DNA of 64,000 nucleotides. Origin: Pseudogymnoascus verrucosus (lineage: Eukaryota). Positions 1-64,000 of this stretch are shown here, one piece after another. The notes beneath the pieces are model-generated. The model was not told the DNA's origin. It did no database searches and saw only the letters and a program-made list of their open reading frames with translations. The stretch lies in assembly GCA_001662655.1 (NCBI GenBank), contig KV460253.1. One strand, 5' to 3'. Both the position numbers and the translations under genes were made by a program. How positions within the stretch are numbered: position 1 is the first letter of the stretch; the number at the start of each line of letters is the position of its first letter.

Positions 1-1
1 T

Positions 2-601
2 TCCAGCTGGGAGGGTAGTATTATCGACGGATACACTGCAACCCAGGACACTGCAGCCCAGGGCGCTACGCTCCAGGACAAACTTGCCAAACATCCCATG
101 GCTACCGCGATCTTCCGCTCTAACTCATTTACGAGCTCTCCTGCCAAGGGTCCTAAGGAGACCGGAAGAGCCCGATCCAAGACGAGGGCAGGTGGTGAGG
201 GTATGGTTGGAGAATTTTCCGACATGGTCTACCCCATTCCAGCCAACTACAGCTATATCATCATGGGTCCCACTTGGGGAACTACCACTCCCACCGAAGG
301 CTCTAAGGGCCGTGATGCTGAGAAGGCTTACCCAATTCCAGCTTACTCTGACTCTTCCAGCAAGGTCGAGGTCAACCCAGCCAGATCCAGCAATGGAGGA
401 AATGAGGGCGGACAGAAGGAGAATACCAAGCCTGCCAAACTTGTTCAGACTCAGATCAACCTTGGTCAGAATCCCATCACCACTTGCAATGTCTGCAAAT
501 TTACACTCAACCGTACCGTCGTTGAGGACGTCAAGGCCCACGACAAATTCCACCAGGCGTTTGTCAACCTTGCCTCGAAGCTTGATATGGATGAATTCTG
601 A
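2..601 (+). CDS. 5'-truncated protein ending in an Eco1/ESCO-type zinc finger (zf-C2H2_3), with no acetyltransferase domain after it
   Basis: The frame is open from the window edge to TGA at 601. The C-terminus QTQINLGQ..TTCNVCKF......EDVKAHDKFH matches the Eco1 QxxL + CxxC..H...H pattern. Confidence 0.65.
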   Translation, partial: SSWEGSIIDGYTATQDTAAQGATLQDKLAKHPMATAIFRSNSFTSSPAKGPKETGRARSKTRAGGEGMVGEFSDMVYPIPANYSYIIMGPTWGTTTPTEGSKGRDAEKAYPIPAYSDSSSKVEVNPARSSNGGNEGGQKENTKPAKLVQTQINLGQNPITTCNVCKFTLNRTVVEDVKAHDKFHQAFVNLASKLDMDEF

Positions 602-715
602 AGACGCAAGAAGATCGACGGGTTCTGCGCCGAGTCAGTTACAAGCACATATCGGTGTACAGGCTTGAGCTTTGTTACAGTGTTCATTGATGCGGAGTTA
701 GGTTTCGGTGTTTCG

Positions 716-810
716 GGCATATTCACAGGGTCGGCATATTCATGGGGCCAGGCATATTCATGGGGCCAGGCATATTCATGGGGTCAGGAGCATATTCACG
801 GGCGTCGGCG
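716..810. repeat. Minisatellite, ~5 copies of 18-bp GGCATATTCATGGGGCCA
   Basis: Directly visible tandem copies downstream of the zinc-finger ORF. Confidence 0.9.
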
Positions 811-1322
811 CATTATACCCTACATTGTGACTACTAGCTAGGTATATTGCCTCAATGAAATCCTGACTTGTACATTCCTTATTCCGCATATGATTGTTGC
901 CGCTGTCTATTCGAGTCTTCAGACCGATTGTGGCAATCTATGTCGCCATTTATGGCCCATGAATGACAATAATCGTGCTTTGTAGTTGGTACATGAGGCA
1001 ATATAGAATAGAACACAGGCAGTGAAGAAATTCTATAATTGTTCAGAGTTTAGATTATCATATCCGTGTTTCTTTAATCTCGAAATACAAGCTTTAAAGG
1101 TGACGATCTAGATCGTCGCACGTGGCGTGGCGAGTTGCACTACAACGCCTTCCCCCACAAGGTACCAGAAACGTCAGCATGGTCCAAGCGTCCTGATAAG
1201 CCGCACCGCATCGGTGACGTCCCGACTGTCCCGCTCTATAATGCAGCGCATCGCAAACCTCTCCAATGGCGCCCATATGACCAGAAAGTAATTAATGTTA
1301 CTACGATAGCAAGCTGGGCACG

Positions 1323-2948
1323 ATGGCCGACTTCCATGGCTCTTCGAACCCCTTCCGACGCAGGACGCCCGCCATCCAAACGAACATAGAGAATGGAACA
1401 AAGGCGGAGGAAAGCACAGGTACTAGGCAGCTACCCATCGATCAACCGATGCGGCATGGAGATGCGCCAATAAAAAATAACGACAAACCGATGAAGCATG
1501 TTAGGGTGCAGTCGCCGCCGCCGAGTAGCCCGGAGGACACCATCCAGGATAAACCTCATACGCCACTACCACAGGGAGACGAAGGTCATGCGCTTGGCAA
1601 CGATCCATTTGAGTCCGTTCTGTCCGATGAGTCGTCAGATGACAATGACGATGAGATACCACCGATAATAGGTGCCGGCAATAATGGAAGGGTGCCTATA
1701 GCACCGATAAGTGTTGCTGGCAATGATGAAAGAACGCCTATACCACCAATAAGTGCTGCCGGCAATGACGGGAGAACGCCTATACCACCGACAAGTGGTG
1801 CCGGAAACGATGGGAGAGCTCCTATGAACCCGTTCAGCAAGACATTAGCTACGTTAGAACGGACGGAGGGCAAAGAGTCGACCAGCGAAACTCCACCGGT
1901 GGTGTCGGGAAAGGCAGCTATGGACGTGGAATCTTTTAAGCGTCTACTCATGACTGGAAGCAGCGGTATCGCAGCTCCGGAATCTCTGCCCAGCCCTCCC
2001 GCGCAATCAGCTCACGCAGGGCCGGCAGACGGAAGCAGCACAGAGGCATCCTCAGTCTCACGGCACTCGATCTTCGAGAACATCCAAGAGAATCTACCTG
2101 AGTCACCCCGGACCTCACACGAAGTCTCCGATGCAGATGACGAACGGCGGCGTATTCCTACAGCCCTCCAGCGCTCTGCCTCCGAAAGGAAAAAGCCGCC
2201 ACCACCCAGTTCACGGCATGGGAAACTCATAAACGTACAACTAAGAGATGACGCGCGGCCTCATTCTCTCTATGTAACATCTACATCTGCCCCGTCACCA
2301 CTATCATCCACAATCCCTACGCTAACCGCCGCGCAACGGTCGGCCACCGACCTCAACAAGCCCCTTCCCCCCAACCCCTCCCGCGCAAGCCACGAGTCAG
2401 ATCGTGAATCCATCTTTGACCGCGAATCCGTCGGGAAGGCGCCAGAGCCGCCTTCTCCATCCAACTCACTACGCCGTAAAACCGCACCTGCACCTCCCTC
2501 GGCACGCCGCCATGGAGTCCCCGTCGCCGACCCAAACTCCCCGCATCTGCCTCCCAAGCGGCTCACTAACATGGGCGACGATAGCCGCAACAGTTCAATA
2601 CAGGATCTATCATCATTACACCCCTCCACCAACCAACAAGCAACCATTAAAGCCCCTCCACCTCCGCCGCTCCGCCGCCCAGGCTCCATCAGAAACTCTG
2701 TTATCTCCCCAACCGTAACAATGTCCGACCTCGAAAACGCCCCTTCAATACCCCGCGCTCCATCCACCCCCTCTAAACGCCTCTCCGTCGTCCCCCCTCC
2801 CCCTCCTCGGCCCCGCGGTGCAAGCGGGGCAAGCATCGACGCCAACCCCTCCAACCCTGCCGCGTCGACCACCGAACGGCCAGACATCCTCGCTGACCTC
2901 AGCGCTCTTCAGAAGGAGATCGACGCCCTTCGCGGACGTGCGGCTTGA
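1323..2948 (+). CDS. Proline/serine-rich, probably disordered fungal protein (541 aa) with PxxP motifs and a short C-terminal coiled coil
   Basis: Long uninterrupted ORF. Motifs NPF, MDVESFKRLLMTG, KPPPPSSRHGK and terminal DILADLSALQKEIDALR. Four 14-aa internal repeats. Confidence 0.75.
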   Translation: MADFHGSSNPFRRRTPAIQTNIENGTKAEESTGTRQLPIDQPMRHGDAPIKNNDKPMKHVRVQSPPPSSPEDTIQDKPHTPLPQGDEGHALGNDPFESVLSDESSDDNDDEIPPIIGAGNNGRVPIAPISVAGNDERTPIPPISAAGNDGRTPIPPTSGAGNDGRAPMNPFSKTLATLERTEGKESTSETPPVVSGKAAMDVESFKRLLMTGSSGIAAPESLPSPPAQSAHAGPADGSSTEASSVSRHSIFENIQENLPESPRTSHEVSDADDERRRIPTALQRSASERKKPPPPSSRHGKLINVQLRDDARPHSLYVTSTSAPSPLSSTIPTLTAAQRSATDLNKPLPPNPSRASHESDRESIFDRESVGKAPEPPSPSNSLRRKTAPAPPSARRHGVPVADPNSPHLPPKRLTNMGDDSRNSSIQDLSSLHPSTNQQATIKAPPPPPLRRPGSIRNSVISPTVTMSDLENAPSIPRAPSTPSKRLSVVPPPPPRPRGASGASIDANPSNPAASTTERPDILADLSALQKEIDALRGRAA

Positions 2949-4410
2949 GCATCTCTAGAGCTTCGGATGCCGAAAGGCGCTCGGAGGGACGGAATCGCAT
3001 TAGACCCTTGATTATTGGGAGGAGAGGCTTCAGTTCTTCGTCGAGGACTCTTTTCTCAAATCTTTGTTCAAGCTTTGATTGATTTGGGCCATTGTTGCCT
3101 GTTAGCAGTGATCTCGGCGTTAGCTGTTGTTCTAACTGGACTCTTTGGAGTGGCGTATGGATATCTTCTTCTCTATAGTTTTAGATCAAAACAATAAAAA
3201 GGCGCTTACATTCCAGGGGCTCTCGTCCGGCTTTCGAACGCATGTCCCTGTATTTCTCCTGCCATTCGACAGGCAAATCCTCGACGAAATTAATCATCTG
3301 CGCCACCAGATCATTGGCATCCCCAAAAAAACTCTGAAATGGCATCCCTCCAAATCCAAAGAAGTATATCTACATGACACTATTAGTTCCACCGCTGTAT
3401 AGATCCTCGAGGGAGCACTCGTGTATCCTCACCGCGAATCCCACGCGCCACAAATCAATTCTGTAGTCAAATCGGTCCGTGAAAATCGTTTCAGGCACCC
3501 TCAGCACTCCAGGTTGCGCGATCCGTTCAGGTTCTGCGCCTTGGGTGAAGGTCTCCCCAAAGTCGATGAGGCGGATATCCTCTTCATCCTCATCTATCCA
3601 CTCCGTCCAATCTGCTGCCTTGACGAGCTGGTTAGGGAGGCCTTGTTGTAATGGTGCGCCGTCGATTCGAGCCAGCTCCTCAACTTCTGGGGTCCCGACC
3701 ACTTTAAGGAGGCTTTCTTCGTCGGCGCAGTAGGATAGATTACTACATGTAAAAGCGATGTTTCTACTGCTTATGTCTGATTCAAGTTAGTTACATATAT
3801 GGAATGCTGGGATTGCGCCGCCGCTGTACCTCCATGTGCCAAGCCAGCCCTGTGAATGAAGGCCGTAGCTTGGAGAAGCTGTTCAGAAATCCTCAAGATC
3901 GTTTCTGGCTCGAGTTTCTCGTCGTTTCCATAGAAGTCCTCGACAATGCGGACAACAGTAGGGCCGAGAAGCTCAAACACCAGGCATTTATGGGTCCCAT
4001 TTGGGCCGTTATGGGTGAACTCATCGAGTAACCGGACAATGTAACGAGCGGCGAGACCTTCCTGTGACGAACTTGATAGTGTATGCAAATTGACAAGCTC
4101 GCGTGATTTATCCCCGCTCTCAGCCGTCAAGATTTTAATTGAAACCCATTGATTGTCCCTTTTTTTTTTTTTGTTAGCACAGGTTTAGACTCATTCTACA
4201 TGATGTTTAAGAGAAAACATAGTACTTTTTGTCCCGTGCTAGCCAGACCGTAGAATATCCACCCCAGCCTAGCTTGTGGAGGACAGTGTAGCGGGTATCA
4301 TTGAAAGTGTCACCAAGGGTCACTGGATGGTATCCGCCCTGGCGATATCTGGATAGCGGTTCCTGTGTATATAGAAGATTGTGGGGACGGTAGACCGATA
4401 CATCTTCCAT
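2899..4410 (-). CDS. SRPK/Sky1-like (CMGC) Ser/Thr protein kinase, multi-exon
   Basis: Motifs YRQGGYHPV, KLGWGGYSTVWLA, SIKI, GPNGTHKCLVFELLG, HG/DISSRN (across an intron), IDFG, RVPE, DLW and LMRFRPSERLSASEAL. GT-AG introns join the ORF pieces. Stop at 2899-2901. Confidence 0.85.
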
Positions 4411-5502
4411 TATTGGATGAGATGAGATGGGAAGATAGGTGTGCGCGTTTACATGCGCCGGTCTGGTTTTATCTCATTCTCTGAGAGAAGTTATTCGGAA
4501 GGAAACAAATATAAACTTTTTGGGGCTTCGATATTTTGATGCGGGGTCGGTTTGATAGGGTCTCAGCTGGTTTCACGTCGTCATCGTCACGCTCCTTGAA
4601 CTCTCACGCCACGAAGCACGATATTGCAATGTGATACCTATAAGAATACAAAATGGGTAAGTTTGTATTATAATTTCCGAAAGTATACATTTTCTTCTCG
4701 GCTGTGATGGTTGCGTGGATGTTAGTAGCAACGTTTCTTTATATTTTTACAAATTATAATTTTATTCCGATTTAATACGATTAATATGATCTTGTGATAT
4801 GATCCAGGAAAGCACGAGTCGTACAGAGCATGCCAGGCAGAGTAATTTGCAAGAAATTTAAGACGAAGAATTAAATGGCGTCTCTAGCTTTTCGTCTCAT
4901 AGCTTCAAATTATCATATATATTGAAATGGACTTATCCCAGCTCTCTTTTCTCGCGCAGCACTTTTAGATGAAAGCACATCATTAACACAAGGCGCATTC
5001 GCCGTCTTTTCACTTGGAAACTGGTAGCTTGGATTGTATGCATGTGCCAACGGCTTGCCTCTTATGCTAGGCACTTTGCCTAGATGTATTTGCGGCTCTT
5101 TCAGCCTCTCGGCGTCCGTCCCTCCAAACATACCTCCTGGCATCTAAAATGCGGACGACGGCTGTTGTCTTACCTTTCATTGCTTAGAAGCCCACTGGGA
5201 GTTTGGTTCGCCAAATTATAATTCTTGAGTTGAGTAGTTGCTGTTCAAGATAATATCGTTGGTCTCCCACAGCTGCTTCTTGTCGACTGCCGCCATATGT
5301 GCGATGTAACATACCACAGCAACTATCAGCAACAAATTCTTGGTCAGAGATCACCCCGACCACCATCAAGGCCAGGCGCTGTTGGAACACAACCGGGCTA
5401 GTGAATGCAAGTCCGAATAGCCACATAATAGTCTCAGTGAAAGTGCATTGTTATGTAAATTAACGACGAAGAGGAAGGCTAGATCAGACGGGTATAATAC
5501 AT

Positions 5503-6882
5503 TCAACTCTCAGACTCAAATCCCTGATTCCAGGGCACCCAAGATTGGTCCGAAAAATCAGACATACACTTGACCTGTTCAGGTGGTTTATCATCCCACA
5601 CAATCTTCAACGACTTATCGTTGCCCTCTGCCTTCACCGCGTCAGAAACATACCCATGCAACGTCTTGGCCTTCTTAGCAGACTTATCCGAATAGTCCAA
5701 GTTAACTGACGGTACCACCGCAATCTTCGAATACCCCTTAATCCACAGGTCCTTGCAGAACAGTCGCGGTTCACCTGAATAACACTCTCCAGCCTTCGAC
5801 TTCCTAAATCGTATATTTTTCTCAATCAAAGGCTTTGCACTAAAGACAACAGCGCCATTCCAGCAGGCAAAAACCTGGAAGGCCTTGTGCTCATCGAATC
5901 GCTGACGGGAAACTGGGTGGTTCCAGAACAGATTCGAGGAAAATCGCCACCCTCCATCCGGGGGGATCTCCCAAAATGTGTCTCCATTGATAGCTCTCGC
6001 AATCCAGATGTCGTAAAAGATAGGCGCAGGGTCTATGTCTGACCAGTCCATCGCACATGTCATGTCCGCGTTCTGGAAGACGCGTTGGTGGACCAGCTCC
6101 AGCATATCCTCCATACATATGGCGACGTCATTGACGAAAACCACCGCTGCGTCCGGGGAATACCGAGTCGAATTGTTGAGCAGTGGTTCGAGAGCCAAGT
6201 TTCGAAGACCTGAAAGACCTTCGATTCGGTCTCCCTGCTTAGGATCGATGTCGCTGGTTTGGAGGTGAAATTCCAGTCCCAGGTTTTCCATGTCTACGCG
6301 CAGCGCATCCAGTACTTCACGAGTCCCATCATCGGAATGTCCTTCCACTATCGATAAAGCGCAGTTTTCGGGACCGAGAAATCGCACAGTTTCCACAACG
6401 GATCCCAGCAATCGAGGGAGTATGCCTATGCATTGTCGCAGATTGAGCGCAAAAAAGTATTTTATCTGCTTATCGCCGGCTTCCGCATTTCCCTGGCCGA
6501 CTCGAAGATAGTCGTAGCGCTTAGTAGCAGGTGCCGGGCACAGAAGTCGCTCAAATTCTTCGTCTTTGGGGTCTAGTATTGCTTTGACATAGTTGTATTT
6601 GGGCGCTTGCGCGTCGAGGAGACTTGTAATCGCCACTTGAGATCCTGTTGCAGGTTAGCTGGCGGGTTCAAACAGTAGGTGTCCTGGCGAGGGAGAGGGG
6701 GGCTGCTTACCAGTCTCCTGCTCTGCTGTATTGCTGCCTCCGTAAGAAGGGAGATGTAGACTGGCGACCAGTTCAGACGATCGATTATGTAGATCTGAGA
6801 GGGTTGTGAAGACAATGATGATTGCGATTGCGATGGTGATGACCAATAGCCTCTTTCTAGGTAGCCATGATCTGGTCAGCAT
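5503..6882 (-). CDS. CAP59/CMT1-like alpha-1,3-mannosyltransferase (GT69), type II membrane protein
   Basis: N-terminal TM exon 6882-6711, intron 6710-6645, exon 2 to 5503. Motifs SIVEGHSDDGT, LRNLALEPL, FVNDV, CAMDW, FYDIWIAR, QVFACWNG and CKDLW. Confidence 0.9.
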
Positions 6883-7829
6883 CGTCTTTCAGATGCACCT
6901 CACATTTAATAATAAGAAAAGAGAATGCGACGGCGCTGGCACATGTTCATCAGTATTAATTGAGATGAAGCTGCTGTTAAGTAACGTAACAATGACATTG
7001 ATGTGTAGTCGAAGGGTTCAGACGACAGCCGCGGCCCGCCGCGTCCCCGCCAAATGCCCCTGGAATACTGTACAGCACAGAACGCCAATGGGCCAATGAT
7101 TTTCTGGCTTGTAGCCTCCCGGAATAGATCCCTGACATTTCTCTGTGGAGTTTTGCCTTTAGTGCATTTTTACGCGCCGTACTACGCGCTGTCCTCGTCT
7201 ACCGTACCTCACGATCTCACCTCAGAGCTGAGCTTAGTTACTCTTATCTTTAAAAACCATAGAGTGAAGGCTTACTATTCACACTCAAATATATATAAAT
7301 GAACAAAACTCAGAATAAATATAATGACATCAAAGCCTTCAGTTTACTTCGAATCTGCCTTGCGCAACTTTGGTATAAAAATACTACGCGCTGGCGATGT
7401 GCTGTCTGCACATGCAGGGGTTAACTACGGGTAGAACGACAACACCTGATTTGCCTGCATCTTCAAACACCAACACCAACACCAACACCAACACTGATAT
7501 TTTGGTCCGAAGCCGTTCTAAGAGGAAAGATTAACGCCTATCCAAAAAATGGGTACGGGGCAGCGAGAGCCCCGTTTTAGTGGAGTCGCCAGCCCGCGGT
7601 AACCTATAAGCTCTTGCTACGAATGTTTCCGTAGCCTGTCAGTTGAAGCATAGCCCTTTTTTAGACCTGTATCTAAACATGGGCAGCGGCGCCTATATAG
7701 TACTGAGTATGGGAGTGTCGAGAACAGACCAGTGTTGATGATTTCCGATTTTACATATCTTTGGCATGGTGGTCGCTCCTGGTATTCCCAACTATTTCTT
7801 TTTTAGTTCGTTTTTTCCTCGTTCTTGAC

Positions 7830-8941
7830 ATGATGCGCCGCCTAGTGGTCTTCTGGGTTGGGGTTCTTCTATTCGACATTCGATATGCTGGAGTGCAGGC
7901 ACAGAAGGCGGTTTGGAAGACCCCGGTGAAGGGCGAAAATCTGGAAGCCAACACGATAGACTCGGTGTTGTTGGATTGGACCTCGACCCTTCCCACCACA
8001 ATCCTGCGGATGTGGTGCCAGAATAAAACAGATGTAAATAATCTGGTTTTAGGTTCGTTGTTTTCCCTTCTACAATTACAGGCGCAAATGTAACTAATAT
8101 GCATTGTGTTTTTACAGCTAGCTCCTTCTTTGTCGATTCCAATGGACCCTTCGAATATGTTATGGAGGAATATCTGCAAGACAAAACGGAGTTTCCTCTT
8201 GCTTGTCATGCTGAGCTGGCAGAAAATCCAGTGGGTGGCGGCACCGATTGCCCGGCTGCGATCGTGTGGTCGTCCAACGCAGGTGAAGCTGCAAAGACGG
8301 TTTCGCAGACGAAAGCAGCTTCAACCGTCACCGTAACACCTACACCGAGCTCAACTCCACCAAGTACGACTCCAACCCCAACTCCCAGTTCAACCCCGCC
8401 TTCGACTACGGACTCTACTTCTACCGACTCGCTATCAAAGCCTACCACCTCTGCATCGAGCACAGGCCCCGAGAGAACCACCAAGTCTTCGACGAATACC
8501 TCAGAGGAACCCGCCACGCTTCCGACTAAGATCGCAGAAAGTCCCTCTGGTGCCACAATAGCACCCGTAGCACCCGCATCTGCAAGCCCTAGCAACATAG
8601 GGGCCATAATAGGGGGTGCAATCGGCGGCGTAGCCCTCATAGCCTTCATCATCCTCGCAGTCCTCTTCCTGCGAAAGTTCCAACGGAACCGCGCAGCCTC
8701 TCCCATTCCCACCGATTCGACACGGCGAAGTTTCTACCTCTTCAACGCCTACAACAAAAGGGGGCCAAAGGCGCGTACTACGGGCGTCTTTGAGAAGGAT
8801 GGTGAGTATGGGCTGGGGATACAAGAGAAAGAGGCCAATGATGTGTCTCGTGGTGTGAGGGTTTATGAGTTGCCGGAAAGCGAAAGGGAGAGGCGGTATA
8901 GTCCTGTCGAGCTGCCAGGCGGCTCGGTTTATTATCCATGA
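7830..8941 (+). CDS. Single-pass type I membrane protein (Mid2/Wsc-like architecture), paralog A
   Basis: Signal peptide, small Cys-containing N-domain, intron 8053-8117, Ser/Thr stalk, TM helix GAIIGGAIGGVALIAFIILAVLFL, basic stop-transfer and tail PVELP. Confidence 0.8.
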
Positions 8942-9843
8942 CAAGGTTGTGATGGGTAGGAGGTGGAAGATGGCTACGTTTGGTGGCGATATATACGATT
9001 TAACGATATAATTCATGTAAGGTATAAATTATGGCATAAGCACAAGAGAGTACATTTATCCTTGAAAAGTATCACATAATCGCTTCATATATTCATTCAA
9101 ATAAACGCAATAAACGCAGACACACGTGGCATAGAATATAAAGTGCATCGGGCATTCGAGGAGTTTGTTCCATCTATCGGCCTTGCCGAACTTGGAATCG
9201 CGGAAATTACGTGCTGCAGCCCTGTGATACTACTCTGACTGCTGGATGTCTGATAGCATTCTCGCAGGGGTCAGGGGTCAGGGGTCTTGGTCCAGGGGTA
9301 AAATAGTGGCGCGCCTGGTTTGAAAAGCGAGCGTCTAAATACCATCACGCCACTCGCCGCCACCAAAACCTACTCTGAATGACAAATTCCAACATCGTGC
9401 TCTCAAGCGATTTCGGGAGATAGAGCCTTCTTTTAACGCCCGCCCCAAGAATGAGAATATAACGAGAGCCCGGTTTCAGTGGAGAAGCCAAGCACTCGGT
9501 AACCCATGCAGTGACCCCCACCCCCCAGTCTGATTAGAATGATCCACCCGACGGTAAGACACTGCCAGTTGTATCCTATTATTTGCGCCATCTGACATAA
9601 GTCGCACTAGAGGTGGATTCTGAGCCGTCAATATCTTTCAGCTGGTCTCACTTCTCGTCGTTCCTGACCTGTCAGAATAGGTGCGGCTTATATTCAGACA
9701 AGGGACCCGGCGGCTATATAGGAGATAGGGCGAAAATGGCAAAAATGGTCTAGTCTCGAAGATCTAGGGCTGTACATATATATGTGGGATGTTGGTCTCT
9801 TCTCTACATTTTTGACTGTTTCTGCCTTTTCTTCACTCGTGAA

Positions 9844-11047
9844 ATGATGCTCCAGCGGGTAGTCTTTTGTGGGGGACTCCTCCTCAACGTCCAATATGCC
9901 AGTGCCGCGGCGACTTGGAAGACCCCAACGACGGGCGCCGATTTGAAGGCCAACACGCAAGACTCAGTGTGGTTGGATTGGACATCAACCTATACTGCTC
10001 CAATCTTGCGGATGTTGTGCAAGGACGAAGCAAACGGAGGCAATCTCGTTACAGGTTCGTCGTCACTTTCCATCAGCAAGTCAAGAAGGCTCGAGTGAAA
10101 AACTAACATCAGATTTAGTTAGCCACTTCGAAGTTGACACCAATGGACCCTTCGAATATATCATGGATTCTTTCCTTGAGCCAAACAAGATGAAGTATCC
10201 CCTTGCTTGTCATGCCCAACTGGCAAAGGATGAGGCGGACACAGCCGGGCTTGATTGCCCAGTTGGAATAGTCTGGTCATACGACGCAAGTAAAGCCATG
10301 AAGACGGTTTCGGCGATTCAAGCAGCAGCGGCTCCTACCACCGCGAAGTCAGAGGTGGCTTCAACTCCAACTCCAACTCCAGACCCGGTCGGCAGTGCTT
10401 CCACCACCGGCTCGCCATCAAAGGTGATAGCACCTCCATCGGTCGCGGAGAAATCCACCACTGAATCACCGTCACAGGTGACGACAGTACCTCCGTCGAC
10501 CACCGAGAAACCCACCACTGAGAAATCCACCACTGACTCGCCATCGCAGTCTACCACTCCCCCATCGAGCACGGATCAATCCACCGACTCCTCTTCCTCA
10601 CAATCCACAACCAATCCAACATCGAGCAGCACGGATCAACCCAGCACACCTTCAAAGGGCTCCTCAGCAAGTGACTCCAACACCTCAACAGCCCCCGTAG
10701 CAACCACATCCTCCAGCTCCAACAACACCGGCGCCATAGTCGGCGGCGTCGTCGGCGGCATCGCCGTCCTCGCCTTCATCGTCTTCGGTCTCCTCTTCCT
10801 GCGAAGACAGAAGCGCAATCGCACGTCCTTTACGCCCGTTACCAATAACGAATCGTCGATTTGGAATTTCTACTTCTTCAACGCCCAGAAGAGACGGGAA
10901 CAGAAGATGGCTGCCGGGCCTGTGTATGAGAAGGAGGGTGGTGGTATGGCGCGTGAGTTGGAGGCGAATGCGGCGGGTGGGAAGGGAAATCATGCGGTGC
11001 CTTATGATCCTGTTGAGTTGCCGGTTGGATCGAATCAATATCCATAA
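9844..11047 (+). CDS. Single-pass type I membrane protein (Mid2/Wsc-like architecture), paralog B
   Basis: Same architecture and intron position (10055-10118) as paralog A. Shared WKTP, DSVxLDWTST, ILRMxC, NGPFEY, PLACHA, DCP, FYxFNA and PVELP. Confidence 0.8.
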
Positions 11048-11285
11048 GTTTTTGATGGGAAGGGAGTTGAAGGTGACTTAGTATGTTTGTAATATATTTA
11101 TTTAACGATATAACATGACCTGTAAGGTATATAAATTGACAGACCTGGCCATATCCTTGACGCTCTTCTTTGTGTTATATGGTTGCACCACCTCTCATTC
11201 TCATCTTGTGCAGGAGTATATCGTATGCTGCGCTTAACACATCGCTCAAATCAAAAATTCTATAATCGTCATCCCTCCACCCCCC

Positions 11286-14200
11286 TTACCCCTTCCCCAC
11301 CAACCTCCCCCAAACATCCCCCCAATGCGTCCTCGCCCCTCTCAACAGCGCCCACGCCAACAACCGATACACCACCGTCGCAATCGCCACCCCCAGTAAC
11401 TCCAACCTCTCATTCCCATCCAATCGAAACAGCGCCAGCACCGCCTCTCCATCCGGGACGGTGCATGTACCATCTGGCAGCGCCTGTGCAGCCGTGCATG
11501 TCAGGGTGATGGGACGGAGGGTGTAGGGGGCGAGGTTGCGGATGACGTAGCGGAGGGGGGAGAGGTAGTTGACGCCGCGGAGGAAGGCGGGCATGGAGAT
11601 GGAGAGGATGCCGGACATGATGAGGGAGATGGAGAGGATGATGGAGGTGAGGTTTAGGGCGAAGCCGGAGTGCGAGAAGAAGGTGTTGAACTGAGAGTCG
11701 TATGTTAGCTTGGTGTAGTTGAGAGAAGTTCAGGGGAGAAATAAAAAATACTAAGGGGACAGGAGTGAGAGTGTCGGAGGAGGATAGAAACAACAGAACA
11801 AAAAAAGTGGAGCAGAACTCACCACAATCCCCAAACTCTCCCCACAAGTAACAATACAAAAGCAATTAAAAACCACCACCCAAAACACCGTTGCCGTCCT
11901 CGGCAACCCCCCCGCCAAATCCGCCAACACCGCAAAAATGATACACGTCACGATCCCAAACGGGATCTCCACCGTCGTATACTGCGCCAGGAACGCCTCA
12001 ACGCTATACACGCCATCATCATGCTCGCGGTAGAAGACTGCTTTTTCTGCAGGGTATACAGCGACGTTCTGGAGCATACCAACGAAGTACAGCGCGCAGA
12101 ATTCTTGGATAAAACCGACCCGGTTCTGGACGCTGAAGTAGTCGAATTTGAGAGGCGCAAAGAAGAGAGTGAAGATTATGGCTACCCCGACCACTTGCAT
12201 GATCCGCGCGATGAGCAACTCGGGCTGACGACGTAGGTTAACAAGTGACCGCCTCACAAGGAGCGGGTACGCTGTACGAAACGGCGCAGGAGCTCTCATC
12301 AACGCGCCCAGCTCCGCAGGCGTGGCAATCGCCCCTGGTGCCGCCACAACAGCAGGTTTCTCCCTCCCCCACGCAGCAATCAAGCCCACCACACGATCCC
12401 GGCTCGCAGCCTCCCTATCCGCAGCCTGTAAATCGACTGTAATAAGATCTAGCGCAAAATCCGCCGGGTTCGTACGCGCAGGACACGGATGTCCCAGCGC
12501 CGAAAAATGTGGAAGCATGCCGCTTCCCGGACCGGCATAGCAGGGCGCACCGCCGCGCGCGAGGAGGAGCACGGTCCCGAAGTGGGCGTAGAGATCTGAG
12601 CGGGCTTGGTGGATGGTGAGGATGAGTGTGCGTCCTTCATTCGCGAGGCCACGGAGGACATCCATGATGGATGCAGCTGTGAAAGCGTCGAGTCCCGATG
12701 TGGGTTCGTCGAGGAGGAGGACGCGCGGGTCAGTGAGGATCTGGACAGCGATTGTGACGCGGCGCTTTTCGCCGCCGCTGATGCCCTTGATCAGGTCGGA
12801 GCCGACGATGTTGTCAGCGCAGTCTTTGAGGCCCATTTTGAGGAGGATGGCTTCGGCGCGGTCGTGTTTTTCGGCGGTGGTCATGTGGGAGGGGAGACGG
12901 AGGACGGCGGCGTAGCGGAGGGTTTCGCGGACGGTGAGGGAGGGGAGGAGGGCATCGTCGTCTTGGCATACGTAGGAGCACACGCTGCGGATGACGGCGT
13001 TGGAGGGCACGGCTGCGTTGAAGGTCATGGTTCCGCTGCGGAGGTAGGTCGTGCCCATCCTGTCGAAGAGCCGGAGCGCCATGGCGTTGAGGAGGGAGGT
13101 CTTCCCGCTACCTGATGGGCCCATGATGACATTTAGCACGCCGGCCTTGAATGTTGCATCTACGGGATTCAGGATCGTCTTCCTTGGAAGCTTATTCCCC
13201 AGTGCAGTCCGCTTATCGAGGTCGAGAGCGAAGCCGGATAATCCAATTTCAATAGCGCGTACCTCCTCTGCTGAACGCACGCTCATTTTCTCTTTGCCGG
13301 ACGAGAAATCTGCATCCGAGTTGCGAGCGCGACCGATCGCCATCTCGACTGGTATGTAGCGTAGCCCGAGGCCCGCTAGGATATAGAATAGGATAGCAAA
13401 GCCAAGGAGTGCCAGTATGGGCGTCGAGACCCAGTCATGCGGGAAGCCGAGCGAGTCCATCACATACGCTCCTGTATACTGTTTACACTCCGGATTTGCC
13501 TCGCCGCCTTCGAGCGGGCAATCGTAAAAGTGCCCGACGAACTCGTTGGCACAGAGAGCACCAAAAGCGTAGAAGACGTAGCTTGCCCATTTTAGCCAGC
13601 GCACATAAACCGGGATGGTGTTACTCTGGATGAAAAACCCACAAGCAAGACTCTGGATAGTGTAGTTCAGGTTCCCGATCAGCGATGCGCCAGCAAAGCT
13701 ACGATCCGCGGAAATGCAGGCGGAGGCGAATGCGATGGCGATATAGTGGTTAAGTAGGACAATCGAGAAGAAAATGAAGAACTGTGCTGCCTCAGCGCGA
13801 AAGCCCGCCATAAAGTAGAAGATCACACTGAAGATAAATGGAACAGGAAGGTCCTCGATGAGGAAGCGCGCGAGACGCCGGCTCAGGAGGAATGGGATGA
13901 CGTCGACGACGCCCTCGCCGCGCTCGCGGTCGAAGAGCTCGATATCGATTGAGAGCCGGTATGTCTCGTACATGAGGATTAGGTAGCCTTGTAGTCCGGC
14001 TGCGGTATAGAGCGCGCCCTCGCGGGAGCGGATCCCTGGTTGGTCCTCGCCGAGGGAAAGGAAGATCCAGCCAGTGATGATACCCATGAGAACGGCTTCG
14101 ATGATGCAGCTCGCCATTCCCATCGGGTCGCGTAGGGTGACCTTCGTCGTGCGCGCAGTGAGAACGAATAATTGCCTGTAGAAAGCCGAGCGCCGACTAT

Positions 14201-15407
14201 CGCTGTTCCCTGGAGCAATAACAGCACCGCCAGAGCTATGTTCATCTCCCCATTTCCGTAGCGACTCCTGGTTCCAACCTTCCTTCAAATGACGCACCTT
14301 CTCCAACGACGCTTCCTCCAGCTCCGGAGACCGGTTATCAACAGCCGCAAGGTCAATGAGGAACTCGGCCGGATTGACAAATGGCGGTAGAGAGTATCCC
14401 TTCTCCTTAAAATACGGCAACGATCCATCTGCCGGCCCACTATACACCGGCGAGCCCTTCGTAAGGATAGCCAGATTATCAAACACCCCATAAATCTCTG
14501 ACCGCGGCTGATGAATCGTCATCACAATGGTACGCCCCTTAGCCGCCAGACCTCTTAGCGTGCGCACAAGCTGATAAGCGCTCGTCGCATCCAGCCCTGT
14601 CGTCGGCTCGTCCAGAAACATCACACTTGGGTTGCTTAGCAGCTGCACTCCAATGCTCGTGCGGCGCTTCTCCCCACCCGAGCAGCCCTTATGCACATGT
14701 GTCCCAATGCGCGTATCTGCGCACTCCTTCAGTCCCAGCTCAAGAATAACCTCCTCCACCACTCTCCGCCGTTCCTCTGCTGTCGTAGGTGGCGGTAGCC
14801 GTAGGTCAGCACTATACTGCAGTGTCTCTCGCACCGTGAGCGTTGGCAGCAGCACATCCTGCTGCATCACATACGCGCTCCTAACACCTCCCAGTAGTCC
14901 ACCATTAAACGTCGCCGAGCCGCGCGCGCGCAGCCTCCCCCCTCCGTCCCCCATCCGCCCCGACATCAGATTCAACATCGTCGTCTTCCCGCTCCCACTC
15001 CCCCCAATAATCGCCGTCAGCGTCCCCCGCTCCATATCCGCGCTGACATTGTCAAGGAGCGGGCGCCAGCGCGACTCCGCCGGGGCCTTGGGCCGGAAGA
15101 GGTTCGTGAGTCCATCGGCGCTGTGGAGGTTGCGCGGGTTGGTGTCGACGCTTACCCCGAGGGCGCGGACGCGGATATCGACAGGGACGACGGAGGAGAG
15201 CGAGAGCTGCGCGCTGTGGGAGGATTGGATGGGTTGGAGGGCGTTGGTGGGGAGGCTGGCGGGGTCGAGGCGCGAGGCTTCGTGGGAGGTGCTGCGGGAG
15301 GGGGACTCGAGGTTGGAGTCGAGGTCTTTCTCTTTTTCGGGGAGGAAGGCGGGGGGAGGGGTCGAGGTGTCGCCATGAGGCGGGGTGGGAGGGGAGTCTT
15401 TCTCCAT
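11286..15407 (-). CDS. Full-size ABCG-family transporter (NBD-TMD-NBD-TMD, YOL075c-like)
   Basis: Two Walker A motifs (GGSGSGKT, GPSGSGKT), two signatures (SGGEKRR) and two Walker B motifs (LDEPT). One intron 11822-11691 restores the frame to the stop at 11286. Confidence 0.95.
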
Positions 15408-16861
15408 TGTGGTGACGGGTAGGGCGGTGGCTCAATCCATAGCCGCGGAGGGTGATCGTAGACAGATATGCGTAATAGGAAGCGCAACGAGCCGTTCGAG
15501 GGCAGATACTCGCGATATCAACCGCAGCCTCGACTTCAGCTTCAGATAGACCAGTGACAACGACCAGCGTAGTAGCAATGGCCTGACACTTATATTTTGC
15601 AATGAAAGGAAAGAAAAATGAAGACAGACAACAAAACGAAATACGAGCTTCCACCCGCCTCTGAGCTATAATTTACCTCTAGCTCGAGGAGATCCCCTCA
15701 GCCGTCATCGACCCCATGCTCCACCGGCGCGATCGCTCCATGTCAATTTCGCACGATGCGACTACTGGCACGCTATAAACCTTGACATGCCACATGCACC
15801 CAGGCTAAACTATCGCCAGCTAAAGTAGAGCCAATACTCTAGCCGACATAGCGGAAGTCTAGACGGCGCCAGCTACAGTAGTGTGAGTACCCGTGGGATT
15901 TGCAAAGGTACTCGAATAACCCCCATTGCTGCTACCACAGGACAAGAGAGCGTCATTGCAGATAGCAAGGCGTGCAATAGGAAGGTCTATATCTGCGTCA
16001 ATTCTGCACTTGCCGATAATTATCAGTTGGGGGTTCAATAAGGCAAGGATACCGTATAGTAGAGTTAGAGTAACAGTACAGGCCCAAAAGTTCCTCTACC
16101 CCCCATCCACAATCCCTTCAGCATCTCCGCTTCCCCCACCTCGCTTAGAGCAAATAACCCCCATAGCTCCTTCTTCAATTGCCAATCCCACTAATACCCC
16201 CCGCCCATCGGTCCTTCCTTCCACTCACAGCAGCCAATATACGAGATTAGCACCTCGTTCCCTACCCACAGCACCCCTACTGCAGCATCACCCCGGGAAG
16301 CGATAATCCCGCTGCACCTCGCTTAGATTTAGATGACCACCAGCTTCGTACTCGGGAGGGTGATGTTATATGATGTGATGTTATGGGATGGGCGTCATGG
16401 GATGGACATGATGGGACGAGATGGATAGATGTGACGAGGCGCTCGGAACCGATGATTTCCGCTCGGTTGGGTGGAAGAGGGGAAGGAAGGGAAGGAAGAT
16501 GCATATGCATATGCAGTCTGCAAGCACACACCAACATCTCACGATCTGCGACGGAGGAGGAGGCTCGGTAAGACAACAATGTTGTCTGTTCGGCGATGTA
16601 TATAGTAGGGAGTACTCGACACGGACAGGAGAGAAGACGCAGGGACGACTCTGTGGAAGATTAGAAGATCTAGTCTAGACGGGCTCTGGGCCCGTTCCTG
16701 CCCCGCTGTCAACGGGCCTGTCTAGACCTGGTCTGCTTGGCAGCAACTGATTTTTTGACGTCGCGTCGCCGTTGCTGGGCGCTGCGCCGCAGAGATGGAT
16801 GTCTTCTCCCCTTTCCTCCCTCCGATTTGTTCTCCCAAATACCCATCGTGACGTCGTCAAA

Positions 16862-17554
16862 ATGCGTACAACTACCCTCCTCGCCGTGGCCCTCACAGCC
16901 TCCATCGCCACCGCAACCCTCCCAGCATCCATCACCCACGCCCCCCGAGCCCAACCCACCATCTCCGAAGACCCCTGGCAGTGCGTCACCGAGAACCTAA
17001 CCCAATACCTCGACGTTCCCAAGCCCACCGGTCTCCTCTTCAGCGCGCTCCAGTCCTACGCCTCCGATCTCTACGAGCCATGTCTCGCCGCCATGTCCAC
17101 CGCCACCTACCTCGACTACTGCTTCCCTCCACAGTCAGAATGGTGCGCCTTCACCACCGCAGCGCCAAAGGACGTTCTTCCAGCCTACTCCTCATACGCG
17201 AGCCAGGCGTACTCGTGGTGGTCGGCGCGGAGCTCTACGATCGCGTTCCTGAAGCAGGATTGCCCTAATAACTGGGATCTGAGCTTGTGGCGTGTTCCAG
17301 GCGGCGAGGAGTGGCTGAATGATACTATCGCCTTCGCTGGATGCTATGCTGAGGCGCTTACGGCTACTGGACCAGCGCCGACGGGATTGACTACGGGGGG
17401 GGCAGCAACGACGGAGACGACGGCTACGAGTCGCGAGGGGGCGGCTGTGGGAAGCGCGACTCCGACGGCGACAGACGTGCCGAATGGTGCTGGGTGGGTG
17501 GGCGTAGACATGTGGATGGTTGCAATGGCTGGGTTCGCTGCTGTTGTGGTTTAG
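16862..17554 (+). CDS. Small secreted Cys-containing, probably GPI-anchored protein
   Basis: Signal peptide MRTTTLLAVALTASIATA, Cys/Trp-rich domain, Thr/Ala linker and hydrophobic C-terminus after NGA. Confidence 0.75.
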   Translation: MRTTTLLAVALTASIATATLPASITHAPRAQPTISEDPWQCVTENLTQYLDVPKPTGLLFSALQSYASDLYEPCLAAMSTATYLDYCFPPQSEWCAFTTAAPKDVLPAYSSYASQAYSWWSARSSTIAFLKQDCPNNWDLSLWRVPGGEEWLNDTIAFAGCYAEALTATGPAPTGLTTGGAATTETTATSREGAAVGSATPTATDVPNGAGWVGVDMWMVAMAGFAAVVV

Positions 17555-18499
17555 AGAGGGGCGTTGTTGGCGAAAAAGGATGTGATGCGCAAGTCCTAGA
17601 CGAGCTCCTGACGCCGCCTCCGGGCCTCAGTCCCTCCAAGAGGTCGGTCGACCGATTATTATATTGTAACTGTGCTTGGCCATGTACCCCTGTTCTATAT
17701 ATCTATATCTATATAGAGCAGGGCTACATGTCTAATCTCAGTTATAATATAATAATCTGTGGACCGCACTCTCGTACACCGACTCCATCATCCCCACCAC
17801 TAACCGGATCGAAGTCCGCGACCTCCTCGCTTTATTATCCCCAGGACTTCCCCCCAGATATCATCAATAGCCTAATATTCTCCCGCCCTATCGCCCTCAT
17901 ACTCTACCATCCAGACCTGGCTGTCATTTGTAAGGGCGGCGTGGGCAAGGTATTTCTCGCGAGTGAAGAGACCCTCGCCCACGCCGCCCTCACGAACGAC
18001 ATCTTCCGCCCTCTGCGCGCCTCGGTGTCCTTCGTTTGTAGGTCGCTTCTTCTGCAGGACTGATGAGCCTCCGCCGCCTCTAATAGCCCATGGTATCAAA
18101 CACGCAACTACCGCTAATGCCGTGGCCGTACCCGTACCTGTCGCAGGTGTAACTACTGTACTATGTTTATAGATGCCAATATACTAGTTTTTAAGATGAA
18201 GTTAGTAATAGATTATATGGTAAGACTCATATAAAAGCTATTTATAATAATGTATATACAGATGAATATCCCTTAGTTATAAGAGACGCTACCCTAATAT
18301 TACTACTAGACAAATCTAAGTTTCTATAAGTAGCTACATGTCTATTTTCTCTTTAGCTACATTTTCTCCTTCTCTGCGAGTGTAGCGCATCACGTCTATA
18401 GAATCATGAGGTATAAACCCTTTTCATACCCTTCTTAAAAGCCTGTCAGCTCATACGTACTTATTTCAATACCCATTCATTCATTTATTCAGAAACCAC

Positions 18500-19400
18500 T
18501 CACTCAGGCACCCGTCCAACTCGTAGCAACAGCGTCACGACCGCAGCAACAGACGGAATCGTTGCGACCAGCGCGAAGATCTGCCCTTATCCCCACTGGT
18601 TGCGGGACGCAGCGAGGTTCAACGCAACCGTCTTCTCAGTGTCGAGGATCAAGATGCACGCTAGAAACAGAGAAATGATGGCTCGTTGGTAGCGCGGGAC
18701 ACGAATGGCGAGGAGAGCGTCGTGGTAGACTCTTGATGCCCAAGAAGATGTCTCCGCGCTCGTCGGCGCCTTGATCCCCGCCCGCGCTGTCGTCTCGTCG
18801 TCATACTACATAAAAAAACAGTTGATGGCGGGGATCGCCCGGGGGTTTCTAGCTCGGATCCGCTGCGTGTCTGCCACGCGATAGTTTTGAATGCTCTCCT
18901 GTGTTGTGTCGATGTATGCGGTCCATGCCTGTTTCCGCCTCGTAGATATCAACGCAGGCACCGAGCCCCAGGCGTGCGCGGGCCCATAGAACCATACGTG
19001 TGTTCTGAGAGCGAAGTATCCCGCGACGAGCACAAGGGCGAGAATCCAAGACCGGTTGAGAGACCTGGTGATGTGTCCGCGGAAGCCGAGAAAGCTGGTT
19101 CGTGTGCATAGGTTACACTGGGATTCACTCCCTAGACACGGCATCTGGAAGACGATCCAGAGCCAGATGCCGAAATACATTATGAGTCTAAGCTGCTGCG
19201 CGAGAAAGATGCCGGGCGAGCGGACGCGCCAGGACTCGAGCACGTGCGTGGGGAGCATGGTGATGTTGAGGAGGGAGATGGCGAGGGTGGCGTGGTAGAG
19301 AGACAGCTGCGTTTGGGAGGAGAAGATCGTGGCGAGGGATGTGAGAATAAGACTTCCGTAGGTTGCGGTGGTGCGGTCTGCACTCGAGACGAACCCTAAG
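18500..19400 (-). pseudogene. Degraded multi-pass fungal membrane protein gene (family with LYHA... and C-terminal WGxGQI motifs)
   Basis: Hydrophobic segments LPLYHATLAISLLNIT, WILALVLVAGYFAL and AIISLFLACILIL, then QWG*GQIFALVAT with an in-frame TAA at 18587-18589. Further breaks near 18806. Boundaries approximate. Confidence 0.5.
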
Positions 19401-20150
19401 TATAAAACATTACATATCGTTTGCGTATAAGTAGCAACACGTACCTAGTTTCCTCTGTCAGTCTCTGGCATGGGAGGTGCGGAATGACTTACACCGATGC
19501 CTGCAATGTCTGGATCGGCTTGAACGACACAGGGGTCCTGACATTGGATGATGTTCGAACAGACCTTGCTGTCAATTTGCGACCACTTTGGTATGATTCC
19601 TAGGCAGATGACCGGAATTATCAGAACCAGCGCAAGAGATCACTTCGTTGCGGTCTGTATACGCCGCAACCAGTAGCCTGGCCTACCCTCTGCATCTACC
19701 AGTGATCTGTGTTGCTAGTAAGTTTATGCCATCATATTTGCAGCATTTTTGAATGGCCACATACGGTCTGTTGAGCCATACTGGGATCCAGAATGGCGGT
19801 TACACTTGGGAGGTGGGATACATATCGGGGTTGCTCAGCTATGCCTCAAATGTTGCTGGCGGTGAGAGATTTCGATGGTCAGCCATCACAAAAGAATCCT
19901 ACCTACAAGTCACATAAATAAATAGAGTCAGGATTCGACAAGCTAGCGGGTGTACTATTAGCAAATTGGGGACAGAAGGCGTCGAAGCTGAGAATCTTTT
20001 TGTTGTAAACCGGCGCTAAAGTTAAATTCACTGTCAGAGCACAGGTCCGTAGACCCGACGCCTTAGAACTAGGTAAGCCACTCCTCGTTTCGAGGAGCTT
20101 TTATGGCTACCCGTAGGCCTCCCAAGTGGCAGTACAGATAAAAGAACAGA

Positions 20151-20532
20151 AGGCAGCCAACCATTTCCCGTTTCCACGAAGCCGGTATCGTGATCCTAGA
20201 CACAAGATGCGGCCTTTCAAGAGGCCTGAGGCAGATTTCAGAATCGACCAACTGTTTCGCGTTTTTAAGCGCTGTGCAGTTCCAAGTCCAGGCTACACCA
20301 CACTAAAAATGTTAATCCACACATGTGCGCGCGTATAGCTATTTATATACCCAACAGCGCTCTTAGGCCGCTTCGGTCATCGAAAATGGAAATGGACGTG
20401 CCTAGTGGCAGTGTAGGTAAAAGCAGGAATGGTTCTGGAGGGGGAACATGGAAGCGGAAGGCTGACAACGGGGGGCGGTTTTGGTGGTGTTCTTGTGGAA
20501 GAGATCATGGGAGAGAATTGGGCATCTCTGCC
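20151..20532 (+). repeat. Dispersed ~400-bp repeat, left copy (direct repeat of 26001-26400)
   Basis: Shared blocks: GATGCGGCC, AATCGACCAAC-GTTTCGCGTTT, CGCTCTTAGGCCGCTT, TAGGTAAAAGCAG, GGAAGCGGA-GGCTGACAACGGG and GAGAATTGGGCATC. Confidence 0.9.
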
Positions 20533-20649
20533 AGAGATGGTCGCTAAATGCAACGACTTTGAGATTTCTGTTGATGGGAACTTGATAACCAATTGCTGTA
20601 TCGCGTGAACAGTTCCGAGGCTAATGCTGCTTTTATCTAACATCACCAC

Positions 20650-21195
20650 CATACGGAACAGCTAAACGTATATAGCTATTGCAAAACAGGAAGATGTACA
20701 AGCTAGTGCTTTATAAGGCAGACAAATACTGTAGTAAGTATTGTAATTATTGTATAAAGTTCTCTGTTTTCTAATATTAGAAGTCAGCTTTCTAAATCCT
20801 AGAAATAGTAAATTGGCTGTCTAGAGGTTGATTGACTCCTTGCCTAAAACCTCCCGACCTTAGTTCATTAACCACTTACCTCTAACACCTCTTTATTCTA
20901 AGATTTAATTTATTCTATTTTTTCTAAAACAGCCTAAGTTATCATGTTTACATTTTAGACATAGTTGCAAAACACTTAGGAGTATAGCTTAATAATTCTA
21001 TAGATGACACTTTATTATAGAACTAACTTCTAGCTAGTGAATAGAGGCTTAAGAGTTAAACTTACTATAAACAGCTTGCATAGCCTTTAATTAAATCCTA
21101 TTATTACTTAGAGAAACGCTAGCGTAAGTAAGTAGATCCGTTTATAATAAGTAGCAAGTTTAACTTCAACAGGTACTATATTAACGTTAGCCTAG
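20650..21195. mobile_element. AT-rich, RIP-like degraded transposon relic (family not identifiable)
   Basis: Abrupt AT enrichment, many TAG/TAA/CTA triplets, no ORFs, and directly adjacent to a solo LTR. Confidence 0.5.
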
Positions 21196-21454
21196 TGTAA
21201 AGCCGTAGGCCTAGGGTCACGCGGGAGTTCAGGGAACCAGATCAGGAGGCAGTAAGGTGAGAGTATATAGCGTAACAATAGGTCTACCTGAATACAGCGA
21301 CTATTGACTGGAGTCCTCCACTGAGGCTCCAGCCCCTGATATATCTTCCTATACCGTGAACCCTAACAACCGGGCTATACCCGAATGACAGCTCTACCGT
21401 AGGGCTGCCTTCAGCGTGGCACCTCACGTGCCATCACGTGAGGACCGCCTTACA
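21196..21454. mobile_element. Solo LTR (259 bp) of an LTR retrotransposon
   Basis: Termini TGTAAAGC...GCCTTACA form an inverted repeat (7/8 match, TG...CA). Perfect 5-bp target-site duplication CCTAG at 21191-21195 and 21455-21459. Confidence 0.9.
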
Positions 21455-22343
21455 CCTAGATGGGGAGGAATGTCTTGTAAGGGAGTCTCATTGTCTAACT
21501 ATAGGGCGCCTAAAGAATTTCCTAGCCTAGTATGCTAAAACTAACAAGGGAACATTAAGCAGCACACCTTTACAGAAGCACTTTAACCAACAAGGTATAT
21601 AAGTATGGGGAATTATACGGCGCAGATGTTGCTTTAATCATCTATTAGAAGGGGCGTTATTACACTTACGTATCTCCTTGTAACCTATGTTTTCCACCAT
21701 CTAAGAAAGAAATCGTAGGTTTACCCCTGATTTTAAAGGTATTTACTAAATAGTAGCAAGATGAATTCGTTTCTAATCCCTATAAATATGTTTCCACATC
21801 ATTCCGATGTGAAACGTAACCCGGAAGGTCCAGAACAGGCAGGGAGTAAAGAGTAGGAAAAAATTAGGTGTGGATATAGCAACTTCTACAGTGCTAAGAG
21901 GGCGGGATGCAACCCCGGCTCAACTAAGTCTGTTCGGCCTGGCCCTAGAACTCGCCCGGCCCTTCACAAGTTGAGGGGGGCATGGTCCACTAATCCATCC
22001 AAATTAGTGCTAGATGTCCTAACCATCTCTCACCTAATGATATCGATGATTCCTGCCGAATTTATTGTCGAGAAGGTTTTTTTACTGCAACAATCACTTG
22101 GAATATTATGGCTCTTTTATACTTAATGTCACTCGCTAGCTATATTAATACCGTTGCTATTTTTACTTCGTTGTTTCCACGTGACTCTTCAAGCGATCAG
22201 GCACTTGATTGACCAAATATAGAATTCTCAGCTAGGTCATGTTGGCGAGCATTCTATAAGATGGGGCGGGGTAAGCTCAGGTGAATCTCAGCTCTACACT
22301 AAGTCACAACAACAAACGAGTAACTTATTCATCAAAGATAGCG

Positions 22344-22664
22344 ATGTATTGTCATGATTGTGATCGATTATTTGGCAGTCATCTAGCTCTCCAGCAACAC
22401 TTAATTTCTCCAGCTCATGATTTTGAATGCGACGAGTGCGATAAGTCCTTGAGGACCCGACGATCTCTCGACCAGCATCTCGACTCACCAGCTCACAACT
22501 TCGAATGCGACGAGTGCGATCGGACATTTAGAAGCCAACATAGTCTTGACCAGCACCTTGACTCCCCGGCTCACGATTTCGAATGCGACGAGTGCGGCCG
22601 GACCTTCAGGGCGGAACGGTCTCTCGTCCAGCATCGTCCAGCATCGTCAGTACTTTGCCCATAA
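22344..22664 (+). pseudogene. Truncated tandem C2H2 zinc-finger gene (three complete 25-aa fingers plus one broken)
   Basis: Repeats FECDECD(R/K)xFRxxxSLDQHLDSPAH. The fourth finger is cut at a duplicated CGTCCAGCAT and lacks its last His. Confidence 0.7.
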
Positions 22665-23643
22665 TCGAAGGTTGGGGCCGGCGCGAGAGATAATGTGAGT
22701 TGGGGCAACTTCACCAACTCCACCAAAAGCGAGGAGAAAGTGAGCCGCGTGCGTGGCTGCCGGCGCCATTTAAAGTACTTATTAAAATCCCCTGCCTTTT
22801 CTGATGTGTTTCGACCTGGGCGATAGCTCCATGGCTACAAGCCTAGCTTAACTTAGTGCCTCTATTGCCTCAATGCGCCATCACAACACGTGACCCGAGT
22901 TCGAAGGTCGATGGTCTCTTCGATTCAGGGTCTGTCAGGGTAAAAAAGGGATTCGCTGCAGGCAGTGTACGAAGTACGACGAATGTCTCAAAAGCCAACG
23001 CATTAACCAGTAAGGCGATGACACTAGCTCAGCATTTTGCATACACCAGAGACAAAGACTCGTAAATACGGTCCGAGCAGGCACATTTAGCTGATAGCCA
23101 CGTCCAGCCACGCCCAGACACGCCCAGCCATGACAGCCCAAAAAGCTTGAAAATCAAATCAAATGAAAAAGGTACCAATGCGGCTACCCTCAGACGAATA
23201 GGTGCCACTGTGGCTGAGCTAGCCACTTTAGCAGCCTATAGCTAGTCGCGTCGGGTAAATCAATAAACTAATATTTTAAAACTAACGATTGTTTTCCTCC
23301 GTTTGATCCCCCGTCCCATCAACTTCAGCTGTTGGACTTGCTGCTTGATATGGTGCTACACTAGTACTTTGCATACGATCGAATTTTAACTAATCCACTT
23401 TGAAGTAGCATTTTATTGCCACGCAATTCACCATGATCACCAACAATGTGCTATGTAGTGCAGTAGCGCGGATAACAACTCTTGATTGAAATGCTACTTC
23501 ATGTACTGTAAACTCTTTCATTCTCTCTTTCTCTCTCTCTCTCTTTCTCCTCTTACACTTCCCTTCCCTTACACCGAGTACTAGTACTCCCTGTTGCTTT
23601 TCATCTACTTGCATGCTCACTCGCTTGCTTACATTCGTTTAAT

Positions 23644-25764
23644 ATGAGGGGTCTTCTCTTCCTAACGCTCGCTGCTAATCTAGGCTCTGCCTTTGCTCAG
23701 GTTTGTCTCTCTCTCTTTCTGTCTCTATCTCTCTTCCCCGACGGAAAGCTTCTTTGGCGACGATTCTAACTGTTGTTGTAGGTTGTTGACTTGGGATTAG
23801 CGGCGTCGTATGGGGTTCTTGCTCATGCTTCAATCTCTAACTCCGGCCCTACGACTGTTAATGGAGATATTGGAACTACCGGCACATCTATAGTTGGATT
23901 TCCCCCGGGAGTCTACACTGGAAATAGAAACGTAGGCTTGCTAGCTACTACTGCTTTCAACAATGCTGAAGCCGCATACACAACCCTTGGCCAACTACCA
24001 GGCATTATTTTAGTTGGAAATCTAGGAGGAAGGCTTCTCCCGCCAGGAGTTTACAGGTTCCCTACAGCTGCAGTATTGTCCGGTACCTTGATTCTTGCAG
24101 GACAGGGTTCCCCTTGCGACTCATGGGTCTTTCTAATCGGCAGCACTCTGTCTACTTCGGTTGGATCATCTGTGATAGTAACGGGAGGAGGGAATCCCGG
24201 CAACGTCTTCTGGAGGGTTGGAGCATCGGCTACTATTCAAATTGGCAGCCAGTTTAGTGGAAATATACTTGCCGGAGTCGCTGTTACGTTGAATCCAGGA
24301 GCTTCCATTCAGGGGAGTGTATATGCTCTTGGTTCATCGGTTGTTTTGAACAGCAATGAGGTTGCAGCACAGGCAAACTCTTGTCCATTGGGTGCTTCAA
24401 CATCAACTTCTGTATCATCAACTTCTACAACCGCGTCCTCGGATTCTTCGACGAGCACTGATGTCTCAACAACCACGGACTCTTCAACCTCCACGACCAC
24501 GGATGTGACAACAACCACTTCGTCGGATTCTTCAACAAGCACTGATGTCTCAACCACTTCGACAAGCACTGATGTCCCGACAAACACTTCAACCAGCACT
24601 GATATCCCGACAACCACAGACTCTTCCACCTCCACGGATGTGACAACAACCACTTCGACAAGCACTGATGTTTCGACAACCGACGTTTCGACAACCACTG
24701 ATATCACAACAGCCACTTCGACAACCACTGATGTCACAACAGCCACTTCGACAACCACTGATGTCACAACAGCCACTTCAACAAGCACTGATATCCCAAC
24801 AGCCACGGATGTCACAACGGCCACGGATACCACAACAGCCACGGATATCACAACAGCCACTTCCACCTCTACGGATGTCACAACAACCACTTCGACAAGC
24901 ACTGATGTCCCAACTACCACAGACTCTTCATCGTCAAGCTCCTCAGTTACATCTGCGTTTGCGTCATTAACATCGACGTCTACGGCTTCATTACCTTCTT
25001 TGACTAGTTCCACAATAATTTCTGTAACAAATTCATCGGCTATATCTTCTCCACCAGCATCAACCACGTCGATAGTCTATGCAACAACCGTCTACACGAT
25101 CACGAAATGCCCAGCAACTGTCACCAACTGCCCTATTGGCTCTGCCACCACAGAGCTCATCAGTCTATACACGACTGTATGCCCCGTAGCCGCCTCGGCA
25201 ACAAAACAACCACCCTCCGGATATACCGTCTCAACCGTCTTCACTACTATCGTCTACACGATCACCAAGTGCCCTAAGACGGTCACAAACTGTCCTGTGG
25301 GATCCGTCACAACGGAGATCAGAAGCCTCTACACTACCACCTGCCCTGTCACACAATCTTTTGTGAACAGTGTGCTAACTCCTCAGTCTAGCATTCCTGC
25401 CCGTCCTGCTTCTTCCCAGCTTCCTGCTGCGGTATTGCCAAGTAGGATTTCTTCGATAGCTATTGCAAGCCCTGTCTCCACTGTGTCTCTAGCTTTGGGG
25501 CTCTCTGGTGCAGCCCCTGTCTCCTCTGTCTCTCCCGCCTCGGGGCCCTCTAGCGTCCAAGGCAGCGTCCTAGTGATTGGAGCACCACCATCATCGAATC
25601 TTGTGATCTCGACCGTCACGGCATCTAAGGGCACGGTTAACGTTTCTCAAACTTCTCAGCCTTCAGCTGCTTATACGGGGCCAATTTCTAGCAGTGGTGT
25701 AATGAATAAGGGTACTAGTGCAAGTTTGTTAGTTCTTGCGATTGGGGCTCTACTATTTTTGTAA
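23644..25764 (+). CDS. Secreted DUF3494 (IBP-1 fold) ice-binding-like protein with Ser/Thr stalk, two Cys cell-wall repeats and a GPI-type C-terminus
   Basis: Signal exon 23644-23700, intron 23701-23781, exon 2 in frame. Motifs VDLGxAxSYGVLA, GxTTVNGDIG, GFPPG, LGGxxLxPGVY, VFLIGSTL, NVFWRVGASAT, FSGNILA and VVLNSN. Also TTVYTITKCPxTVTNCP twice and a hydrophobic tail. Confidence 0.9.
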
Positions 25765-26000
25765 GCCTAATTATTGTATATAGGGGTCGTACGTACGGCT
25801 CACAAATATTTAATCTAATTATATAAATTTTACTTCTTAGGGATGTCAGTTCAGGATTTGGAAGGCAATGTAGATTGTTATATAACTGTAGTAAAACTGA
25901 TGATGTTGTTTAGAGAAATTGGGGTGAGACCATGGTGAGTCGACGGATGGCACGACAGTATTTAGGGAACCAGTCAACTGCTTTCGCGCTTCTTAGGCAC

Positions 26001-26400
26001 CGAAGCCAGGCAACCATCCCCCGTTTCTAGGAAGCCGCTGTCGTAATCGAAGACACAGGATGCGGCCTTTCTAAAGTCCTAAGGCAGACTTCAGAAATCG
26101 ACCAACCGTTTCGCGTTTCCCGGAAGCCACTGTCGTGATCGAATACACAGGATGCGGCCATTCGAGAGGCCCGAGGCGGATTTCGGAAATCGACCAACCG
26201 TTTCGCATTTTTAAACGCTCTTAGGCCGCTTTAATGGTCGCCACAAGTGGGGAAGTGTGGGCCTTGAGGCAGTCTAGGTAAAAGCAGCATTAGTCCTAGA
26301 GCGGGAACACGGAAGCGGAGGGCTGACAACGGGTGACGGTTTTGGTAGTGGTCTTGGCGCAAAAGTGATGGCAGCTCACAGAGAATTGGGCATCCTGTCC
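26001..26400 (+). repeat. Dispersed ~400-bp repeat, right copy, with an internal ~91-bp tandem duplication
   Basis: Matches 20151-20532. The block GGAAGCC...GATGCGGCC...AATCGACCAACCGTTTCGC occurs twice (~26030-26115 and ~26122-26206). Confidence 0.9.
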
Positions 26401-26557
26401 GCTCTGCCATACACAAGCTTGTGTATCCCTCTGGATAATAGCGTCATTTAGCCACACTCAAGCCACACACTATGTAGATGGCGTAGGGTACTAGGCGAGG
26501 CTATATTGCACTTTTCTATATTTTACTCTGATATATTGTAGTAGAATAAGGATCTAA

Positions 26558-28139
26558 CTATGCTTTTGCTGCACGAAGCTCGTCAAATCTCAAAACAGAA
26601 CCAAGTAATACCTGTGCTCCTGTGGCACATTCCTCTGGAGAACTATATTCTACAGGGTTATGGCTGATACCATCCTTGCAAGGAATGAATATCATAGCCG
26701 TGGGACATCTTTTCGAAGTATATACACTGATGTTGATTAGAAAAATGGTTGCGATGAGATTCCAAGCCCGGTGATAGAGTAGCATACCTGTCGTGACCAG
26801 CTCCGCTTATCATGCCCTCTTTCATAAAATCATCTGCCGCGATGCCAGCTTCCGTTGCAACAGCTTCTGCACTCTCGGAGATGCAACGGATACAATCCGC
26901 ATCGAAAGTGGTAGCTGTCGACGTAGAATCCAGCTGCCACTCAATCGAACACCCTCTGCCCTTAATACCCGCCCTGGTCGTCCCTGGTACAAGTTCATCC
27001 TTGGCAATAGTCTCAAAATCCTGCTTGAGCTTTTCCTCTAACAGCATTAGTTGAGAATCGGCGCCCGAGCGAATGTCGAGAGAGAATGTGACCTCTCCAG
27101 GTACGGTATTGGTGCTCCCAGGCTTGAGTGTGAGCACGCCCGTAGATGCCAACGACAAAAACTCACTTGCGAGTACGTGGGAATGAGAGATCATTCTCGC
27201 AGCCGTAAGCAAAGCATCTGAACGATGCGGGAAAGTGGTCGCTCCAGTATGGCACTCGCGGCCGCCGACGGTAATGGTATGCCAGCGATAAACTTGTGCG
27301 CCCTTGACAATGCCGATTCGTTTGTTCTCAGCCTCGAGGATCGGACCTTGTTCTTGATGGAAGTTAGCCTAACTCCATTCCACTCCTCAGATAAACCGAA
27401 TAAATAGTGGGATCATACCAATATGGAGCTCAAAATGCGCTGCTAAAGGCGTGCTCTCATAGCTTGCTGGTGTGTCGCCGAGGTACCCAATCCTCTGGAG
27501 TTCAGATTTCATAGTGGCATTACCCCCGCCGACTTCTTTGAGGTTATGCGCACGCTCAAGAGGAATTGAGCCAGCCCACACACCAGAAGACACCATTGAT
27601 GTCGGGAATCGGGCACCCTCTTCACTAAGTAATCGGTTAGTTTGATTTCTCGACGAGTAAGGCAACCTTACTTGGTCCAGTTGACAAGCCCAATAGGGAA
27701 TGCAGTGCTGACTTTGTTGTCCTCGAGAACTCTCAAGGCCTCCAACCCGGCCAACACTCCAAGTACACCATCGTAGCGGCCTCCGCTAGGCTGCGTATCC
27801 AGATGGCTACCCATGAATGTTGCCGGTCCTTCGTTGCGTCCAGCACGAATAGCAAAAATGTTGCCCATAGCGTCGATGTGTACCTTGCAACCCAGAGACT
27901 TTGTCTGCTTGACAAACCAATCTCGGACCAGCTTATCCTCTGAAGAGAGAGACAATCGTGACATTCCCGTGTCATTTACACCGCTGTCAATCTAGTAAGT
28001 AAAATAGTTATCTCTAATAAGGGCACCTTGCCTACCTTCCCCAAACTGCACCCTTACCCCACTGTGCAGTGTGGTGGATATCTTTCATGAGACGAGCTCC
28101 ATTGACCTTCAGATTTTTAAATGCAGCGTTCGCCATCAT
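26558..28139 (-). CDS. M20-family di-Zn amidohydrolase (beta-ureidopropionase / N-carbamoyl-amino-acid / allantoate amidohydrolase type), multi-exon
   Basis: Motifs GSHLDTQPSGGRYDG, EEGARF, HFELHI/EQGP, CHTGAT, NTVPG, SGAGHD and GISHNPVE. GT-AG introns link the ORF pieces. Confidence 0.92.
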
Positions 28140-28259
28140 TATTTTTGCTGAAAGATAAATCAGGTGACGAGTTTTAATGAAGTGTTGAAGGTAAACTGAC
28201 ACCGGATGAGGTTTTGACGAAGGCCAAGGTCGGCAGATCCCCGAGACTATATATGCAAC

Positions 28260-28655
28260 TGATCTCGTGATGTTGGGCGACCTATTTGAGGGGTAATTTT
28301 TGTAATCCGGTACCCACATTCACATTGGCTTTCTTTTAGCAAGATCGTAACCTAAATATTTATTTGTAACAAGTGATATCGTGATGTTGGGCGACGTACT
28401 AGAGGGGCAATTGTTTTTGATCTGGCGCCCAAATTCATATTGGCTTCCTTTTAGCAAATCGTCAGCTAAATACCTTTATGCAACAACTGATCTCGCGATG
28501 TTGGGCGACGTATTAGAGGGGTGATTTTTTTTAATCCGGCGCCCATATTCATTCATACTGGCACCTTTTAGCAAATAATAACCTAAATACTGTATGTAAC
28601 AAATGATATCGTGAAGTCGGGCGACGTACTGGGAATTTTTTTCCACTCCGGCGCC
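28260..28655. repeat. Tandem array of ~114-bp units (3.5 copies) in the divergent promoter
   Basis: Units start at 28260, 28374, 28488 and 28604 with TGAT(C/A)TCGTGATGTTGGGCGAC. Shared internal GGCGCCC, TTTTAGCAA and CTAAATA. Confidence 0.92.
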
Positions 28656-28770
28656 CTTATTTGTATGATTCTCTTCCCGTGTTATGAATCATTCCGCATC
28701 CCTCGCTGTTTTCCATATCTCACTCTTCTGCGTCTGCCATCATTTTTCAATAACGCCTTGTGCCAACGAA

Positions 28771-29913
28771 ATGTTTGTCAATTCCGAAGCTCGGGCATGG
28801 ACATGCTCTTCTGCAATTGATGCTAAAATTGATACATTTCACTGCAACCTACCAGGGTATTCACAGACTCCACTTCTTGACTGTAGCTCAATTTCAGCAG
28901 AGTTGAGCCTGAAGAACGTCTTTCTCAAAGATGAATCAGCCCGTATGGGCCTTCCAGCATTCAAAATCCTGGGCGCATCGTGGGCAACATACAAGGCCAT
29001 TACAAAGCTGCTTCAGCTTCCGACAACGGTCAATGTCCAGACGGTCATCAAGGGTATTGCTGAGAAACATCAAGGCTTGACCCTCTTCGCAGCAACCGAG
29101 GGAAATCATGGTCGAGCAGTGGCTAAAATGGCAACGCTGCTGGGAATAGCATCGCAGATCTTTGTTCCCCAGTATCTGAACAAATCGACGCGCGATTTGA
29201 TTGAGAAGGAGGGGGCATGCGTAGTGGAAGTTCTAGGAGACTATAATGAGGCTGTTGTCAGGGCAAAAGACACAGCACATGAGCTTGGAATTGATGGCTT
29301 GTTGATCCAGGATACTGCATTTGACGGCTATGAAGATATTTCGCAGGTACAGTGCTCTCTGACCCTTCTCAAGCCAAAGCCAACTAAAATTTCCCAGTGG
29401 ATCGTAGACGGTTATTCAACAATGATGAAGGAAGCCGACTCACAGATCTATAATATCACACAAACTCGACCAGATGTTATCGTGGTGCCTGTTGGTGTCG
29501 GTTCTCTAGCTCAGTCGGTCGTCACCCACTACAAGTCCCAAGGCCATCCTTGCACCATTATAGCAGTTGAGCCAGAACCAGCAAATTGTCTACAGATGAG
29601 CCTGAAGTCTGACACGTTAACCTCGGTCTCGACTGAAGATACGATCATGTGTGGTCTGAACTGTGGCACTGTGTCTTCAATCGCTTGGCCTATCCTTCAG
29701 AAAGGGGTTGACGTGAGCGTTTACGTCACAGATGCTGAAGCTCATGAGTCTCTTGTCCAGCTCAAAGAATGTCAAGCAGTGATTGGGCCATGTGCAGCAG
29801 CTACTTTGGCAGCATTGAAGAAAGTAGTCAGAGGGCCTGGATTGGACAAAAACGCCGTCGTATTGCTTCTTGGTACAGAGGGTATACGAGATTACGAAGT
29901 TCCAACTTACTGA
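28771..29913 (+). CDS. Diaminopropionate ammonia-lyase-like PLP enzyme (fold type II, DpaL/YgeX family)
   Basis: Motifs KDESARMGLPAFKILGASW (PLP lysine), ATEGNHGRAVA, IQDTAFDGYE, VDGYSTM, VPVGVGSLA and TIMCGLNCG. Probable in-frame 51-nt intron 29347-29397. Confidence 0.88.
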   Translation: MFVNSEARAWTCSSAIDAKIDTFHCNLPGYSQTPLLDCSSISAELSLKNVFLKDESARMGLPAFKILGASWATYKAITKLLQLPTTVNVQTVIKGIAEKHQGLTLFAATEGNHGRAVAKMATLLGIASQIFVPQYLNKSTRDLIEKEGACVVEVLGDYNEAVVRAKDTAHELGIDGLLIQDTAFDGYEDISQVQCSLTLLKPKPTKISQWIVDGYSTMMKEADSQIYNITQTRPDVIVVPVGVGSLAQSVVTHYKSQGHPCTIIAVEPEPANCLQMSLKSDTLTSVSTEDTIMCGLNCGTVSSIAWPILQKGVDVSVYVTDAEAHESLVQLKECQAVIGPCAAATLAALKKVVRGPGLDKNAVVLLLGTEGIRDYEVPTY

Positions 29914-30508
29914 GAATATTTACATCAAATGGTTGATTACTACTCAAACTTCTCTCTCCTCATCTGCCGAGGATTTACATGCCAGAAATTCTGGAGGTGA
30001 TGGCAGGATTGAAAGTGCGGGGCTTATATGAATATCAAGATAATGTATTTCGATCCATGATATACAACCGCTACATAAATAGACTCTCGTATTAAGAAAG
30101 CCAGTTTAATATCAATACGTCATCGAAACCTTGTATGTCTGCAGAAAAACTATAATATAACTGTGTTTGTTACTATAATAGACATGGGGTCGTGCTGTAC
30201 CACCTTTCAGATCAGCTTTATGCACGAATGTGCCCATGTCCAGCCTGAGGCATAAACGGATCAGTCACACAAGCAGTCACGAAGTCATCAAACAAGAATA
30301 ATAGCTGAAAATCAGTTCCGCTCGCTCGCTCGCTCATTGTATTCATCCACACCCCTCGCTATCTCATTTCATCATACAATCCCACAATCCCACTATCCCT
30401 CATCCCCGCCGTGAGGCATCTCTCATCTCCTCTCCCCTTATCGCCATTTTTATATCCCCCACGCCCCCAACCCCCCCTCCCGCCTTCCCAGCCCCCGTCC
30501 GTCCCTAG

Positions 30509-30634
30509 TACCCCTCCCCTCCCTTCCATCTAGATGAGGAACCTCTGCTGTTAACAGGCAAGAGTAAGTATCTAGACTTAGCCGTATCCATTAACAGCAT
30601 GAGTTCCCCAACTTAGATGGAGAGGGAGGGGGTA
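30509..30634. repeat. Imperfect inverted repeat / hairpin (~45-bp arms), MITE-like
   Basis: TACCCCTCCC..CCATCTA..GGAAC..TGCTGTTAA pairs with TTAACAGCA..GTTCC..TAGATGG..GGGAGGGGGTA. Confidence 0.75.
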
Positions 30635-31241
30635 AAAACTAAAAATAATAATAATAATAAAAAATGATTTCACGAACAGCCGCCACCCGAGCCCGTCGCT
30701 GTGCACCGACCGGCCTGGATACCGGTTTCATAAATGGATAGCAAAAAAATGCACAGTAAGCGGGATTGAAAACAAAATAGGTTGAGGGGTCGTAGCCCCT
30801 GAGATCCGTCGCTCGGGGCGGGGAATATGCGATGACGGGTTGTAGGTGTAGATAGACGTCGATGTATATTGATAATGTAGATGAGGTGTAGGCGTGAACG
30901 CCGATCCCATTTTTCCCACCTGCCCGAACGCCGTGAGATGCGGTTTGATAGTGAGCAGCGTCATATATAGCAGTTGTGTATCGGGTGACGTATGGCGACA
31001 GTCGTATGCCTGTCGATATGGAATCCAGGGGGGGGGTCGTGTATCGCGCGCCGTCATCGTGGGCGGCGCTTTCGAGTATACCGATCCAGCTCGCGCCAGG
31101 ACAAGGGAGTCGACTTTCCCATCCACTCCGAGTCCATTAATAGGCGCGTCACGCTCCAGCCGTAGCATCCATAACTCCGGAATTCCCCACGCCGCCAACC
31201 TCCCCCGCGCTGCTCCTCCAAATATACTCTCCCTCCGCCTT

Positions 31242-33336
31242 TCACGTAGCCAAAAAGTCCATCCCCATATCACTCGCAATCCCCTGCCAATCCCAACTCC
31301 TCTCATCCCTCTTATCCATATACCTCCACACCTCCTCCAGCACCTCCAGCGCACGATCCGCATTCCGCAACGTCGTATACGCCCTAATCCTTCTAATACT
31401 CTCCCTAATCGGTATCCTCTGCTCCGGCTCAAACGCCGCACACCCAATAATAAACGTCGGCGTCAGCACCACAGTCTGGCACGGGTCGTTCGCAGGGATC
31501 AACTTCAGCAGTTCCAGCGCACCGTTAACAGCGGACGTGATTTTGGTATCGGGCGCCCAGCGCGTTGCCTTGGGAGGGTAGATGCTGCGCCACAGGTACA
31601 CCCAGAGCATCTGCTTATATAACAGACCTGCGACATGGCGGACCTCGCCGACGGGCCATGCGGACTGCCAAGCGCGGATGGAGGCGTCGATCTGGGAGGC
31701 GCGGTAGAGGGCGTTGTAGTCGACGATAGGGTCGATGTCGGATTCGATGTTGATGCGGATTTTGTTACGGAGGCGGGTGATGGAGGACATGAAGTAGAAG
31801 AGGTTATCCTGGACGCCCATGAGGCACTCTGCTTCGGGCTGGAAGAGAGCGGGCGGGAGGGACAAAGAGGAGTCGTCGTCGGGGGCTGGGGAGGATGTGG
31901 AGGAGAGTGGTGGGGAGGCGGGCCGGTGGACTAGCTCGTCGACCGAGATGTGGAATTGGAAGTACTCCTTGATGAAATCCATGAAGGGGGAGTCTTCAGG
32001 GGGCGTCTCGCGGATGAGCTTCTGGTAGGCTTGGAGGTGCACGCGATGCTCTCCTGTCGTCTTGCCCTCTGTTAGACTCTTGACGACGAAGCAGAGCATT
32101 TGACCGTAGCGCACGGAGAGCACGACGTTCTCTGTCGTGCCGGAGTTCTGCCGCTCGATGTCGAGGACGAACTCCTTGACTGCCTCTTCCTGGTGGAATA
32201 GCGCGCGCTCGCACAGGCTATTCTCCGTGACGTCCGGGTGCTTGGCTAGGATCGCGCGCCCGTATTCGCTTTGGTAGTCGAGGTTGCTACTTGACAGCGC
32301 TAGGATCGAGTGCATTAGACCGAGGTGCTTGACGGCCATCGGAAGTAGCATATCCTTGAAGGCATTCTTCTGCGGGCCCTCGACCGTCAGTACTGCGCTC
32401 AGCCTGAACACGTAGTGCTCAAAGAAGATGCGGTCGCCGGCTGTGTCGACTCCGTGGATCACGGGTTGGAGTTGGATGTTGGGGATGCACACGCGACTGA
32501 GTTGCGCGGTTGATTGGGCGAGCATGGAGGTCGAGATATCCTTTGACCAGACCGCCGTGCCCTCTTCTGCCTTCTCCTTGCCGGACTTCCAGATGGCCCG
32601 CTCTGGGTAACCTTCGCACACCACGGCGTTCTTCTCGCAGTTATTACCTATAAGGTGTTAGTCACGCTCAAAAACTTAAGTTGCTAGCAGAGCCACAGCG
32701 ACAATCAGGGGACAGCATACATCTTGGCTTCGCCTCGTCACACTTCTTCTTCCGTTTCCGACACGTAATACACCCCGTCTTCGACCTCCCTTTCGTAATC
32801 TTATTGAGCGACTCTGGCACAACGGGATGTTTCCGCGGCCTACCTCTCGGCCTCTTCGCTGCCACCGGTGACATCAATTCCATCGACCGCCGATGACTCT
32901 CAATTAGCGCTAACGCCGCGTCGTCCCCTGGCGACTCGACCTTCGGCTCAATTAACTCGTCAAACTCCTCCTCGGGTATAGCATGTCCACACGCATCGAC
33001 CTTCCTCTTCACCCCCCTCTGCTCCTCCCACGAGCCCGACGGCGTCGGCGTCGCAGAACCTCCATCCTCCTCCTGCCTATTATCCACCACCCTCTCCACC
33101 GTCCCCGCACTCGTCGTAATAACCCCCGCCTTCACCATCCCCAGCATCCTCTTCCTCTGGCCTATCGTCCTTTGAATCCGCGAAATATGCGCCAGATCTT
33201 TCCTATCGCCTACCCGCCGTATCTCTCCCCTCTGTAGCACCTGCCCCGAAGCCCCCTCGTCGTCCGCCACCTCAAGCGGCCCTGCGTGCTCGAATGTCCC
33301 GCTATTGATGTGCGCGTACCGGGCGCGTGCGTCCAT
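31242..33336 (-). CDS. Zn(II)2Cys6 transcription factor with AT-hook and Fungal_trans_2-type C-terminal domain
   Basis: AT-hook KRPRGRPRK, then CITCRKRKKKCDEAKPRC/(intron)/NCEKNAVVCEGY. The C-terminal domain ends in WDWQ...MDFLAT. Confidence 0.92.
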
Positions 33337-36300
33337 GCTCCGCTTCTCTTCGTCCCCGTTGCGCGGCCGAGGGTTAGGGGCGCGGGGTCGTAGGCATCGG
33401 GGGGTGGTGAGTGAGGGCGGCTTTGGTGGTCGGGAGAGCTGGAGCGCGGGAACTCGGTATGGAGTTGAGCTGGTTGGGTGGTGGTGGTGGTGGTGGTGGT
33501 GCAGCTCCGAAGTCGCGGCGGTATTGGTTGGCTCGGTTTGGTCGGGGAAGGCGGTCCAGCGTCCTACTCGCTCGTAGCTATCTGTTCTGTACTCTCTTCA
33601 CTCTACTCTTCGATATCGCGGTCCGGGAAGAAACAACAACGGCACAACTTCAACACAACACAACGTCAACACACAAACGTTAACAGCGGCGGTAGTACAC
33701 GTAGTTTGAGGAAGCTTCGATCCATAAGAGATTCGAGCGGAGGAGCGAGCGAGTGGAGATAGATAGCGTAATATCTAGCTCCTTGGGGGGGTGTGAGTGT
33801 GAGTACGGTACTTTCGCTTTTCGTTTCCGGTTCAAAGTACGGGCGTAGCAGGGGTTTGGGGGATGGGAAAGGGCATGGGAAGGGAAGGGATTGAGTACAT
33901 CAATGATCAATTGTCTACAGCTGCAAGGATGCGTGCGGATTGTTCGCTTGTGGGCTGGATGTGGGTTGTTGTGGGCTGCCTGAGAATAATTTGCAGGGGT
34001 TGGCATTTTAGTAGAGTACTAGGAGCTACTAGGAGTTACTAGGAGTACCCTCGACGAAGGGATGGGATGTGGGCGTTATCTGGAACGAAGTGGATGCGAA
34101 TAGATGGCCTTTCGCCGTCTGACAATGACAAAGTACTGACCAAGTATTTATGGGATTATATGTAGTTGGGATAGTAGGGAATTAGAGGTTTAGGGGATTA
34201 GAAAACTATCAGGGCATTAGGGGGTTAGGGACCCCGAGCGAGGGATTCAGGAGGGAGGGAGACGTACGTACGTGGAAAGTGAGGAAGTGAGGACGGAAGG
34301 ACTAGCGTATTGGGGGAGCAAGGGACGGGCTGCTCGACAGTAGAACAGACGTTATGTAAGAGTATATGCCATTCACTCTATACTGCCTATTTCGTGTGGT
34401 GTCAGTTCACCCGTGGCCGTGGTAAAGTACTCCCCTAGCACAGTCCAGCAGTATAAACCGAACCCCAAGTCGCTTGTCTCTCCGTCCGGGTCGCTGCAGA
34501 ATCCGTGCAGTGAGAAGCGTGTATTGTAGCGCACTTTTCTCATCTCTTGATCCCCTATATTCGCTGAGCCTTGTTGGTTAAGATTACGTGGGACGAAATG
34601 GCACCGCGGGCAGAGGGAGCGGGAGGGCAGGAGCATTATGCGGTTGATGCAGGCCCGTTGCGCATAAGACACATGTGAGAATATACATCTGTGAGACAGG
34701 CGTTGCGAGTGGGGAGGATGGGGGGATGGGGGGGATAGAGAGAGTGGAAGTGAAAAGACAGCGGGTAGGATGGGATGGGGCAAGGAGAGTGGCACCATTA
34801 GCAACTAGCAACTAGGGAGGGAAGCTTCGACTGTGCTGTGCATCACCGATGGTACTATAACCATACCAGACTATACTACTGTATGATATACCAATCTATA
34901 CTGCTACTGTATACTATGCTCTATACTACCCAGTTCGGTATACGTGGACTCCATCCCCCAAGAGACGCCGAGGCATGGTTAGTAAAGTAATCAAACAAAA
35001 TCCAGACCCACGAGTCAGTTAGTCTAAGAATGTCGCAATCCCCCCAAACCAGAGCCATCCTTTCCCTACTCGTACATAACTTTACAGTAATGGTACTGTA
35101 CAAATACTATACATACGTACATACTTGCGCACTCATCCCTCATCCCTCTCATCCCTCCAGCACGACGCGCATTCACAGTCGCCCATCGCTCCTCCCTCAG
35201 CGCCGATCTCACCAACGCCCCCGCGCGCCATGTCTCACTCCACCCTCCACTTCACCACAATATCGATATCTCGTCGTTGGAGAAAACCCATCCCCTCATA
35301 TCCAGCTGAGCCAGTCCCATACATACCATGCCATTCTCTACTGTACGCTGCAAATGTCCCCCATCCACACTACAAACACCACAAAAACCCTCCAAGCCGC
35401 CCAGCCCCACCACCCAATCTCACAAACACTTCTCTCCGACCAGTCCAACCCGCTGTCCCGCCCAGACCCACTAAATCCCCTTCCTCCCCTTCCCTCCCTT
35501 CCCCAATCGCACTTCTATCAAATATCCATAGCTTTCGTCTCCACCGCGCCCCGTCCCTCCAGCCGCGAATAGTGTCGGATATTCCCCGGTGCGGACTGGA
35601 CCGCAACACAGACTATCAATCGTCATCATCATCATCAGCACCAGCGGCCAGGCCGTCGCCAAACGGGGTAATCATCGTCCTAGAATGGATGATGGCTTGA
35701 GAAAGGGCCTTGTTTTTGGGGGCTGGGCGCCCAGACTGCGCCCAGAGCGTGGGCCATCGAGTCGCTGGAACGGGCGAAGTGCATGGGATAATCCAGGCGG
35801 GTACTTTGTTGGGGAGAGGGGGAGGGGCATTGGATGGACGACTGGGATGGGTGAGGTTTGGTTTGGAGAGCAAGGACGGCAGAGTAGTGTACAAAGAGCG
35901 GGTGGTGGGTGGAGCCATGGCACTCTCCGTACTCTCCTTCAAGATAAAAATCCAGCCTATCTTCCCCCTCACTAACCACGCAAACGCCATCAACGCCTCA
36001 TAAACCCCAACTAGCAATTCACGTACCCTCCCCCCCCCTTCCCATAACTCCCGTATCTCCCACCCCCGGTCCATCACCTCGCCGCCCGCCCTCACAGCAC
36101 TGTCACATCGCCCAGCCACGAAACGCATCCACGCCACCACTTGCCGATCGTTAATCGGCTGGACCAGACCAGCCGAGAGCGCTCGCCGGATGCGCGATGC
36201 AGGAATGAGAAAAGGGAGTTATGCTTAGTGTCGGCATTGATGTGTGAGCTGGTGATAAGAGGGATGAGGGCGAGACGGCCAGACAGGCAGACATGCGGCT

Positions 36301-38855
36301 TGACTCCCATCCATGACAGTATTCTATGCGCGCGGAGAGGTTGCATGTGCAGGCAGGAATGAGGAGATCGCAAAGCCCGGATCAAACACCGTGCCTCCCA
36401 TGCTCTCTGTGCGCACAATACGTACAGTGCATACATACACATAGAGCACCCTCAACACCAACAACCAGGAGCAGGGCGCGATATTACCCAGCATCGCGCA
36501 CGCTCCTATATGCGCCACGATGGCATAAAGATAAGGGCCGATCGGGGAGTCCAGCATGCGTTCCGGTGTGCTCCATAATGCGGGCACTATAGATATGCAG
36601 GAATGCTTGGTTGTTTGGAGACCAGCCAGGACCAAATGCAAGGGCCGGGCAGAGGAGCTGGGGGCGCAGGTTTTTGAAGATACCCGGTCGGCGGTCGATG
36701 GAGGGAGCTGACAAGAAGTGCTGTAAGGTACGAGGAAGGGAGCGGAGGAGTCTCCTTGATTGTTGGTCATCCACCGCCATTTGAGTGCGGGGATGGGGAG
36801 GAGGGATTAGGGTGGTATTAGGTGAGATCGGTCGGGTCGGATATATGAAAACAAGTATCAAAAGCTACAACCAACTTTCTAAAAAAGTACCGTAGTATCC
36901 CTCGAAATATACCCCAATTGGATCATCCACCCTATCTCAGCACACAGCCCGTCATGCTCGCGCTCACTCTCCTCATCCATCCACTACGGCCATCGACAAA
37001 CACCCAGGCTGCGCGGGGAATCATATCGTAAGAAGAATCAAATCCAAACCGAACCAACCAGCAGCAGCCCAACCAACTGACTGACCAACAAAAAAACGCC
37101 CCCCTTCCCTCCCCCCAGCTGCATCTTCACATCCGCACAGACCTCTCCACGCCCTTCGCGTCCCGTCCCCCCTATTCGCCAAGACACGTCCCAAGCAGCT
37201 CCCACGGTCGTCGAACGTGGAGCGGGGCGGGGCGGAGGGGAGAGCGAGAGGAAACAGGCTCGGCGCTGATAGTTGTACACGGTTGGTCAGGGAGCTAAAT
37301 GTACCAGCCGGCCGTGGAACCTCACCGCAGATTACCGCCTCGATACAAAATATTATCGCATCTATAAATACTCCTTTCGCGGCCAGCCAACGCTGAATAT
37401 ACCACGCCGATGAGCGGGGCCGGCCATCTCATTCCACCGCCCACACCGTGGAGTAAGTTAGCTTCCGAATATCACCGTTGTAAGCGGGCCCCTATCAGCC
37501 CGTCCCCGTCCTAGGCCGTCTACGAAAGAGTGAGGGAAAGAACACCAACCCATGCAACCCACGCATACCTCTCCCCCACCGTACCCCCATCCACGTGGTT
37601 GGCCGCCTCTTCGGATCCTACGCCGCCTCTTTCGCCCTTCCCCGCACGCCGCGCCGCCTAGCGAGGGTCTTAGGGGGCGATCGAGACCGCGCCGTGGCGT
37701 CTGCGGACGCCGTGGCGTTGTTGGATTGTGTACATTGTAAGACCTCGCGTGTGCGTTGTAAGCGAAGTATTGGTTGACATGTTATATTGATGTTGGTATT
37801 TCAGCTCATGTCGGTTTCTGCAGGTGGGTATGCGCTTTGGATCCTGGGTGCTGGGCTTTCTTGGAAGGGGGTGTAAAGGAGGTATTATGGGGGCCTCGAA
37901 ACGGCCGATGGTGTGTGTGTGGGATGTGAGGAAAATCAATCCTGCAGGGTGACAGGGCAGAACACCAACGAGACCTCCGAGATCTTCCTCTTCCCTCCCA
38001 TAGCTGCATGTTTGGTTGTTGGCCCATTGCGCAGATGTGCGCACGGTTTGTTGGCCCCCTGGGTGCTGTATAACTCTCACTCGCTCGCTCCGCAAGATTA
38101 TTCCTCCGCCACCCAGTACTCCCAAGGCCCAACATCCCTTATCTCCCTACCCCAGTCCCCAATGTCGTGATCCCATCCCATCTCACCTCACGTTCCCCCC
38201 GGTGCCTTCCGATTTGTGGAAACGGCCACCAGTAAGCAGGGGAAACGGTCATCATGGCTCCTCCCCACCCATCACGCCCATCAAACAGAGACACGGTACT
38301 GCACTCTACTTGAAATACAACACAAATCGGCCACGATAACCGTACCGGTCGTACCCGTATCACCAGGGAAGTGTAGCACGGCAGCCCTGTGGTATGGGCC
38401 GGGGCCCTGTCCGGCATGCAGACGGGCACTCCCGTGGGCGGGAAGGGGGTGTTGGTTGAGCCTCCGTGGGAGAGCGTGGGAAGGTTCGGTTGGGCGGCGA
38501 TGGAGTGGTTGGGTTTGGTGACCTGTGAAGACTTGTGAGCGGTTGATTAGTCGCCGCGCGCTTGTGAGAGGTAGCTTCTGTTTCCGGTTTCTGAGTGTTG
38601 TGGTATTGAAATCGGATACAGTGTGCAGTATTGCTGCGAGAAGGTTGGGAATCTAGATTTATTGCAGAGGCAGACAGTCATGTTTGTTTGTTTGCCGGAT
38701 ATATTATCATCTTTATGATGGCAGAGGGTTATAAAGTTAAGTACATTATATTATCATATAAGTATAGCATATGCCCTCATGTTTTGGTTTACACAAACCC
38801 ATAGGAGAAGATAATGACGTCGTTATATAATTAATATCAAGATCTTAAAAAAATC

Positions 38856-40783
38856 CTACGAACTCCCCATTCTCGTAGCCACAAAGTCAACCAAATCAAA
38901 GAAACTCTTCTTAAACCTGCGTTCCTGACTCGTCCTATTCACATACTGAAGACCAAACTGTTGCGTATAATCTCCAAACTCCCAGTTGTCAGCGAAACTC
39001 CACGCAAGCGCGCCCATGACATTGACACCATCCTCATGTATGCTCTTCAAGATCTCACTCATGAAACTGAGGTAGTACTGGCTCCTTGGAGAATCGAAGA
39101 GTTGGTCCTCCACAGCAGCACTCTCAGATTCCGCGAAGACGGGGAAGCCGAATTCGGAAACAAGGACGGGTTTCTTAAAGGTATTGTAGAGGTAGGATAG
39201 GTATGTGCGAAGGTACGTCGGCGTAATGTAGACGTATGATTGTGAGCGGTACCCGATGTTCCAACCAAAGACGTTTTGCGTTTCTTGCGTCACGCAGTAG
39301 GGGAAGTTGGGAGAGCTGGAGTTTTTGGCACAGGCTTCCACGCCCTCCGGTGGCTGGCTGACAACAGTTGCAGTGTAAGGATCAATACCGAGAAAATCGC
39401 TGGTGTTTCCAACGTACGCCAGATCTTCGGGGGTGAGAGGGACATAATCTGGAATGGTGATTTTGAATGCTTCGGGGTAGTCGATACCAAGGAAGATTGG
39501 ATTACAGAACGTTGCAAGCTGGAAATCGTTGAAGTGATTTGTGGCATCTAAATCGGATTGGTTCTTAGGGTCTTTAGGGACGCCGAAGTTGTCGTTGAAT
39601 TTGATGCCGAGCTTTCCGGTGCCCTGGACGTCTTCGTGATAGAAGTGATAGAGCTGTGCGTGGGCTTTAATGACGTTGTTTACTGATTTTCCATTATCGC
39701 AGTAGAGAAGCGGTTCGTTGAATCTATTGTCTTTGTTAGGCAGCATCAGAGGATATTGTGTGGAGGGGAGACTTACGTAAACCAGATTGGGACTCGGTCT
39801 GCATAATTTGTCAAGAGTATTTTGCCATAATTAACAAAGGCATCGGTGAATGTCTCGTTTTGATATCCCCCATTTACATATCCAATCAACGCATCATCCG
39901 CGGCCTGGCTATTATTACCCCCAAAGAATTGGAGAGGGGTGTCAAAATGGAACATTGTGACTGTTGGAATCATCCCTTTTTCAAGGATAAAATCGATTAG
40001 ATCACTGTAATGATCCAATCCTTGTTGATTGACGGGAGTTCCAGGAAGAGCGAATGGAAGAATTCGAGTCCACGCAATGGAAAAGCTGTAGTACTTCACA
40101 CCCATGGAAGCAAGCCTCTCGATATCTTGCTTGTAGAGATAATAGTTCTCATTTGTAACGTAGTCCTTTGATTTCCCTTGTGCTCCTGGGAGGATCTCCA
40201 TCAGACTTGGGGACTTGCCTTCCATCGCAACGGCACCTTCGATTTGCGATGCTGAGCCTGCCACTCCGAAGATAAAATCTTCTGGGAAAGTATAGCAGTC
40301 TGTTGGGCCAAAATAATCGGCTGGGGGAAGAATTAATTCGCTGGTTGGTAGGGCTGTCGGACTGACGGTTGTGGTGTAAAGTGGAACCTCGGTGAAGTTA
40401 GACACATTGGCTGCATGCCACATAGCAGTCCATGCTGCGTTTCCGTATGGGTTCGCAGAGTCGGTTGCCTGAGCCGTTGCATTCGGATCCCAGTTGCCCC
40501 ATGTTGTTGTAGAAATATCAGGAACAAGGGTGCTTAAGTCTGAGAAGTGGGGGGCATAGGAGGCAGTCGTTGAAGGGACGGGCCTTGATGTTGCCGTCCG
40601 ATAGGTTTCAGTTTGAGTAAAGGAGAATTGAGTGAAATGGTATGTAGGAGTGGTAGTGTAATTGCAAGATTCGCAATTTGGTCGATGTGAGGGACCATCT
40701 GCAGATATGTACACCTGTTGACCTAACGTGCTCGAGGCACTAAAGGCTAGAAGAACACCGAGCTTCTGCCCTATGGATATCAT
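38856..40783 (-). CDS. Secreted glycoside hydrolase family 1 (beta-glucosidase-like) with Thr-rich N-terminal extension
   Basis: Signal peptide. Motifs FGVAGSASQIEG, YSFSIAWTRI, HFDTP, FNEP (acid/base), VSEFG (nucleophile) and DNWEF. One intron near 39.75 kb. Confidence 0.93.
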
Positions 40784-41620
40784 GTTGAGGATATGAGAAA
40801 ACAAGGGAAATAAAAGATGAGGCCATTATTGCAAGAAGAAAATTGCCTAGCCTTTTTATACTCGTGGAGAGCATGCCTCATGACAACGGCACTCTAGGCT
40901 GAACGCATTGCCGTCTCATATTCTCCCATCTGCCAGCCCTTTCAAGCTGTTTGGAAGGCCCGATTATGCGGAGCAGGAAGCAAGAATGGGGAACCCCGAA
41001 TTCTGTAAAAAGGTGCGGTAAATGCAGATCTTCGTCATCGAACTAGTTCGAGTAGCCAAAGAAGGTTACATTCCGTGATTATCATAAAAAAAATCGCTTT
41101 TACCCCGCAAACCAGAAGACTGAGCCTGCGGGGTACGGAGCCCCATTCGATATTTATTGATGTGGGATAAATGTGACGATGGCGGGGCCGAGGTAACCCC
41201 GTATAAAGACGATATTCCCGGACGATCACTTTAAGCTTCTGGCATCCAGAAACTGAGCATAAAGAAACTACTCCATGACGCTTAAAGAGTTGTATCGCAT
41301 TTCGAACTATCTCGAGGCATAAATGTGCGTGTGCGACGATTAAGTCGGGGTGCGGGAGTGTTCTAAGGTAGGCAGGTGAGCCCCGTAAAACTGCGGCGAA
41401 AGATGCCCTTGTCACGAGCCTCTTAGACTTATATCAATGGGGAAAGGAATATTTGCAGAAGTTATAAAATGTCAGTTTGCATGGTATGCCATGCAAAATT
41501 AGGCGATGCAGATAATGAAGACTAAATTAGTTTATTTATCATATTAGATTTTATATGTGAGTACTAGTCGGGGATTCTCGAGTAGTACTTACAACTGTAA
41601 GAGGACAATGCTGCAGCCAT

Positions 41621-43368
41621 CTAGTAAACATATCTGAAATTGGGATTCTCCTTGTCAGTTAAATTCTCCCAGAGAATCTTCTCATTTCCCGCGGACAAAG
41701 AAAGACCCTCTTCAACGGCTTGACGCTTGTCCTTCTGCTTGTTAGCCCAGACGTAGTATCCGAACAAAACAATAGCAACGACAGCTCCGCCAGCTTGTGT
41801 AGCCATAACAGCAATCTTAGCTGGGTAATAGCGAGGAGCATCTCTAGCCTGGAAAGTTTGCGGGCCGATAATGTTGCCAATGGAGAAACTTCCCGCGATA
41901 AGAGCAGCTGCAACGCTTCTCTTCGTATGCCCACTAACGTTTGCCATAGTCCACTGGTAGATGACTGTTAATGTACCCGTGATGGCGTTGACAAGGTAGA
42001 TGCCCGCGAGAAGCCCCGCACGATTACTAGCTGGCATAAAGGACATCAGACCGCCACCAATCATGCCTGGAATACAGCAGAGGACTAGCCATGCCCAGCG
42101 GCTTTCAGATTTGCGGACACCGAATCCAACTATCAAAGCTGCTGCGATGGAAACGAGACCGCTTGGCATGTTCAAGAGAGCTGTGCGCTTGGGGGTGAAA
42201 CCAAAGCTTTGGATGAGTGTTGCAGAATAAGTTGTGATGACGCCACTTGAAACGGAGATCTATAAGGCGCGTGAGCTGAATTTGCACATAAACACGGATG
42301 TTGGTGTACTTACGCAGATGGTGCAAATAGTGAGTAGCCAAAGTTGGGGATCTGCCAAAACTTCTAAAGCTTGTCTCATCTTGAAATTCTTGTTTTGAAT
42401 TCCAGTTTGGTTGATACTAACATGCTTGAGAAGAGCAGCCTTCTCCGGCTCACTGAGCCATTTCGCTTTCATCGGCGAGTCTGGTAGGATGAAGAATGTA
42501 GCTATTCCAACCAAGGAAGTGGCAATACCAACGAAGACAAACATTGCTTGCCATGACTTAAAATGCTTGTTCGTGACATGCTGGAACGCGAAGGATATAA
42601 GGCCTCCAATGATCTGCCCGAATCCAAGACCAGAATACCAGATAGCAAATCTAGGGGCTTGCTCGGACTTGGTATAGTACTGACTGCTTATCAGCATTAG
42701 GCACGGGGCGATAGCAGCCTCAAACATTCCGAGGAAGATACGGGCGGCGAGAAGAGAGTGATAGTTGGTTGCTCCTGCGGACGCTGCACAACTGATCCCC
42801 CAGAGACACACGTTAATGCCCAGCCATTTTCCAGGAGGAAATTTCTGGAGGATATATCCTGCAACATATGTGTAAGAACTTTATTTGCTGCATTTGAGGG
42901 GGCAGACTCACCGGTAGGGACCTCTGCGATGAGGTAGGCGATGAAGAACGCGGATCCGACGTTGGTGAAATTGTTCTTGGTCAAGGCTAAATCCTTGTTG
43001 ATTCCCATAACGGCGGCATACTATGAAGCGACATTGTTAGAAACATAACAGAGAGGGTAAGAGAAGGGTTGGGAGTTTCAACTTACATTTATGACGACTT
43101 TATCGACGAATTGCAAGACATAGCAAACGAACATAATTGGCACGATGCGCCAATCGATCTTTCGTCGCAAGGCAACTAGATCGATGCTTGTGGACTCAGC
43201 ATTGGCATGGTCGTGTAGATACTTGAAGGCATCGTCTAAATCATCTTCGTGCTCTGCGCGGACAGTGGGGGATGCCGGTGAGGTCGTATCTGTCTCGGAA
43301 CCAGCCATGGCCTTTTCGTTTCCGGCTTTCATTTTCTCATTACCAGCAGCATCAGAGGCGTTGGTCAT
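41621..43368 (-). CDS. MFS transporter, allantoate permease (Dal5)/anion:cation symporter family
   Basis: Motifs RRKIDWRIVP, ARIFLGMFEA, YYTKSEQAPR, LPDSPMKAKWL, NVSGHTKR, GNIIGPQTF and LTDKENPNFRY. Three introns. Confidence 0.93.
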
Positions 43369-44246
43369 TGTGTAAGGGGTGCAGAATCGTGCCCCGTATA
43401 GCTCGACAGAAGAGTTGGCGATCAGCAACGAAGAAGAAGAGCTGGAGACCAACGACAAAGAGAACAACAAAATAGTCTCCTAGACAGATAAATAAAATAC
43501 CGACCCCGTCAGGTATAGCCAGCTAACACCACTGTCTTAACTACTACCCCTCCCCTAGTATGAATGTAACGATCCACTGTTTTTACTGTCTCACCGCACC
43601 TAAATTAGGCGGAACGGCATTTAGTTTTGGTGAGCTATCTTGCCAAGATCTGCCAATACTACAGCAGATCGTTACGACTATACTGGGGGGTAATAATGCG
43701 GTAGTTAATCTCAAGACCACTGAGGTATAGTTTCGTGTGCGGGTCTGCGAGATCGAGCCAAAATGGGCGGAGATATAGCTTATGTACATCGCGGCACCTA
43801 ATCGTCCCGCCTCGTTCCAGAAGCTTTTATAAACCTCATGAGTTGCATGGTCGAATACGCAAAATGGTCAATCAGTGTCTCGGGAGACCTCATGGATCCT
43901 CAATTCAATGTTAGTAGTATTCTGCAGCACTACAGGGCCAATTTCCCCTTAATTTTAACCCCCTTCCCAGTTGGGACACACGAAATCCCAGTTCAGATCC
44001 TACGCAGCTCCTTGGCCTGAGCACGCCAAAACAATTGTACCGGATATAGTGTCCTCTGCTTTTTATGGGGCTTATGGCCGGGCGATCGCTGTTGTCATTC
44101 GGTAGATTAGAACCCCTGTTGACACCTGTTTTCGGCATCTTGCACAGAAACCTTAGGGTCGGAAACATATTCAAGCGTCATTCAAAGAGACAGTTCTATA
44201 TACATTACGGCAGAATTAACTCTGAAATGTTTGCAGCTACATTAAA

Positions 44247-45698
44247 ATGCAGCATTCTCCCGAAGGCCAGCTGCCTCGGTCCTTAAATGAACGTCCATCA
44301 GCTCCTGCCGCAGGTGCAGACTCACATATCCTCATTATTGGAGCCGGTGTCACGGGACTGCTACTGGCCCAAGCAATCCGCAAAAGAAACCAGAACAACC
44401 CTCCAATCACCTTCTCAATCTATGAGCGGGATGCCGACCCCCTCGCTCGTGGAGCAGGATGGGGCCTGACCCTTCACTGGGCTCTAGGACAGTTTAAGTC
44501 ACTCCTTCCGGGCTACCTAGTTGAGAGACTCCATGAAGCATGTGTTGATATAGACTCGGCCGCGCGAGGAGAACTGGGGAACTTCAAACTGTTCAATCTG
44601 CAAACTGGCCAGGATGATTTTATGACCCCGTCAGGCGATAGCCCCCGACATAGATTTGGTAGAGAGGACTTGAGGAGGTTGTTGATGGACGGCTTGGATA
44701 TTGAGGTTTGTTAAACCCATACCCGAAAATTACTGACGACTCACTGACCCCTTTTATTTTCAGTGGTCTAAAAACGTTGTCGACATCCAGGAACTTGGCT
44801 CAGATGAAGTCATAGCTAAGTTCTCTGATGGGACAAGTGCCAAGGGTAATATCTTAGTGGGATGTGACGGATCCCGGTCTCGAGTCCGTCGATTCCTATG
44901 CCCAACTAATTACACAAACAACGTGGTGCCAGTTCGCCTCCTTGGCACAACCGTGCAATATCCAGAAGAAAAGTACAAGAAGATCCAGGCCCTAGATCCA
45001 TACTTCTTCCAATGTTGCGATCCGGCATCTGATACGTTTATGTTCTACGGATTCCTCCACGTACCAACGACTAAAGAACAAGAGGCTGCAAATGGCAGCT
45101 TGCCGGCCACCTGCCAAGTTCTGACGAGCTGGCCATACAAAGCCGGGTTCCTCGGGAATCCGGCACCAAACGAGGTCCCAAAGACCAACGCGGAACGAGT
45201 GGCGTGGATAAAAAGCATTACGTCTGGTTGGGTAGAGCCATTCAGAGGTCTCGTACAGGATATTCCAGAGGACGCTGACCCCAAAGTCATCAGTCTAGAG
45301 GACTGGCCACCGCGAAAGGGTTCATGGGATAACCGTGGAGGAAGAGTTACTTTAATTGGGGATGCCGCTCACGCTATGACAATGTGTAAGTCCTTCAGAC
45401 TCCTTTGAGAACGCTTCTAACATTGACGTTTTGGAAAGATCGCGGAGAAGCAGCCAACCATGGCGTTGCAGATGTGCGAGTCTTCCTGGAGCAATTCCTC
45501 CCCGAAAATCACCAAGATCCTTCACCACTGTCACTCAAAGATAAAATCGATGCTTATGAGCTCGAGATGATTGAGCGTACGTGTCCTGCAGTTTTGCGAT
45601 CACGAAAGGCATGTATGCATGCGCACGATTATAAATCTGTCACGACCGAAAGCCCTCTCATCGCAAGAAGAGCTGTCGTTGTCGACGATGAAGAATAG
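44247..45698 (+). CDS. FAD-dependent monooxygenase (class A flavoprotein hydroxylase)
   Basis: Motifs IIGAGVTGL, IYERD, VGCDGSRSRVR and TLIGDAAHAM/YRGEAANHG. Two introns. Confidence 0.9.
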
Positions 45699-46124
45699 AT
45701 TTCAAAAGATGACAATATATAATAACGGTTTGGATATAACGAATAAAGATGTTGTGTTGAAAGCTGTAAAACCCTGCTATTTATGCTAGACTGGTTGTTC
45801 AGTAAGAGCGCATAAAATGCTACGCGGAGATTGGCGCCCATCCGGTCGAGAAATGCGAGTATACGATTCTACCATCACCATAACTTTCGAGTTCTATAAA
45901 AGGGCTTCACTGTGAAATCCGTTTTCAATGGCGCTTCAATTATGGGTTCCTGTGCCACGTCAACGATATTCCTTATTCGGTATAGCTGGATGCAATTAAT
46001 CCCTGTCTCGAATACATGGAGGGGTTAATTTGACGGCTCCATGGGATCTATCCCACATAGAACCACTTCCTCCATTTTGTATTTTTCTGGCTTTCAGATT
46101 TTGCCACCTCTTAAATCGTTGATA

Positions 46125-47889
46125 ATGACGTTATCTGTTAAGGCTGCCAGTAGGCGTCAGCAAAACGAGAGCAATAAACATGTCGATGGCCTGCATCTCA
46201 GAAGCCCTGGTCCCTACGCGACCACAATTACCTCGATGTGCTCTAGAAATCCGACATTAAGATACGGAGACGCCAAATGGATGGGATCCGACCCAGACTA
46301 TGGAGCTTTGACGGTGCTGGAATTTTATGAGAATAAGCGTATATCTCGTATTGATCTGAAAGGCTCGGAAATGCTCAAAGACTATCTTATTAGTACATCT
46401 GGAGAAAATCCCCAACGTCGATTGTTCCTGCTCGAAGGGGTAGCAAGAAACTTTGTCCAAGTATTTGGCTCTCATTTCGGCATGGACCCTGATTTCTTTG
46501 CGAGGCAGAAAAGGACGCGGTCCTGGGAAGTAGCTCACAACGGAGGAAAGACACCAAGCTTACCTTCGTTGAAGAACCCTAAAAGGTCATTCATGATTAA
46601 ATACCTCGAGTTGCGCTACTTTCCCCTCGTCCCGGATGAAACGTCTTGTCAAGAACCAAAACCTTTAATACCCCAGGTTGATTATTCCTACCTAGAGGAC
46701 GTGACTGGAAAGCGGAATATCAATGTTTCAAGAAAGAAAAGGCCGGTCGACTCCGAGAAGGACATTATCGGGGAATTTGACAATGTGGGTAAAGTTTCAC
46801 GATGCGCATCCTATTGGGGAAAATCGTATGCAAATGGTGGTTGGGATGGTATGCGCCTCATCTTCGTCTAATGATCAGCTAATGACCGAATATACAGCCA
46901 TTCTCCTGCTCGATCCTCCACTGAATGAAATTGTTAAGATTGATCGTAATGGCCACAAAATTGACAGAAAGCCACTACACCATGTCCCGTTTCAAGGTGG
47001 TTATTTAGACTTCATAGAATACCCAGAAGAAGGGACATCCACAGCAGCCAAATTTTTCAAGAAACACGGTCCGCCACGGACATCAGTTTTGGAGGATATT
47101 TGCTTCTACTGGATGAACCATGCGGATGTTGTTTCTGTCGGCTCCGACCCATCCATCAGCACGATATTTCTGAAGAAAATAATCGCAAGCCACTGGATGC
47201 ACTACGCAGAATACGTCACCAACAGTGCACATAGTTCAATTTACCACATGTCCCGCGGTGAAGCATTTGAAAAATACACTGTTGCTACAACAGAAAAATG
47301 GTGGACCGATCTCCACGATGCTCATCGCGTGTGCATGCTGGCCTGCGAAGATGTTGCGGCTATTCTGGAATCGCTTCGCATTCCCATGGACCAACCAATA
47401 CGAGAATTTGACCCCGAAAACTACTTAAATAGCTCGGGAGATTTCGTCGCAATATATGAGAAGCTGCTTTGGAGGAAAGACCATCTCGAGCTATTGATTA
47501 GTTCTGCCACTGGCTTAAATGCGATTGCAGGGAATAAAGAGGCTGCTGTAAAAAACGCAATTGATGCAGACCGCTCACATAAGGAACAAATAAAATCCTT
47601 AGGGGAGGCCAAGAAGGCTTCCATACTCACCTTTTTGGCATTGATATTTGTCCCCTTGGCTTACACAGCGAGTTTGTTTAGTATGGCCGATGACTGGCAG
47701 CCTGGACGGAGCAAGTTCCCGTACTATTGGGCTATAAGTCTCCCATTGGCTGCAATGGTGGCCGTCACGTTCTATATCATCTCGCTAGGATCTAGTAGCC
47801 CCCCTAAAAAGATTTTAGACAAGAGGCAGATCTATAATGGAAGTGACAGAATGGACGTGGAAAGGGGTCAGCCAAATCTTAGTAGTTAG
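46125..47889 (+). CDS. Fungal CorA-like domain protein with two C-terminal TM helices
   Basis: Motifs RRLFLLEG, FGSHFGMDPDFFA, ILLLDPP, helical region and LTFLALIFVPLAYTASLFSM...YYWAISLPL. Intron 46849-46897. Start uncertain. Confidence 0.78.
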
Positions 47890-47949
47890 GTTAGAGTTAA
47901 CCGTAAGTCAAATGTGCACATTTGATGATTATCTACATCACTGTGTAAT

Positions 47950-49370
47950 CTAATCTTGCTCTTCAATGTGCTTCTCTATGACAACATCTTCTGTCTTAAG
48001 AGTGTCCTTTATGTCCTGTATAATCCATTCCATTGGCGTCAAGTAAGTAATCTCAGCTCCAAATGGTATATTCTCCCCATTGCCGCTATGAAGCATACTG
48101 ACAATTCTGCCCTCGATATCAATGACACATGCGCCTGAATCACCTTGGTACGAAAAATAATTTAGGCCTGGGATGTTAACAACGCAATACTCCATAGTTT
48201 GACTTCCACTCTCGGAACAACAATCAGAGCGGATTTCATTAAGGAATCCAGCCGTCCATCCGCTCGTGCATCCATGTTTAAACACATGGAGACTTTTGTA
48301 GTCTTGATGTCCTAAAGCCCTTAGTCTGTCGCGGATACGATTCAACCTTTTAGAGACAGAATTGTGGTTATAGTCACCACATTATACAGGAGACCGGGTA
48401 AGCCAAGGCTCCTGCTGTAGACCTCCCTTATTTTACTTCTCTCAACAAGTGTAAAATGCGGTGGGGGAAGCTATACCGTTAGTAATCTCCACACTAAGCT
48501 AACGGAAATAACTTACGACATTAGGTGGTAGTGTTTGAAACATTTCATCGTTGAGTTTCACTAAAGCCCAGTCTCTTTTGTGGTTCGTGAGAGGGTGCGT
48601 TGATATTCCTGGAGCATGAGCCAGGATCCCAAATGGAAGACGAACGTTCTGCATTTTCAACTTGTCCGCAATGCAACGATTGAGTTTATTTAGAGACAAT
48701 TTAGCTTCCTCGCTCATTCCCTCTAGCACGGGCGACGCTCCTTCCTGGTTAGACTTCAGCTTCTTAGCGTCGAGTTCTTCAAGAACCCATTTCTCTTCCT
48801 CTATGCCATAATCTCGGTCGGTTTCATAGTCACGTAGGTCCTTCTTCGCAGGTTGAAGGATTGTATCCGGGTCATTTCGAGGTGTTGATGCCTCCGATGA
48901 GGTGGTAACAACATGTTCACAAGTTAGGGCGTAATTAGAGCCATCAATCTTTAGGAATACGAATATTGATCCCACGGAACCCGAATTAGCGCGCCCGATG
49001 CTCGCGCCTATCTTAGGCACCGGGAAAAGCTCTAGCGGATAGTGCCTATTAGGATAACAGGATAACTAGGTTCGTCTTCGTAGCCGAGTCGGACCACATC
49101 TATTGTCTTCCATGTAATGCTTGATAGTATCTCGTGGACTCTCAACCTTAACTCGCTATCGTAAATGGTCGTGATTTTGTGATTCCCAATAGTAAATATA
49201 GCTTTCCGTTTCCATTCCTTCCATGGGCTTCCATAAGGCTCGTCTCGTGTTTCCTCAGTAAATAGCTGGAATGGATATGTTGAACTTTGTGCAACTAGTA
49301 AGCTCACGACGTCCATCCTAGCATCGATCCCGGAGTACCAGGACTCGCTCTCATCTTTTGAGGGCCTCAT
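47950..49370 (-). pseudogene. Trypsin-fold serine protease (fungal Ssy5/S64-like type), apparently frameshifted
   Basis: Triad motifs ALTCEHV, DWALV and FSYQGDSG. Frame break near 49040. A second break follows intron 48516-48471, where the 125-nt distance to the next coding frame is not a multiple of 3. Confidence 0.7.
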
Positions 49371-49909
49371 CTTGTTTTCGCTAGACTCAGATGCTAATAC
49401 GCAAGAGAGCTAGAAACAAATCAGGGGCGTCACAAATACAGCCACAGACACCGTTCTTGTTGTAGGGAGGCACAGTTCCTGAGGGACATGGGTGGCTTTA
49501 TAGGAGGAGGTTTGGGAGACTAGCCGCGGGGTCTTACGTCGAGGTGAGTCACCCCTTTTTTGTGATGGAGACGACATTCACTAGTGGCACAATGATGGTG
49601 ATTGTGATCTAGGCTAGCTAGTAGTTCGAGTATTATATTATGGCCCTACTTAGATGTTGTCGAGGGGAAAGCTAGTGATAGTGGGCTGTTAGCGCTTCAT
49701 CTTCAAAATGATTAGTCCAGAGTTAGTGGTGGGAAGTAGCTAGAGGCTAAGAAGCACTTGTAATTACTACTTAGTACAGTCTCTACAAATATCTTAGTTA
49801 TTATGAGTATTTGTCCCGTATGAAACCCACTAAAAGATCAACCATACAAAGATATGGTAAAGAGTAGGTTTAGATTAAAGAATAGCCAAATTTGCCGCTG
49901 CTCACTTAT

Positions 49910-51167
49910 CTATTCGCTTTCCCCCAACCGAATCGCCCCTGCCTTCTTCACATACTCAAACCTCCCTGCCATCCCTGGCAACCACTGACTCTCCAGGTCT
50001 TTGCCAAAAACAGTTCCCGGATACCCAACATCAAACGCTTTCGCGGCCTCGATCTCCTTAACATCCTCCTCTCCAAGCTCCACCCCCAACGCCCCTATAT
50101 TCCCCTCTAAGTGCGCCAGCGTCCGACACCCAATAATCGGGAAAATATATGGCGCCTTGACTAGCAAATATGCCAGCGCAACAGCCGCAATTGTCGTCCC
50201 CTTCCGCTGCGCAACTGTCTCCAACACCCTCGACACATTCACAGCATCCTCGCTTGGTTCGCCCCCACGACCCTCTTTGGCTTTCCCACGCATCTCCGCA
50301 AACTGCGCCTCCGTCCTGAAATTCCCTCCACCGAGCGCACCCCATGCCACAAACGCCATCCCCTCATCCTGGCACATCGGAATGATCTCACGCTCAACGT
50401 CGCGATGCTCTGCGCTCCAGCGGCCCTGGTACACGCTGAACTGACGGAAGCCATGGGCGCGGGCATAGGCATTCGCCTTGGCGACGATCCAGGCGGGGGT
50501 GTTTGAGATGCCGAGATAGAGGACTTTTCCTGAGACGACGAGGGCGTTGAGGGATTGCATGATCTCCTCGACGCCGGTGCTGAAATCCCACCAGTGTACG
50601 TATAGGATGTCAATGTATGAAGTGCGCAGGTTGCGGAGGGAGGCTGCGAAGGAGGTGTGCAAGGACTTGGCCCCGTTACCCATTCCGTTTGCGCGGATCT
50701 CGTGTGGGTGCGGGATACGGATCGCGGTGGTGTATTTGGTTGCCAGGACAAGCTGGTCGCGATTTTGACGTGAGTGCATCCAGTCCCCGATCCACTTCTC
50801 CGAATCACTGTTCTGATAGTGGTTTGCGCTGGGGTACTGTTAGTGACACAGCCATGAGAGACGAAGGACACTTACGTGTCAATGAAGTTCCCGTTGTTCT
50901 CGTAGTAGTAGTCAAGAATCTTCTCAGAAGTCTCCTTGGTGCATTCGCCCATGAAATCCTTCCTATTTTATACGGTCAGCAGCTAGTAATCTGAAGTGAT
51001 AAGAAAGTTCAATTTCATTCGTAGTATGTGAGAAGGGATGCATACCATTCCTCGCCAAAGTTCATGCCTCCGAGGCATAGTGGACTAACCCGCACTGCTG
51101 CACTTGGTGCGAGCAGTCGGTAGATTCCCAGGGAGCTCTTCAACTCTGGGGCGGTAATATCAGGCAT
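49910..51167 (-). CDS. Aldo-keto reductase (aryl-alcohol dehydrogenase / NorA-like)
   Basis: Motifs VRVSPLCLGGMNFG, GNFIDT/AN, LVLATKY, YIDILYVHWWD, GKVLYLGIS and FPIIGCRT. Two introns. Confidence 0.92.
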
Positions 51168-51433
51168 GGTGAGAGTAAATGTGCTAATAAACTGGTGTGG
51201 TGTTTCTGCAGATTGGGAGAGCTGGAGCGTGAAGGTTGTGTGGCGGGCATTCAGGTTCAACGCAACTCGGGAAGATGCTGAATTTATAGACTTTCTCTTC
51301 GTCGGGCGCTCTCCATTTATAATCCTCTGCCGCAGGCATTTGAGGCAACGCCATGATGCCTAGAAGTTAATACCTCAATGGAATCATGCTGAGATTTTCT
51401 GGAAGGGGACCATTCTCGCTGTTTGAAAGGCCT

Positions 51434-51495
51434 GCGGCCGCGTCTTGGCTTGCGGCCGCTTCATTGTCTACGGCCGCACCTTGACAAGCGGCCGC
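51434..51495. promoter_or_regulatory. Four (G)CGGCCGC palindromes at 18-bp spacing upstream of the AKR gene
   Basis: Cores at about 51434, 51452, 51470 and 51488. The regulatory role is inferred. Confidence 0.5.
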
Positions 51496-52043
51496 ATGTC
51501 AAAGTCTGAAAGAGTATAGGGCCAGCATATAGTTTACACCAGTGAAGCTAGCACAGGAGTGACGAGGACACTAGCCAATGGGATTTAGGGCCAAGATGGC
51601 TGAGGCGAGCTCCACTTACAGGTTATATAGACCTACCAGGATATTTGAACAGTTCTGTGCCCTATTTCTTGTCAGAATCACTGGGTTTTCGTGGTATTTG
51701 GACCGGTTTGTGAGGGGGGGGATGCCTTGAGGAGCTGTCAGAAAGAGATAAGCCCGGGCCAATATTAACCCGACGGAATATGGAAATGGTAGATGGATGT
51801 AACTCAAAAATCCAATTAGGCACTTCTTAGCTAGGCGAAGAGCTTCCTGGATGCGGCCGCCGGGCCCGCTGTTTCTCAACTGGCACTGAGTCTCCAGAAC
51901 AGGATAGTTGAACTTCGGGGTACAGCAACACGGTAGCCATGCGATTGCAGGGTTATCTGTAGTATAGTTGCAAAGGGCGGGCGAAGGTATTATCTGGCTA
52001 GGACTAATCACGTCTCAATCTCTTATCCTTAGGGACGAAGCAA

Positions 52044-52885
52044 TTAACCGCTGTCAGACGCGGATACTTTTCCTCGAGCCACCAACTCCTCATGCAGGAC
52101 CAACTCTGTCTCGGCTCCATTGAGCGCAATATCCACCATTGCCACCGCCAGCTCATCAGCGCCAATAATCGGCTGAATTCCCGCCGTTAGTGACCCAATA
52201 ATAGAGAGTGTGCAATTATCTTTCGGAATCACAGTTCCCACTCTCGCCAAGAATACTTCGAAGCTGTCCGGGTTCCTCTCCGCAAGATCAATCATACGGT
52301 TCTCGAGCTCGCCCTTATCTTGGTCTTAGTTCCTGTTCAGAAGCATTGTTGTGTGAGTTGTGGGGGTGAGGAGGTAAGCATACTTTGATCTGCCGGCTGT
52401 CTTTGAACATGCATAGCTTTATATTCATGTCTCTCACAGCCGACATCCCACTCACGCTGAGGAAACGGAATCTTCTACCGTCGCCTTTTTGGGTGCGGAG
52501 GTGCACGATTATTGCCGCAGCTGCCGCGAGGGGATACTCGATGTTAACTTCTCGTGCTGTCTCGACATTCGGGTATTTGCTCGCCATACCCCCGAGGGCC
52601 CTATTCGCGCATTAGTCTATCTGCCCATTGGACCGGAGATTCCATGGAACTGGAGATTGGGAAGTACCAGATGCATGCTTGAGCGTCATCGAGCTGGGCC
52701 AGGACCTCATCGGGATAGGTGAGAAAATCGTTGAGAATTATCACTTTTAGCTTTGGGGATGAGAAATGAGAAGAAAGTGGACGCCGTGAGAGGACGACGA
52801 TGGAGGTTATGGAGAGGTTATGGAGGCACTGCTGGAGTACTGCGCTCCCAATGACGCCGGTGCAGCCGGTGAGGATGATTTTCAT
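52044..52885 (-). CDS. NAD(P)-binding Rossmann protein (atypical SDR / epimerase-like)
   Basis: Motifs MKIILTGCTGVIGSAVL, VLSRRPL, ACIW, FRFLSVSG and IK/GELE. Two introns. Confidence 0.85.
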
Positions 52886-53531
52886 TGTGGTGACTTTGTG
52901 GGAGATGGGTTATGGATAAAGCCTATTGATTGATTGTTTGGGAACGAAGAAATATATACAAAAGTAATCGACTATTATTTACTGTCACCTACGACACGAA
53001 CCCTTTGTGATTGTATTACAAAGACATCCCATTATAAATGAGAGAGTTAAGATTGAGGCAAATGATGTGTGATCGGGGTGAAGAATTTAAGGTTCCCATT
53101 GTATCCCTTCGACTCGGCAAGTTCGGCGGCCATTTAGTCGCCGCTAGGGACGTTCACCACTCCGAAACATCCGCTGTTCGGTTCTCGATTCTTTCATCAG
53201 ACATCACAGAAGAGATGCCATAGAGTTAGAGAGGACTTGGCCAGAATAAGGTTCGGGGATTTTTTGCGCTGCCGTCCCTTGCATCCAACAAGCGAAGGAA
53301 GGATGCATGGTCAGATAAAGAAATGCCGAGTGACTTATTCCCTCGAAGGATCAAACCACATTTGGCTTCGGGTTACGTATGGTGGCCATTAGGGTTAGAA
53401 ACCGAGGTCTCCAATCTTCGAAACTATGTCGCAATAAAGCTTTGAACTAGCGATCTACTTAATATGACATGAGCCCTTCGCATACCACCTGGCTTCCAAG
53501 CGGCAAGAAAACACGGAAGGAACCACCAACA

Positions 53532-53624
53532 AAGTCAACACGGAGAGTACCAACTTGACCATAAGTTAACACGGGGAGTACCAACTTGACCATAAGTCAA
53601 CACGGAGAGTACCAGCTTGACCAC
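53532..53624. repeat. Three tandem 31-bp repeats just upstream of the SDR start
   Basis: AAGTCAACACGGAGAGTACCAACTTGACCAT x3 with 0-2 mismatches each. Confidence 0.92.
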
Positions 53625-53649
53625 CTTGTCCTGAGAACAGTCTTCGACG

Positions 53650-54709
53650 ATGGCATCGTTTCGCCAAATAGGCACTCAGTTCTTCCCTCCGAAGCCGACC
53701 TTCACTGAGAAGAATGTGCCCTTGCAAAGAGGCAAGGTCTTTGTTGTGACCGGGGGAAACTCGGGCGTCGGGTTTGAGCTGTGCAAGATGCTTTACGGCA
53801 CTGGAGCAACAATCTACATGGCATCGAGGTCAGAGGCGAGTCCACTGGCACTGCAACCCTTCCTATGGCCTGTCTAACTCTCACCAGGAGCGCGCCTCAC
53901 AGGCTATCAAAAGCATTACCGATGCATCTCCAGCCCCAGAAACCCCTGGGGCGATGAAATTCCTCCTCTTAGACCTCAACGATCTCTCCTCGGTCAAATC
54001 CGCCGCCGTAACATTCGCCCAAACCGAGGATAAACTCGATATCCTCTGGAACAACGCCGGCACGGGCGCGAATGTTGTCCAGCCTGGCGCGCGCACCGCA
54101 CAGGAATTTGAAGCTATGGTCGGCATGCACTGCATTGCAACACTACTATTTACGCAGCTCCTCCTCCCCCAACTCCGCGCCGCCGTCTCGGCTTCCTCAA
54201 CCACTCCCGGCTCCGTCCGCGTAGTGTGGACATCGAGTCTTTTGGTGGAGACTGGAGCGCCGCCGAATGGGATCGAGTTTGAGAATCTAACGACGGGAAC
54301 GGCGGATCGAGTGCGCAACTATACTGTGAGCAAGGCGGGGAGCTGGATGCTGGGACGCGAGATGGCTCGGAGGTGGGGAGAGATGGGCATCGTGAGCGTG
54401 ACCCAGAACCCGGGAAATCTACGCGCACACTCGTATGATGGGACACCCGCGTATAAGATGTTCTTCATCAAGCCTATGCTGTACGAGCCGCAGTTTGGGG
54501 GGTATACGGAGCTATTTGCTGGGCTGTCGCCTGAAGTGACGTTGGAGCTGAATGGGGCGTACATTATTCCCTGGGGCAGGATACGGGAAGATCAGGATTG
54601 CTCAAGGAAAGACATTGTGAAGGCTATAACGCCGAAGGAAGAGGGTGGTTTGGGGTATGACTGTCGGTTCTGGGAGTGGTGCGAGGAGCAATGGAGGCCG
54701 TTTGTGTAG
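53650..54709 (+). CDS. Short-chain dehydrogenase/reductase (retinol-dehydrogenase-like)
   Basis: Motifs VTGGNSGVG, LDLNDL, LWNNAG, VVWTSS, YTVSK, NPG and YIIPWGR. GC-AG intron 53836-53887. Confidence 0.92.
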
Positions 54710-55483
54710 ATATCCACGCTCATTGGCCAGCACCATACGTAAACCGAAGCCAAATGTAGTTGCATTCTTCGAGGGAAGGAGTCGCTTCACATTTCTTTGT
54801 CTGGGTCGTGAATCCTTCTCTCGCTGGATACACGACACTCGGCCGACGGACGAAGGTTACCCCGAGTAGGAGCTGGTTCACAGCACCATAATCAAAACGA
54901 TTCCACGTGGCCATGTGGTATTTTCAAATTTCAACATTTCACGTGCTCGGTGACTGACGATCACATACGAAATGCAGGTGTTATCATGCCTTCATGCCAT
55001 GCTTATAGAGCCCAATATCTAAAGCAGCGCCTGTGAAAGATCTTGGCAAGCCATTCAGCTTTCAGCAATCCAACAACTCATCCACACCCATGGGTCGTAT
55101 AAGCTTAATTCCGCTGAGACACGCTTTCTAGCACTAGTTTAAAAAAGATCGTATAAGCTGTTGTACTCACAAGCCAGAAAGAAAACGTGGGTATCTATTC
55201 CTACCCCGCATGTATTGGATTAAGTTTGGGATTTAGTGTTAGCAATGGCGTCTTGATGTGAATAAAACAGGCAAGCACCATCAGCACTAACTCCTCGGCC
55301 ATTATCCCATCGGTCCGTTTCGGCCAAATATTCATCTGTCTTTCTCCAGTTTCCCAGCTTCCCTGTTTCCCTGTTTGTTAAGGTTAACGCGTGTACGAAG
55401 TAAGTATCTTATATAATATACTGAGCCGGCCATGGCTGTAGCAATTTATTCCATTGGGTAGATAAATATCGATTTCTTTGGCA

Positions 55484-57346
55484 ATGACTTTATTAATAAT
55501 CACTCTTCTCATAGCAAACCTCTTTGGGGTAGCTTTGGGCCAAGGTCCTCTAACGCAAACTATCGAACTGCCAATAGACCACTTTAATACTTCTGACACG
55601 TATGTATTGATTATGAATTTTATTTCAAAGAATAGCATTATGTGGTTACAAGAAAATAATATGGAATACTGACTCTCTACAGCCGTACCTTTCTGAATCG
55701 CTTCTGGATCAATGACACCTTCTACGAGCCAGGCGGTCCCGTATTCTTCTTTGATCAAGGTGAGGCAGGCGTTGGAGATACCCAGCCCGAAACCTACTTG
55801 GGGCCACAGGGCGAATTGATTCAATTTGCGCCCTTGCTGCTCGCAGAGAAGTATAATGGCATTGCCATTATCTGGGAACACCGCTTCTACGGCTCCAGTC
55901 TTCCGTTTGAGGTCGACAACGAAACCGGGCTTGCTCTGGAGGGATATGGTGCCTATAAATATCTGACCAACGAGCAAGCCTTGGAAGATGCTGTGTACTT
56001 TGCCAGGCATTTCAGTCCCGCGGGCTATGATGAGAAGGCAGCAAAGTCTCTTAGGGCAGACAAGACGCCGTGGATCTGGCTGGGCGGCAGTACGTATCTT
56101 ACATCACCCCATTTTATTGCTGCAGTTAGGAGATTTGCCTTCCTGTCTAGAACTGTCAATTTTCGTGCTGTCATTCCCCTAACTAAGAATCTCAGGTTAT
56201 CCAGGAATCCGCGCCGCCATGATCCGCCAGCGCAACCCCGAGACCTTTTTTGCAAGCTGGTCTTCCAGCGCACCCGTACAGGCAGTTGTCGACGGAAACG
56301 CGTATTACAACACGATACAACAAACAATGAGCCCGAACTGCTCAGCCGATATGCACGCTGCCGTGACTTACGCTGATCAGATCCTAAAGTCTGGCACTGC
56401 GGACGAGATTGCTCTCTTCAAACGTGCCATCTTCCTTACTTACACAGCAAACCCTGGAAAAAATAATACCTTTAACACCTTTCCTGTCCCAGAATCCCCG
56501 GAAGATCTGACAGAATGGGCTATTGCCTCCATAATCACCCATACGCTTCAAGGTTCCCTCGTCGCCTTCCAGACATTTGGGTATGCGCGAGCCCTTCAGC
56601 CCTTCTGCAACGACTTCGAGACGTGGAATCCGGCCAATTTCACTGGCTTCACGCTCTCATCCCCCATCACCTCTCTAACTGAAAACTCCGGGGGTGGTAT
56701 TCCCACTCCCGACGGAATCGCCGCTTCCTCCTCCCCGGAACTGGCTTTCTACGCCTACCTCTATGCCACGACGCGCAAAATGGCATCCGACTACATCTTC
56801 CTCCCCAACGCCTATTTCTCCCCTTCAGACCGCATGGCCTGGACATGGCAGCTTTGCAGCGAATTCGGAGAATTTCAAACGACGCAAGCCCACTCAAGCC
56901 CAGCGACCAACATCGTCACAGAGCATTACGACGTTGATGGCACCATAGCATCATTCTGCCATGGCCCGTTCCCGTATGCACCAGCATATCCAAATGTATC
57001 TGCTGCTGTTGGCAAATATGGCAGCTGGGGGATGCGGCCGAGCAATGTCATGTTCACGAATGGTGAGCTTGATCCACTGCGGAGCATAGGCGTCCAAGCG
57101 GATAAGGGGATAAACCCCGAGGCGCTGGATAGGAAGAGCACGGAGACGGTGCCGCCATGTGGTGTGCCGCCGCCTGGGAATGATGTGTTTGGTGTTGTGT
57201 ATGAAGGCGCGGTACACGTGTCAGATCTGGCATTTGCAGCTTCAGGACCAGCGCCAGTGGAGAAAGGGAGGGCGTTGTTTGAGAGTGCGCTAGATGTTTG
57301 GTTGGATTGTTTTGGAAAAGAGAAAGATGAGTGTCATAAGCAGTAA
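55484..57346 (+). CDS. Secreted serine peptidase family S28
   Basis: Signal peptide. Motifs LPIDHF, WEHRFYGSS, YLTNEQALED, PWIWLGG/SYPG (nucleophile across an intron), SSAPV, WTWQLCSEFG, NGELDP and HVSD. Two introns. Confidence 0.92.
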
Positions 57347-57920
57347 GTAATGGGTTACATAGCTGCGTAATTTAGAGGGCGAGCTTCAATTACAGTGATC
57401 AAAGATCAGAAGCGGCTTTTCGTTGCCCAACCCAACTTGAGGCAACAGCGGGTCACAGAGGCCTATGGGAGAATAACTGCTCCTCTTGCGCCTACTTTCT
57501 CATTAGTCTGTTTTTTTTCGTTGTGTACATTTACATCTCACAAAACCTGCATCAGCATCCTTATCTGACAACAATGCCTACAGTCTCGTTTTCAATTTTG
57601 CGTCACTTGTAAGCATTGTCATACCGAAGGCAGCCTAACCTTTATCGGTGTCACATAGTCACTGTAATCATATAGATGCTATATGGTTCAAATTTGAGAT
57701 TATCATTAATCCCGAAATTCTTCGCATGATTGGGTAGAATATCAGAGTCTAATCTCCAGTCCTTGCTCCGTTGGCCTGCTGCTCGGCGCAAAATAGTAAA
57801 TCAATAAGCACTGTAAACCGAAAGAGATCAAGCAACGAGTTGGTTGAGATGTGGTCAGCCGCTGTTGTAACAATGCTGGGAAACCGGCCATTTAGAGTCC
57901 CCAATCCGTCGACGCTTCAC

Positions 57921-60005
57921 TTAGAGTTCCCATTGACCAGGTTTCGTGTGGTTATCAACAAAGTTGATGAGAGTCGTTTTAATGAACTGTCTTTTAGGAT
58001 CCAATATCAAATTATCCGCTGCGCTCCGAAGGGTCTGGGCAAGATATTGATACCTTTGAGCATCTACCCACTCTTCAGAAGAATCGGTGGGATAGTCAGA
58101 GGATCTTCCTGCCGCAATGAGATTTGCCAGAGTGTGCACACCACATGAATTCCTGGCGGTTTCTTGGGCAACTCTCCCCTGTATCATCAAATGTGGGATC
58201 ACAAATCTATCATAGTCTTGCAGGCGGAAGCGCAGCCAAGTAAGTATTATCCCCATGCCAATATTCTCGTCGTATAGTGAAGTGCTAGCCTGATGAACAT
58301 GTGAGTCTAAGAGTTCTAACGTCATCGTAGGAAGTTTGACGCCCCGGCGGACCAGTCGCACAACTACACCAACCCAGTGATCGCTCATTCCAGTATGAAC
58401 AGGGCATAGAATTGTCGTGGCCTCGGGATGAATTGCCATTGCCTTGTTGATCATAAATGTTCTGTTGTCATGGCAGCTTCCGTATTGAGATGCGCGGACG
58501 TAGATGACATTCGTGGGGAGATCTGTAGTCGCGAGTACACTGGCAACAACTCTTTCATTGAGCCGGTAGGTAGGTTTAAAAGCTCTGAAATCGCTGGCAA
58601 CACTAAACCCCTTCAAATCACTAGTAGCGTTGAAGGTGAATTGGGTTCCTAGCCTTCCTACTGTAGGGCTTGGTAGACCTCGTAGGTCCCATAAATGCAT
58701 GAAGCTGGTAAGAACATCGTACATACTAAGTGGACTAAAATCCTCGTCCGGTGAGACTCCACTATACCTGAATCTGTGGAGGTAGCCACAAGCCACATGA
58801 GGTTGTATCGTTCCCGTTACCCATCCATCAACCCAGACAGACATATGATTGATGAGATTTTGTATAGACGGGAATCGGTCTGTGCCTTTTATGAACTGGA
58901 TCATCCCGGACACGAACACCAAGGGCTGCTCGTGCAAAGCCAACTTTGTCACTCTTTGTGCCTTCGAAAATGGCCAGATTAGCAGGGCAGCAGGCGTCCC
59001 CATCTCTTCGACGAAACTTTGGATAGCATTACTGTTCTGGTACAGCTTATTAATTGGCGCCATCGCTGTAGTCTATATATTATTAGCGGGTGGTTGATAC
59101 TCGAGATGGAATGTACACACGTAGGCTTGCTGATTAGTCTCCCTCCATATCAACAGATCTTGCCTGTTCAGCCCCGCGTTCGCAGAAGCAAAGTCTAACT
59201 TGATATCTTCAATAATGCGGGTCCTGCAGGTCTCACAACTGCTAGGAAGTATAGGGAGGCGGCGAGATATCTCAGTTGCAAAATACCGACTTATTTCCAA
59301 AAGCCCAAATGCCTCTGTAATAATCTTGGACCCCAAATTACGACCAAAATCATGCTTTATCTTTAGCAGCAGTCTGTAAATGTCCGGGGAGATGGCAGTA
59401 TCTCGAATCTGTTCGTTCGTATCCACTATCCTTGGACTGGAAAATATGGAGAGGACGGTCTCTGGACGGTGAATGGTAGTTCCGTAATCAAACAAACCCA
59501 CTAGCTGAGAACCCCATTCCATATATTTCTGCGATGTCTGATCCTTACCAAAAGCCTCTTTGCTGAGCGTGCTATTTGCAGCTCTGAAAATATTTTCCAA
59601 GCGGATAATGTCCGGATTGCGAACATCTGTCGTCGTTGTCGGGAGAGGCTGTTCCACCAACGATTCGGCTGCATGTTGAAATGTACCCAAAGGGACATCT
59701 TGGTTTTCAATGGTATCGGACCGGCTCGAATGCTCTGGAGAGTGAACAGGAATTACCTCCTCCATCGGTTCATCCTCAAAACGGTCTCCAAGTCTCCCTG
59801 GGGTAGACGAAACGGGTGTGTAAACCGGAGACGTAGGAATTGGCTGTATGGATTGGCCAACTTGCGCACGCAATAAATCCCTCCGACGGCGATGTCTATC
59901 GTGTTCACGGTTGTGGGTCTGATTCTCAGAGAGTACGTTTTGTCTTTCTCTGGTGGATGCCCGGTTACAACTTCTCCGGAGTTGGTTGGAATTGGATTCC
60001 TCCAT
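57921..60005 (-). CDS. Protein with C-terminal Ulp1/C48-like cysteine protease domain
   Basis: ILCPVH..SDHWVGVV, LELLDS and Q....NSCGVH give the His-Asp-(Gln)-Cys order. ORFs 60005-59073 and 59063-57921 are probably joined by a short intron near 59.1 kb. Confidence 0.65.
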
Positions 60006-60264
60006 CTTGTATTTGAGGACGAATGCAACTTGGAGTTGAAGTGAGGTTGATGTGGTTATCGGAAAATAGTTGGCAGTTGTGATCTGGCAGATATGTTAGA
60101 TACTGCTGTAAACATGCTGTAATTGCGGAAATAGCAGATGAGCTTACAGTGGCTTATATTGATGAGATCGGAGATATTGCTGTATCAACAGGATATGCAC
60201 CTTACAATAGATGCAAGCACGTTAATGGTGCAGTTCCCAGATGGTGAAGTAATAAGGTTGTTGT

Positions 60265-60513
60265 AGGAAGAAGGTTATTGAAGAAAGAAACCTGCCGGAG
60301 GAAGGCTATATAGAGAAGTGTCTTGCGAAGGAAGAAGGTTGTGAAGGAGGAAGGTTGTGAAGGAGGAAGTTTGTGAGGGAGGAAGGTTGTGAAGGAGGAA
60401 GTTTGTGAAGGAAGCAGGCTGTTGAAGGTGAAGCCTGTGAAGATGAAAGTTGTGAACATGAAAGCTGTGAAGGTAAAGGTTATGAAGGAAGGTTATTAAA
60501 GGATGAAGGCTGT
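60265..60513. repeat. Purine-rich minisatellite, 15-16-bp unit GAAGGAGGAAGGTTGT
   Basis: More than 10 degenerate copies, best conserved at ~60327-60410. Confidence 0.85.
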
Positions 60514-60868
60514 CGATGTAAGGAGAAAAATGCGATAGGAAAGATGCAATACTGAGGAAGGACATCGAGCCAGCTCCACTTACACCTCACCCAACATCAA
60601 AGCTTACTTATATAATGTCGTCGCCCAAGAGCATGGCCAGAGAGGACTGAGCAAGATACGATATCTGTCAGCTATATATTGTAGATTGCAAGAAGAACAT
60701 AGAGGATCTAGATTTTCGCAACGAAGTACTGGGTATTTATATTTCCGATTATTAGAAAAAAACCACAAATATTCCCCGTAAATTTAAAAAATCCTATACT
60801 CACCCCCTCGTCGTTACTTCTCTTTGCTATATCCTACCCCGCCGTCGTCGTCGATGAGAACAGCATTC

Positions 60869-62349
60869 TTACGACCTATCCTTCCATCCCCCCTCCGCCT
60901 CAAACACCTCTCCAATCGCCTTCCCAGCACGCAAAACATGCAAATCCGTGCATCTACCACCTACAACCGTCAAGCCAACCGGCAACCCCTTCTCGCCCAC
61001 AAAGCCCGGTACATTCAGTGCCGGCGCGTGTAGCACAGTCCACATGGCACAGAAAGACTATTTTTAGTCGTCGTCAGCGGTGAACTAAAGCCGAAATCAC
61101 TCCACAACCACGCCATGGTTCAAAAAAGGGGGGTTCAAGAAAACATGTGGGAAAGGGAACTCACCGCATCCCCCGTATACCCCAACCCCTCCGGCGCCTC
61201 ACCAGGTACACTCGGCGTAATCACCACATCAAACTCCCCCGCAAGCCCATCCCACACCGGCCTAAGCGCTGCACACCCATCATACGCAGCCATCAACCCC
61301 GCCCTCGAGACCCCCTTCACATTCTCAACTTGCCCTTGAATCACAGAGTCCAACTTCTCCTTATCCTGCAGGTAGTAGCCAAGGAACGACGACCGCCCCT
61401 CTCCAGCATGAATAGTGCGCGCCCATTCGCCCACTTCCGCAAATGCGGCGGGGAGATCGAGGTCTACCACCTCTGCGCCACGGGCACGTAACAGCTCCTT
61501 GGCCTCTGTAAAGGCATCGATCGTGCCTTTTTCGGCTTTCTCCCACACCGGGGTCTTGCAGAATGCAATTCTCGCCCCCTTTAACTCTAGTGGTGTCTCT
61601 AGCACCGGCTCAAGATCTTCAATCCTATACGCCGTAGCCAGCAGTTGCAGATCCGCGACGTTCCGCGCAAAGAACCCAATCGTGTCGCAAGTTGGTGAGA
61701 CCGAGCTTACTCCGGCAAGACTCACGGCGCCCCAGGTAGGTTTATATCCATAAACCCCGTTAAACGCCGCTGGGCGAACAATACTCCCTCCTGTCTGTGT
61801 GCCGATGGCGAGGGGGACATGGAACGCTGCCACGGCAGCGGCAGAACCTGAAGAGGAGCCGCCGGGAGTGTGAGCTTGGTTATGCGGGTTTGTGGTGGGT
61901 GGACCGCGGGTAGAGATGGCGAATTCAGTGGTTGTAGTTTTGCCCAAGGGAAGGGCCCCATGGTTGGAGAGAACAACGAGACAGGGGGCGTCTTGTGTGT
62001 TGGGGGGAGATGGAAACAGTGGGGAAGAGTGGGAGGTTGGCATATCTGCCGAGTTAGCAAGTGGATTCTAGAAGGGGAGGAGGGGGAGAGAACCCTTGGT
62101 GTGGATAATATCTTTGACGCCAAAAGGGAGGCCGAAAAGGGGCCCGCGCTTGGAGGATGGAAGCTGATCAAGGCGGCGGGCTTGGGTGAGGACGAGGTCA
62201 GGGTTGAGATGGGCCCAAGCTTTGATTGTAGGCTCATTGCTGCGAATATGGGTGAGAAGGGCAGTGGCATAGGCTTCGACGGTGAGAGCTCCGGTTTGGA
62301 GGAGATGGAGGGCGTCGGTTGCGCTGAGAAGGTGGGGTTGCTCTGCCAT
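60869..62349 (-). CDS. Amidase signature family enzyme
   Basis: Motifs GLPFGVKDII, GKTTTTEF, TPGGSSSGSAAAVA, GTQTGGSIVRPAAFNG, MWTVLHAP and GLPVGL. Two introns. Confidence 0.92.
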
Positions 62350-64000
62350 TTCTGCGGTTATGGGGTGGATAGGAGGGACTTTGTAGCTCGCAGCTGGCAA
62401 TGCTTAATAGTTTGAGATTGAGGAGAATAATATTTATGATTGCTTATATATATTTTTTAATACAACAGACGAGAAAGCGAATAACCGGCATCTTGCTGGA
62501 GCCTGTTTGTCACAGATCCGACGTCGGTGCAGTCACGGGTGTTCTAAGTGATCAGCACTTGCATCTGTGCGAAGTATCACAAAGTCGCAACTCAACCATC
62601 GCAGCTTCCCATTTCGACTTCCATATATGAGACAGACCGACTAGAGTTTATTCTATAACCGACACCAGCAAGACTTATATTCTCAAGCACCATAGGTGCT
62701 TCTTATCACGTGCCGTCCCTTTGTCCAGTCGTCTCCAATCAATCTCCAAATCCCCAACTTCTTATCCCATGCCCCTCACCTCACTATCTTGGCCCCGCTC
62801 GGCCCCACGACTCCGCTTTCCATCTCCAAATTTCTTCCCCCCAGGATTTCTATACCGCCTAGATCTGCACCCAAAACGGAAAGTCCAACACTACCGGCGT
62901 CTTCCACCAATTACTTCAAGCCGCCCTTTCAATTACAACATGCCCAGCCTGTGCTAAGACTATCACTGTGCCGTTATATCCATCATCCCATCAACGCTCT
63001 CAGCCCCCTCATCCACTCCCCTCCTCCACCCCCTCCTCCACCCCCTCACCCACAATATGCTACTGTAGTCTAGTAGTATGTAAGTCTATCACTCAGTGCC
63101 ACTTATTCACACCAATAGCTAATCACAGTAGCCTCGGGATGCCATTCCCGAACAAAGACCACGAATGACACCCCCCAGACTCAACGTACAACATGCAGGC
63201 AATCCTGCGGCTTGCTGCAATGCTCTACTTGCAGCTATTCTTGCTTATCCAGCAAAAAACGAATAGCATCACAGCCCGGATTATACCTTTACGAGTTACG
63301 TTTACGGAGAAATAGAATCATCGGCCGTAAAATCAATCATAGGCTTCACAGGTCAAAATCGGCAATAGCGGCCCAAGATCAGTTACCCGAACGGCTTGCT
63401 GTGGCTTTCATTCCGTCCTTCGGGCCACTAACTCGCCACTAAGTTGGCCTGGGCTCGTATAGTAATCACCATTTCTGCCCACTTTTTTTTATCAATTCCC
63501 GCGCTAAAGCCGGCATAAAACTAACTAAAAGCTTCTGGATCTAAAATGTAAAAAGAGTCACTCGCATCCAGTTTTTCTGCTTGGACCCAATTACTCATAC
63601 AAGTCTCTGGTTGCGCTTTGGAATTAGCATTCTTACTTATATCATAGCTTAATTGACATGCTTCAGATGCACTTGATATACAGGAATACCATATATACCA
63701 TTTATTAGAGTTTTGTAAGTTTCCAATCCTACATATAGACAGAGGTGATGGTGGGGTTGTCTTAGACACCCGATGCGGTGATCCAAAGCTGACTTACAGC
63801 AGATACAGATATCCGGAATATTACACAGAGCCAAGAATGCACGACATCTCCCAAGGTGCTCCGGGGGATCGCAAAGCCATAGATAAAGAGAAGGGCGAGA
63901 CACTCTCCATCCACAGCAGCGACACCTCGCCCGATAACGAATCGTCGTCGTTAGGGAAACAAGATGGCGAGGAATACACAGGCTCTGCCCCTATATCTAA

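Follow-up and report, generated by a model that had tools for sequence, protein, structure and literature searches.

The gene at 23644-25764 encodes a 679-residue protein that we explain, with about even confidence, as a wall- or membrane-tethered ice-binding protein that would control ice recrystallisation at the hyphal surface, with the binding of hyphae to ice as a secondary effect. Its domain order, a DUF3494 head on a Thr/Ser/Asp-rich stalk followed by Cys repeats and a GPI-attachment-type signal, indicates that the protein is probably retained at the cell surface and not released. All of the elements listed for this locus in a first-pass annotation were located at these coordinates by sequence inspection and profile search, and they are collected in Table 1.

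The window, a 64,000-nucleotide stretch of contig KV460253.1 from the cold-tolerant soil fungus Pseudogymnoascus verrucosus, carries the gene on the plus strand as two exons. The raw frame is not open because the intron holds two in-frame stops. The spliced product matches the database record 'hypothetical protein VE01_08688 [Pseudogymnoascus verrucosus]' (P0001) at 100% identity. The gene is transcribed and correctly spliced in a close relative. An intron-less contig from the run of that relative (X1) spans 23589-24026, and all contigs of the run together cover 23589-25837. Position 23698 is joined straight to 23780 in record 1 of run X1, a junction equivalent to 23700/23782 because AG is repeated. 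The intron is retained in the DNA-like run X14, which reads through it. Approximately 6% of each of the raw RNA-seq runs X23 and X24 gave 0 reads on the stretch, a sample that is no test of expression. A tblastn search detected no second copy of the DUF3494 domain or of the Cys repeats within the window. The neighbouring genes (ABC transporter, DUF7735, C2H2 zinc finger, M20-like, PLP enzyme, and fungal transcription factor) suggest no functional link. An antisense open reading frame at 24309-25076 (255 aa) is not accepted as a gene, since its low-complexity V/E/T/S runs come from reading the repeat stalk in reverse.

Table 1. Features of the gene for the putative tethered ice-binding protein, in window coordinates
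Feature	Position	Strand	Residues	Description and basis
Exon 1	23644..23700	+		Start codon and 19-aa signal peptide; sequence, spliced product identical to P0001
Intron	23701..23781	+		81 nt, GTTTGT...CTAAC...TAG, length in frame
Exon 2	23782..25764	+		Stop codon at end
DUF3494 / IBP-1 beta-solenoid head	23782..24390	+	20-222	With Cys131 and Cys220; PF11999, predicted structure
Acidic Thr/Ser/Asp mucin-like stalk	24391..25071	+	223-449	Composition, DNA tandem repeats
Two 3-Cys repeats	25072..25359	+	about 450-545	Conserved fungal C-terminal cassette, no Pfam family
Ser/Val/Ala/Pro-rich spacer	25360..25689	+	546-655	Composition
GPI-attachment-type signal (candidate)	25690..25764	+	656-679	Small-residue omega candidates, polar spacer, 12-residue hydrophobic end, then stop codon

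The head had been described as a single DUF3494-like beta-solenoid, and this description agrees with both the profile search and the predicted structure. The PF11999 search proposed in the first-pass annotation returned a strong match to the Ice_binding family (E 2.5e-41) that covers profile positions 1-207 of 208 at 142.1 bits, where the curated cutoff is 28.7 bits. The best solved relatives, all deposited as ice-binding or antifreeze proteins, are 7bwx (AnpIBP1a, E 4.8e-38), 6eio (2.1e-26), and 5uyt (1.2e-22); 6bg8_A (SfIBP_1) matches with an E value of 3.7e-17. The AlphaFold2 model of the head (pLDDT 94.7, pTM 0.90) places a helix at residues 53-70 of the modelled segment beside stacked short strands. 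All 31 of the Foldseek matches at E<=1e-3 are DUF3494 crystal structures titled ice-binding or antifreeze, engineered mutants included, and the best of these superimposes with a TM of 0.89 and an rmsd of 1.0 A at 42% identity (7bwy/7bwx). As modelled, the head has the triangular right-handed DUF3494 beta-solenoid fold with a long alpha-helix alongside.

The putative ice-binding surface was mapped by aligning the head to the ice-binding rows of AnpIBP as given in the available text of PMC7277481, with the outward-facing positions taken from the AnpIBP pattern and not from coordinates. By this alignment, 20 of the 27 outward positions on the B-face are A/G/S/T and 0 of 27 are D/E/K/R/H/F/W/Y; a hand count for AnpIBP from the same text gives 20/27 small or hydroxyl residues (A/G/S/T) and 3/27 that are charged or aromatic. 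The small, hydroxyl-bearing, uncharged character of the face extends across the clade of the head (19-24 of 25-27 outward positions). The Thr that matches T156 of AnpIBP is kept in the head, and Ser153 of AnpIBP is replaced by Ala. The second Pseudogymnoascus record (P0002) has Asn in place of the conserved Thr. Exon 2 differs from that of a related strain by 14 non-synonymous and 11 synonymous changes; within the head the numbers are 8 and 3, and four of the eight non-synonymous changes fall on outward positions of the B-face. Judged from these counts, the strain differences in exon 2 and in the head are not those of strong purifying selection.

The claimed signal peptide was recognised by inspection in residues 1-19, which contain Arg2, a core of hydrophobic residues at 4-17 (Kyte-Doolittle 1.76), and the sequence A-F-A preceding Gln19 and the likely cleavage site. 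The Thr/Ser/Asp stalk is present as claimed, and its length is 227 residues, not the earlier figure of about 250. It is composed of 93 Thr, 62 Ser, and 22 Asp with no Lys, Arg, or Glu (Ser+Thr 68%). The underlying DNA contains tandem repeats with periods of 30/60 at 24530-24914 (TRF), and an indel of 2 residues separates the stalks of the two Pseudogymnoascus records. Both of the reported TTVYTITKCPxTVTNCP repeats were found, each with three Cys (462/469/486 and 516/523/540). No Pfam family matches the Cys-repeat region at E<=1. An AlphaFold2 model of this module from a 31-row alignment contains four long strands in a fold that is unreliable (pLDDT 47.5, pTM 0.30), and an ESM Atlas feature search provided weak leads, the best at 0.78, with recognition under the useful range.

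The product ends, as had been stated, in 12 hydrophobic residues (Kyte-Doolittle 3.12) with small residues upstream. For the proposed GPI check, the tail was inspected and compared with a permissive fungal GPI pattern, one that also fits 24 of 150 mostly bacterial matches. The tail is built like a GPI signal, and this pattern places omega candidates at 655, 656, 657, 661, and 663. Relative to P0002, the signal peptide is 100% identical, as are the Cys repeats (96/96) and the tail (24/24); the head, stalk, and spacer vary, and the aligned spacers agree in 99 columns, with 11 mismatches and 7 gap columns. Among bacterial relatives of the head, many carry a C-terminal hydrophobic stretch followed by basic residues, or LPXTG labels.

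The cassette motif was identified in 38 of 97 matches from a word-indexed search of annotated proteins, and all 38 have a hydrophobic C-terminal tail. The same combination of Cys repeats and tail ends GH18 chitinases, PF26113 glucanase-like proteins, WSC proteins, aspartic proteases, and phosphatase-family proteins. The head itself falls in a 20-row clade (SH-aLRT 98), with 17 of the rows named as Leotiomycetes. The complete arrangement of head, stalk, Cys repeats, and hydrophobic tail is present in eight of the 20 database models, and two different Cys-repeat types occur among these eight; the remaining models are partial or differently ended. Where the database models of relatives are odd, the cause looks to be a mis-framed reading of the repeats and not decay. 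The layout is found again in other Leotiomycetes, and its features are therefore no product of chance. The earlier head-stalk-anchor reading is strengthened since the cassette is common to fungal wall enzymes and the layout to related fungi. The clade takes in pathogens of temperate crops and trees as well as root endophytes (Rhynchosporium, Diplocarpon, Drepanopeziza, Cadophora, Phialocephala, and Leptodontidium), none of them organisms of icy habitats, a distribution that weakens a cold-specialist reading of the family. Two Pseudogymnoascus records are among the matches of the word-indexed search, which covered annotated proteins and not genomes. None of the solved or characterised proteins that match the head in structure-database searches comes from the 20-row clade.

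The following scheme is inferred with respect to GPI processing, attachment to the wall, glycosylation, the binding of ice, and physiology. The protein would enter the secretory pathway, where its C-terminal signal would be replaced by a GPI anchor, and it would then be kept on the plasma membrane or be cross-linked into the cell wall. Approximately 430 residues, made up of the O-glycosylated acidic stalk, the Cys repeats, and the spacer, would keep the DUF3494 head at the surface of the wall or further out. Ice would be bound via the flat Ser/Thr/Ala-rich B-face of the head, as it is by AnpIBP1a. Because the head would be tethered, ice shaping and recrystallisation inhibition would be concentrated at the boundary between hypha and ice and would not diffuse away. 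The architecture fits the layout of an ice adhesin, with a putative ice-binding module placed distally on a long, putatively anchored protein, and the sticking of hyphae or spores to ice is a possible by-product and not the main role. For a fungus of soil or wood, ice control at the wall seems more plausible than the binding of hyphae to ice, by the same argument as that made in the available text on a PEP-CTERM-anchored Nostoc protein (PMC7783341). Secreted fungal ice-binding proteins must concentrate on the mycelial surface to work, according to the part of a review that was available (PMC13062971).

The same anchor and stalk might instead present an adhesin for a target other than ice, with the flat DUF3494 face binding some other ordered surface, for example plant cuticle or wall polymers, minerals, or other cells, and with the ice-binding name as a mere family label. 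This alternative is possible, if rather doubtful. The spread of the clade over temperate plant pathogens and root endophytes would suit it, as would the variation of B-face positions between close strains. DUF3494 proteins are common in bacteria of non-freezing habitats and other surfaces have been suggested as their ligands (Raymond 2024, PMC11645318, available text), and PF11999 is counted among the adhesive domains of bacterial fibrillar adhesins in the accessible portion of PMC8286594. However, all of the close relatives with solved structures were deposited as ice-binding or antifreeze proteins, the B-face is small, hydroxyl-rich, and uncharged throughout the clade, and all of the host fungi face frost seasonally. 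A non-ice ligand for any DUF3494 protein was not found in the literature searched.

Many fungal GPI proteins are partly shed, and this counts in favour of a protein that is effectively secreted. The GPI signal and stalk would then serve only for transit, and cleavage of the anchor or proteolysis of the stalk would release the protein to the medium or the extracellular matrix, where it would act like the free fungal proteins. The characterised fungal DUF3494 structures are indeed all small, free proteins (216-241 residues), in line with the earlier statement on fungal IBP-1 proteins, and ice-binding proteins, once secreted, are proposed to become trapped in polysaccharide outside the cell (PMC13062971, in the text available). 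We nevertheless consider shedding of this kind improbable. The cassette and the tail are the most conserved parts of the protein between the two Pseudogymnoascus records, and the cassette is common to wall-acting enzymes. Lachnellula suecica and Stipitochalara longipes each have a free form and a long form that fall in separate clades, and the retention of both suggests that the two forms are not redundant. It is very improbable that the protein is a generic wall mannoprotein, a glycosylated wall filler whose head, acquired by an old horizontal transfer, survives as a drifting relic without a specific ligand. The ratio of non-synonymous to synonymous differences in the head, the apparently patchy occurrence of the gene within the genus in the annotated-protein search, and the truncated or odd database models of several relatives would be explained in this way, but the fold is predicted with very high confidence, the head is intact and the character of its B-face is kept across the Leotiomycete clade, and the gene is transcribed and correctly spliced.

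The tethered ice-binding protein favoured here may belong to a wider group. We propose tentatively, and with somewhat less than even confidence, that the Leotiomycetes have a class-wide family of GPI- or wall-tethered DUF3494 proteins, built at least two times with different Cys-repeat cassettes, which form an ice-managing coat on hyphae and spores. If this is true, they would be the first eukaryotic ice-binding proteins tethered to the cell wall, and they could explain the tolerance of extracellular ice by ascomycetes for which secreted ice-binding activity has not been detected, overwintering plant pathogens included. In this proposal, the acidic Thr-rich stalk, with its putatively dense O-glycosylation, might also contribute to the interaction with ice. 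A description of a fungal head-stalk-GPI DUF3494 protein was not found in the literature searched, and the domain-architecture survey of Vance et al. 2019 may already list fungal long forms. Ice terms are absent from the main text of PMC8746771, ice-binding, antifreeze, and DUF3494 are unmentioned in PMC11678538 on the temperature adaptation of Helotiales, and ice-binding terms occur only in a reference or the introduction in PMC12387347 and PMC10703952.

If experiments confirm it, tethering would add a new means by which fungi deal with ice. How a diffusible protein protects a hypha is a recurring problem in this field, for which the review cited above falls back, in its available part, on adsorption to extracellular polysaccharide (PMC13062971). 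With a DUF3494 protein that is tethered genetically, this problem would be solved directly, and tethering would make the question of hyphal protection testable with one gene. According to the text available for PMC11645318, the DUF3494 proteins of eukaryotes are so far known only from organisms that live in icy habitats. That statement is contradicted by the approximately 20 related Leotiomycete proteins, many of which are from temperate crop and tree pathogens and root endophytes. Either surface frost tolerance is wider in the Leotiomycetes, or the DUF3494 face of eukaryotic proteins binds a ligand other than ice, and both outcomes would be informative.

Among known systems, the closest structural counterpart of the head is AnpIBP1a from the Antarctic Leotiomycete Antarctomyces psychrotrophicus (7BWX/7BWY), which shares the DUF3494 fold with the modelled head at 134 bits and 41-42% identity (TM 0.89, rmsd 1.0-1.1 A). 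The B-face rows of the two proteins align one to one, with similar contents of small and hydroxyl residues. AnpIBP1a is, however, a free secreted protein with a deposited chain of 222 residues and a short basic tail, and it lacks the stalk, the Cys repeats, and the GPI-type tail. Nor does it represent the nearest lineage: placed by bit-score comparison and not in the tree, AnpIBP1a scores 134 bits to the head, 129 bits to the Lachnellula long form, and 120 bits to the free fungal clade. The nIBP of Nostoc sp. HG1 resembles the protein described here in having a DUF3494 head and a C-terminal sorting signal expected to keep it at the surface, according to the accessible text of PMC7783341. Its authors reason there that recrystallisation is inhibited better by a tethered than by a secreted protein and that ice adhesion is unlikely for Nostoc. 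It differs in being bacterial, with PEP-CTERM in place of GPI and no mucin stalk or Cys repeats, and in that source, too, the anchoring is deduced.

The bacterial MpIBP is an ice adhesin. SfIBP_1 from Shewanella frigidimarina (6BG8) and bacterial PF11999 fibrillar adhesins have a cell-attached DUF3494 head on a long repetitive stalk, a layout like that of the fungal protein, and these proteins have been proposed as ice adhesins (PMC8286594, available text). Their stalks consist of folded Ig-like domains, whereas the stalk here is of low complexity with predicted O-glycosylation, and their anchors are bacterial. The modelled head is only distantly related to 6BG8 (25% identity by structural alignment).

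The Als, Epa, and Flo adhesins have an N-terminal binding head, a strain-variable Ser/Thr-rich repeat stalk, and a GPI signal. The layout of the present protein follows the same logic, but its head is unrelated to theirs in sequence or fold, and no Pfam adhesin family was matched in it. The fungal wall enzymes (Endochitinase A1 / Chitinase 2 of GH18, PF26113, and WSC proteins) share with it a Ser/Thr-rich linker, one to four of the same 3-Cys repeats, and a hydrophobic end; within the genus, the cassette is found on a PF26113 protein of Pseudogymnoascus (P0096). These enzymes are probably GPI-anchored, in line with the literature on Aspergillus chitinases. Their N-terminal cargo is an enzyme, whereas the cargo of the protein described here is a DUF3494 head.

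The raw frame from position 23644 is broken by two stops. Joining exon 1 to exon 2 across a standard fungal intron gives a product of 679 residues that is identical to P0001, the database record of the window's own protein, which is named 'hypothetical protein VE01_08688 [Pseudogymnoascus verrucosus]' by its source and carries a UniRef label that begins 'DUF3494 domain-containing'. The sequence is therefore already public under an automatic label, and the span of 23644–25764 assigned to the gene in the first-pass annotation was right. The neighbouring genes are ordinary fungal ones; those not listed in the table are an M20-like peptidase fragment, a PLP-dependent enzyme and a fungal-specific transcription factor. 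No second copy of the DUF3494 domain or of the C-terminal cassette is found within the 64-kb window.

Positions of the gene and of features around it, counted along the whole window
Feature	Positions	Strand	Evidence or remark
Large ABC transporter	11754–15431	-	two ABC_tran and two ABC2_membrane stretches
DUF7735 protein	16751–17554	+	E 7.6e-58
Open frame with repeated C2H2/JAZ-type zinc fingers	22275–22664	+	PF12171, E 3.4e-22; 1 kb upstream of the gene
CT-rich tract	23520–23560		
Exon 1	23644–23700	+	sequence
Intron (81 nt)	23701–23781	+	GTTTGT donor, CTAAC branch site, TAG acceptor
Exon 2	23782–25764	+	sequence
Open frame of 255 aa, rejected as a gene	24309–25076	-	antisense, across the stalk

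The splice joint appears in X1, a contig run whose RNA status is a guess. A 357-nt contig of this run aligns by nucleotides 1–247 to 23780–24026 and by nucleotides 248–357 to 23589–23698; the 81 nt missing between the two pieces are exactly those of the intron. The joint, read from the contig pieces since the automatic joint listing skipped a repeat at 23699–23737, appears at 23698/23780, which is the same as 23700/23782 owing to a repeated AG. The X1 contigs cover 23589–25837 and nothing else within the compared interval of 23500–25900. The contigs of a second run, X14, are very long and DNA-like and read through the intron. Both runs differ from the window by about 1% at identical sites, and their source is therefore a close relative and not the window's strain. 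We read these alignments as evidence that, in that relative, transcription and splicing of the gene follow the model. The raw RNA-seq runs X23 and X24 gave 0 reads on 23500–25900, a sampling that provides no test of expression. Coverage of the transcript begins shortly after the CT-rich tract, which is similar to pyrimidine-rich core promoters known from filamentous fungi.

The DUF3494 head proposed in the first-pass annotation is matched by PF11999 (Ice_binding) in a Pfam search at E 2.5e-41, scoring 142.1 bits (cutoff 28.7) over positions 1–207 of the 208 in the profile. No other Pfam match is found anywhere in the 679 residues at E ≤ 1. All 25 matches at E ≤ 0.01 in a PDB sequence search are DUF3494 proteins, the best being 7bwx_A (4.8e-38), 6eio (2.1e-26) and 5uyt (1.2e-22); the first of these is AnpIBP1a, the free secreted ice-binding protein of Antarctomyces psychrotrophicus. 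The AlphaFold2 model of the head, calculated from a 40-row alignment, has a pLDDT of 94.7 and a pTM of 0.90, and has the long helix and the stack of short strands that typify the family. When this model was compared with the PDB using Foldseek, ranks 1–31, which comprise every match at E ≤ 1e-3, were DUF3494 crystal structures, and rank 32 onward had E values of 5.6e-3 and worse. The top match is 7bwy_A (TM 0.89, rmsd 1.0 Å, 42% identity). Cys 131 and Cys 220 of the head (DNA ~24115–24117 and 24382–24384) are absent in AnpIBP1a and conserved at the aligned positions in the long forms of Lachnellula, Hyaloscypha and Stipitochalara; a disulfide between them may link the head's end with the solenoid.

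The ice-binding site of AnpIBP consists of seven rows on its B-face, according to an excerpt of Yamauchi et al. 2020 (PMC7277481). These rows were transferred to the window head via a phmmer alignment and a MAFFT alignment of clade members, the outward-facing positions thus being borrowed from the AnpIBP pattern and not from coordinates. On this basis, Ala, Gly, Ser or Thr occupy 20 of the 27 outward B-face positions and charged or aromatic residues occupy 0 of 27; the corresponding values for AnpIBP, counted by hand from the published rows, are 20 of 27 and 3 of 27. The equivalent of AnpIBP T156 is retained and that of S153 is Ala. Among the 20 members of the clade described below, small or hydroxyl residues account for 19–24 of 25–27 positions. 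In composition, this putative binding face looks like one that binds ice, though another flat ligand may also fit it. Comparison with the X1/X14 strain gives 14 non-synonymous and 11 synonymous differences for the whole of exon 2, and 8 and 3, respectively, for the head. Four of the 8 head replacements fall on the 27 outward B-face positions (residues 40, 117, 167 and 204), and all four are swaps among Ala, Ser, Thr, Val and Ile; the counts are small, and the enrichment on this face is a simple calculation of ours. In P0002, the second Pseudogymnoascus record, the conserved Thr matching T156 is replaced by Asn. This close-strain variation argues against strong constraint.

The stalk (residues 223–449) contains 93 Thr, 62 Ser and 22 Asp residues, is devoid of Lys, Arg and Glu, and is encoded by imperfect tandem repeats with a period of 30/60. 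The antisense open frame across it mirrors the repeat in low-complexity sequence and is unlikely to be a gene. Two units of three Cys each follow the stalk (462/469/486 and 516/523/540), and then a spacer of 110 residues rich in Ser, Val, Ala and Pro. At the C-terminal end, a short polar spacer separates small residues from the final 12 residues, which are hydrophobic (Kyte-Doolittle 3.12). A pattern described for fungal GPI signals gives omega candidates at 655, 656, 657, 661 and 663. The pattern is loose and also fits 24 of the best 150 of 10,955 head-search matches, many of them clearly non-fungal; the predicted GPI signal is therefore graded as of the right form and unproven. The 430 residues from head to omega site could span a wall if extended and O-mannosylated like other fungal stalks.

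A search with the full-length protein provided 97 proteins at E ≤ 0.001 among 7,997 scored candidates. Many of these align to the C-terminal part only and carry other N-terminal domains, namely GH18 chitinase (PF00704), PF26113, WSC (PF01822), aspartic protease (PF00026) and PF00328; several of the PF26113 proteins are named endo-1,3(4)-beta-glucanase. The Cys-unit motif, which is strict and misses obvious cases such as P0040 and P0044, is detected in 38 of the 97, and a hydrophobic C-terminal tail is present in all 38. Because the same C-terminal part sits behind varied N-terminal domains together with such a tail, the cassette is, judged by these alignments, a fungal tail end common to extracellular proteins. 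No Pfam family matches the cassette at E ≤ 1, its AlphaFold model is unreliable (pLDDT 47.5), and an ESM Atlas search with it gave nothing useful. P0001 and P0002 are identical in the signal peptide (19/19), the Cys repeats (96/96) and the tail (24/24), and differ by 9 changes over 203 positions in the head, by 13 changes and 2 gap columns in the stalk, and by 11 changes and 7 gap columns in the spacer. On this comparison, the anchor parts are the most constrained.

The nearest heads (57–61% identity) belong to Lachnellula suecica (long form of 914 aa with three Cys units and the tail), Hyaloscypha variabilis (581 aa), Stipitochalara longipes (long form, 429 aa) and Lachnellula cervina (partial). 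The head of the Cudoniella acicularis model (553 aa) is truncated, with 58% local identity over just 20% of the query, and this model was excluded from the trees. The free single-domain fungal forms of Icmadophila, Stipitochalara and Lachnellula suecica (241–262 aa) do not exceed 45% identity. A scan of 1.84 billion representatives with the head gave 10,955 matches at E ≤ 0.001, 300 of them at E ≤ 1e-30. Within the best 150 of the 10,955, a second set of proteins (type 2) has a signal peptide, a DUF3494 head, a Ser/Thr stalk, 2–3 copies of a different repeat with 5–6 Cys, and a hydrophobic tail. Full type 2 proteins occur in Cadophora gregata, Rhynchosporium spp., Drepanopeziza brunnea and Rhexocercosporidium, and related proteins whose ends differ or are broken come from Diplocarpon coronariae and Leptodontidium. 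The hosts of this type 2 subfamily (P0287, P0298, P0303 and P0320; also P0301, P0324 and P0355) are Helotiales, mostly temperate plant pathogens or root endophytes.

Two trees were constructed, the first from 85 of the 127 head rows (the 80 best-scoring and named ones) and the second from 88 rows (52 single-stretch matches and 36 earlier rows, with 98 multi-stretch matches excluded). By the quick method used for both, with SH-aLRT support only and a midpoint root, the window's own type 1 group (6 rows) has a support of 97 and the type 2 group (10 rows, including three unlabelled) a support of 99. Together with Mollisia, Phialocephala and two metagenome rows they constitute one 20-row clade (support 98), and the free fungal forms group apart in a clade of their own (support 100). 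AnpIBP1a is about equidistant, at 134 bits to the window head, 129 to the Lachnellula long form and 120 to the free clade. The names in the 20-row clade are 17 Leotiomycetes, 2 unnamed metagenome proteins and 1 protein labelled as a deltaproteobacterial MAG. The last, P0300 (308 aa), sits beside Cadophora in the fungal type 2 clade and is possibly a mis-binned fungal contig. The complete layout is present in 8 of the 20 rows by the database models, the other 12 being partial or differently ended. Several database models of the relatives, including P0004, P0005 and P0007 (Hyaloscypha, Cudoniella and Lachnellula cervina), have nonsense-like stretches rich in Phe, Tyr, Asn and Lys in place of the stalk, which are probably mis-framed or mis-spliced repeat regions.

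P0145, a DUF3494 protein of the rotifer Didymodactylos carnosus, is on a long branch among the relatives and looks like another eukaryote acquisition. Many bacterial head relatives have a hydrophobic C-terminal stretch followed by Arg/Lys, or LPXTG/sortase-related labels (e.g., P0032, P0046, P0019, P0029, P0335 and P0365). Among the best 150 of the 10,955 matches, dibasic residues are found within the last 12 positions in 27 and LPXTG within the last 60 in 3. Surface tethering of DUF3494 domains thus seems common in the bacterial relatives too.

The layout is no one-off; on these alignments and trees it is that of an old Leotiomycete family that uses two different Cys cassettes, a recurrence that strongly supports a surface-display role for the window protein. 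The fungi of the clade overwinter under frost, so an ice role is reasonable, though not compelled. Many of the hosts are temperate plant pathogens and root endophytes, which counts against ice. According to Raymond 2024 (PMC11645318), the eukaryotic DUF3494 proteins so far all come from icy-habitat organisms, and those of bacteria from non-freezing sites may bind other surfaces.

Attachment to ice brings aquatic bacteria light and oxygen, and we see no comparable gain for a fungus living in soil or wood. To stop ice growth near hyphae, secreted fungal ice-binding proteins probably must concentrate in the mycelial extracellular polysaccharide, according to passages of the Hoshino 2025 review (PMC13062971), which also states that none have been found in ascomycetous snow moulds. 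For a PEP-CTERM-bearing Nostoc protein, an extract from Raymond and co-workers (PMC7783341) considers that recrystallisation would be inhibited better at the cell surface than by a secreted protein, and that ice adhesion is unlikely. For these reasons, tethered control of ice at the wall would rank above an ice adhesin, the two roles being compatible with each other.

No description of a GPI-type or wall-tethered fungal DUF3494 protein was found in the literature searched, which lacked most subscription journals, and a prior mention is possible. Among the papers found, the ice-adhesin literature on DUF3494 is bacterial, algal or general, and that linking DUF3494 with GPI concerns a snow alga; none of the PF11999 literature matches listed is fungal. 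By their titles and abstracts, the papers that combine ice-binding proteins with GPI anchoring and the cell wall deal with other subjects. In fungi, attaching a cargo domain to a GPI stalk is routine. Bacteria have known or proposed anchored DUF3494 proteins, among them fibrillar adhesins with a PF11999 head (PMC8286594). The value of the finding lies in a testable idea and a family-wide pattern.

Follow-up and report, generated by a model that had tools for sequence, protein, structure and literature searches.

The window analysed here, a 64-kb stretch of Pseudogymnoascus verrucosus DNA, carries a pair of divergent genes whose predicted products, an M20 N-carbamoyl amidohydrolase and a diaminopropionate ammonia-lyase (DAPAL), may act in that order on ureido-diaminopropionate as a two-step catabolic module with a shared promoter, a reading that we put forward tentatively, at somewhat short of even likelihood. 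As judged from the encoded proteins, the pair would probably form a small nitrogen-scavenging pathway that resembles the end of the bacterial route of uric-acid degradation. In the first step, the M20 protein would serve as a di-zinc N-carbamoyl amidohydrolase of the β-alanine-synthase type, hydrolysing the ureido group of a mono-ureido 2,3-diaminopropionate (DAP) to give DAP, CO2 and NH3; its most likely substrate would be albizziin (3-ureido-2-aminopropionate, i.e. α-amino-N-carbamoyl-β-alanine), the 2-ureido isomer also being possible. In the second step, the PLP enzyme would eliminate both amino groups of DAP to yield pyruvate and 2 NH3, and both genes would be read from one divergent promoter. 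In this scheme we infer the substrate, the coupling of the enzymes in Pseudogymnoascus and their co-regulation. Albizziin and its 2-ureido isomer are terminal intermediates of bacterial reductive urate degradation as well as legume non-protein amino acids, and Pseudogymnoascus inhabits caves and soil, including cave sediment and guano-rich soil.

The two genes lie head to head where the preliminary description had placed them, and the distance between their start codons, which it had put at about 630 bp, is 632 bp. The M20 gene (26558..28139, minus strand) starts at an ATG at 28139, ends with a stop codon at 26560-26558 and comprises five exons (28139-28036, 27983-27672, 27624-27419, 27352-26788 and 26726-26558), separated by introns of 52, 47, 66 and 61 nt, all four of which are bounded by GT..AG. 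The spliced coding sequence of 1356 nt is free of internal stops and yields 451 aa, a gene model backed by the annotated orthologue P0130 from Bisporella, which is likewise 451 aa long and 84.0% identical. The lyase gene (28771..29913, plus strand) has two exons and encodes 363 aa; it runs from an ATG at 28771 to a stop codon at 29911-29913 and is interrupted by an in-frame 51-nt intron (29347-29397). Without this intron, the product matches the length of P0007 (VE01_08690, Pseudogymnoascus verrucosus, 363 aa), to which it is 96% identical as computed with 17 intron-coded residues still read through.

Profile scans bear out both earlier family assignments, to the carbamoylase-type M20 enzymes and to the DAPALs (EC 4.3.1.15). 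The exons of the M20 gene match the hydantoinase/carbamoylase model TIGR01879 and related allantoate-amidohydrolase models; when scored exon by exon, four of the five match TIGR01879 separately (106.8, 84.9, 56.2 and 20.2 bits), and P0130 reaches 334.3 bits, above the cut-off of 204. All top matches of P0130 and of the window exons are of this TIGR01879/allantoate-amidohydrolase type, and the YgeY models (TIGR03526 / NF009555) are absent from their profile matches. The nearest solved relative of P0130 is the β-alanine synthase of Saccharomyces (Lachancea) kluyveri (1R3N, E 1e-112), with which it is identical in the alignment at 12 of 12 sites (H114, D125, E159, E160, H226, Q229, H262, N309, R322, G396, H397 and H421) that we take to be the di-zinc metal ligands, the catalytic Glu and the ureido-/carboxylate-binding residues. 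The spliced protein of the window itself holds the motifs GSHLDT, YDG, NEEG, HIEQG, CHTG, STNT, DIRS, GAGHD and ISHN. The gene model is thus intact and its predicted product retains the catalytic residues. At conserved positions, defined by conservation in 85% or more of the 162 other fungal homologues, only three changes are specific to the clade of the window protein (S49, V280 and D326). Remodelling of the active site in this clade was considered and rejected, since none of the three touches a catalytic motif, and with clade-specific change almost nil at conserved positions there is no indication of a new specificity. While its active-site residues all align with those of the S. kluyveri enzyme PYD3 (1R3N, 2V8H), the window protein differs from it in being a separate long-stem paralogue, for which orthology is not supported, and in having a DAP lyase as its partner rather than pyrimidine-catabolic genes.

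The assignment of the lyase is clear at the level of the family and less so at that of the equivalog. The window lyase scores 167.6 bits against PF00291 (fold-type II PLP domain). P0007 scores 271.7 bits against NF006058, narrowly below its cut-off of 276, and 209 bits against TIGR01747, below the cut-off of 274; the NF006058 cut-off is exceeded by a Pseudogymnoascus paralogue (P0037, 301 bits) and by a Geoglossum homologue (P0015, 298 bits). The next family class, the Ser/Thr dehydratases, reaches at most 86 bits in a scan of the intron-read-through translation (P0001), and on these scores the predicted lyase fits DAPAL far better than any other family. Among solved structures, those of the Salmonella and E. 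coli DAPALs (5YGR and 4D9G) are the nearest to it. The PLP-lysine motif AFKILGASW is present, its lysine (E. coli K77) being invariant in the alignment A1 and in register with that of 5YGR, and QDT (the equivalent of D189), both cysteines of ANCL/NCG and the motif GNHGR are kept, so that the gene appears intact with its catalytic residues preserved. We take D120 and D189 to be the active acidic residues of the E. coli enzyme and the cysteine pair to lie at the active-site entrance. The D120 equivalent is Glu in the window lyase (AATEGNHG), yet this was rejected as a mark of changed specificity: the 120 fungal homologues comprise 61 with D at this position, 40 with E, 1 with A and 18 in which the motif was not found, and Glu therefore occurs in 40 of the 102 motif-bearing homologues, across clades.

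These profiles bear on a first alternative, whereby the two enzymes are coupled and the substrate is something other than ureido-DAP: N-carbamoyl- or N-acyl-serine or another β-substituted alanine, the PLP enzyme then being a serine-type or other β-eliminating lyase, or else an N-acyl-DAP, for instance a DAP conjugate of plant or bacterial origin. We consider it unlikely, albeit credible. It is favoured by the position of the lyase just under the DAPAL equivalog cut-off, together with five clade-specific residues (C38, K75, N255, A325 and L348). D-serine is weakly turned over by E. coli DAPAL, and N-formyl and N-acetyl amino acids are among the substrates of some L-carbamoylases. Against it, the lyase has DAPAL as its best family match by a wide margin and keeps the K77 and D189 equivalents and the cysteine pair, while every ureido- and carboxylate-binding residue of β-alanine synthase is kept in the M20 protein.

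The bacterial counterparts provide the chemical precedent. The M20 enzyme YgeY cuts the last ureido group off ureido-diaminopropionate, and the DAPAL-family YgeX converts DAP to pyruvate and ammonia, according to two reports (PMC12507026; bioRxiv 10.1101/2025.04.24.650524). In one of them, recombinant YgeY and YgeX from E. coli produce pyruvate from albizziin (PMC12507026), which confirms the chemistry on which the preliminary description had drawn. The second group assigns the 2-ureido isomer to YgeY (bioRxiv 10.1101/2025.04.24.650524), and this disagreement over the ureido isomer lends some weight to a substrate other than the one proposed here. As in the window, the YgeY-YgeX system of the E. 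coli / Clostridium reductive 2,8-dioxopurine uric-acid pathway has adjacent M20 and DAPAL genes; the window M20, however, is of the TIGR01879 and not of the YgeY/ArgE-DapE subfamily, and the window pair is fungal, divergent and intron-bearing, whereas YgeY and YgeX are encoded in an operon.

The M20 subfamily of the window also occurs beside DAPAL in bacteria. A metagenome scan with the orthologue alignment (A2) yielded 80 DAPAL loci with identities of 37-45%, most of them apparently from bacteria (intron-less); the orthologue clade of the window lyase has no member among these 80, and a scan with P0007 alone as the query returned no relative. An ArgE-type M20 match is found in 13 of the 80 loci, directly upstream in 12 of the 13, and a TIGR01879-type M20 lies within 6 kb in 6 of the 80. 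In three loci (L040, L056 and L071), TIGR01879-type M20 and DAPAL genes are found inside variant reductive uric-acid (xanthine-dehydrogenase, XDH) clusters. In L056 the TIGR01879 M20 (386 bits, cut-off 204) ends 8 bp before the DAPAL gene, in an operon that also has XDH subunits and a PnrA-like ABC importer. L040 and L071 both encode DAPAL, a TIGR01879 M20, a Se-XDH-like protein, an F420 luciferase-family reductase and a CN_hydrolase; L040 has in addition an SsnA-like hydrolase and L071 a D-hydantoinase. This gene set fits the Chloroflexota-type form of the reductive urate cluster that is outlined in PMC12507026. In L061 the DAPAL gene is followed directly by a TIGR01879 M20. By gene content, the M20 subfamily of the window is thus the one that holds the predicted decarbamoylase position in these bacterial clusters, which are of the purine type and should yield ureido-DAP, a point against a different substrate.

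The two enzyme subfamilies are therefore common to the window pair and to these loci (L040, L056 and L071, also L061 and L016), yet the bacterial genes reside in operons with XDH, F420 luciferase-family reductase, SsnA-like hydrolase or hydantoinase, CN_hydrolase and importers, and their products share only 34-37% (M20s) and 39-44% (DAPALs) identity with the fungal proteins. Since the bacterial M20s and DAPALs are distant and fall outside the fungal clades, the fungal pair was assembled independently. Horizontal transfer of a bacterial M20-DAPAL operon was rejected, both window proteins being nested within fungal families.

Fungi also join the two enzyme families in single proteins. PALP+M20 fusions make up 10 of the 20 long fungal DAPAL representatives examined, with annotated examples from Mycena, Rhodofomes, Sarocladium, Fusarium verticillioides, Drechmeria and two Aspergillus species. 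In these fusions the M20 half belongs to the ArgE/DapE type, with TIGR01910 scores of 239 and 218 bits (cut-off 217.6) in two of the four scanned. Such proteins (e.g. P0264 of Mycena floridula, P0486 of Sarocladium strictum and P0282 of Drechmeria coniospora) resemble the window pair in coupling a fungal DAPAL to an M20 enzyme; they differ in that the M20 is of the TIGR01910 type and is fused or in tandem on one strand, whereas the window genes are divergent, and in being widespread in Dikarya, whereas the window pair is confined to a few Leotiomycetes. All fused DAPALs sampled either belong to the sister subclade A or branch off basally in the fungal family, and none of them is in subclade B, to which the window lyase belongs. 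The repeated occurrence of DAPAL beside or fused to M20 makes it unlikely that the pairing in the window arose by chance, and YgeY/YgeX, the bacterial loci and the fungal fusions together mark M20-DAPAL coupling as a recurrent design. This recurrence speaks for coupling and not for any particular substrate. The albizziin module of the preliminary description is thus upheld in part: the logic of the chemistry, the bacterial TIGR01879 M20-DAPAL loci and the fungal fusions are in its favour, whereas albizziin itself is not singled out from the 2-ureido isomer, N-carbamoyl-β-alanine or some other compound.

A second alternative is that the genes lack functional coupling altogether, the M20 being an extra β-alanine synthase or N-carbamoyl-amino-acid hydrolase of pyrimidine catabolism, the lyase acting independently, and the two being neighbours by descent in a young genus. 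This too we hold to be improbable, while according it real weight. Nothing in the active site of the M20 protein sets it apart from the general fungal family, fungal genomes commonly contain divergent gene pairs, and conserved adjacency is seen only within Pseudogymnoascus. It was found in three genomes, those of the window, of Pseudogymnoascus sp. 24MN13 (VE04_09400/09401, on a 3.9-kb contig) and of WSF 3629 (VE00_00038/00037), and within a single genus such synteny is expected by descent. Conservation of the linkage, on which the preliminary description had made its proposal depend, is seen inside this genus only. The window clades of both families are distributed over Pseudogymnoascus spp., Bisporella and Cudoniella, and in the protein collection Bisporella has the M20 only and Cudoniella the lyase only, while the closest homologues of the window pair in Pycnora, Umbilicaria and Elasticomyces carry non-adjacent locus tags; both observations suit the absence of coupling. 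The DAPAL orthologue is present in at least 10 genomes, only two of which (24MN13 and WSF 3629) have an annotated M20 orthologue, and two more M20 orthologues belong to genomes (03VT05 and Bisporella) for which no DAPAL orthologue is listed. One-partner genomes may reflect annotation failure or may reflect real loss; the former is possible because the intact M20 of the window is itself absent from the protein collection, and the entries P0127 to P0129 are either cut short or continue through the final intron. Orthologue fragments lie on JGI contigs of 9.6-11.6 kb.

The history of the two families argues the other way. Both window proteins are nested within their fungal families on long stems (0.47 and 0.5 changes per site), as lineage-restricted paralogues with the same distribution, and, as set out above, links or fusions between the M20 and DAPAL families have arisen independently many times in bacteria and fungi. 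Furthermore, other PYD3-type copies are available for the housekeeping role. The window M20 clade (100*, stem 0.5) is apart from the Leotiomycete housekeeping PYD3 clade, and the tree does not place the window protein as a single-copy PYD3 orthologue. Separate PYD3-type copies, the existence of which the preliminary description had proposed to check, were found: Bisporella sp. PMI_857 has P0180, a member of the housekeeping clade, beside P0130, and Pseudogymnoascus sp. 05NY08 has a further paralogue, P0187. The existence of a second PYD3-type paralogue counters the objection that the hydrolase might be the sole PYD3-type orthologue, and leaves the window copy free for another role, such as that proposed here in the DAP-directed module.

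Only in 2025 did DAPAL gain a physiological role, in gut bacteria, where it completes the anaerobic degradation of urate, and the literature searched held no characterised fungal member of either family and no role for a eukaryotic DAPAL. The two-step module, if correct, would extend the route from ureido-DAP to pyruvate to fungi and would clearly exemplify the recruitment of a duplicated enzyme of pyrimidine catabolism (a PYD3 paralogue) beside a new partner. In that case, one chemistry would have been assembled at least twice in fungi from two different M20 subfamilies, and many fungal proteins annotated as ‘tryptophan synthase beta-like’ or ‘acetylornithine deacetylase’ would gain a testable function. 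It is rather doubtful, yet conceivable, that fungi hold two independently assembled, DAP-feeding lower-pathway modules, namely the widespread YgeX/YgeY-type DAPAL-ArgE/DapE fusion and the Leotiomycete pair derived from a duplicated β-alanine synthase, and that fungi such as Pseudogymnoascus thereby draw nitrogen and carbon from albizziin and its 2-ureido isomer, in a cross-kingdom scavenging of a purine-breakdown product. If so, a pathway unknown in eukaryotes would have come to light.

Convergent with the lyase gene is a gene for a Zn(2)Cys6 / Fungal_trans_2 transcription factor (31242..33597, minus strand), with 162 bits for PF11951 on the ORF at 31242-32657 and a weak Zn_clus match (E 0.004) on the ORF at 32671-33597. 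This factor is a possible regulator of the pathway, its membership in the module being uncertain. The Pfam scan of the neighbourhood covered selected ORFs (at least 130 aa across 8-48 kb, and at least 70 aa in 18-23.8 kb and 29.9-38.9 kb) and found, besides this factor, an ABC-G transporter, DUF7735, a C2H2 zinc finger, an ice-binding-like protein, a GH1 hydrolase, an MFS transporter and an FAD monooxygenase. Among the ORFs scanned in 8-48 kb, no dihydropyrimidinase/hydantoinase, XDH or obvious amino-acid transporter was found, nor were the upstream genes of the YgeY-YgeX pathway (XdhD, YgfK/UacX, SsnA, HyuA, YgeW/UacY and YqeA), in a further difference from that system that weighs against the module proposed here. 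That the pair and the Zn2Cys6 factor belong to a secondary-metabolite or detoxification cluster tailoring or degrading a DAP-containing natural product is highly improbable, for although the factor gene adjoins the lyase gene and the ABC-G and MFS transporters, GH1 hydrolase and FAD monooxygenase lie within 20 kb, DAPAL catalyses a degradative reaction, these other genes are 9 to 15 kb off with unrelated genes between, and the ORFs scanned in 8-48 kb include no PKS, NRPS, terpene synthase or other core biosynthetic enzyme.

The intergenic region shared by the two genes (28140..28770, 631 bp), between both start codons, presumably acts as a bidirectional promoter. It contains a tandem array (28256..28661) of a 114-bp unit in approximately 3.3 to 4 copies with about 80% identity. 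Tandem Repeats Finder delimits the array at 28256-28630 (period 114, 3.3 copies, score 438), and the direct-repeat families D1 and D3, of four copies each, extend it to 28661. A regulatory role for the 114-bp repeat would be speculation. Every unit has the conserved cores TGTTGGGCGACGTA and TCCGGCGCCC, and a 26-nt repeat core has four matches in the 64-kb window, all within the array, against an expectation of 0.

The two divergent genes of the preliminary description lie exactly where it placed them, positions 26558 and 29913 being the stop-codon ends, and their start codons are 632 bp apart, close to the spacing of about 630 bp first estimated. Four GT..AG introns (52, 47, 66 and 61 nt) divide the M20 gene (26558-28139, minus strand) into five exons, and splicing gives a 1356-nt CDS coding for 451 residues with no internal stops. 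This model is matched end to end, at 84.0% identity, by the 451-residue orthologue from Bisporella sp. PMI_857 (P0130). In the profile scan its exons match TIGR01879 (hydantoinase/carbamoylase-family amidase) and related allantoate-amidohydrolase-type models, and P0130 scores 334 bits on TIGR01879 against a cut-off of 204. The lyase gene (28771-29913, plus strand) codes for 363 residues and contains a 51-nt in-frame intron; its plus-strand read-through translation is 96% identical to the P. verrucosus protein VE01_08690, the sole difference being the 17 intron-encoded residues. On NF006058, the equivalog model for diaminopropionate ammonia-lyase (DAPAL), it scores 271.7 bits, just under the cut-off of 276, and a second Pseudogymnoascus paralogue (P0037) scores 301 bits. 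These TIGR01879 and NF006058 matches uphold the original family assignments.

The active sites of both proteins are largely preserved. The closest solved structure to P0130 is that of the beta-alanine synthase from S. kluyveri (1R3N, E 1e-112), and the alignment reads H114, D125, E159, E160, H226, Q229, H262, N309, R322, G396, H397 and H421 of 1R3N as kept in P0130, with corresponding motifs in the spliced M20 protein of the window. These twelve positions are the metal ligands, the catalytic Glu and the substrate-binding residues of beta-alanine synthase. Only three clade-specific changes (S49, V280 and D326) fall at M20 positions conserved elsewhere. The lyase has its closest solved relatives in the DAPALs of Salmonella and E. 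coli. Its PLP lysine and cysteine pair are retained, as is the residue equivalent to D189, and Glu occupies the position equivalent to D120. This Glu is commonplace in fungal homologues: out of 120, 61 carry D there, 40 carry E and one carries A, the motif not being found in 18. Five clade-specific changes were seen in the lyase clade (C38, K75, N255, A325 and L348), of which N255 is the residue of the Salmonella enzyme.

Judged from sequence comparison, each gene is a paralogue confined to a narrow lineage. Orthologues of the lyase at 71-90% identity occur in at least 10 genomes, namely P. verrucosus, Pseudogymnoascus sp. 24MN13, VKM F-4519, 23342-1-I1, VKM F-4281, VKM F-4515, P. australis, WSF 3629, P. 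destructans (VC83_07160), Cudoniella acicularis and further assemblies, and the next matches fall to about 50%. M20 orthologues are annotated in only four genomes (03VT05, 24MN13, WSF 3629 and Bisporella), with next matches at or below 64%. The protein collection lacks the window's own M20 protein, though the gene is intact, and each of the three Pseudogymnoascus M20 models (P0127, P0128 and P0129) is either truncated or extended through the final intron; a missing annotation is therefore no proof of a missing gene, and the M20 gene is probably under-annotated throughout Pseudogymnoascus. The pair is adjacent in the window and, by locus tags, in WSF 3629 (VE00_00038/00037) and 24MN13 (VE04_09400/09401), the contig of the latter measuring 3.9 kb. 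In the trees, fungal DAPALs form a single clade (support 98), with the fused forms P0260 and P0315 at its base; subclade A holds most of the sampled fused forms and the second Pseudogymnoascus paralogues, and the window's lyase clade (support 100, stem 0.47) lies inside subclade B. The window's M20 clade (support 100, stem 0.5) is nested within the Pezizomycotina beta-alanine-synthase-like family, separate from a Leotiomycete housekeeping clade that contains a second, PYD3-type Bisporella copy (P0180). The preliminary description had proposed to look for a separate housekeeping enzyme; given this second copy, the window's hydrolase is not the only gene of the PYD3 type.

The bacterial precedent invoked at the outset is confirmed by PMC12507026, in which YgeY and YgeX together convert albizziin (3-ureido-2-aminopropionate) to pyruvate as the terminal steps of the reductive uric-acid pathway, with pathway variants employing a luciferase-family F420 enzyme in place of YgfK; another report gives the 2-ureido isomer as the YgeY substrate instead (bioRxiv 10.1101/2025.04.24.650524). 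Bacteria also have the window's combination of enzyme subfamilies. Local tblastn of 80 metagenome DAPAL loci, apparently mostly bacterial, located an ArgE-type M20 gene in 13, directly upstream in 12 of these, and a TIGR01879-type M20 gene within 6 kb of DAPAL in six. At one of these loci (L056, 2241-16306) the order is XDH flavoprotein and molybdopterin subunits, TIGR01879 M20, an 8-bp gap, DAPAL and a PnrA-like ABC importer. In two others, L040 (1-14800) and L071 (1-13223), DAPAL is accompanied by a TIGR01879 M20 (435 and 392 bits, respectively), an F420 luciferase-family reductase, a CN_hydrolase and an Se-XDH-like protein, the last scoring 791 bits in L040, where the cut-off is 830. L040 adds an SsnA-like hydrolase, and L071 a D-hydantoinase whose 483 bits exceed the cut-off of 393. 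The three look like variant reductive urate clusters with the TIGR01879 enzyme in a decarbamoylase position; compared with E. coli, the variant clusters have TIGR01879 M20 and CN_hydrolase in the places of YgeY and YgeW, plus the F420 luciferase-family reductase.

In fungi themselves, PALP-Peptidase_M20 fusions are widespread: they make up 10 of the 20 DAPAL representatives above 500 residues in length (P0260, P0261, P0264, P0267, P0268, P0276, P0281, P0282, P0288 and P0315), and P0096 is a further case. They are annotated across Basidiomycota, Sordariomycetes and Aspergillus, with Mycena, Rhodofomes, Sarocladium, Fusarium verticillioides, Drechmeria and Aspergillus among the hosts. The M20 half, C-terminal to the DAPAL domain, is of the ArgE/DapE type, and the fusions look like YgeX-YgeY joined into one protein in a eukaryote; no description of them was found in the literature searched. 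The window pair shares the M20-DAPAL coupling with these proteins, whereas its M20 is of a different subfamily. Taken with the bacterial loci, the fusions therefore make this coupling a recurrent design. Other DAPAL-domain fusions join ornithine-cyclodeaminase/mu-crystallin (P0361), a CitMHS transporter (P0290) or ASCH (P0322).

The best reading, held tentatively, is a two-step route in which the M20 hydrolase would convert ureido-2,3-diaminopropionate to 2,3-diaminopropionate and the lyase would convert this to pyruvate. By analogy, the pair would represent the YgeY/YgeX logic in a eukaryote, made from a duplicated beta-alanine synthase. Of the albizziin module first proposed, the M20-DAPAL coupling is supported by the bacterial loci and fungal fusions, but no evidence singles out albizziin over its isomer or some other compound. 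That the coupled pair acts on a substrate other than ureido-diaminopropionate is less likely, and so, to the same degree, is a lack of functional coupling between the two enzymes. Service in a secondary-metabolite or detoxification cluster is very improbable. Among ORFs between 8 and 48 kb, Pfam scans revealed neither ureido-diaminopropionate-producing pathway genes nor an obvious amino-acid importer. The neighbours in that interval comprise an ABC-G and an MFS transporter, GH1, an FAD monooxygenase, DUF7735, a wall protein of ice-binding-like type, a C2H2 zinc finger and a Zn2Cys6 factor. The literature searched yielded no relevant paper on DAPAL in fungi and none on albizziin together with beta-alanine synthase, beta-ureidopropionase or carbamoylase; within it, the fungal M20-DAPAL module of the two-step route is undescribed. 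CRISPR tools for P. verrucosus are reportedly the subject of PMC10889956.

A 114-bp unit repeated in tandem (28256-28661; 3.3 to 4 copies, about 80% identity) takes up most of the shared promoter, and its core motif is absent from the rest of the 64-kb window. The array could consist of sites bound by a factor, or it could be what is left of a mobile element. At 38856-45408, genes that lie together may form a small glycoside-utilisation cluster: on the minus strand a GH1 glycosidase split over two ORFs (38856-40825) and an MFS transporter (41621-42880), and on the plus strand part of an FAD-binding monooxygenase (44226-45408). A single ORF of 660 codons (23782-25764, plus strand) carries an ice-binding-like domain at its N-terminus (PF11999, 142 bits); long repeats rich in Ser, Thr and Asp come next, and the C-terminus is hydrophobic. 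Its product is probably an ice-binding protein that this cold-adapted fungus anchors in its wall.
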